This document shows, piece after piece, positions 1 through 32,564 of a stretch of 32,564 nt of DNA. The position numbers and the translations under genes are program-made. The first letter of the stretch is position 1; each line of letters begins with the position of its first letter. Where the stretch lies: assembly GCA_016839945.1 (NCBI GenBank), contig JAEOTE010000114.1:1-32564 (forward strand), in the 5' to 3' direction. The notes beneath the pieces are model-generated. The model had not been told where the DNA came from. It ran no database searches and saw only the letters and a program-made list of their open reading frames with translations. The DNA comes from Candidatus Heimdallarchaeota archaeon (lineage in GTDB: Archaea > Asgardarchaeota > Heimdallarchaeia > Heimdallarchaeales > Heimdallarchaeaceae).

Positions 1-2
1 AC

Positions 3-437
3 CATATAGGTATATCAAATTTCACAATTAAAATGCTAGATGAAGCTCAAGAAGCTTGCGATAAACCAATTCTTGCAAACCAAATCGAACATCATCCATA
101 TCTTAAACAGAAGCAATTATTAGAGCATCATAAAAAGAAAGGAGTTCATGTAGTTTCATATTCTCCTTTAGCAAGAGGACAAGCACTTAATGATAAAGTG
201 ATTGAGTATATTGCTAAAAAGAATGAGATGAGTGTAGCTCAAGTGTGTTTAGGTTGGGTAATTAGTAAAGGAGCTATTCCAATTCCTAAAGCAACTAGTT
301 TGGAACACATACAAGATAATTTTGGTGCAAAGGATAAACAAATTCCTTCTGAGGATTTAGAAAAAATAGATGAAATTCAAATCAAAAAAAGAATGGTTCA
401 CCCAATAGTTGTTGCTCCTAAAGAATGGAAAAAATGA
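3..437 (+). CDS. Aldo/keto reductase, C-terminal part (5' end lies outside the window)
   Basis: The frame is open from base 3 (HIGISNFTIKM...). It has the AKR motifs GISNF, NQIEHHPY, SYSPLARG and PIPKATSLEHIQDNF. Confidence 0.93.
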   Translation, partial: HIGISNFTIKMLDEAQEACDKPILANQIEHHPYLKQKQLLEHHKKKGVHVVSYSPLARGQALNDKVIEYIAKKNEMSVAQVCLGWVISKGAIPIPKATSLEHIQDNFGAKDKQIPSEDLEKIDEIQIKKRMVHPIVVAPKEWKK

Positions 438-470
438 ATTTCAAAAAAGAGAAAAAAAGAAAAAAGAAAT
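438..470 (-). terminator. Oligo-U tracts, a likely archaeal intrinsic terminator for the 481..1848 gene
   Basis: A-runs on the + strand (aaaaaagagaaaaaaagaaaaaagaaa) between convergent genes read as T-tracts on the minus strand. Confidence 0.45.
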
Positions 471-480
471 GAATTAGATT

Positions 481-1848
481 TTAAGTTATGCTCATATCTA
501 ACGCTAGGAAGTCATAGAATTCATCAACAGATGAGTAAATTGGACTTAGAGGATATCCATACTTAGGATATATCCAGAAGTTTGAATTTTCAATCGCCAT
601 TGTTCCATAACCACCTATCATGAGATATAGTATATCGGTATCTAGTACTGGAAATTCAGCTTTTGCTATTTTGAATTCAAATTGTCTATGATCTTCTATG
701 CAATTTTCACTTGGACCATAAGAATATGCTATACTATAGTTTCCTGTTGCAATTGTGTTGCCTAGCACTGTAGCCATATCTTGTGCTGTTAATTTTAGTG
801 CAATTTTATCAAATTGAATTTCGTATGGATTAAAATCAAATCCATCTGCATCATTCCACCCACGAAGGGAGAAATAAAACATACCAGTAGAGACATTGAT
901 ATTGAGATGATTAAGATCTACAAATCTAATTGAATAGACATCTGCTGCAAAATCCACGGTTGTTTCAGCCATCACGTAGCTCCAATCACTTATATTTCCA
1001 GGCATTCCTCCATGTTGATCTACTGCGAAGTAGAATGAAGTTGGAATACCAAAATGTCCTGCTGCATCTGCAGTTAAATTCGACATTAAGTTAAGCTCTA
1101 GATCCATATCTACTAAACTTGCTAAGAATGTACTAATTTCCTCGTTTGGAAATTTTTTAGTGATATTTACACCAAAATGTAAATCTAGAAAGCTTCCATT
1201 AAGCCAGATATCTACAGGATCGTAAAACCATGAATTTGCTGTTAAATTCTTATCATCATAATCTTTCCATGTATCGTAGAAATCCCCACTAGCATTTCCT
1301 CTATATACTTCATATAGATCTGTTTGAGGTATAATTGGGATATCATAATAGTCTCTAAAACCTATTCCTGGTATATATTCATGTTCGAATACGCTATCAT
1401 CGCTTACATTATAAAATAAGTATTCATATCCAAAGTCTTCCAAAGCAGAGAAGGCTAACTTTGATCCTTCAGCATCAGCTAATTGGTTTGCAAGCTGAAA
1501 GGTTATCCATTCACCTTCTTTATTATTCGTACGATCAGAACATAAGTCAACAGCAATATAGTAGAAATCATCATCTTCAGCAACAGACAGATAATTCCAT
1601 CCATCAACATTTGATTTGTTTTCTGTTAAATCTAAGTCATTGTCTACGTCCAAGTAAAATGGAATGTTGTAGTAACTACTTCTCATCCATTCTTTTTTTT
1701 CAATAACTCCATCAATTACAGGAGTTAATTTCGTTGGAGATTTATCAAACATCCAATCATTTGCCCAAAACCACCCTACAAAAAATGCTCCGCCTGCGAG
1801 AATTAATACTAGGATGATTGCAAAAAATTTTGTTACGCCACTCGCCAT
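481..1848 (-). CDS. Membrane-anchored extracellular protein with a DOMON/CBM9-like domain
   Basis: Probable start is ATG 1848 (MASGVTK). It has an N-terminal hydrophobic anchor, TPVIDG..EW, YLSVAEDDDFYYIAVD and DHRQFEFKI motifs, an acidic composition and several N-x-S/T sequons. Confidence 0.6.
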   Translation of the reverse strand: MASGVTKFFAIILVLILAGGAFFVGWFWANDWMFDKSPTKLTPVIDGVIEKKEWMRSSYYNIPFYLDVDNDLDLTENKSNVDGWNYLSVAEDDDFYYIAVDLCSDRTNNKEGEWITFQLANQLADAEGSKLAFSALEDFGYEYLFYNVSDDSVFEHEYIPGIGFRDYYDIPIIPQTDLYEVYRGNASGDFYDTWKDYDDKNLTANSWFYDPVDIWLNGSFLDLHFGVNITKKFPNEEISTFLASLVDMDLELNLMSNLTADAAGHFGIPTSFYFAVDQHGGMPGNISDWSYVMAETTVDFAADVYSIRFVDLNHLNINVSTGMFYFSLRGWNDADGFDFNPYEIQFDKIALKLTAQDMATVLGNTIATGNYSIAYSYGPSENCIEDHRQFEFKIAKAEFPVLDTDILYLMIGGYGTMAIENSNFWIYPKYGYPLSPIYSSVDEFYDFLALDMSIT

Positions 1849-2000
1849 AATATTCGCCTTTTCTATTTTTTTAAGCAAAGTACTATAATAGTTTAATAAT
1901 ATTTTAATATATCTACGAAATTCAAAATATGTAAATTGCTGTTTTTTTGTTTAAAATAACCAGCAAGATTTTTATGTATGTCATTCTTATTTAATATTTG

Positions 2001-2405
2001 ATGCAAGAAGATCAACCTCCTCCACAATATTATGCACCCCCTCCATTGGATCCTGAAGAATTAAGGAGAAAAAGAAGAAGAAGGATTATCATATTGGTTA
2101 CTATTATTGTTGGTGGTGTTTTAATTATAGGAGGGATTATTTTTGCGATTTTACTTGCCTTTACAGAAGCTTGCTCGAATTGCGCCAATGCCATTTGTAG
2201 TGCTACTTGTGGTGCAGCATGCGATAATTGTGAACAAAGCTGTTCAAATAGTTGTAATAACTGCTTAACTTGTGAGAATTGTTGTACTAATTGTAGTAGT
2301 TCTTCAATCGATGGTGTTAATGCTCAACCCGCAGAATTTGATGTGAAATCCTTCATTAAATATTTCATGGACTATCTATTTGATTGGTTCAATGATTTAT
2401 TCTGA
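2001..2405 (+). CDS. Small single-pass membrane protein with a Pro-rich N-terminus and a Cys-rich domain
   Basis: PPPQYYAPPP, then RRKRRRR, a 26-aa hydrophobic helix, and 13 Cys in 41 residues. ATG at 2001 has a TATA-like tttttat about 25-30 nt upstream. Confidence 0.8.
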   Translation: MQEDQPPPQYYAPPPLDPEELRRKRRRRIIILVTIIVGGVLIIGGIIFAILLAFTEACSNCANAICSATCGAACDNCEQSCSNSCNNCLTCENCCTNCSSSSIDGVNAQPAEFDVKSFIKYFMDYLFDWFNDLF

Positions 2406-3026
2406 AGAGGTTTCCTTCCTAATTTGTGATGAAACCAATTCATTCAATTTCTTGATTTTTATATTAGTATTCTTATCTGGACAACATGGGATTTCAGCTG
2501 TATGTAAAGGACATGTGCTACATTTTCTCTTATTATGTCCTTTACCTCTTATCAAACCATATACTGCAAAACCTGCAAAGAGAAATAAAAACAATATAAT
2601 TTGTAACCACCATAATCTTAAGTAAAATATCAAAGCTAGATATGCACCTAATCCTATACCTGCTGAGCTTCTGAAGAATGTTTTCATTAATTTGGTTGAA
2701 GGTCGTACAACAAAGTGAACAAGAGCTGAAAAACAACTATATAAAAACAATATACCCAGAATTAATGGTATGGTTTTGAAGATACTTGGTATTGTCATAT
2801 AAATTATCAGAGATAGAAAAATAGTAGAATACAAGCTAGTACAACCAACACACAATTTTAGTTTTCCTACATTATAATAATGTTCTTTGTATTGACTGCA
2901 TGTAGGATGGTGTGCAAACCTCTTCCATGCTGTAACTTTCATCATTTCTAAGTATATATGAAAAGGAGTAATTCGAGATAGGTTGATCTCTTCATTCAGA
3001 TAAGGAGATTCTATCTCTTCTGTCAT
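2397..3026 (-). CDS. Multipass membrane protein, DUF2085-like, with Cys/His motifs
   Basis: HHPTC..H...KLCVGC precedes about 4 TM helices, and the C-terminus has CSTCP..PCC. A GGTGA RBS lies 4 nt before the ATG. Confidence 0.6.
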   Translation of the reverse strand: MTEEIESPYLNEEINLSRITPFHIYLEMMKVTAWKRFAHHPTCSQYKEHYYNVGKLKLCVGCTSLYSTIFLSLIIYMTIPSIFKTIPLILGILFLYSCFSALVHFVVRPSTKLMKTFFRSSAGIGLGAYLALIFYLRLWWLQIILFLFLFAGFAVYGLIRGKGHNKRKCSTCPLHTAEIPCCPDKNTNIKIKKLNELVSSQIRKETSSE

Positions 3027-3095
3027 TTAATCACCGATATAATTTAACATAGTTGGTTGAAATATATAATATTTGTCTGAAATCATTGTCAGATG

Positions 3096-3725
3096 CTAGA
3101 TGTCTTTTAACATTGCCCAGTTTGTAATGTTTGTTTCTGGGATTATTCTTTCATCTATTAGCTTGAATCCAAGGTGCTCATAGAGTGCGACATTTCCTTC
3201 AAAATTAGTTTCCAGAAAAACAGGATACTTCTCTCTTTCAATTCTTTCTAACATTGGTTTGATTAACTTACTCCCATAGCCTTTACCTTGATGTTCAGGA
3301 TCTATTCCTATATTTGCTAAATACCAATGAGGTTTTTTGACAAGCTCTTTATGAAGATCAGTTATATGCTTAGTAATTTCTTCTATCTTTCTAATAGGTA
3401 ATACTCTCTCATCTTTCTGCATCGAAAGCATTCTACCCATTTTCAGCGCTCCACTCCTTAAAGAACGCCAAAAACTCATATGTTCTTTATGAGGAGGTAA
3501 CCATTTTGAGGTTCCTTCTATATTGCTTGTAGGTGCATACACTTCACCACATCTAATTCCATCACGTAATAGATATTCCCAAAGAAAGGGAGAATAGGTT
3601 CTTCTTTCTTCTTCATCAGGATATATTAAGCAAATTAGAGGATCATTATGAAAAGCTCTAGTAAGAACTAATGATGCTTTTTTAAGATCTTTCTTAGTAA
3701 GTAAGTATAAATCTTTGATAATCAT
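3096..3725 (-). CDS. GNAT N-acetyltransferase (puromycin N-acetyltransferase-like subgroup)
   Basis: RAFHNDP, HWYLANIGIDPEHQGKGYGSKL (acetyl-CoA motif A) and LET..NVALYEHLGF. Confidence 0.93.
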   Translation of the reverse strand: MIIKDLYLLTKKDLKKASLVLTRAFHNDPLICLIYPDEEERRTYSPFLWEYLLRDGIRCGEVYAPTSNIEGTSKWLPPHKEHMSFWRSLRSGALKMGRMLSMQKDERVLPIRKIEEITKHITDLHKELVKKPHWYLANIGIDPEHQGKGYGSKLIKPMLERIEREKYPVFLETNFEGNVALYEHLGFKLIDERIIPETNITNWAMLKDI

Positions 3726-3841
3726 AAGTATCTAAGTAAAGGATATAGATTTCTATAAAAAAGTGTCTAAGAAGCAATAAAAGGATTGTAAAATCATAAA
3801 AGAAAAGAAAATAGTGAGTATAATATTGTACCTATAATTTA

Positions 3842-4246
3842 TTATTCTTCGTCTTCTTCGTCTTCTTCATCTTCTTCTATTTCTGTTTCTTCAAAAACTT
3901 CTTCAATAATTTCGTTTCTTAGTTCATACATAACTTCATAGGTTTTTTCAACAATCGCTGAAACCAAATCAGCTAGAACTTTTTTAGTTTCTTTTGTTAC
4001 AATTCTTGCCAATTTCTCACCGATAATGAATTTTTGTACTTCAGTCATGTCTTCTGAAATATCTTCAGGTATTGTTTTGGCAACTTTTTTCTTGACAGAG
4101 TTTTGAACTTTTTCTGTTATCATTTTTAATTTATCTTCAGTGATATATTCTCCTAGACCATCTTCAATTTCTTCTTCTATTTCTTCCATAACTTCATCAA
4201 AAATAGTCTTTCCAAGTTCAGATAGTTTTATTTCTTCCTCATTCAT
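3842..4246 (-). CDS. Hypothetical acidic helical protein
   Basis: Glu/Asp-rich ORF ending EEDEEDEEDEE. ATG 4246 is preferred over GTG 4255. Confidence 0.75.
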   Translation of the reverse strand: MNEEEIKLSELGKTIFDEVMEEIEEEIEDGLGEYITEDKLKMITEKVQNSVKKKVAKTIPEDISEDMTEVQKFIIGEKLARIVTKETKKVLADLVSAIVEKTYEVMYELRNEIIEEVFEETEIEEDEEDEEDEE

Positions 4247-4304
4247 ATAAATCACAACGTTGTAAGTTTTGTTTGTATGATATCAATAAAAAAATTATGA
4301 TGAG

Positions 4305-5165
4305 TTAGTATTCTGATAGTTTGTTATAGATGAAGTCTGCAATACCAGCAGAATGAGTAAATTTATTTGTCTTTAAATCAACAATTTCGGAGTTCTTTAT
4401 CAAAGAAGCTATTTTATTTGTAACGATTGTTCTGTGTAATTTATCTTCGCTTTCATCAATCACTAGGACTCTACTTTCTATTCCTGCATAAATATCCCAG
4501 AATTTCTTGAAAGCAAATCTTGTAAGGAATTTTTTCCATTTTTTTGGTACTGCTTCTTCAATTACTCTAATGTATTTAGCAGCTTGAACTTTATCTTCAC
4601 TCTTAAATTTATTAATCCAAAATCTACCAATAGGTGCAAAAGGACGGAAAAGAAATGAGGGGACAATATAAAGCAGATACCTAAAAGGGACAGGCATATC
4701 TACCTTACTCATAGGACCTACTAAAATTGTTAAAAATGGATTGATTTTCTTCTTATACAATGCATCAGCGTTTAATACCGCTCCAAATGAAGAACTGAAA
4801 AAAACTATTTCTTTAGGATCTAATTTTAGAATCTCGGGTACTTCAATTAGATCTGAAGACATTCTATCAAGTGTACCTTTAGATTTCTTTGCTAATTTAC
4901 TAGATTTTTTTTCTCTCGTCTCTATATAATAAATATCAAAGTAGTCTTTTGCTTTCATTAAGAATTCGTCCCACCCCAATACAATAGAACCCCAGCCAGG
5001 AACAACAACTAGCTTAAATGGGCTTTTATCTTTTCCTTCTGCTTTTGTATGAAGAACTAGAATCTGAGAATCATCTGAAACAGTAATCATTTTTTCTTCT
5101 GCAATTTTCTCATATTCAGCTATCATCTTCAAGCGGAAAGCTGATTCATCATGATCTAAAGTCAT
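4305..5165 (-). CDS. Alpha/beta-fold hydrolase
   Basis: VVVPGW oxyanion loop, S-S-S-F-G nucleophile elbow variant, SEDKLH acid and C-terminal FTH. Confidence 0.82.
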   Translation of the reverse strand: MTLDHDESAFRLKMIAEYEKIAEEKMITVSDDSQILVLHTKAEGKDKSPFKLVVVPGWGSIVLGWDEFLMKAKDYFDIYYIETREKKSSKLAKKSKGTLDRMSSDLIEVPEILKLDPKEIVFFSSSFGAVLNADALYKKKINPFLTILVGPMSKVDMPVPFRYLLYIVPSFLFRPFAPIGRFWINKFKSEDKVQAAKYIRVIEEAVPKKWKKFLTRFAFKKFWDIYAGIESRVLVIDESEDKLHRTIVTNKIASLIKNSEIVDLKTNKFTHSAGIADFIYNKLSEY

Positions 5166-5261
5166 AGAGGTTCCTTTCCAGTTATCCTTGAGTAAAAAAG
5201 TTACTTATAAAATTTTATGGTCAAAAGAATGTAAATGAAGTTTAAACCATTATAGATACAA

Positions 5262-5272
5262 CTTTTTATACA
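5262..5272 (+). promoter_or_regulatory. Archaeal TATA box for the AKR gene (probably a leaderless transcript)
   Basis: ctttttataca lies about 25 nt upstream of ATG 5295. Confidence 0.5.
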
Positions 5273-5294
5273 ATAATATTTTCACAGTTATGCT

Positions 5295-6215
5295 ATGGCT
5301 AGAAATACAAACAATAGACTTGAATCAAATGGAGTTAATCTTAGTTCTCTTGGTCTGGGGATAGAGCATTTTGCAAGAGGTGTTAGAAGTTTAAAAGATT
5401 TATCTAGAGATGAGAATTCAAAGTTAATAATCGAGGAAGCCTATAAGTTAGGAATCACACATTTTGATCTAGTCTTCAATCTACCTTATTTCTTCCAAGT
5501 TTTCAAAGAATTTATCAAAGATAAACGAAAGAAGATCACTTTTACAACTCATCTTGGTAGTTATTTTAATGAGAAAGCTAATGGTCATTCAAAAACTCGA
5601 TCTTTAAATATAATTCAATCAACTTATGATGGAATGCTAGAAAGTCTGGATGTTGATTATGCTGATATTGCTTTAATCCAGTTTGTTACTCATAAGGATG
5701 ATTTTGAAGATATTATCAAGAGAGGTATTCTAGATTATGCTCTTCAATTGAAAAAAGAAGGAAAAGCTAAAGCTGTAGGTGTAAGTGCTCATAAACCAGA
5801 TTTGTTAATGAAAATGATAGAAAAAAGAGATTTCGATGTTATAATGTTTCCACTCAACTTTGCAACAGGATCTATGGATTCAACAAAAAGACTATTGAAA
5901 GAATGCAAACAAGAAAACATAGCAGTTATTGGAATTAAGAATCTGCTAAAAGGTAAGGCCTTTAGCACAAAAAGAACCAACTATCCAGCATACTTCTGCG
6001 CTGGGAATAGATTTTCAATAAAATTAGATGTACCAGCTACTCCTGCAGAATGTTTTAATTATGGGTTTGATATGGGAGCTGATACTTTAGTTTTTGGCGT
6101 AAAAACTGTTGATGAGTTAAAAAACAACATGCGATCATATGATGAAGAGAGTATACCTAAAAACTATTCTAAAACTCTCAAACATTTTGAGGAAACTATA
6201 CAATCTTCGCAATAA
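5295..6215 (+). CDS. Aldo/keto reductase family protein (divergent)
   Basis: LSSLGLG, GITHFD, LDVDYADIAL, LKKEGKAKAVGVSAH, FDVIMFPLN and GVKTVDELKNN. Confidence 0.88.
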   Translation: MARNTNNRLESNGVNLSSLGLGIEHFARGVRSLKDLSRDENSKLIIEEAYKLGITHFDLVFNLPYFFQVFKEFIKDKRKKITFTTHLGSYFNEKANGHSKTRSLNIIQSTYDGMLESLDVDYADIALIQFVTHKDDFEDIIKRGILDYALQLKKEGKAKAVGVSAHKPDLLMKMIEKRDFDVIMFPLNFATGSMDSTKRLLKECKQENIAVIGIKNLLKGKAFSTKRTNYPAYFCAGNRFSIKLDVPATPAECFNYGFDMGADTLVFGVKTVDELKNNMRSYDEESIPKNYSKTLKHFEETIQSSQ

Positions 6216-6302
6216 AACAGTATTTTGAAAAAAAAGCATCAAAATGAACAAAAAAAACGGTTCTACCCTAAGGTTTATACATTAGAACACTAGAAAGTGA
6301 TT

Positions 6303-6356
6303 AGAAACGTTAATTCTTTGAATTACAACAAGTAAATTATGAAGAATTCACGTTCT
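6303..6356 (+). promoter_or_regulatory. Stem-loop in the putative 5' leader of the cold-shock gene
   Basis: aacgttaattctt (6306-6318) is complementary to aagaattcacgtt (6342-6354) at 12 of 13 positions. A TATA-like tttata is at 6274-6279. Confidence 0.5.
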
Positions 6357-6383
6357 GTAATAGTATTAAAAGATGTGAAAATA

Positions 6384-6584
6384 TTGAAAGGCGAAGTTAT
6401 TAAGAAAATTGATAACCGCGGATTTGGTTTTCTTAAATCTGAAGAATTGGAAGATGAAATTTTCTTTCATTTCTCTGAATTGAAAGATACAGATTTTGAA
6501 TCTCTAAAAATAGGACAAATAGTTGAATTTGAAATCAAAGACGATCCAAGAGGACCACAAGCTGCAGAAATAAAATTAGCTTAG
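6384..6584 (+). CDS. csp: Cold-shock domain protein
   Basis: RNP1 RGFGFL, RNP2 IFFHFS, and the VEFEI...RGPQA end. TTG 6384 gives the canonical 66-aa MKGEV.. protein; the alternative start is ATG 6339. Confidence 0.93.
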   Translation: MKGEVIKKIDNRGFGFLKSEELEDEIFFHFSELKDTDFESLKIGQIVEFEIKDDPRGPQAAEIKLA

Positions 6585-6627
6585 ATTAATTGAAAAGTTA
6601 AATCTTAATTGTTTAAATCAGTAAATG

Positions 6628-6668
6628 TTTTTCAAGAGATTTTTAACTACTAATTATCTCGTGAAAAA
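6628..6668 (+). terminator. Inverted repeat downstream of csp (3' hairpin), followed by T-tracts
   Basis: tttttcaagagat (6628-6640) pairs with atctcgtgaaaaa (6656-6668) at 12 of 13 positions, with a 15-nt loop. Confidence 0.45.
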
Positions 6669-6799
6669 ATGATGTAGGTTGATAAATTGATTTTTTCTTT
6701 TTATTGATTCTTACACTTTCTTAGTGGGAACTATATAAAAAGATCCTATAATTTTTCTAAAAATACTTATCAAGATTTATGCTCCTAGTTATTTTACAT

Positions 6800-8440
6800 A
6801 TGAAATCTCCAAAAGATAACACAAAAATCAAAAAAAGTGAGAATTCTATTGATTTCAGTCAAAAGCCTAAAAACACAAAATGGAAAAAAATTCAGAAAAG
6901 CCTTCTCGTTTTTGGAATGTTAAATCTTTTGTGGTTTATTTTCAGAACTGGTACAAAACCATCGAGAATTGTATATCCGTGTCAGCGTGCAGCTTTGAAG
7001 AATATTTCAATCAGTTTTGCATCATTAATCCCTGTGTTCTCTCTGTCTATGATCTGGCTTAAACTTAAAACTTTGTTTTCTTTTGGAAGACCTCTCTTTT
7101 TTGTTCTACTAGTTTTTACTCCAATAAGCTCTGGCATCATTTTACAAGTGAATTATTCATATGAAGCAGTTAATTTGGATATTAAAACTATAGAATCAGT
7201 AGCAGGAAATGCATCTGATATTTTTATTGTAAACGGCCCTGAGGTGGCACATGTTAATGATTTAATTGACCTAATGAATTCGTATAATCTTTCTTTTTAT
7301 CAGTCTAATACTGAAGGAGATACTCAAGGACCTGATGGATTAATAGCTTCAGCAGATGTTGTACTACTAAAAGTCAACTGCCAATGGGATAGACGCGGTG
7401 GAACGAACACAGACATGTTGAAAGAGCTCATACAAGCAATTGTAGATCATCCTGATGGATTTAATGGAGAAATAATCGTAGCAGATAATGGTCAAGGTCG
7501 AGGAAGTTTGGATTGGAGTAGTACGAATTCTGAATTTAAGAACCAATCAGCTCAAGATGTTGTGGATATCTTTTCATCATCATTCAAAATTTCTACATAT
7601 TTATGGGATTATATTAATGCAATTGAAGTAGACGAATATTCTTTGGGTGACATTAATGATGGTTACATTCTTTATGATATTGCTGATCCTGAAACAGATA
7701 TTTTTGCATCATATCCTAAATTCCAGACAGATTTCGGGACTAATGTTAGTTTCAAAGAAGGAATCTGGAATGGACTAACCTATGAAAAGAAGTTGAAGGT
7801 GATTAACCTACCAGTTCTCAAATCACATTCAGGTTACGGTGTTACTGCAACTTTAAAGAATTATATGGGTGTTCAAAGTGAAGACCTAGCGAATGGTCAT
7901 AACACAGTTGCAACTGGAGGAATGGGCACTTTAATGGTTGAATGTGGTCTTCCTACTTTGAATATTATTGATGCTATCTGGATAAATGCAAATCCTGAAA
8001 GCTCATTAGCTGAAGGACCTTATACAAGCTATTCTGCAGCAACAAGAGTAGATATGTTGATTGCAGGATTAGATCCGGTTGCATTAGATTATTGGTCAGC
8101 TAAGAATATACTAATGCCAGCAGCTAACTTAACAGGTCATACTGATTGCTTTTCGTTAGATCCAGATAGTTCTGATAGTACTGGACTAAACGAAGCTTTT
8201 GGTGTATGGCTTAACAGAACTCGAGACGAACTTATCAGAGCAGGTTATAATGTTACAACAAATACTCAATACATGAACATTTATGCTAATTCATATACAC
8301 CAGACTTTGAACCAAAAAATAAGAAATACTTGTGGATTAGTATAACAGGAGGATCAATAGCAGGATTGATTCTAGCTGCAGGAATAGTAATGAAAGTAAA
8401 AGGAATAAAAATAAAAGAACTCTTTCGAAAAAAAACCTGA
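6800..8440 (+). CDS. DUF362 domain-containing membrane-anchored protein
   Basis: VVLLKVN, GGTNTD, EIIVADNG, INLPVLKSH.GYGVTATLKNYMG, LNIIDA and DPVALDY. It has hydrophobic segments at both termini and an N-terminal KPSRIVYPCQRAA motif. The start is ATG 6800 or 6779. Confidence 0.85.
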   Translation: MKSPKDNTKIKKSENSIDFSQKPKNTKWKKIQKSLLVFGMLNLLWFIFRTGTKPSRIVYPCQRAALKNISISFASLIPVFSLSMIWLKLKTLFSFGRPLFFVLLVFTPISSGIILQVNYSYEAVNLDIKTIESVAGNASDIFIVNGPEVAHVNDLIDLMNSYNLSFYQSNTEGDTQGPDGLIASADVVLLKVNCQWDRRGGTNTDMLKELIQAIVDHPDGFNGEIIVADNGQGRGSLDWSSTNSEFKNQSAQDVVDIFSSSFKISTYLWDYINAIEVDEYSLGDINDGYILYDIADPETDIFASYPKFQTDFGTNVSFKEGIWNGLTYEKKLKVINLPVLKSHSGYGVTATLKNYMGVQSEDLANGHNTVATGGMGTLMVECGLPTLNIIDAIWINANPESSLAEGPYTSYSAATRVDMLIAGLDPVALDYWSAKNILMPAANLTGHTDCFSLDPDSSDSTGLNEAFGVWLNRTRDELIRAGYNVTTNTQYMNIYANSYTPDFEPKNKKYLWISITGGSIAGLILAAGIVMKVKGIKIKELFRKKT

Positions 8441-8456
8441 AAAAAGAAAGATGTTG

Positions 8457-9455
8457 CTAAGGTAAATCCTTCACAACATCTTCTGGTAAATGAATTTCAA
8501 AAAGACCGTAAGGATCCCCATTAATAACTGTCTCAACGGTTTTTACTTCTACTGATTGATCCAAAACTATTTCCCAGTAGCTCTTATAGTACCCTCCACT
8601 ACAATTACAGAAAACTGTTGGGATTTCATCAGAAGTTCCATCCTTTATAGCTTCTTTTGCCCAAGGACAGTGACAATAATAATATGCTCTCATTTTTTCA
8701 TCTTTTTCAGTTAAGAATTTGATTGTTTCATGAGGAATTTTTATTGCTCGAATTATATTTCCATCCCTCACTCCTACTTCTATTCTCGGATCGTTTTTTA
8801 CATACTCAACAACTTCATTATTAATTAGTTGAGTAAAATATAATGTTCCTTCATCTCTGTATTTCTCTAAAGCTTTAATTTGTCTTTTTCTTTTCTCTTT
8901 CAAGAATTCATCAATGTTTTTTAATTTCAAGAATAGTTCTCTATCTGGCTTTCTCCATTCATAATAAGAATCTCTCAACCCTTTAGCCAAGAATTTTTCA
9001 GCTTCTTCTTCGCCTAGTTTTTTCACTAATCTAGTAATTAGCTTCTTTGTATAATCAGGTTTAATTTTGGGATCTATACCTAAAGGAGGAACATCAAGAT
9101 CTTGGAAAATATCATCCCTGAATTCTTTACTGAACTCCTCGCTTAGACGTTTGGAGAGATTAGACATTACTTCACTTCCATCAAAGACTTCCCTTCCTAA
9201 CATGACAAGATTTTTGTTATCTGTGAAATGTCCAAAACCGATTATATTTTCATAAGCTAATCTAGTATTTTTTTCTTCTTCGATAAGCTTGCTTGAGAAA
9301 TTGTAAAAAATCTGTGAGTTTACCTCTTTTATGGATATCTTTTTACCTTTTAGGAAATCTTTGAGTTCAGTTAGAGTTGAAATTGCTTCTTCTACTTTAT
9401 CAAGAGAAATACCTTTTTCAATCATACTTTCTTTATAACGTGATATTTCGTCCAT
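8457..9455 (-). CDS. DUF6144-like protein (V4R/ATC-hydrolase-like Cys-containing C-terminal domain)
   Basis: YYYCHCPW, FCNCSGGY and VEVKTVETVINGD..LFEIHLP. Confidence 0.65.
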   Translation of the reverse strand: MDEISRYKESMIEKGISLDKVEEAISTLTELKDFLKGKKISIKEVNSQIFYNFSSKLIEEEKNTRLAYENIIGFGHFTDNKNLVMLGREVFDGSEVMSNLSKRLSEEFSKEFRDDIFQDLDVPPLGIDPKIKPDYTKKLITRLVKKLGEEEAEKFLAKGLRDSYYEWRKPDRELFLKLKNIDEFLKEKRKRQIKALEKYRDEGTLYFTQLINNEVVEYVKNDPRIEVGVRDGNIIRAIKIPHETIKFLTEKDEKMRAYYYCHCPWAKEAIKDGTSDEIPTVFCNCSGGYYKSYWEIVLDQSVEVKTVETVINGDPYGLFEIHLPEDVVKDLP

Positions 9456-9539
9456 TTATCACACCAGTCAGCTATTTGTTAAGACACTTAAAAGATATCC
9501 CTTCAGAAAGATAAGAAGCATTTTGACAGTTATTTTTCA

Positions 9540-9645
9540 TGTAAGGCATAATTAAATTCATCAAGAGATTTTTAAATAAAATTTAAATTTCTTTTCAATT
9601 TTTTTATTGAGAAAAATGAGAAAGTGTAAGGCAGAATTAAATTCA
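9540..9645. repeat. 21-bp direct repeat, two copies 85 bp apart
   Basis: tgtaaggcataattaaattca (9540-9560) and tgtaaggcagaattaaattca (9625-9645), identical at 20 of 21 positions. Confidence 0.85.
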
Positions 9646-9741
9646 ATTAAACTCTTTCAAACTATATTTAAAACTAATCCACTAAAGGTTATAAACGCGT
9701 GTTATGACCGTTTCTCTTAGAATCTTATGAGGTTATAAAAA

Positions 9742-10860
9742 GTGAAAAATGAATATACAATACATAAGAGAAAATTTGAACACTACATCTTAGAAGGATC
9801 CCATTATGAGATAGGAAGAATACAAGGAAAAATCATCAAAAAGAATCAAGAAGCAGTCAGAATGTATACCTCTGGAAAGTTCAAACCTAAAGAATCCAAA
9901 TTTGCTAATTTCGATGAAGTTTATGAATTCTATGATAAGCATTGTCCAGGCTTGAGCGAAGAAGCTCAAGGTTTTGCAGAAGAGTTAAATGTAAAGCTTG
10001 ATCAACTTTTTTTCTATGATTTTCCATTGTCTATCCAGAATAATTGCAGTCAATTTGTTGCCCTTCCATCTATAACTGAAAATAAACATGTTCTTGTTGG
10101 TAGAAGTTATGAATGGACTTTCAACGATGAGGATCTACAGCTACGCATAACTAAAGCAAAAAACAAGTTTAAGCATATTGGATTCTCAGGAATGTGCTAT
10201 GGGAGATATGAAGGATTAAATGATCAAGGTTTATGTGTCACAGTTTCATCTGGAGGAGCATGGGATGCTCCACAAAAGAATAAAAGTTTAAATTGGGCTT
10301 TAGTAGTTCGCGTTTTACTCGATAATTGTAAAGATGTATCTGAAGCTACTAAGACTTTACTAAAACTACCTGTAGAAGGGACAAATAATTTCATATTATC
10401 AGATAAGAATGGGGATGCCATTTATCTAGAATGTTTAGATACTCAATATGATATAAAGCGTTATGACAAATCTTCTGATACTCATTATCTTATTGGTACT
10501 AATCATTATAATTTACCAAATAAAACAAAATACAATAAATATAACAATCCATGGCTATTGCCCAACTCAAAACAAAGATATGAGATAATAGAAACAGCTC
10601 TCAAAGAAAATATCCCTGAAATCAATGAAGAAACTTTATTGAGCATTTTGGCTAAAGAAATGCCTGAAGGAATATGTTGCCATTGGCATACAGATTACTT
10701 TGGTACATTGTGGCAAGTATTTTTTAATGTGAATTTAGGTAAAATAATAATAAGTTTTGGACCTTCAACACATAATAAATGGTATGTATTTACCCTCGAA
10801 GATGAAATCCATACACATGAATATGAAGTAGCATTCCCAGATAAAAGAATTATAATGTGA
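9742..10860 (+). CDS. Peptidase C45 family autoproteolytic acyltransferase/hydrolase (Ntn fold)
   Basis: LEGSHYEIGRIQG, the N|CSQF nucleophile site, VGRSYEW, EGLNDQGL, TNHY and SKQRYE. Confidence 0.9.
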   Translation: MKNEYTIHKRKFEHYILEGSHYEIGRIQGKIIKKNQEAVRMYTSGKFKPKESKFANFDEVYEFYDKHCPGLSEEAQGFAEELNVKLDQLFFYDFPLSIQNNCSQFVALPSITENKHVLVGRSYEWTFNDEDLQLRITKAKNKFKHIGFSGMCYGRYEGLNDQGLCVTVSSGGAWDAPQKNKSLNWALVVRVLLDNCKDVSEATKTLLKLPVEGTNNFILSDKNGDAIYLECLDTQYDIKRYDKSSDTHYLIGTNHYNLPNKTKYNKYNNPWLLPNSKQRYEIIETALKENIPEINEETLLSILAKEMPEGICCHWHTDYFGTLWQVFFNVNLGKIIISFGPSTHNKWYVFTLEDEIHTHEYEVAFPDKRIIM

Positions 10861-10897
10861 AAAATATCAACTATATTATATTAAGGAAATAATGGAT

Positions 10898-11056
10898 TTA
10901 ACTTTCTTCCTCTTCCTTAAATTTTTTGAATTTCATAATGACTATTGTTCCTTGTGGAATATTATCCTCAATTATGAATTCTCCACCTATTCCTTCAACA
11001 GTATTTTTAGCAAGACTTAAACCAACACCTTTTGGTAATCCTTCAGTCTCTTTCAA
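10898..11056 (-). pseudogene. Histidine kinase HATPase_c C-terminal remnant
   Basis: KGVGLSLAKNTVEGIGGEFIIEDNIPQGTIVIMKF matches the G2 box and final strands. There are no N or G1 boxes and no HisKA domain upstream in frame. Confidence 0.65.
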
Positions 11057-11163
11057 AGTTGGGATATAATTTGTAATGACATATTTCTGAAATGAACAAA
11101 ACACAGAGAAGACTAATTTTGTATAATAAACATTTTTATTCTTTGAAAATATTATGTAGGTTA

Positions 11164-12027
11164 ATGAAGCACATATTTCTTTCTCCACATTTAGATGATG
11201 CAGTGGGTAGTTGCGGAGGTTTAATTGCCAAATTAATTTATCAAAGAGAAAAAGTGTTAGTGTTATCGTTATATACAAGAAATATTGATGTTAGTAAATT
11301 ACCTCAGAAATACCATAAATTCGCTAATTATGAAGAGAGAAAGTTGGAAGACAAGAAAGCAATGAATAGATTAAGTGCAGACTACAGATGGTTAGATTTA
11401 CCAGAAAGGGCATATAGAGAGCCCATTCCTAAAAAACCAACAGGTGTTTTCAGAATAAAACTTACATCAGGTTTAGCTCAATTTCCTAATATAGTAAGAA
11501 TTCAGGAAGAAATAAGTAAAGCTATTGATGAATCCCCTAATTCTATTATCTATGCTCCTCTTGGATTAGGTAATCATTTCGATCATGTTGAGGTTTTTAT
11601 TGCTTCTTTAATGTATATGGTTGATTATGCATTATATGACCAATTTCGCTTTTATGTTGATTTTTATGGAATGATTAGCACTAAGATAAGAAAGAAGCAT
11701 TATATTGGAAAGAAACTCATAAGAAAAGGTTTGAAGAAGCCAGAAAAATCTTCATTGAAGTTTTTTTTGATAACATCCGTTATGAATGCAATGATCTCAG
11801 GATCAGCAATTGAAAAAATGCTTGAAACAAAATACAGAAGTCTGAATTGGGAGCTAGAGTCAATATCAATTCATGGTTATGAAAACCTTAAATTTGCTGC
11901 TTTAGAATATTATGAATCTCAGATAAAACTGTTTGGAAAAAAACAAGCAAGGAAAGTAGTTGAGACATATCACAGAAACTGGGATAATTCTGAATTATAT
12001 TTGAAAGCTAAACCAACTCATATCTAA
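11164..12027 (+). CDS. PIG-L/LmbE family deacetylase
   Basis: LSPHLDDAVGSCGG, RKLED..A and PLGLGNHFDH metal-binding motifs. The true start is probably ATG 11164. Confidence 0.9.
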   Translation: MKHIFLSPHLDDAVGSCGGLIAKLIYQREKVLVLSLYTRNIDVSKLPQKYHKFANYEERKLEDKKAMNRLSADYRWLDLPERAYREPIPKKPTGVFRIKLTSGLAQFPNIVRIQEEISKAIDESPNSIIYAPLGLGNHFDHVEVFIASLMYMVDYALYDQFRFYVDFYGMISTKIRKKHYIGKKLIRKGLKKPEKSSLKFFLITSVMNAMISGSAIEKMLETKYRSLNWELESISIHGYENLKFAALEYYESQIKLFGKKQARKVVETYHRNWDNSELYLKAKPTHI

Positions 12028-12048
12028 AGAAGTAATTGGGAGATAGTA

Positions 12049-13830
12049 TTAGATTACAATCTCATAGCGTTTTTTTGTTTCTTTTTGATACAAACTGTAT
12101 AAATCGTCTAAATCAGCTTTCTTCACATGTCCATGAGCAGTCATCATTTCTGTGAATCTTTTTGGAAGTTTTTTGTATGCTTCTTCTAGTTTGAAACCTT
12201 CTTGTTTCTTGAATTCTAACCTTCTCTTTTGAATTTCTTTCCCTAATTGTGTTAGCTCATCAGCTGTTCTTTCTATTTTTAATGACGATAGAGATTTAAC
12301 GGTTGTATCTATATCATAAACTCCTCTTGCGAAAAGACAAATTACAAGTGAGTTTAGTACATTTCGCCATTCTTCTTCAATAATCAACCTATTTATTCCC
12401 TCTTCGTTACTAATAGGTTTGTTGAGTATTTTCTGATCAAGAGAATATCCCGCATTATCAAGATGACTGTGTCTGCCACCAATTAGGAAGCCTGTTATTG
12501 CATATGGACCAGTACTATATCCAGCAGGTTCTACTTTTCCAACCCTAATACCAAAATCATCTCCACCATATCTTTCAACAAGAGCTTCCACTCCTTTTGA
12601 TGCTACACAATATAATTCTTCTTCAGGATTAGCTTTAGAAATTCTTGGGATTAGATTTAGGAAATCTTCTATGACACCAAATCTGATGAGAGCTCCTTTA
12701 GTATCCTTGGGACTAATTATATTCTTCTCATATGCTTCTGCTAACCATCCTAAAACTACACCTGTAGTTATAGCATCCATCCCTTCTCTTTCAACAGCTT
12801 CTATCAGTTTTAATATATCAGCACCATCACCTATTTGAAGATTTGATCCTAAAGCATAAATCAATTCATAATCGTAAGGAACTGAAATGGAATGGATATC
12901 TGCAACAGAGCCTTTCTCCCATCTTTCTCTTAAAATGGCAAGATGAATACAACCAATTGGACATCCTCCACATGCTACTCTTTTTCCTAATAGTTCTTGA
13001 GCAAAGAACTCTCCTGAAATTAGCTCTGCATCATCAAATGTACTTTCTTTGAAATTTCTTGTTGGGAGTGATTTCAAAGCATTTAATGGTAGGATACCTG
13101 CCGCTGTTCCCAAAACGTGATACTTAGCCATTAAATCGGTTTCTGTAACTTTTTTGTATACTTCTCTGAACATTTTTCTATATTCTTTGTATTCTGTATT
13201 CGCATCCAAGGAAATAGGTTTATCTCCTATTATTGCTATTCCTTTGATATTCTTACTCCCTAAAACAGCTCCTAATCCCATTCTACCAAAATGTCTTGTT
13301 CTATCTACTGTAGCACAAGCATAAGGGATTAATCTTTCACCTGCAGGTCCTATAGTTATAACTGAACGATTTCCTGGTCTTCTAATTTTTTCTCTGATTA
13401 TCCTTCCAGCTGTATTAGGATACATGTAGCGTAATGGAAGGGCATTGTAAAACTTCACCTCATTTTCATGTGATACAAGATAGATTGGATTTTCAGCTTT
13501 TCCTTTAAGAATTACAGCTCCTAGATCATTGAATCTCATTGCTGTAGATAATCTCCCACCAGCGTAAGTCTCACCTAGATTTCCTGTTAGAGGACTTTTG
13601 AATACTGCACAAGTTTTTGATGCAACCGGGAAAAAACTGTTCAAAGGACCTAAAGAAAAAATAACAGTGTTATCCGGAGAAAGTGGATCTATTCCTTTTT
13701 TCAAGTGTTTTCTTAGAAGCTCCATTCCAACTCCAATTCCACCTAGATAGTTCTCAAAAACAGTATCATCTTTGTAAATATCAAACGACAAATCATCGAG
13801 GTTAATTTCTAATATATTTGGATGTATCAT
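12049..13830 (-). CDS. aor: Tungstopterin aldehyde:ferredoxin oxidoreductase family, large subunit (GOR/XOR-like clade)
   Basis: YLGGIG, KSPLTG, IGPAGE, GRMGLGAVLGSKNIKG, LPTRNF, CGGCPIGC, DYE and GMDAIT. The start is ATG 13830, after GGTGA. Confidence 0.93.
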   Translation of the reverse strand: MIHPNILEINLDDLSFDIYKDDTVFENYLGGIGVGMELLRKHLKKGIDPLSPDNTVIFSLGPLNSFFPVASKTCAVFKSPLTGNLGETYAGGRLSTAMRFNDLGAVILKGKAENPIYLVSHENEVKFYNALPLRYMYPNTAGRIIREKIRRPGNRSVITIGPAGERLIPYACATVDRTRHFGRMGLGAVLGSKNIKGIAIIGDKPISLDANTEYKEYRKMFREVYKKVTETDLMAKYHVLGTAAGILPLNALKSLPTRNFKESTFDDAELISGEFFAQELLGKRVACGGCPIGCIHLAILRERWEKGSVADIHSISVPYDYELIYALGSNLQIGDGADILKLIEAVEREGMDAITTGVVLGWLAEAYEKNIISPKDTKGALIRFGVIEDFLNLIPRISKANPEEELYCVASKGVEALVERYGGDDFGIRVGKVEPAGYSTGPYAITGFLIGGRHSHLDNAGYSLDQKILNKPISNEEGINRLIIEEEWRNVLNSLVICLFARGVYDIDTTVKSLSSLKIERTADELTQLGKEIQKRRLEFKKQEGFKLEEAYKKLPKRFTEMMTAHGHVKKADLDDLYSLYQKETKKRYEIVI

Positions 13831-13838
13831 TTTTTCAC

Positions 13839-14270
13839 CTACCATTCTCCTGTTGCTTCTTCAATTGCTAAAACCTCTGTAGAACAGAATTGCACACAAC
13901 TGAAACACTGACGACAAACAATTGCTTTTTGTATATCTACATCAATATGAATTGCACCCGGAATTGGGCAAGCATCTACACATTCATGATTACATTGTTT
14001 GGCATTACAAATCTCTCTATCAACAATTACTCCTCCACCTTCTCTAGGTGTAATTGCTCCTTGTATTGGACATACAGGCACACAAGGAGGATTTCGGCAT
14101 CCCCTACAGACTATTACTACATAGTTTCTTTCTATTCCACCACTTGCTTTTACATGAATTGAAGACCTATAATTTGAAAGTAATCTTTCATTTACACGTG
14201 CACAAGTATAAATACACTCTAAACAGCCAATGCATCTGTCTAAGTTCTTGACACGTAACCTTTTAGTCAT
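13839..14270 (-). CDS. Multi-[4Fe-4S] small subunit of the AOR-family enzyme
   Basis: CxxCxxCxxxC, CxxCxxPPCxxxCP, a variant third cluster and CxxCxxCxxxC. It ends 8 bp upstream of the AOR start. Confidence 0.9.
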   Translation of the reverse strand: MTKRLRVKNLDRCIGCLECIYTCARVNERLLSNYRSSIHVKASGGIERNYVVIVCRGCRNPPCVPVCPIQGAITPREGGGVIVDREICNAKQCNHECVDACPIPGAIHIDVDIQKAIVCRQCFSCVQFCSTEVLAIEEATGEW

Positions 14271-14322
14271 AGATGAGAGAATTCATCAACATTCAAAAAA
14301 TTTCCTTTACTGAAGAAAAAAT

Positions 14323-15126
14323 CTATTCCATAAATGAATTTAACATTTGAAAGTACTTGATTTTACTCCAATCTATTTTATTTTCCCCATATTCTTCTAT
14401 AAATATAGAAACCCACTCTTCTCCAAAGTTATATCCTATACTCCAAATTACAGCTGCAATATCGTAATTCCTATCATTAATTCCTCCATAACTCCAATCT
14501 ATAAATCCACTCAATTTCTTTTTATGAACCAAAATATTTGGAAGGCAATAATCACCATGCGTAAAAACAAAATCAAAGCTAGATGGTTTCTTTTCTTCTA
14601 CAAACTTGAATAGCTCTTCTGGAGTTTTATCTTTCCATCTAGGGTCGAAATTATTGGTATCTATTAATCCAAGTTCTAATCTATGTTTAGCAATATTAAG
14701 TAAAAGATCGGGGTTAGTTTCTATTGGACAATTACTTATATCTATTGAATGTATTTTCTTTAATCCATTAGCTAGAATTAAGATGTTGTTTTTTATTTCT
14801 TCATCTAGAACAGCATTATAGGATACTCTACCCTTAATCTCTGAAAGAAGAAGAAATTCTCTACCATTATGTTTGGAATAAAACAACACTTCTGGAACAG
14901 GTAGTCTGTTATAGAGCCATCGTAGTAATTTTTGTTCTCTATTAAAGTCAAATTCAGTTTCTGGAATAGATATTTTAAGATAAAGTGCTTTACCTTCTTT
15001 GTTTTCTAAACGAAAGACATCTGATTTAGAACATCCTATGTTTACTTTCTCCCACTGATGATTTTCCAGCATTCCTTGAAGTTCAGTGGGGATATCGTAA
15101 TCAAAGTCTATTCCATCATTTTTCAT
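14323..15126 (-). CDS. Aminoglycoside 3'-phosphotransferase-like kinase
   Basis: GCS.SDVFRL, LYLK, LRWL..RLPVPEVL, LKKIHSIDISNCP, HGDYCLPNI, GFIDW and DR.YDIA. Confidence 0.88.
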   Translation of the reverse strand: MKNDGIDFDYDIPTELQGMLENHQWEKVNIGCSKSDVFRLENKEGKALYLKISIPETEFDFNREQKLLRWLYNRLPVPEVLFYSKHNGREFLLLSEIKGRVSYNAVLDEEIKNNILILANGLKKIHSIDISNCPIETNPDLLLNIAKHRLELGLIDTNNFDPRWKDKTPEELFKFVEEKKPSSFDFVFTHGDYCLPNILVHKKKLSGFIDWSYGGINDRNYDIAAVIWSIGYNFGEEWVSIFIEEYGENKIDWSKIKYFQMLNSFME

Positions 15127-15246
15127 TATCAAACTATTCTCTTATGATATTTTTATTAGTTTTCAAAGTACTATTTTTTCTATAGACCTAAAATCTTATT
15201 TCATGCACTAATATTCTTTATAAGTATCTATAATTTCATTTAATCA

Positions 15247-15813
15247 ATGAATAGTAAAGAATTAGCTATTGATTTTTTAGAAATTGCTGAAATAAATTTA
15301 CTGATGTCTATAAAAGGGATGAATCCCAACAACTTATTAAATGTACCTCATTCTGAATTGAATCCTATTTCATGGATTTTTGGTCATTGCACATCTCATA
15401 TGGATTTCGTCAACTCTTTGTTTTCAAATGAGAGAAAATTCACGGAGGAACAACGAAAATATTTCTCGTTTGGAGTAGATAAAGAAGAAGTTAAAGCTGG
15501 TTTCTCTTATTCCTTTAAAGAAATTGTTGAAAACTATATGGAGTTATCTAAATCATGTTTCAAAGCTCTTGAAAATTTACCTGAAGAAAAATATAACGAC
15601 ATAATTTCAGAAAAAAGTGAAAATGAAACTTTACTACAGAACATACAACGTATTTCTCTTCATTATATGGGCCATTCTGGACAGATTGTGATGATTCGAA
15701 GGGCATTTGAAGGTAAAAATTGGGCTTTTGTTGGTGGAATATCAAAGAAATTAAGAAAGAAACTTAAAGATTCATGGATGGAATGGTGGGAAGAGAATAA
15801 AGAAGATTTTTAG
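15247..15813 (+). CDS. DinB/YfiT family protein
   Basis: NPISWIFGH and LHYMGHSGQI provide the His triad. TATA tttataag is at 15218-15225. Confidence 0.88.
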   Translation: MNSKELAIDFLEIAEINLLMSIKGMNPNNLLNVPHSELNPISWIFGHCTSHMDFVNSLFSNERKFTEEQRKYFSFGVDKEEVKAGFSYSFKEIVENYMELSKSCFKALENLPEEKYNDIISEKSENETLLQNIQRISLHYMGHSGQIVMIRRAFEGKNWAFVGGISKKLRKKLKDSWMEWWEENKEDF

Positions 15814-15822
15814 AATAAGAAA

Positions 15823-16398
15823 TCAGCTGATTTTTGGTTGAGCAATAGTCACAATATGCCATACTGCTTCTTTCATGGATACTCTGATCTTAGAAGTTAA
15901 TTCTTGATTCATATTTTCTAATTTTACATATTTCTCAACATCAAAGTTTGGCTTATTTGTCTCAATTTTATCATATTCTTCTAATTCCTGATCAGAAACA
16001 ACATGAAACAGTTTCTCTGGTTTGTTGGGATTTAAATCATCTTCAAAATCAATTTTACTTCCTTTTAAAAAAGGTTTGAGCATTAAATACCAAGATTCAG
16101 GTTTTTCTAAAGGTTTAGAGGTATTGTAGATAACATAAACAAGTGGAGTTTTTTTAGGATCTCTACAAGTTAAAGCTTTAGAATAAGCAATAATCCAATC
16201 TTCTTCAAGTAAACTAATTATATTTTCAACTCCTTCTGGAAACCACATTAGTGATTTTTCTTCTTTCTTGATCACCCATTTCTTCCATTTGGATTGAATT
16301 ACAGGCTTTGGAATAGTTATCATATGTTTATGAGAATCTTTTGATCCTGAACTTACAATGTTTGTTTTGAAGGGAGGGTATTTTGGATGTTTAGGCAT
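15823..16398 (-). CDS. Hypothetical protein
   Basis: A 191-aa ORF filling the space between neighbours, with a weak AbrB-like G...ITIPK at the N-terminus. Confidence 0.7.
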   Translation of the reverse strand: MPKHPKYPPFKTNIVSSGSKDSHKHMITIPKPVIQSKWKKWVIKKEEKSLMWFPEGVENIISLLEEDWIIAYSKALTCRDPKKTPLVYVIYNTSKPLEKPESWYLMLKPFLKGSKIDFEDDLNPNKPEKLFHVVSDQELEEYDKIETNKPNFDVEKYVKLENMNQELTSKIRVSMKEAVWHIVTIAQPKIS

Positions 16399-16543
16399 AA
16401 AATCATGTGAGTATTGTCACCAATAAAATATAAGTTTTGGTTAATGGCAAAAAATTGTACATGATTTTTAAGAATGAGAAAAAAATGGTAGAGTATTTTG
16501 AATTGTCAACATTCTTAAATGTTCAAGGTAATTCTTTTTAGAA

Positions 16544-17698
16544 GTGCTAGATTTGAAATCCAGCTCAACAATTATGATTTTCATTTTAATCTTGACACTT
16601 AGCTCAATTTTCCCTTCTAACTTTTATGTTAATTCTTCTCCTGAGAGGGATTATTGGCCAACAGAAGAATGGCAAATATCTACTACTAAAAAGCATAGAA
16701 TGAAAAAAGATGTTCTCGAGCAGATGATTGATTATGTTCAAGCTGAAGGAGTTAATCTTCACTCTGTTGTAGTTGTTCGAAATGGATATATTGTTTTTGA
16801 GGAGTATCTTGCTCCAGGATTCATGGAGCAAGAACATTATCTTTGGTCTGTTACAAAAAGCTTCATGTCTGCACTTTATGGCATAGCTTATGAAGAAGGA
16901 TATATTGACGATTTTGATGCTAAGGTTCTCAGTTTCTTTCCAAACATAACTGTAGATAGATATGATCCAAGAAAAGAAAACATAACAATAGCCAACCTTC
17001 TCACAATGACAACTGGATTATTGTGGTACGATGATGCAAATTGGGTACCAATGGTTGCAGCTCCTAATCAAGTTGAATATATTTTAGGATTATCTCTCAT
17101 AAATGATCCAGGAACAGTATGGAATTATGATACAGGTGGGACTCATCTACTCTCAGCAATCTTGCAGGAAGTTTATGGGAATACAACTTTGGATTTTGCA
17201 GAGAAATATCTTTTTAGTAAAATAGGTATAACAGATTATTCATGGGATCAAGATAAACAAGGAATTCATTATGGGGGACATGGTATGTACATGACTGCTA
17301 GAGATATGGCTAGATTTGGTTATCTTTTTCTTAATAATGGTACTTGGGATGGAGAGCAAGTAATCCCTTCTGAATGGGTAAATGCAACTACAAGTCCTTT
17401 AATACCTTTATGGCCAGGATGGGCTTATGGAGCACTATGGTGGGTTAGAACAGATCTTGGTTTTTATAGTGCACGAGGAAGATATGATCAAATGATCTAT
17501 GTGCTTCCTGAACAAGATATAGTAGTTGCTATGACTTCAAATAATCCACCAGGAAGTTTTGATCCCGATTATTTAATTGAAAATTATGTTATTCCTGCCG
17601 TAAAGGATGATGAAGCATCCTATCCATTTAGCTTTGTTTCTTTAATAGGATTAACATTTATAGCAGTTTTAACTCAAAGAAGAAAGAGGAGGAAATAG
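16544..17698 (+). CDS. Secreted, C-terminally anchored beta-lactamase-fold serine hydrolase (AmpC/NylB-like)
   Basis: Signal peptide, SVTK (SxxK), LLTMTTG, PGTVWNYDT, TARDMARFG and ARG, followed by a C-terminal TM helix and RRKRRK. Confidence 0.9.
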   Translation: MLDLKSSSTIMIFILILTLSSIFPSNFYVNSSPERDYWPTEEWQISTTKKHRMKKDVLEQMIDYVQAEGVNLHSVVVVRNGYIVFEEYLAPGFMEQEHYLWSVTKSFMSALYGIAYEEGYIDDFDAKVLSFFPNITVDRYDPRKENITIANLLTMTTGLLWYDDANWVPMVAAPNQVEYILGLSLINDPGTVWNYDTGGTHLLSAILQEVYGNTTLDFAEKYLFSKIGITDYSWDQDKQGIHYGGHGMYMTARDMARFGYLFLNNGTWDGEQVIPSEWVNATTSPLIPLWPGWAYGALWWVRTDLGFYSARGRYDQMIYVLPEQDIVVAMTSNNPPGSFDPDYLIENYVIPAVKDDEASYPFSFVSLIGLTFIAVLTQRRKRRK

Positions 17699-17765
17699 TA
17701 ACTCAACAAAATCAAAGGATTCTTTCGCCAGAATATTTAACAATTTTAAAACTAACAATTATATT

Positions 17766-18692
17766 ATGAGAGTTCTTATCTATGGTGCTGGTGCTATAGG
17801 AAGCTTTTATGCTGCACAATTATTTACAGCTGGATATGATGTAACAATTCTAGCAAGAGGAAAAAGACTTGAAGATATTAAAAAGCATGGTGTCGTAATT
17901 GATCATTTTTTTCAAAAACAACAAACTGTTACCAATGTTCCTGTTATTGAAAGACTTGAAAATAATGATGTTTATGATTTTATATTTGTAATAATGCAAA
18001 AAAACCAAACATATGAAATACTTCCTAATCTTAAGGAAAACAGATTTTGTAATAATATAGTTTTTTTTGGAAATAATGGAAAGGGAGGGGAGGAATATAT
18101 TGAATCTTTAGGCAAAGAAAGAGTCATACTAGGTTTTCCATCTATTGGTGGAAAAAGAGAAGGTCATAAAATTATCGTAGCATACAGTGAAAATAGTTCT
18201 ATTACAATAGGAGAATTAGACGGTATAGTAAGTAGAAGACTAGTTGACATAGCAACTATGTTTGATAGAGCAGGTTTGATTGTAAAGACTTCAGATGACA
18301 TTGATTCTTGGTTAAAATATCACATAGCATTAGTGAGTCCTCTAGCTAATGGCATACATATGGCTAAAAAGAATAATTTTGAACTCATACACAATAAAGA
18401 AGCAATGTTACTAATGATTAAAGCTATAAAAGAGGGTTTCAAAGTATTAAAAAAACTCAAATTTCCGATTCGTCCTAAGAGAATGAGAACACTTCATTAT
18501 TATCCCAACTTTGTGATTATTCGTATATTGAAAAGAACAATTGGTACTGAGGTTGGTAAACTTGTATTAAGAGAACATGCAATTACAGCTAAAGAAGAAA
18601 TGAGAAAAATTGCTGATGAATTTCAAGAATTAATTAAAGAATCTGGGATGATAACACCATCAATAAACGAACTAGTCGAATATATCAAATAA
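17766..18692 (+). CDS. Ketopantoate reductase (PanE/ApbA) family protein
   Basis: RVLIYGAGAIG, DVTILARG, ITIGELDG and the C-terminal TP..NEL. The active-site region is divergent (WLKYH). Confidence 0.85.
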   Translation: MRVLIYGAGAIGSFYAAQLFTAGYDVTILARGKRLEDIKKHGVVIDHFFQKQQTVTNVPVIERLENNDVYDFIFVIMQKNQTYEILPNLKENRFCNNIVFFGNNGKGGEEYIESLGKERVILGFPSIGGKREGHKIIVAYSENSSITIGELDGIVSRRLVDIATMFDRAGLIVKTSDDIDSWLKYHIALVSPLANGIHMAKKNNFELIHNKEAMLLMIKAIKEGFKVLKKLKFPIRPKRMRTLHYYPNFVIIRILKRTIGTEVGKLVLREHAITAKEEMRKIADEFQELIKESGMITPSINELVEYIK

Positions 18693-18694
18693 TA

Positions 18695-19225
18695 TCATGA
18701 CTTCTTCATCATTTTTCTTTTAATGAGTTTAATAATTCCCAGTAATGGATTTAAGCTTGGAACCTCAAACATGTACTTTTCATATTCATCACCAAATTTC
18801 TCAATTAAATCTATATTAGCTGATAATGCATCTATATGAGTTACTGGAATAACTGGAGCAAATAAGATAATTACAACCCAATGCTGAGAGATAAACGCAA
18901 AAGCTAAACTTATTAAAATTCCAGCAAAATATTGAGGATGTCTTATAATAGAGAATATACCAGTTTTAACTATTTTCTGAGTTTTCATATATATTTCACC
19001 TTTCTCTACGCTTCCCTTTCTTCGAAATTCTATTACAGGTAAAATACCAAAAATACCAGACAATCCTAGTATTGAGTAACCAGTAATTGCTAGAGCATCT
19101 ATTTCATAATAATTGTGCCACAAAACAAACGTCAGAACAATCTGAGTAATAAGACATATTATTAAAATTGTAACAGGCAAAAATTGTCTCATTTGTAGAA
19201 GTTTCTTTTGTTTTACGTGATTCAT
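18695..19225 (-). CDS. Isoprenylcysteine carboxyl methyltransferase/PEMT family membrane methyltransferase
   Basis: TM helices with TGIFSIIRHPQY and LIEKFGDEYEKY...VP. Confidence 0.88.
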   Translation of the reverse strand: MNHVKQKKLLQMRQFLPVTILIICLITQIVLTFVLWHNYYEIDALAITGYSILGLSGIFGILPVIEFRRKGSVEKGEIYMKTQKIVKTGIFSIIRHPQYFAGILISLAFAFISQHWVVIILFAPVIPVTHIDALSANIDLIEKFGDEYEKYMFEVPSLNPLLGIIKLIKRKMMKKS

Positions 19226-19346
19226 CTCTATGTACTTTGTATAGATGTATTTAAACTGTATTCTATATAACTCAATTTAGTTATTCTAGAAATTATAAGA
19301 GAAGACATAAAAGGTCTGAAAGAAGAATTAAAAGGAGTTAATAATT

Positions 19347-20168
19347 CTACATATTTATTTTTCCCACTGGTGCAAGATATACAGTAAATTCATCTTCTCC
19401 ATCTAATTCAAGCACTTTATCTACAATTTCTTGATTATATGCAGCAATTGCACAAGTTCCCAAGCTAAGTGCACCGCAAGCTAGATAGAGATTTTGACAT
19501 ATGTGACCAGCTTCTATCGCAATAACTTTGAATGAAGGGATACTGTAACGCCATTCCATTCGATAAGGATTGGCTACCCAGACGAAAATTACATTTCCTT
19601 TCAAGATAAATGGTTGATAGACTAGTTTCTTTAAACCTCCTACATCAGAATCTTCAAATGATTGTTCAAAAAGCAATTTCGTATCTTCCTCATTATATGG
19701 CTTCTCAAAAAGCAATTTGTGTTCAATACCAAGATATCTATAAACTCCAGGCTCCAATCCTTCAACTCTTAAAACAATAAGATATGTTTCAAATGGATGT
19801 CTTGATCCTCCGGAAGGAACAGGTTTCTTTACTGAAGCACCATGATGTTTATCTATTTTGAATACACCTTGAGTTGACCATAAAAGGAAAGATAATTCTT
19901 CTAGAGTCATTATTTCTTCATTATACACTCTAATGCTTTTTCTACCCTCAAGAGTTTCAAATAAGGAAGCTTCTTTACCAACAGAAATATTATCTATAGG
20001 TACTAAATCGATAAGTTTTCCATCCTTTGGATAAGGTTTCTGCAAAGGAGGATTAGGAACTTTTTTCTTTTGATCTGTTTGAAAGCCTTCAGGAAATTTC
20101 TCTATATCATCATCAAAAACCTTCACCAGACGACGATACTTTAGTATCGTTTCTCTATCAAATGTCAT
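19347..20168 (-). CDS. SagB/ThcOx-type nitroreductase family flavoprotein
   Basis: RKSIRVY, LSFLLWSTQG, PSGGSRHPFETY and EAGHICQNLYL. Confidence 0.92.
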   Translation of the reverse strand: MTFDRETILKYRRLVKVFDDDIEKFPEGFQTDQKKKVPNPPLQKPYPKDGKLIDLVPIDNISVGKEASLFETLEGRKSIRVYNEEIMTLEELSFLLWSTQGVFKIDKHHGASVKKPVPSGGSRHPFETYLIVLRVEGLEPGVYRYLGIEHKLLFEKPYNEEDTKLLFEQSFEDSDVGGLKKLVYQPFILKGNVIFVWVANPYRMEWRYSIPSFKVIAIEAGHICQNLYLACGALSLGTCAIAAYNQEIVDKVLELDGEDEFTVYLAPVGKINM

Positions 20169-20228
20169 TAAAGTATAGTTATCTATAGAGTTTATAAGAT
20201 TAGTTGATTCTTTTGAAAAAAGGGAGTA

Positions 20229-20732
20229 TTAAGAGATTATTTTCTCATAGAAACAACTCTCATTGTGAGTTGCTACGAGTACATAATCTAATGATTCATA
20301 TAATCCTCGAGCTGCTGTATTGATATCTATTACATGCAAAGCTATAATTCTATATCCTTGTTTTTTAGACCATTCTTCCGCTTTTATCATTAGAGGTCTT
20401 GCGTGACCTTGACCTCTGAACTCTTGTAAGATATGTAAATTGTAAATCCATATGAGTTTCTCTTCAAATCTCCAGAAAGGTTCTCTTTTTGCTAACCAAA
20501 TTAATCCTGCTCTTTTTTCTTCATCATTTTCAATTAAAAAGATTTGATGTTCTGGTTCTTTGATATCAATTGGATCACTTTTTTCAAATTCTTCATATTT
20601 TAATCGAAGTTCTTCTTCCGTATATTGATTCACATCTTTTATGGTTGTTACATAGGATTCATAATTTAGTTTATCAAAAAACGCTACATCTTCAGAATTT
20701 TCTTTATCCATCTCTCGAATCTTAAATACCAT
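20229..20732 (-). CDS. GNAT N-acetyltransferase
   Basis: WIYNLHI..EFRGQGHA and LHV..NTAARGLYESLDY. The start is ATG 20732 (alternative GTG 20741). Confidence 0.9.
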   Translation of the reverse strand: MVFKIREMDKENSEDVAFFDKLNYESYVTTIKDVNQYTEEELRLKYEEFEKSDPIDIKEPEHQIFLIENDEEKRAGLIWLAKREPFWRFEEKLIWIYNLHILQEFRGQGHARPLMIKAEEWSKKQGYRIIALHVIDINTAARGLYESLDYVLVATHNESCFYEKIIS

Positions 20733-20819
20733 TGCAATCACGTAGGTTTTCAGAAAAAAATGACATCTGTACTTATATAACTATGCAAATAGAGATGTAA
20801 AAGAAAAAAAAGAAGGATT

Positions 20820-22865
20820 TTATAATTGTATTTCTATCCAATATGCGGGATGATCTGATTGACCTTTTTCTATATATTGTGAGTCCAAAACTATCATTCC
20901 TGGACTTAAGAAAATATGATCGATAGCATTATATTCATCATCATCTGGGTCTATACCTGAGAGATTGATTGCAGCTGTTCCATAGAATTGTACATAAGAA
21001 TCCTCCAAACCTGCAGTTATAGTAGTAATGTTGTATTCAACTGAATAAGGTCGAAAATTAAAATCACCCATAAAGATAACATTTGTTAAGCCAGTTAATC
21101 TACTTACCATTTCTTCTTGTTGATAGATGGTTGTTTGATCTTCATCTCCTGATGGGTGGTTGACAAAGACATTGAAGATTGTTGTTCCAACTGTTATTTG
21201 TGCTTGAGCAGATCCAATTTGCTCTTCATCACTGTACATAAAGAAAGATTCTGCATTTGAAATAGGGAATTTTGATAGAATTGCGCATCCATAAGTATTC
21301 GTTACGGTTTTAGGACCATAATAAGAATACATGTTCAAACGAGATGCCAAATATCTAACAACATCCGAGTTTCCTCCTCCTATTCTTGTTGGATCGCATT
21401 CTTGAAGACCAATTATATCGGGGTCAAGATCTCTTATTAGTTGGAGTTGACCATCATAGTTTCTATCTCCAGACACATTTACTCCTTGTTGAATATTATA
21501 AGTTAGGATTACTAGAGAAGTTTTACCTGATGCGGAATAATTAGGTGAAGGGGTAGTTATAATAGCTCCTACTATTGTTCCAATAAAGATTAGACTAAAA
21601 ATTGATGAGATTATTATTTTCGAACTAATAGTTCTTTCAATCTTTTCATAGCTTAGCGTTGATTTTTTCACCAAAAGAACTGCCAAGGAAACTAACAAAC
21701 TAGGTATAAAGAAAGCTATCCAATACATGTCTCTAAAACCAAAAGAAATTGGAGGAAGATATCCCCAAACATTAGGCAGAACCTGCACAAAAATCATTAT
21801 TATAATAAAAATACTACAAATCAAGAAACTCCCACCAATTTTGATGGGTTTTGTTTTTGTTTTAATTAATTCTTTTGTGAGGAACTTGAAATCGATGTAT
21901 ATTATTGGTGATGTTATAATTGCTATTGCAAGAGGTATATGATAATACCAAGCTGTTGCAGGTGCTTCCAGAGGATATGCACTTGGAACTTTAGGGAAAA
22001 AGATTTGATGTATGAGAATTGTTACTGTAAGCGATAATCCAAACACACCATTCCATGTCCAGATCATCCAATCTTTGAGTTTATTAGATATATCTGGTTT
22101 CCATAATGAAACCGCTATGAACACTCCAATCATAAACATTATACCAATAACAATTCCTATGTAATTTCCTTCAGTCCATCTAGAGATTACTGTAGGACTC
22201 ATGAAGACAAACCAAATTAAGATAAATATATTAATCAAACCCATTGAAAGTCCCAAAATTTTCCAAAAACTTGATTCAACCTTTGATTCTTTTGTTTCTT
22301 CTTTTATTTTGGTAGAATTTTGCCTATTATCAAGGAATAGTACAATCATAATAAGTGCTGCAATTATTCCTAGAATCCAACCAATAATCTGATACCACAA
22401 GTATTGTGATATATCTAATGATGCATTAGCGGTTCTAAATAGGATTGACAAAGCTACTCCTATTGCTAATCCGATTCCTAAATCTTTGCTTATTCTATTC
22501 TCTTTACCTCTTGATTTTGCTAAAAAGGAAGGCAAAATCACTAAAAAGCAACCAACAGATAATCCCGACATTATGTAATTCATTTGTCTTACCATTAGAG
22601 GTTCCAACAATCTAGCAACAATCATGATTTCACCTAAGATTAGTAGCATAATATTGGGGATGTTTTTTCTGAAAAATAAAAGTACCAAAGGTGTAAGTAA
22701 AAAGACTAATCCGAGAATGTTTTCATCAGGTTCTAGATTAAGCAAAGCATAAGCATATATCCTTTCCACCAAATCTGATAATGTTTGAAAGAAAAACAAA
22801 AACAGAATTGAAAAAAGAACAATAATGGAATATTTTTCTCTGAGAATTTTCTTTACTGTGTCCAT
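20820..22865 (-). CDS. Multipass membrane protein with a C-terminal endonuclease/exonuclease/phosphatase domain, CWH43/PGAP2IP-like
   Basis: About 13 hydrophobic segments, then TYNIQQG, DIIGLQE, AILSKFPI, VNH, GDFN, IDHIF and SDH. Confidence 0.88.
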   Translation of the reverse strand: MDTVKKILREKYSIIVLFSILFLFFFQTLSDLVERIYAYALLNLEPDENILGLVFLLTPLVLLFFRKNIPNIMLLILGEIMIVARLLEPLMVRQMNYIMSGLSVGCFLVILPSFLAKSRGKENRISKDLGIGLAIGVALSILFRTANASLDISQYLWYQIIGWILGIIAALIMIVLFLDNRQNSTKIKEETKESKVESSFWKILGLSMGLINIFILIWFVFMSPTVISRWTEGNYIGIVIGIMFMIGVFIAVSLWKPDISNKLKDWMIWTWNGVFGLSLTVTILIHQIFFPKVPSAYPLEAPATAWYYHIPLAIAIITSPIIYIDFKFLTKELIKTKTKPIKIGGSFLICSIFIIIMIFVQVLPNVWGYLPPISFGFRDMYWIAFFIPSLLVSLAVLLVKKSTLSYEKIERTISSKIIISSIFSLIFIGTIVGAIITTPSPNYSASGKTSLVILTYNIQQGVNVSGDRNYDGQLQLIRDLDPDIIGLQECDPTRIGGGNSDVVRYLASRLNMYSYYGPKTVTNTYGCAILSKFPISNAESFFMYSDEEQIGSAQAQITVGTTIFNVFVNHPSGDEDQTTIYQQEEMVSRLTGLTNVIFMGDFNFRPYSVEYNITTITAGLEDSYVQFYGTAAINLSGIDPDDDEYNAIDHIFLSPGMIVLDSQYIEKGQSDHPAYWIEIQL

Positions 22866-22912
22866 AAAGATAAAGAAAAAAACACTTCTTTAAAAAACTA
22901 ATTTCGAAATTA

Positions 22913-25084
22913 TTAGAAAAACTTCTGTTCAGCTTTTCTTTCCAAAGTTGTTTTTACAGAGAAATCTAATGTCGTAGGAGTTTTTACTGCTTCCATTAAG
23001 GATGTCCATAACATTTTTGATTTTTTAACTGATTCAACAAATTCATTGAGTTTGTTTAAAGCTTCAAATGAATTTCCTTTATACACATAGGTAAAAAGTA
23101 TTGATTCTTGTACATTTATTATAAGAGTGTAATCTTGATACTTTATTCTTTCAATATGTCCTGTAGATTCAAATATTTCAGAAGCAAATGAGTTTATAGC
23201 TGCTAAAAATCCTCCAATTAAAGCTCCATCTAATTTTGTCAGTTCTAGGAATTTTTGAGTAAAAATTGTTTGACCATCTTTGTTAAGCAAAATAAGCATA
23301 ACAGGTCTTTCTTGTTCAAGATCTTGAATATCAAATTCTTCATTTCTAATTATTTTAACTAGAACTTTGTCGAAGTTTGTTAGATGAAGTCTTTCTGACA
23401 GAGAAGCTTCCTTTTGTAAAATAGCATTCCATTTATCCATCTGACTAATTAACTCATCATGCTCTTTCGAAATCTTCAAAGCTAATCTATGTAGGTCTTT
23501 TTCTTCAGCAATTAATTGAGCTTGAATTAGTAAACTTTTCGCTTCATTTAGATCTAAATCAATTAAAGCAAGTTGAGATTTAAGCCAATATGTCTCAGCC
23601 ATTAATGCAAAGGAATATTGTTTCTTCGCTATTTCAAACAATTGGTCAATAAGAGTTCTCAATTCATTAAAAACATCTTGGTCTCCCATTATCCTAAGTT
23701 CTTCAAGAAGGAGATCACAAAGATTCAAATATGCAATAGTAGTAATAGTATGATCAATAACTTCTTCTTCTATTACGCTTCTTAGTAGTTCTTCTGCCTT
23801 AGCTCTTTTTGGTGTTCTTGAACTTGTTTTAAGAAAAAGAGCTTCAGCGATATTATACTTCTGATTAATTAATTTATTATCTTGCTTTTCTTTTATTTGT
23901 TCCAATTTCTCATGATAAGATTTAGCTTTTTCTAACAATCCTTTATCAAGAGATAAAATAATCAGATAAAACAAGGAACCTGCAGCACCAGTAAAACTTT
24001 TCTCTTTTTCTCTTAATTCGAAGCTTTTTGTAAAAAGTTCAGTTGATTTCTCATAATCTCCTTTCGAGTAATATATGATACCCATGCTTTGGTAAGTAGC
24101 TGCAAGACCATTTAGAAAATTTAGTTCTGCAAAATGGAATTTGCTTTGTTTTAGATATTCTAAAGCATCATCTAATTCTCCTCTAGTTCTATATATTGAT
24201 GAGATATTATACAAACAGGCTGCAACCATATGTTTGTTATCTACTTCTTTTGCTTTCTTCATAGCGTTGAAATAGTAGTCTAAGGAAGAATTTAGCATTC
24301 CTTTTTGTTGATATATATTGCCTATATTCATGCTGGTTATTGCAGAAAAATCCTTATTTTCGTAATCCTTTGATATTTCATAGCTATTAACATAGTAAGC
24401 TAAAGATTCATCAATATGGCCTTTGTTACTATATATAATTCCTAATCTGTTAAGGGTTTGAGCCATATAGAATTTATTTCCTATTGATTTTCTTATATCC
24501 AAACTTTGTTTGAGTAGTTTAGTAGCTTTTTTGAGATTATTATGGTATATGTACATGGCTATTCTATCTATCGTTTTTGCAGTTTCCAACTCATTTTCGA
24601 TTTCTTTGCTTAAAGATAAACTTGCGTTTAGATTTTCTTCTGTTGCTTCTTGATCTCCTGTAGCCCTATTACAAATACCTTTCATTCTTAGTAGTTGTGC
24701 TTTCCTAAGTTTATACTCTCTACTATTTTGTTCAAGAATTTTTTCAAGAACTGATTCAATTTCTATGATTAGATCAAGCGCTTCTTTGAAATCACCCATG
24801 AAAATTAAAGTTTCAGCAACTAGAATTATTGTATCATTTTCTATTATCACATCTTTTGTTCTTTGGCTTTCCCTTTTTAATGCATCAGATATTTTTAATG
24901 CTTCTTGATATTTACCTAAATCCATTTTGATTCGGATTCTAACAAGATTGATTTTCATTTTAGAAATATCATCAAGATTCTCCCATTTTTCTAAAGCTTC
25001 AATCATATCAAGAGCTTCAAAGTACATTCCTTTGATTACCGAATTCTCTATTCTTTCAAGCTCTGATGATATTTCCAAAGACAC
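22913..25084 (-). CDS. Tetratricopeptide repeat protein with a C-terminal longin-like domain
   Basis: Repeats of the type A..LN.LG.IY..KG..D.AL.Y. The C-terminus reads LILLNKDGQTIF...LIGGFLAAINSFASEIF...IERIKY. Confidence 0.88.
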   Translation of the reverse strand: MSLEISSELERIENSVIKGMYFEALDMIEALEKWENLDDISKMKINLVRIRIKMDLGKYQEALKISDALKRESQRTKDVIIENDTIILVAETLIFMGDFKEALDLIIEIESVLEKILEQNSREYKLRKAQLLRMKGICNRATGDQEATEENLNASLSLSKEIENELETAKTIDRIAMYIYHNNLKKATKLLKQSLDIRKSIGNKFYMAQTLNRLGIIYSNKGHIDESLAYYVNSYEISKDYENKDFSAITSMNIGNIYQQKGMLNSSLDYYFNAMKKAKEVDNKHMVAACLYNISSIYRTRGELDDALEYLKQSKFHFAELNFLNGLAATYQSMGIIYYSKGDYEKSTELFTKSFELREKEKSFTGAAGSLFYLIILSLDKGLLEKAKSYHEKLEQIKEKQDNKLINQKYNIAEALFLKTSSRTPKRAKAEELLRSVIEEEVIDHTITTIAYLNLCDLLLEELRIMGDQDVFNELRTLIDQLFEIAKKQYSFALMAETYWLKSQLALIDLDLNEAKSLLIQAQLIAEEKDLHRLALKISKEHDELISQMDKWNAILQKEASLSERLHLTNFDKVLVKIIRNEEFDIQDLEQERPVMLILLNKDGQTIFTQKFLELTKLDGALIGGFLAAINSFASEIFESTGHIERIKYQDYTLIINVQESILFTYVYKGNSFEALNKLNEFVESVKKSKMLWTSLMEAVKTPTTLDFSVKTTLERKAEQKFF

Positions 25085-25194
25085 ATGAATACCCTCTAAT
25101 CATATAAAACTATTTTTTTGCATATATTTGATCTCTTAATAAAAGAGAAGGAAACGAACTTAAATTATTATTCATTCATACAACTTCAACGATT

Positions 25195-25956
25195 CTATCT
25201 GGGAGAAGCTAACAATCTCTTAATTTCATTTACAACTAACGACAAGAACTCTCCAGCTTTTACTCCAAGCTTGATATCTGCTATTGAATCTAAACCTGTT
25301 GGATCTATATTAAGAATTATTAATTTAGCTCCATTTTGTTTAGCTAATTTAGGTAAGTGAGCAGCTGGAAATACGGATAAACTTGATCCAATTACTAGCA
25401 TTAAATCACAATTAGCAGAATGTTCTTTAGAAATACTTACTTCTTTATCTGGCATAGGTTCATTGAAATTAACCACAGATGAAATAATTCTCCCTTGACA
25501 GATTTTACATACTGGTTGACCTAGTGCTTCAGATTCTGATCTAGAACCTCTTCCATGAACCTCTCTATTCCAACCTATTTCATTTCTACCAAATCTCGAA
25601 TCACAATCTAAACACTTCATAAGAGTATAATTTCCATGCAATTCAGCTAACATTTCAGGCTTTATTCCTGATTTTAAATGTAGATTATCAACATTCTGTG
25701 AAATTAAAAATTTCATAATTCCCATGTTTTGAAGTTCAACTAAAGCTAAATGCGCGGAATTCGGTTCAACTTCATCAAAATGCTTTGATTTCTTAGGGGG
25801 AAGACCTTTATCTCTTCTCGTCCAGATGCCATCTTTTCCTCTAAAGTCTGATAAACCTGATTCAGTGCTTATTCCTGCCCCTGTGAAAACCACAAAATAT
25901 TCCGAATCTACGATTTCTTTTGCAATTATATTAATATCATTCTTTGAGTAAGTTAT
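25195..25956 (-). CDS. NAD-dependent protein deacylase, Sir2 family (class IV/SIRT6-like)
   Basis: TGAGISTESG..DFRG, SQNVDNLH, ELHGN, a CxxC...CxxC zinc site and GSSLSVFPA. The frame extends 21 codons upstream of GTG 25893 to ATA 25956. Confidence 0.93.
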   Translation of the reverse strand: MTYSKNDINIIAKEIVDSEYFVVFTGAGISTESGLSDFRGKDGIWTRRDKGLPPKKSKHFDEVEPNSAHLALVELQNMGIMKFLISQNVDNLHLKSGIKPEMLAELHGNYTLMKCLDCDSRFGRNEIGWNREVHGRGSRSESEALGQPVCKICQGRIISSVVNFNEPMPDKEVSISKEHSANCDLMLVIGSSLSVFPAAHLPKLAKQNGAKLIILNIDPTGLDSIADIKLGVKAGEFLSLVVNEIKRLLASPR

Positions 25957-26112
25957 AGTTTATCACCTTTTGATGTTCTTTAAATCACATTTGAAATTTC
26001 AGTCTTTTTATTTATTTAAAATTTTAGGAAATTAAAACTATAGCTCTTAGTGAGGATTATGAAATAGATTTAAATAATTCCAGAATTAACACTTATAACA
26101 TAACTAGATAGT

Positions 26113-26133
26113 AGTTATTATTGAATAATAACT
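26113..26133. promoter_or_regulatory. Perfect 10-1-10 palindrome, a putative operator upstream of dodecin
   Basis: agttattatt-g-aataataact lies between a TATA-like cttataa (26092-26098) and a gagg RBS. Confidence 0.6.
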
Positions 26134-26145
26134 GAGGTTAGTTAA

Positions 26146-26364
26146 ATGGAAGATGAAAAAACCTATAAATTAATTGAGCTAGTAGGAAGTTCTCCAAATA
26201 GCTGGGAAGAAGCTGTTCAAGGAATTGTTGCTAAAGCATCTAAATCAATAAGAGATTTAAGAGTGGTAGAAGTACTAAAATTAGATGTAAGGCTTGAAGA
26301 TGGCATGATTAAGGCTTATAGAGCAAGAGTCAAAGTCAGCTTTAAACTAGAAGAAGACGAATAA
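26146..26364 (+). CDS. Dodecin family protein
   Basis: YKLIELVGSSPNSWEEAV...ASKSIRDL and YRARVKVSFKLE, in a 72-aa protein. Confidence 0.93.
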   Translation: MEDEKTYKLIELVGSSPNSWEEAVQGIVAKASKSIRDLRVVEVLKLDVRLEDGMIKAYRARVKVSFKLEEDE

Positions 26365-26456
26365 CCTGATAGTTTCTTTATGTGAGTAAAAACTAGCACA
26401 ATTTCTACTTTATTTTTTTCTCTATAATCTACTCATAAGAACGAAAGCATATTGAA

Positions 26457-27359
26457 TTATTTCCCAAATTTTTTTCTCGCTTCCTTTACAATTTTATCTG
26501 GTTTTTCACTATAAGGACGATAATTTTGACCTAATCTTATATGGTTGTTATTCTTAGAAATAATTTCTTCTAGCTCTTGATTTATTTCATAGCCAAGAAA
26601 ATGACGGAAACTACCTTTAGCTACAGAGCTTGTAGTTCCATTTCCAAGAAATGGATCAAGAATAACATCCCCTGGTTTACTTCCGAAATCAATGCATCTT
26701 TGAACTACTTCTGTGGGTAGTTTAGTAGCATTTTTTTTGGTTCCTCTTTCATAATCTCGATTGATTTCCCAAACATCAAGTGGATAATGTTCAACTTTAT
26801 TGAAGAAATAATTCTTCTCATCCTTTACTGCAAAAAGTAAGTGATAATGACTAGTAACAAACTTCCTTCTTGTAAAAACCCCAAATTGATACTTCCAGAT
26901 TATATGATTAATTAGAGTCAATCTATTAGCTCTCAATGAGTTAAGTATGTCAACTAGATTTGTCCATCCACTAAAAATCCATACACCAGCATCTTCTTTC
27001 ATTATTCGAGGAAGCTCTTTAATCCAGCTTTCTGAAAAATCTGCATAATTATCAATAGCAACATCAGTATAACCTTCAGCTACAAAGTCACTGTCTCTAT
27101 TGTACAGAACTTCCATTTCACTGAAATTTAATCCAAAAGGTGGATCTGCAACAATCATATCTATACTTTCAGGAGGGAGCTTTTTCATACCATTAATACA
27201 ATCAGAATAATATACAACATCAACCTCAAAAGTGAAATCTCTATCATTATATTGTTGTTCTGCCTCTTCCCTAGACCAATCCATTGTTGGCTGGAATTCA
27301 GCAGCTGCTTTATGTGGGACATACCTACCTGGTTTTCTTTGAGATTGAGTAGATTTCAT
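26457..27359 (-). CDS. Site-specific DNA methyltransferase (N4-C/N6-A, beta class), orphan
   Basis: Catalytic DPPF is N-terminal to the SAM-binding LDPFLGNGTT, with IIWKY and GYEIN also present. Confidence 0.92.
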   Translation of the reverse strand: MKSTQSQRKPGRYVPHKAAAEFQPTMDWSREEAEQQYNDRDFTFEVDVVYYSDCINGMKKLPPESIDMIVADPPFGLNFSEMEVLYNRDSDFVAEGYTDVAIDNYADFSESWIKELPRIMKEDAGVWIFSGWTNLVDILNSLRANRLTLINHIIWKYQFGVFTRRKFVTSHYHLLFAVKDEKNYFFNKVEHYPLDVWEINRDYERGTKKNATKLPTEVVQRCIDFGSKPGDVILDPFLGNGTTSSVAKGSFRHFLGYEINQELEEIISKNNNHIRLGQNYRPYSEKPDKIVKEARKKFGK

Positions 27360-27387
27360 TGTGTTACCACTTAATATTTTTTCAAGC

Positions 27388-28200
27388 TTAAAACTCTTTT
27401 TTTTCTGTTAATATATTGTACATCTCAGGTTTTCTATCCTTGAAGATGTGGTTTCTTTCACTTAGGAACTTATCTCTAGCTTTCTCCAAGTTAATTTCTA
27501 CAATTTGAATCTCTTCCTTATCGGTACTTGCTTGTGCAATCCGTTCAGCATCTGGGGTAGTAACTTGACTGTGACCTTTGAAATGAAGAGAAATATCTCC
27601 ATTTGTTTCTATTCCAATTCTATTAGAAGTTATAGTGAAAATCTGATTTTCGATAGATCTAGTAATCATAGCTGTTTGGCAATAAGATAGAACTAGATTC
27701 GTGGAATGAGCTAGAATATCCATTCCTTGAATTGCAAGACTTCTTGTAGCTTCAGGGAAAATCCAATCCCAACATATTAATAATCCTACTTTTGATCCTC
27801 TGATATCATATAATGTAAATGGACCATCACCTGGTTGAAAAAACAGTTTTTCTCTATCAAAAAGATGTATTTTTCTATATTTTGCCTCAAATCCTTCAGG
27901 TCCTACCAACACAGATGAATTGAAGAAAATCTCTCCTTTCTTTTCGCAAACTCCACAAACAATATATCCATCCTTTTCTGCTGCAAGTTCTTCCAGTTTC
28001 TTTACAAAATATCCATTAGGGATTTCTTCAGCTGTTTGTTCAAGTTCTGCTTTGTCAACAAATACATAACCCGAATTAGCTAATTCTGGAATTACAAGCA
28101 AATCAAATTGCTGAGTAGATTTAACCAATTTCGAGATTCTATCTATGTTTTCTTCGACATCACATAGAATTGGTTGAAATTGTAGAAAACCAACTTCCAT
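27388..28200 (-). CDS. Carbon-nitrogen hydrolase (nitrilase superfamily)
   Basis: The E-K-C triad is present in IPELANSGY, YRKIHLF and ICWDWIFPE. The start is probably ATG 28200 (MEVGFLQF). Confidence 0.93.
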   Translation of the reverse strand: MEVGFLQFQPILCDVEENIDRISKLVKSTQQFDLLVIPELANSGYVFVDKAELEQTAEEIPNGYFVKKLEELAAEKDGYIVCGVCEKKGEIFFNSSVLVGPEGFEAKYRKIHLFDREKLFFQPGDGPFTLYDIRGSKVGLLICWDWIFPEATRSLAIQGMDILAHSTNLVLSYCQTAMITRSIENQIFTITSNRIGIETNGDISLHFKGHSQVTTPDAERIAQASTDKEEIQIVEINLEKARDKFLSERNHIFKDRKPEMYNILTEKKEF

Positions 28201-28243
28201 ATTTGATTGGATTATTAATTCTATATAAATTTGTGGAGAAAAA

Positions 28244-28921
28244 TTAAATTGTTGCATTTTTTTGTTTTATTTTTTCTATAACATCAAAAATATCACTTAA
28301 TTTATTTATACAATAGTCAGGTTCTGCTTTAAGGGCTTTATCCAGATCTGCTGCATCATAGAGAGCTAAGACGGAATGAACTCCAGCACCTTTAGCACTA
28401 GTTATATCAAACTCTGTATCACCAATCATTAGAGTTCGACTTTTTGGAGTTTTTAGTTTCTCCATTATTCGTTTAATTGCATTTGCCTTAGTATTTTCTA
28501 CAGTTCCTATAGGTATATCAAAGAAATGTGTAATGTTGAAGTGTTTTAGCCAATAATCCATTCTCTCTTGAGGTTTCCTTGAAACTATACCAAGAAAATT
28601 TTTCTTTTTAAGAACTTCTAAAACATCAATTACATCTGGAAAGAGTTCTCTTTGGTAAGAATATTTCTCTGTCAATTCTACATACTTCTTCATTGCTGAA
28701 TTTATGAGAGTTGGATTATTTGTTTGAAAGAATTCTTTGAAATCTGATATTTGATCAGTATTGCCAACTCTTGCTTTAACTTCTTCTATTGTGATGTTTG
28801 TTACAGAAAAAGATTCAAGAGTTTCAAGCATCTGGTTTGCATATGCTTCTTTTGAATCAGAAAGCACTCCATCAAAATCAAAAATAATTAAAAATGTAGT
28901 ATTTAGGTTCTTACTAAACAT
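28244..28921 (-). CDS. HAD family phosphatase (phosphoglycolate phosphatase-like)
   Basis: FDFDGVLSDS, IVSRK, K and MIGDTEFDI..AKGAG. Confidence 0.92.
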   Translation of the reverse strand: MFSKNLNTTFLIIFDFDGVLSDSKEAYANQMLETLESFSVTNITIEEVKARVGNTDQISDFKEFFQTNNPTLINSAMKKYVELTEKYSYQRELFPDVIDVLEVLKKKNFLGIVSRKPQERMDYWLKHFNITHFFDIPIGTVENTKANAIKRIMEKLKTPKSRTLMIGDTEFDITSAKGAGVHSVLALYDAADLDKALKAEPDYCINKLSDIFDVIEKIKQKNATI

Positions 28922-28984
28922 TTCATTCCACTTTCTTATTTCATTGAAAAAGTACTATGTTATCATATTATAGTAGGTTTTTAG

Positions 28985-29725
28985 CTAAGTATCTTCTTGT
29001 TTTCTTTTTAATGGAGCACTGCAATTCATGCAAAAATAGGAATCTTCTTCATTCAGTGTTTGACAATTCCAGCATTGTAAACCTTGTTCTGTTTTACCAC
29101 CAATTTGACCCACTCTTTCTTTCCAGTCGAATTGTTCAAATCCAGTAGATCGTTCCTGTATTTTTTTTGCAATTTTATCTTCAACCTTATGTAAATCATC
29201 ATAAAAAGTATTTATCTGATTACGTCTATCGCGGAGTTTCTTTTGATCTGCTGCTCTTCTTTTAAAATCAAATATGTACTTGAGATATTGAAATAGATTC
29301 ATCTTTTTATCACGCAAATACCGTCTGATGAGATACAGAATTGCAAGAACCTCAAGTAGTCCAACAACGACAAAAATTGCAATTATTACATACTGACTAT
29401 CTGGTCTGAAAAAAGCAATATAGATACTGGCTGGAAGAAAACCTGCAGCTATTACGAGAAATGGTATTCCTATGACTAAATATAGCAATTCATTCATTGC
29501 GCTTGCTAGTTGATACCCTCTACCTGAGATAAATTCCAGTACATAATAGGATATGATAACAATACCAATAACTCCAACTGCTAAACCAGAAACAAGTTGT
29601 AAAATAAAGTTACCTGTAAAAAATGAATATATAAAACAAGCTATAACTATTCCTCCCAGAATTACTTGTTGGATTAAATTATCACGACTAAGAACTTTAC
29701 GTTTTCCTTCTGGTATACCATGCAT
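28985..29725 (-). CDS. Membrane protein with a C-terminal zinc ribbon
   Basis: Four TM helices, a coiled stretch, then CWNC-x10-CMNC. Confidence 0.8.
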   Translation of the reverse strand: MHGIPEGKRKVLSRDNLIQQVILGGIVIACFIYSFFTGNFILQLVSGLAVGVIGIVIISYYVLEFISGRGYQLASAMNELLYLVIGIPFLVIAAGFLPASIYIAFFRPDSQYVIIAIFVVVGLLEVLAILYLIRRYLRDKKMNLFQYLKYIFDFKRRAADQKKLRDRRNQINTFYDDLHKVEDKIAKKIQERSTGFEQFDWKERVGQIGGKTEQGLQCWNCQTLNEEDSYFCMNCSAPLKRKQEDT

Positions 29726-29827
29726 AATATCAAATTCTACTGAAAAAAGGATACTTATTTATCTTGTTATAGTCACATCAAATTTTGAAATAAAGCAAAA
29801 AGAAATTAAAAGAGAAGAGATTCAAAA

Positions 29828-32479
29828 TTATTCTTCTTGTTTTCTTTTTCTTCTTCTCAAAACTACTATAGCTTGGATTACTAGCAGAGTTCCTCCTATA
29901 CTTAGAAGAGTGATTGTATCAAATCCAGTTCTACCAGGAGGTAGTAAAATTGTAAAAGTATAGTTCAAAACCGTTCTATAGTATGTTCCATTAATGTCTA
30001 TTGCACTTATGAAGTATTCAATGATAGTTCCTTCTGAATATTTCTTATTCAGTGAAAGATGATAATACCCAGTTGTTGCATTATAATCCATAATTAATGA
30101 AAAATGCTCGATTTCATATGTTTCGTTTGTAATTGGAACTTTTTCAGTATATGTAAGGTTAACATGTGGTCTTCCATCAATATGTTGTAATTCAGTTCTG
30201 TTTACAATTCTAACATAAATTAGATAATCATAATCTTCATAGAAATCATTTGTTACAACAGTTGTTTCTACATTGTCTTCAGTTGTTGTAATTGTTCTGA
30301 TTTCAGGTCTGTAGAATATAATAGGGGTTTCCGGTGAGGAAAGAATTACATATGTTTCATTACTTGTAGCTATTTGAACAGTAGTGCTATCAGCTAAGAA
30401 TTCTATCATTATTCTATAAACTACTGTATAATCGTATGAATATGCTGGTATAATTCCTGTGTATTGATTTATCGCACCAATTGAACCTATAGGATCTTCA
30501 GATGAGGTTATGTCATCAGTAATCCAAGTTCCACCATTATTCAGTTCATATTGAAGAAATACATCTACATCTGAACCTGCTGGAACAAAGATTTGAGTAG
30601 TGATTTTTACGTCATTTAGATCAGAGGGTTCAAGAATATCTCTAATAATAAACTCTATCGAAGGTTGAACTTGATATTGACTGTCTAAAGGTTGATAATC
30701 ATAGATACTGTATTCAACAGACAAAATTGTTACATTATCTATTAATATGGGGAAGGTTGTCGGTAAACCTTCATAATAATTTCCAGCGTTGGAGCTATTG
30801 AAATTTCCTAAACAACCTTCAATTCGTGCAAAATCTCCAACAGTGAGGAAGTTATTTTCAGAAACTAAAAAGCCATTGGAATCAATTAGAATAATAGCTT
30901 CATTTGAAATGTCATCAAAAGTATTTCCCAGAATCTTAGGTTGAAAACAGCCAAGTATCTGAACACCAATATCTAATACCCTATAATCTCCATCTTTGAT
31001 AGTCAATGAGGAAGAGCTTCGAGCAATTACTCCAATTAATGATGTATTCAATTCATTTCCTAAAAGTTTAACTCCTTGAGAAAACCAGACACTTATACCA
31101 TAGACAGAGTCAAATACTCCATTACTTGCTAGAATAAGATCAACAGCTGACCATAATGAAAAACCATAGGTTGCATTTATTGCACCGTTTGCAGAAATTA
31201 CAGAATCCTTTGTTTGCTCAATATAAATTCCTGTAATTGTGTTTTCTATGGTGTTACCTAAGACTTGGATTTTCCTTGAGTAAGTAATTCCTATTCCTTC
31301 ATCAACATCAATAAACATATTTCCTTCAATTAGAGTTCCTTTCCCACTATTCAGTGTAATACCCATTTTTACATTTGTAAAATTGTTGTTATTTATCTCA
31401 GCATCCCAACAGTCAATAACTTCGACTGCTTTATGTGGAATATTCTTGAACTCATTTTGATAAATCTTAACAGCATCAACTGATGAAGAAATTGCATCAG
31501 TAACATTATCAAAAATATTTTCAGTGACAATAAAAGGAGATTCAAATAATACTAGACCTTTAACACTGTTTTCGAATAAATTACCTTCTACGACTGTATT
31601 TGTTGTATCCTCTGCTTCTATACTTATTAAGAATGTTTCTGTAAAGTTATTATTTGATATAACGCTAAAATCTGCATTATCCAAATAAAATCCCTTTGAA
31701 ACTTGATCAAATTCATTTTCATTCGCAAAAATCTTAGAATTCTGAGAAGAAATAGATACTCCTGTATTCACGAAATCATTCAAAAGGATATTAGCTAATT
31801 GTACTATAGAGTAAATAAAAATTCCATTATTTTCAATATTCAGGAAATCATTATTCTCAATTGTTGTATTTATTGAATTACTCATGCTTATTCCAAATGA
31901 TGAATCGGTAAAAGTATTACCTGTTATAGTTGATGTTTCAACTAATGTAAATGCTACGCCTGAACTAGCAGATTCAAAAGTGTTGTCTGTTAAAATTACT
32001 TCATCCATATGTGAGAAAGTAAATTCTGTAAAATTGAAGAATGTGTTTCGAGATATTTCCCAGTCAGCATTAATAGATGTAATTGCTGCGTTTTCTACCT
32101 CACTATCTATTATTGTAACATCAGATCCTGGTCTACCATTTAATACAAAATCGTAATTAAAATCTGTAACAGTTAAATTACTGTTTTCAACATATAATAT
32201 TCCATCAATTCTAAGTTGGAACTGATATGAATCATTTGAGTTAAAATAAACTGTCGAATTAATGATTCTTAATTCATCTCCATAAACAACAGTAGTTGAT
32301 TCATATAAAATTATTACTTGATTAGTTATTTCAGTAACAGCGTTTTTTACTAATTCATCATTATTTGGAGGTGCTATCATAGCTTGACTATTCATAACGC
32401 TCCAAAAAACACTAATTGTAAGTATACTGATAATTAGAATAACTAAAAATCGATTATTCTTATTTTTCGAAAATTTCAT
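29828..32479 (-). CDS. Right-handed parallel beta-helix (NosD/PbH1 repeat) cell-surface glycoprotein
   Basis: Signal peptide, many I..N.F.....GI repeats, beta-rich C-terminal domains, numerous sequons, and TGF + TM helix + RRRKRK at the end. Confidence 0.88.
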   Translation of the reverse strand: MKFSKNKNNRFLVILIISILTISVFWSVMNSQAMIAPPNNDELVKNAVTEITNQVIILYESTTVVYGDELRIINSTVYFNSNDSYQFQLRIDGILYVENSNLTVTDFNYDFVLNGRPGSDVTIIDSEVENAAITSINADWEISRNTFFNFTEFTFSHMDEVILTDNTFESASSGVAFTLVETSTITGNTFTDSSFGISMSNSINTTIENNDFLNIENNGIFIYSIVQLANILLNDFVNTGVSISSQNSKIFANENEFDQVSKGFYLDNADFSVISNNNFTETFLISIEAEDTTNTVVEGNLFENSVKGLVLFESPFIVTENIFDNVTDAISSSVDAVKIYQNEFKNIPHKAVEVIDCWDAEINNNNFTNVKMGITLNSGKGTLIEGNMFIDVDEGIGITYSRKIQVLGNTIENTITGIYIEQTKDSVISANGAINATYGFSLWSAVDLILASNGVFDSVYGISVWFSQGVKLLGNELNTSLIGVIARSSSSLTIKDGDYRVLDIGVQILGCFQPKILGNTFDDISNEAIILIDSNGFLVSENNFLTVGDFARIEGCLGNFNSSNAGNYYEGLPTTFPILIDNVTILSVEYSIYDYQPLDSQYQVQPSIEFIIRDILEPSDLNDVKITTQIFVPAGSDVDVFLQYELNNGGTWITDDITSSEDPIGSIGAINQYTGIIPAYSYDYTVVYRIMIEFLADSTTVQIATSNETYVILSSPETPIIFYRPEIRTITTTEDNVETTVVTNDFYEDYDYLIYVRIVNRTELQHIDGRPHVNLTYTEKVPITNETYEIEHFSLIMDYNATTGYYHLSLNKKYSEGTIIEYFISAIDINGTYYRTVLNYTFTILLPPGRTGFDTITLLSIGGTLLVIQAIVVLRRRKRKQEE

Positions 32480-32564
32480 TTAGGTTAACCTCGAGCAAAC
32501 ACTTTAATTTAGAAATCCGAGAAAAAGGACATTTTTAAAGTTTCTGTAAGAACTGTATTTTTTA

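Follow-up and report, generated by a model that had tools for sequence, protein, structure and literature searches.

Is the large membrane protein encoded at this locus a true relative of the eukaryotic protein Cwh43/PGAP2IP and, if so, does it stand in the line that led to remodelling of GPI lipids? The open reading frame in question spans exactly positions 20820-22865 on the minus strand of the window, i.e., the whole stretch of 32,564 nucleotides that was analysed. It is intact, without stops, and encodes 681 aa (P0001). An earlier note, made from the DNA letters only, described the product as a Cwh43/PGAP2IP-like enzyme of a probable Asgard archaeon that may be ancestral to GPI remodelling. 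The host is indeed an Asgard archaeon judging from the names of the nearest homologues, which are Heimdallarchaeota/Heimdallarchaeaceae followed by Hod-, Loki- and Thorarchaeia, including Promethearchaeum syntrophicum. Sequence comparison places P0001 as a real, full-length but paralogous relative of Cwh43/PGAP2IP, and not as its ancestor. The features referred to below are the following (in the order of the protein, all on the minus strand).

20820..22865, minus strand: P0001 gene, predicted 681-aa membrane EEP phosphodiesterase, type A of the Cwh43/PGAP2IP-like family (open reading frame, Pfam, homologues, structure match)
21660..22865, minus strand: residues 1-402, 12-helix (6+6) membrane domain of MFS fold, with homology to both 6-TM domains of PGAP2IP (model; structure Z 16-18.7; hhalign 97% against the eukaryotic TM part)
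22419-22427, minus strand: sequon N147 (sequon count)
22167..22193, minus strand: residues 225-233, outer loop after helix 7, with R229 and W230 common to eukaryotes and type C (alignment, loop conservation)
21729..21773, minus strand: residues 365-379, loop that joins helices 11 and 12 on the outer side, with Y369, P371 and R378 conserved (alignment, loop conservation)
21561..21617, minus strand: residues 417-435, 13th helix, predicted to take the EEP domain outside (model, hydropathy and K+R topology)
21534-21542, minus strand: sequon N442 (sequon count)
20823..21524, minus strand: residues 448-681, EEP domain (DNase I-like), PGAP2IP/GlcNAc-PDase subgroup (PF23226, 85.9 bits; Z 25.1 to 4ruw)
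21495..21497, minus strand: N457, canonical metal-site residue, T in 17/19 eukaryotes (alignment)
21471-21479, minus strand: sequon N463 (sequon count)
21399..21401, minus strand: E489, metal ligand kept in all groups (alignment)
21156..21158, minus strand: H570, kept in all groups, including 19/19 eukaryotes (alignment)
21057..21065, minus strand: D601-F602-N603 motif, Y (19/19) and T/V (19/19) at 601 and 603 in eukaryotes (alignment)
21024..21032, minus strand: sequon N612, kept in 78/99 homologues (sequon count)
20958-20966, minus strand: sequon N634 (sequon count)
20850..20855, minus strand: D671-H672 catalytic pair; eukaryotes keep D, and H is T in 18/19 (alignment)

The hydropathy profile of P0001 has 13 peaks, and an AlphaFold model built from 99 homologues (pLDDT 90.1, pTM 0.92) has 6+6+1 helices followed by a C-terminal alpha/beta EEP domain, which agrees with the about 13 TM segments and EEP domain described earlier. 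Residues 5-405 of the model take up the MFS fold, with Z 16-18.7 over 333-356 residues (rmsd 4.7-5.1) to OCTN2, a bacterial ferroportin homologue, NorA and Spns1. P0001 shares the 12-helix, two-bundle fold of these transporters, but the identity is 8-12%, and it differs from them in being fused to an enzyme and in having no conserved cytoplasmic loops. A PDB sequence search with P0001 returned no relative at E<=0.01. The C-terminal domain belongs to the EEP superfamily by its DNase I-like fold together with the residues N/E/H/DxN/D/DH. Among the best 50 Foldseek matches of the P0001 model, only generic EEP domains were found.

The relationship to Cwh43/PGAP2IP extends over the full length of the protein, membrane part as well as EEP domain. 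The EEP domain scores 85.9 bits against PF23226 (PGAP2IP C-terminal, cut-off 27) versus 76.3 bits against the generic PF03372, in line with the earlier remark that it follows the Cwh43 pattern more closely than generic EEPs do. The best Atlas match of the P0001 model is a Chloroflexota-rich cluster of its own family (TM 0.92); the PGAP2IP cluster is matched with TM 0.82 over 622 residues (rmsd 3.5) and the fungal Cwh43 cluster with TM 0.81 over about 620 residues. Profile-profile comparison of the P0001 family with eukaryotic sequences (fungal loci collected by motif scan, animals and others by homologue search) gave 99.9% probability over 545 columns at 17% profile identity. With the membrane part only, hhalign gave 97.3% (E 2.7e-11) against the eukaryotic TM part and 0.7% for the reversed control. 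The earlier note had let the homology depend on a profile or structural match of the TM region to Cwh43, and both kinds of match were found. In Pfam searches with the membrane models, PF23021 is matched by 16 of 74 family members (best E 4.4e-7), neither PF23021 nor PF23022 matched the host genome at E<=10, and the TM part of P0001 falls below both cut-offs. The two membrane motifs said to echo Cwh43, 'TVISRWTEG' and 'NVWGYLP...FRD', do align with it; in 19 eukaryotic Cwh43 sequences R229 is R in 14/19 and W230 is W in 13/19, while P371 and R378 are P and R in 19/19. Mammalian PGAP2IP (gene CWH43) and the C-terminal two-thirds of fungal Cwh43 (PF23022 + PF23021 + PF23226) likewise have 6+6+1 helices and an EEP domain, with the catalytic domain non-cytoplasmic. 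Fungal Cwh43 has in addition an N-terminal Frag1/PGAP2 domain (PF10277), which P0001 lacks.

The N-terminus of P0001 is predicted to be inside and the EEP domain outside. Counted over 99 homologues, the N-terminus and the even loops contain 2.4-5.5 K+R per loop, and the odd loops and the linker after helix 13 contain 0.3-1.4; it is this alternation that places the EEP domain outward. The earlier note reached the same orientation from four sequons. These exist (N442, N463, N612, and N634), but for P0001 alone they were rejected as proof of topology, as four compares with 2.3 +/- 1.4 in shuffled sequences, i.e., chance level. Across the family the pattern does agree with the K+R orientation: N612 is kept in 78/99, N147 in 57/99, and N463 in 55/99, and sequons are depleted in inner loops (ratio 0.47). 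They are rarer in bacterial members (0.5 vs 2.8 per sequence). Conservation is one-sided as well. At a threshold of >=80%, 13 outer loop positions are conserved versus one inner position, the start Met, and the inner (cytoplasmic) loops are otherwise unconserved. The conserved residues on the outer face of the membrane domain, R85, R144, D151, R229, W230, Y369, and R378, lie beside the enzyme and form a putative binding site for a lipid head group.

The profile of the P0001 family matches 23/25 other genomes of the host family and, at E<=1e-20 and with every subfamily included, 116/251 Asgard genomes. Several subfamilies occur in Asgard genomes: besides types A and C there are a tandem paralogue (family f5, from the same class as the host family), a second copy (family f13), and versions split over two genes. 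Type A, to which P0001 belongs, has members in Asgard, Anaerolineae, Ardenticatenia, Verrucomicrobiota, and Hydrogenedentes. Type C (P0269-P0281; loci L228-L231, L316, L340-L343) has the complete PF23022+PF23021+PF23226 architecture and a canonical EEP site, and its proteins score above the three PGAP2IP Pfam cut-offs, P0269 with 35.7 / 86.6 / 98.3 bits. Full-length matches to the eukaryotic profile (247-317 bits) were found in only 5/400 Asgard genomes, all Heimdallarchaeia; P0001 scores 93 bits over part of the protein, and type C was not found in its host genome. The contigs that carry type C genes are gene-dense and come from assemblies labelled Asgard, and two of the genes adjoin Arf/Roc-type GTPases; one type C record is labelled Promethearchaeota. 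The bacterial profile searches took in Chloroflexota and Verrucomicrobiota, and no bacterial sequence closer to eukaryotes than type C was found in 251 Chloroflexota genomes (best 110.6 bits) or 201 Verrucomicrobiota genomes (best PF23021 27 bits). GTDB-wide motif scans for such bacterial sequences returned a single match, a 23-residue piece on a 1-kb contig.

Some further variants of the family were found. In the split versions, found in other Asgard families (L106:530-2574, L107, L111, L099, L300), a 12-helix gene is directly followed by a gene for an anchored EEP domain. Type B (L085, L089, L097) is a diverged paralogue of about 645 aa that forms a tandem with the type A gene where it occurs, in genomes of family f5. 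A second Chloroflexota group (L309-L314; genomes of 1.4-1.9 Mb) has diverged full-length homologues that join the type D branch on long branches. P0282 (L232:142-2163) from a Heimdallarchaeota genome is intermediate between types and adjoins eukaryotes and type C with 95/89 in one tree; its position is unstable in the EEP-only tree.

Type C, which has the same architecture and canonical EEP site as P0001, differs from it in grouping with the eukaryotes. Eukaryotes plus type C and type A were each recovered with support of 100 by FastTree (107 rows), with 100/100 and 100/99 by IQ-TREE under LG+G4 (48 rows, bootstrap not fully converged), with 100 and 97 from TM-only columns, with 91 and 95 from EEP-only columns, and with 100 and 99 under C20/PMSF (29 rows). 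All trees are unrooted, the eukaryote rows are mostly animals and fungi, and bacterial sampling is partial. P0001 falls in the type A clade with Asgard, Chloroflexota, and Verrucomicrobiota proteins, apart from eukaryotes. Forcing the eukaryotes together with type A costs 88 log-likelihood units and is rejected (AU p=0.00015). This test, the missed Pfam TM cut-offs, and the canonical site all speak against P0001 as sister or orthologue of eukaryotic Cwh43, and the suggestion that it is ancestral to GPI remodelling is likewise not supported. It had been held against the proposal in advance if the protein should nest among bacterial EEPs far from the eukaryotic clade; P0001 does share its clade with bacteria away from the eukaryotes, but the family as a whole is close to Cwh43. 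By these sequence trees, type A is a paralogous side branch of the family that gave rise to eukaryotic Cwh43/PGAP2IP, and among the sequences found here no prokaryotic one stands nearer to the eukaryotic enzyme than type C. Asgard ancestry of Cwh43 via type C is likely rather than proven, given unrooted trees and a partial sample of bacteria. With a root outside type A, the bacterial type A members nest among Asgard sequences, which suggests transfer of type A from archaea to bacteria.

The catalytic motifs that had been described as intact are all present in P0001 (N457, E489, H570, D601/N603, D649, D671/H672) and invariant or nearly so in 99 homologues; the eight residues are retained in 51-52/52 type A and 14/14 type C sequences. 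The 19 eukaryotic sequences retain E489, H570, and D671, in common with P0001, but have replaced N457, D601, N603, and H672, and D649 is E/Q in 19/19. The eukaryote-type site (T, Y, T/V, and T at 457, 601, 603, and 672) is absent from P0001, which has N, D, N, and H instead. In GlcNAc-PDase, whose site residues were mapped onto P0001 by motif, alanine at six metal-site residues, except Glu (Glu89), sharply lowers activity (PMC10704324). GlcNAc-PDase (Clostridia group) and bacterial sphingomyelinase-type EEP phosphodiesterases have the same canonical two-metal site as P0001, but are soluble, secreted, single-domain proteins with no MFS-fold part. With such sites, the prokaryotic members resemble ordinary two-metal hydrolases. 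We propose that eukaryotes rebuilt their active site once they had diverged from type C, and that Cwh43 activity came with the rebuilt site.

What P0001 does has to be read from this combination of parts. On balance it is taken to be an outward-facing two-metal phosphodiesterase that would work on the outer side of the membrane and cut a lipid-linked phosphodiester there, because the full-length match to PGAP2IP/Cwh43, the MFS fold, the eight retained site residues and the one-sided conservation of outer loops all point that way. The MFS-fold domain would then be a scaffold that holds the lipid part of the substrate, the seven conserved outer-face residues would position the phosphate or head group, and the N/E/H/DxN/D/DH site would hydrolyse the phosphodiester as a phospholipase C or sphingomyelinase does. 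Candidate substrates include archaeol phospholipids whose head group is inositol or a sugar, and lipid-linked glycans. The host genome, which is 88%-complete, has one inositol-phosphate synthase-like gene and two CDP-alcohol phosphotransferases, and lipids with phospho-head groups are therefore plausible substrates. Against a lipid substrate, those prokaryotic members of the subgroup that have been characterised all act on GlcNAc-6-phosphocholine/ethanolamine in soluble or glycan-bound form, and no pathway is indicated by a conserved gene neighbourhood in about 114 loci.

A true MFS fold could also mean transport. The protein would then be a scavenging unit, in which the EEP domain cleaves soluble extracellular phosphodiesters, e.g., glycerophospho-head groups that stem from dead cells, and the product is taken up through the MFS-fold domain. 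Asgard and Anaerolineae are sediment heterotrophs, type A is common to both, some lineages encode the membrane part and an anchored EEP domain in two separate genes, and a few positions of helix 1 (Q27, Y37) are conserved. This is nevertheless unlikely, as loop conservation is one-sided, on the outer face, and is lacking in the cytoplasmic loops by which MFS transporters are gated, none of the 74 members matched an MFS Pfam family at E<=1 among the 25 families listed, and no catabolic genes recur as neighbours.

Somewhat less likely still is the reading put forward in the earlier note, that P0001 exchanges lipids or head groups (transphosphatidylation) on an archaeal lipid anchor in the way of the Cwh43 ceramide remodelase. 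The Cwh43 homology on which it was built has stood, architecture and membrane motifs are common to both proteins, and E489, H570, and D671 are kept in both. Yeast CWH43 is needed for the change from diacylglycerol to ceramide (PMC7125958), and a phylogenomic preprint gives GPI synthesis an Asgard origin in general terms, with Cwh43 unnamed (PMC12338589). It is the exchange itself that is doubtful, since the four residues replaced in essentially all eukaryotes are in P0001 those of a hydrolase, and hydrolysis of a lipid-linked phosphodiester appears likelier than lipid exchange for that reason. Moreover, the same subfamily is present in bacteria, and mammalian PGAP2IP, with exactly the same architecture, is without assigned function in a review (PMC7125958). 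Nor were GPI8 (PF01650), Gaa1, and Frag1 (PF10277) found in the host genome, the searches for Gaa1 and Frag1 being without positive control; the three were also not found in four type C genomes. The host genome contains four PIG-L-family genes, and PIG-L matched 7/14 control genomes as well. It also contains two DUF998 genes (the clan of Frag1), which are unlinked to the family gene. At one type C locus (L343:186-863) a DUF998 gene, of the Frag1-like clan and related to the N-terminal part of fungal Cwh43, was seen 7 kb from the type C gene; this linkage was treated as chance, since no DUF998 gene shared a contig with the family gene in five other genomes checked.

Least probable is a surface-glycan editor that resembles GlcNAc-PDase, strips phosphocholine/phosphoethanolamine-type groups from N-glycans or glycolipids and uses the membrane domain as anchor only: the EEP domain faces outward and GlcNAc-PDase, the sole biochemically characterised activity of the group, is in the same EEP cluster, but GlcNAc-PDases are soluble and form a separate subcluster, and a conserved 12-helix domain whose outer-face residues are invariant goes far beyond an anchor.

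Returning to the outward lipid phosphodiesterase, it is tempting to speculate, though we hold it with reserve, that the family diversified in Asgard archaea with type C as the direct sister of the eukaryotic protein, and that its members, including P0001, work at the cell surface, where they remodel inositol or glycolipid head groups of archaea. If so, GPI-lipid remodelling would go back to an Asgard lipid phosphodiesterase that was inherited and in which four active-site residues were rewired.

Part of this relationship was known. An 'Asgard/Chloroflexus group' has been placed in one EEP cluster with Cwh43 and PGAP2IP but was not studied there (PMC10704324). P0001 fits the taxon mix of that group (Asgard and Chloroflexota), its larger size, and its different domain organisation, and the two are most likely the same protein set. 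That work clustered EEP domains only and gives no account of the group's membrane domain, its Cwh43 homology there, subfamilies or activity. No paper was found that reports the membrane-domain homology, the type C sister group or the active-site rewiring; the EEP-domain link was already known. The role of Cwh43/PGAP2IP was called largely unknown in a 2019 paper, and a 2020 review leaves the function of PGAP2IP open (PMC7125958); loss of CWH43 is reported to be linked to normal-pressure hydrocephalus. Since prokaryotic relatives combine the same body with a textbook site that is intact, they are tractable proxies for work on structure and substrate, and the four-residue difference offers a direct test of a change from hydrolase to remodelase. 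Most value lies in this contrast and in type C, a candidate eukaryotic-signature orthologue and the useful marker of eukaryogenesis, rather than in the P0001 gene, one among hundreds of similar side-branch paralogues.

The P0001 gene sits among co-oriented, unrelated genes (TPR protein, GNAT acetyltransferase, nitroreductase, methyltransferase), and a sigma-70 scan gave matches at chance level. No conserved operon was found around family genes in about 114 loci, and no neighbour is conserved past close relatives, the real ones recurring in at most about 10/80 Asgard loci; the top recurring 'neighbour' was discarded as an antisense shadow ORF in GC-rich bacteria. An ICMT/PEMT-like membrane methyltransferase two genes downstream of P0001 (18695-19225, minus strand) was not found beside genes related to P0001 at the loci compared, and a PIG-L-family deacetylase 8.8 kb away (11092-12027, plus strand) has no homologue among the neighbours of related loci. 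Directly upstream, a 723-aa TPR protein (22913-25084, minus strand), the C-terminal part of which is without Pfam match, is syntenic in a few close relatives only. A Sir2-family deacylase ORF (25195-25893, minus strand) fits its profile only from about position 56-70 onward, and its N-terminal part may have been lost or be encoded in another frame. Elsewhere in the host genome there is a second type A copy of 671 aa (L002; G000:C126:10940-12952, minus strand), and the same duplication is visible across the host family.

Follow-up and report, generated by a model that had tools for sequence, protein, structure and literature searches.

Does a sirtuin gene in a Heimdallarchaeaceae genome encode an archaeal relative of the nuclear chromatin deacylases SIRT6 and SIRT7, and if so, on what might such an enzyme act? 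The window analyzed here is a stretch of 32,564 nucleotides, contig JAEOTE010000114.1 of the Candidatus Heimdallarchaeota archaeon assembly GCA_016839945.1. A first-pass annotation, made from the window's letters alone, had proposed a SIRT6/SIRT7-like (class IV) sirtuin, and the reading frame it described is present and intact with 253 codons (Table 1).

Gene, motifs and fold

Standard gene calling places the start of the sirtuin by default at a GTG (25893), which removes the first helix and the greater part of the first strand. Automatic callers likewise shorten the protein to 232 aa (non-AUG start, window 25954-25967). The longer 253-aa frame is conserved among relatives, and in most members of the genus GGTGA is followed by ATC or ATT where this gene has ATA. 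Given that arrangement, and since the interval of 5-6 nt is the one at which ATG is most enriched after Shine-Dalgarno-like motifs genome-wide, we infer that the 253-aa protein begins at a non-AUG (ATA) codon. ATA as a start codon showed no genome-wide enrichment. A scan for a promoter of the sirtuin gene, using bacterial models that do not cover archaeal promoters, found nothing above chance.

Table 1. Positions of the sirtuin gene, its motifs and surrounding genes in the window
Feature	Position	Strand	Remarks
Class IV-type (SIRT6/7-like) sirtuin gene, 253 aa	25195..25956	-	putative ATA start (25956), TAG stop (25195)
Shine-Dalgarno-like GGTGA, 6 nt before ATA	25963..25967	-	also in most same-genus relatives, same place
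NAD-binding glycine motif, residues 25-30	25867..25884	-	followed by cofactor loop
18-residue linker (47-64) replacing helical bundle	25765..25818	-	residues 50-59 coil in model
QNVD motif, residues 87-90	25687..25698	-	SIRT6 Q113-D116
Catalytic His107	25636..25638	-	SIRT6 H133; invariant in 108 aligned relatives
Zinc domain C115, C118, C150, C153	25498..25614	-	spacing 2-31-2; long Cys2-Cys3 loop
Substrate-binding loop FNEPM, residues 164-168	25453..25467	-	FGE-type
Membrane protein, 681 aa	20820-22865	-	PGAP2IP/CWH43-type C-terminal nuclease-like domain; adjoins sirtuin in several genus relatives
TPR protein, 723 aa	22913-25084	-	directly downstream, co-oriented; similar genes flank sirtuin in ~10 family relatives
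Dodecin	26146-26367	+	upstream; recurs near sirtuin in genus
N6/N4 DNA methyltransferase	26457-27359	-	upstream; recurs near sirtuin in genus
135-aa ORF	1998-2405	+	basic stretch, one hydrophobic segment, very cysteine-rich repeats; no Pfam match over cut-off

The product carries the elements that define sirtuins (PF02146): Rossmann NAD-binding motifs, QNxD, the catalytic His and a four-Cys zinc site. In the cofactor loop, F38, R39 and W45 correspond to SIRT6 F64, R65 and W71. The catalytic and zinc-binding residues are all invariant among 105 Asgard and bacterial relatives, and Phe occupies the same substrate-loop position in 105/105 prokaryotic rows. The Pfam SIR2 model matches the protein in two pieces, skipping model positions ~27-55, and the CobB-type NCBIfam models all score below cut-off and are also split in two.

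The skipped region is that of the helical bundle. From the GAG motif to QNxD the protein has 61 residues, equal to fish SIRT6, while class III/U-type sirtuins, including the two others of this genome, have 76-83. In an AlphaFold2 model (108 sequences, pLDDT 94.5), a single short helix (44-49) is followed by coil where other sirtuins have the bundle. In Foldseek and VIA-align comparisons, human SIRT6 was the top match (TM 0.84, Z 30.1, 2.0 A, 239 residues), and Sir2Af2 fitted less well (Z 27.8, 4.0 A). The best phmmer match in the PDB was also human SIRT6 (5e-50, 173 bits), aligned with no gaps through the linker, ahead of Sir2Af2 (165 bits), human SIRT7 (94 bits; 401 aa with long terminal extensions) and CobB (66 bits); SIRT3, SIRT4 and SIRT5 were far below SIRT6, at 61-92 bits. 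The bundle-less, SIRT6-like match is thus far beyond chance. Several points of the first-pass annotation were thereby borne out, namely the gap-free alignment to human SIRT6 across the bundle region, the missing bundle with its class IV architecture, and the superposition on the SIRT6 structure, in which the retained bundle that it had named as counter-evidence did not appear. Its count of about 17 linker residues was right as to a short linker and wrong by one in the number, as 18 separate GIWT from the PNSAH helix.

The lack of a helix bundle has been described as a feature of SIRT6 (PMC10942634). Human SIRT6 (class IVa; PDB 3K35, 3PKI, 3ZG6, 8F86) shares with the archaeal protein the linker length and the catalytic residues; outside this core the two differ. 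SIRT6 docks on the nucleosome through its zinc-finger loop (K170/R172/R175/R178), the DNA-contacting R220/R231/R248 and its C-terminal tail (PMC10942634). Because the last two cysteines are only two residues apart here, the 10-residue Cys3-Cys4 insert that holds the acidic-patch loop in SIRT6 is missing. F196, Q207 and S224 stand in place of the three arginines, and FNEPM in place of the WEDSL loop (PMC11476333). Neither the N-terminal extension nor the disordered C-terminal tail of SIRT6 is present, the protein ending with the last Rossmann helix. Judged by these residues, the enzyme is probably not one that docks on nucleosomes in the manner of SIRT6, and it is SIRT6-like in build while lying outside the SIRT6 orthogroup. 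SIRT7 and the fungal and protist class IV proteins have the same bundle-less core, and those fungal and protist proteins that were inspected also have an FGE-type loop and no SIRT6-type Cys3-Cys4 insert.

Descent and distribution of the bundle-less sirtuins

Trees built with FastTree (201 rows), with IQ-TREE (97 rows) and from 57 rows after removal of the linker and Zn-loop columns all agree; they leave out class I, class M and animal SIRT7. In the 57-row tree, where bootstrap values were not fully converged, the bundle-less sirtuins form one clade (100/99), in which 18 eukaryotic rows, many of the eukaryotic rows having been assigned by length and placement, form a separate clade on a long stem (100/100) and the Asgard and bacterial proteins form a prokaryotic group (83/84). 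The prokaryotic clade is therefore sister to the sampled eukaryotic class IV and lies outside it, which upholds the proposed kinship with SIRT6/7.

The conventional zinc-site spacing and FGE-type loop, and the near parity of Sir2Af2 with SIRT6 in the phmmer search, could be read as signs of a class III or U sirtuin that lost the bundle independently and came to resemble SIRT6 by convergence. That reading is highly improbable and largely refuted: the grouping with eukaryotic class IV holds without the indel columns, the linker matches that of SIRT6 in length and is similar in sequence, and forcing the prokaryotic clade together with class III or class U cost 38 and 35 log-likelihood units and was rejected (p-AU 0.033 and 0.034). 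The class III/U placement that the first-pass annotation had named as the outcome contrary to its claim thus did not emerge.

A tree uniting Asgard and eukaryotic proteins without the bacterial ones was not the best but was not rejected either (p-AU 0.45), which leaves Asgard archaea as one candidate donor of eukaryotic class IV. The protein groups neither with fungal "sirtuin-7" proteins nor with a liverwort protein that scores about equally with SIRT7 and SIRT6, the SIRT7-like rows sampled being limited to these. A bacterial-looking protein on a 4.4 Mb contig (P0442) was considered as a second bacterial group and set aside, as it reads as an insect-type SIRT6. The link between Asgard sirtuins and SIRT6/7 is not new but was published in 2022: Heimdall and Loki sirtuins came out, with good support, as the sister group of SIRT7 (Grau-Bove et al., bioRxiv 10.1101/2021.11.30.470311), in line with the earlier guess that such proteins might already figure in phylogenomic surveys.

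Among 400 Asgard genomes, 196 have a match at 1e-40, or ~183 after removal of 13 weak rows (E ~1e-41 to 1e-45), which were left uncounted because in the four of their genomes that were checked (4/4) every sirtuin was full-length and had the bundle. Of 30 other Heimdallarchaeaceae genomes 24 retain the gene, as do 115 of 135 in the largest Asgard family. Its nearest named homologues are labeled as Asgard, with loci 84% identical from Heimdallarchaeota and Thorarchaeota and a 65% match from Heimdallarchaeaceae. Besides this gene, the host genome (3.0 Mb, 88% complete) encodes two bundle-bearing sirtuins.

The first-pass annotation had implied that the form was archaeal, or specific to Asgard lineages. 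A profile of the matches that did not look Asgard retrieved many bundle-less proteins of 230 aa, and the labels, present on only some of these bacterial-like rows, were Thermodesulfobacteriota, Deltaproteobacteria (MAG labels), Desulfobacteraceae and Ca. Adiutricales. The form thus extends beyond archaea and is common under these bacterial labels. The bacterial proteins share linker, motifs and clade with the Heimdallarchaeaceae enzyme, whereas their Cys2-Cys3 loop has 12 residues in 19/20 cases, compared with 31 in nearly all Asgard copies. The best matches in plasmid records were at most 35% identical to it, and all six examined carry the bundle; viral contigs gave a single 33-residue fragment.

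Variants were encountered in this survey. Tandem duplicates of class IV-type sirtuins occur in the largest Asgard family (G216:C18, G181:C79, G225:C29, G174:C323, G193:C9). Some bundle-less sirtuins (P0129, P0130, P0283, P0291; L054) have 469-537 aa, and P0129 and P0130 have 250-290 additional N-terminal residues that look like coiled coil. Another class IV-type protein (P0125, L057:5001-6227, GCA_004196295.1) carries a profilin-like domain at its N-terminus (E 0.002 for Pfam Profilin, under the cut-off); its gene lies within a cluster of ribosomal-protein genes and has another SIR2 gene upstream of it. In a single example (L105:3846-5705), a bacterial-type copy lies divergently beside an ADP-ribosylglycohydrolase gene.

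The genes beside the sirtuin, for TPR, PGAP2IP-like, dodecin, methyltransferase and M20 peptidase proteins, recur across the genus in varying order, and outside the family they were mostly not seen within the 1.5 kb flanks of the sirtuin. A functional operon was considered and rejected on these grounds, no conserved module being demonstrable.

An assayed relative and the chromatin proteins of the host

According to the first-pass annotation, no characterized substrates were known for sirtuins of this kind. A close relative has in fact been tested on histone-tail peptides from Asgard archaea and yeast. Cho et al. (bioRxiv 10.64898/2026.07.02.735847) studied three Loki sirtuins, of which LoSIR2b catalyzed NAD-dependent deacetylation of HLoB.2 tail peptides, yeast H4K16ac and a generic fluorogenic substrate, while LoSIR2a and c had minimal activity on histone-tail peptides, leaving LoSIR2b as the sole clearly active Loki paralogue. 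LoSIR2b (GNAMCCOK_01652, Ca. Lokiarchaeum ossiferum B35), of the Asgard SIR2b clade, is 54% identical to the Heimdallarchaeaceae protein over 239 residues; the locus we assigned to it (L045) agrees with the preprint in its 253 aa, its termini, Q94 and E112. It too has the short linker and the long Zn loop and belongs to the prokaryotic clade, although in the 57-row tree it falls outside the 10-row Asgard subclade that holds the Heimdallarchaeaceae enzyme. The same preprint reports that Loki and Hod SIR2 chimeras restored silencing in yeast, that rescue required fusion to a yeast targeting domain (the rescue pictured being that of SIR2c), and that in the Loki and Hod cells themselves acetylated tails could scarcely be detected; the term class IV is absent from its main text.

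The hosts differ in their histones. Loki has tailed HLoB histones, whereas in the 88%-complete genome studied here neither canonical nor tailed histones were detected with Pfam, with tblastn or with a profile built on histones from Loki, Hod and further Heimdallarchaeia. All histones recovered are α3-truncated, on contigs C59, C53 and C34/C156 (G000); three of the four matches are at the end of a contig, and those on C34 and C156, which overlap, appear to be a single gene. In 3 of 31 Heimdallarchaeaceae genomes a histone exceeded the Pfam cut-off. One of these, the canonical histone of a same-genus genome (L061, G038:C212), differs by one internal residue from that of a genome of another family (G066), which probably reflects bin contamination. 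Loss of nucleosomal histones has been published for related Heimdallarchaeia.

Two of the truncated histones begin with four lysines. The genome also encodes an Alba (L075, G000:C89, ~113369-113557) whose long, acidic N-terminal extension closes with a stretch rich in Lys, Ala and Pro that resembles the Loki HLoB tail. The four-lysine N-termini and the lysine-rich stretch of Alba are candidate substrates. The first-pass annotation had called the protein an archaeal relative of nuclear chromatin deacylases; the kinship stands, and a SIRT6-like role on chromatin in this organism is not supported, the nucleosome-binding determinants being absent and tailed or canonical histones not having been found.

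Likely activity and its alternatives

We consider it likely, with a probability of roughly 0.7, that the Heimdallarchaeaceae protein is a stand-alone Zn-binding NAD+-dependent protein-lysine deacylase with broad substrates, from the clade of Asgard archaea and some anaerobic bacteria that forms the sister group of eukaryotic class IV. By established sirtuin chemistry, an acyl-lysine carbonyl would attack C1' of NAD+, nicotinamide would leave, and His107 would activate the ribose hydroxyl to give free lysine and O-acyl-ADP-ribose. The enzyme would range broadly over accessible lysine-rich segments and may complement the genome's two bundle-bearing sirtuins. Such a broad deacylase is favored by the retention of the gene in genomes where nucleosomal histones were not found, and in bacteria.

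A bias towards chromatin could nevertheless be real, LoSIR2b being the only Loki paralogue clearly active on histone tails. If the enzyme were a dedicated chromatin deacetylase, it would act on the N-termini of its own α3-truncated histones or on the lysine-rich segment of the Alba extension, as the four-lysine starts, the HLoB-like composition of that segment, the erasure of histone-tail acetylation by LoSIR2b in vitro and the silencing restored by the Loki and Hod chimeras would allow. We regard this as unlikely. The yeast rescue was not specific to the clade and depended on the borrowed targeting domain, tail acetylation is scarcely seen in Loki and Hod cells, the SIRT6 acidic-patch and DNA-binding residues are absent from a protein that is charge-neutral (31 K+R and 31 D+E), the clade extends into bacteria, and the neighboring genes are not chromatin-related. 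It is quite unlikely that the enzyme instead acts chiefly on long-chain (fatty) acyl groups, as free SIRT6 does, through a channel opened by the missing bundle, although the removal of long acyl chains is a possible activity. The open architecture is common to both proteins, and SIRT6 F64, W71, P80, F86, V115, L132 and I185, which we take to line its acyl channel, map to F38, W45, P54, F60, V89, L106 and V161. However, SIRT6 F82 is replaced by Lys, at a position that varies across the family, and P62 by Ser, the SIRT6 N-terminal extension is missing, and we know of no lysine fatty-acylation in Asgard archaea. SIRT6 has been reported to be an efficient defatty-acylase (PMC10652111), but LoSIR2b works well on acetyl peptides, which free SIRT6 does not (PMC10942634).

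The protein is another copy within the prokaryotic family closest to SIRT6/7, one linked to them in 2022 and assayed in 2026, and what it adds, modestly, is a contrast case: a lineage in which tailed nucleosomal histones were not found and an enzyme in which all the nucleosome anchors of SIRT6 are absent. It seems improbable that two things hold together, that eukaryotic class IV descended vertically from the Asgard clade and that the Heimdallarchaeaceae enzyme deacylates α3-truncated (face-to-face type) histones or the Alba extension; if both were true, the enzyme would regulate a different chromatin where nucleosomal histones have mostly gone undetected. It would also be a good small enzyme for asking if bundle loss alone confers long-chain deacylation. 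The missing SIRT6 anchors, in a lineage where tailed histones were not found, suggest that the bundle-less fold predates nucleosome docking and was not tied to histone tails.
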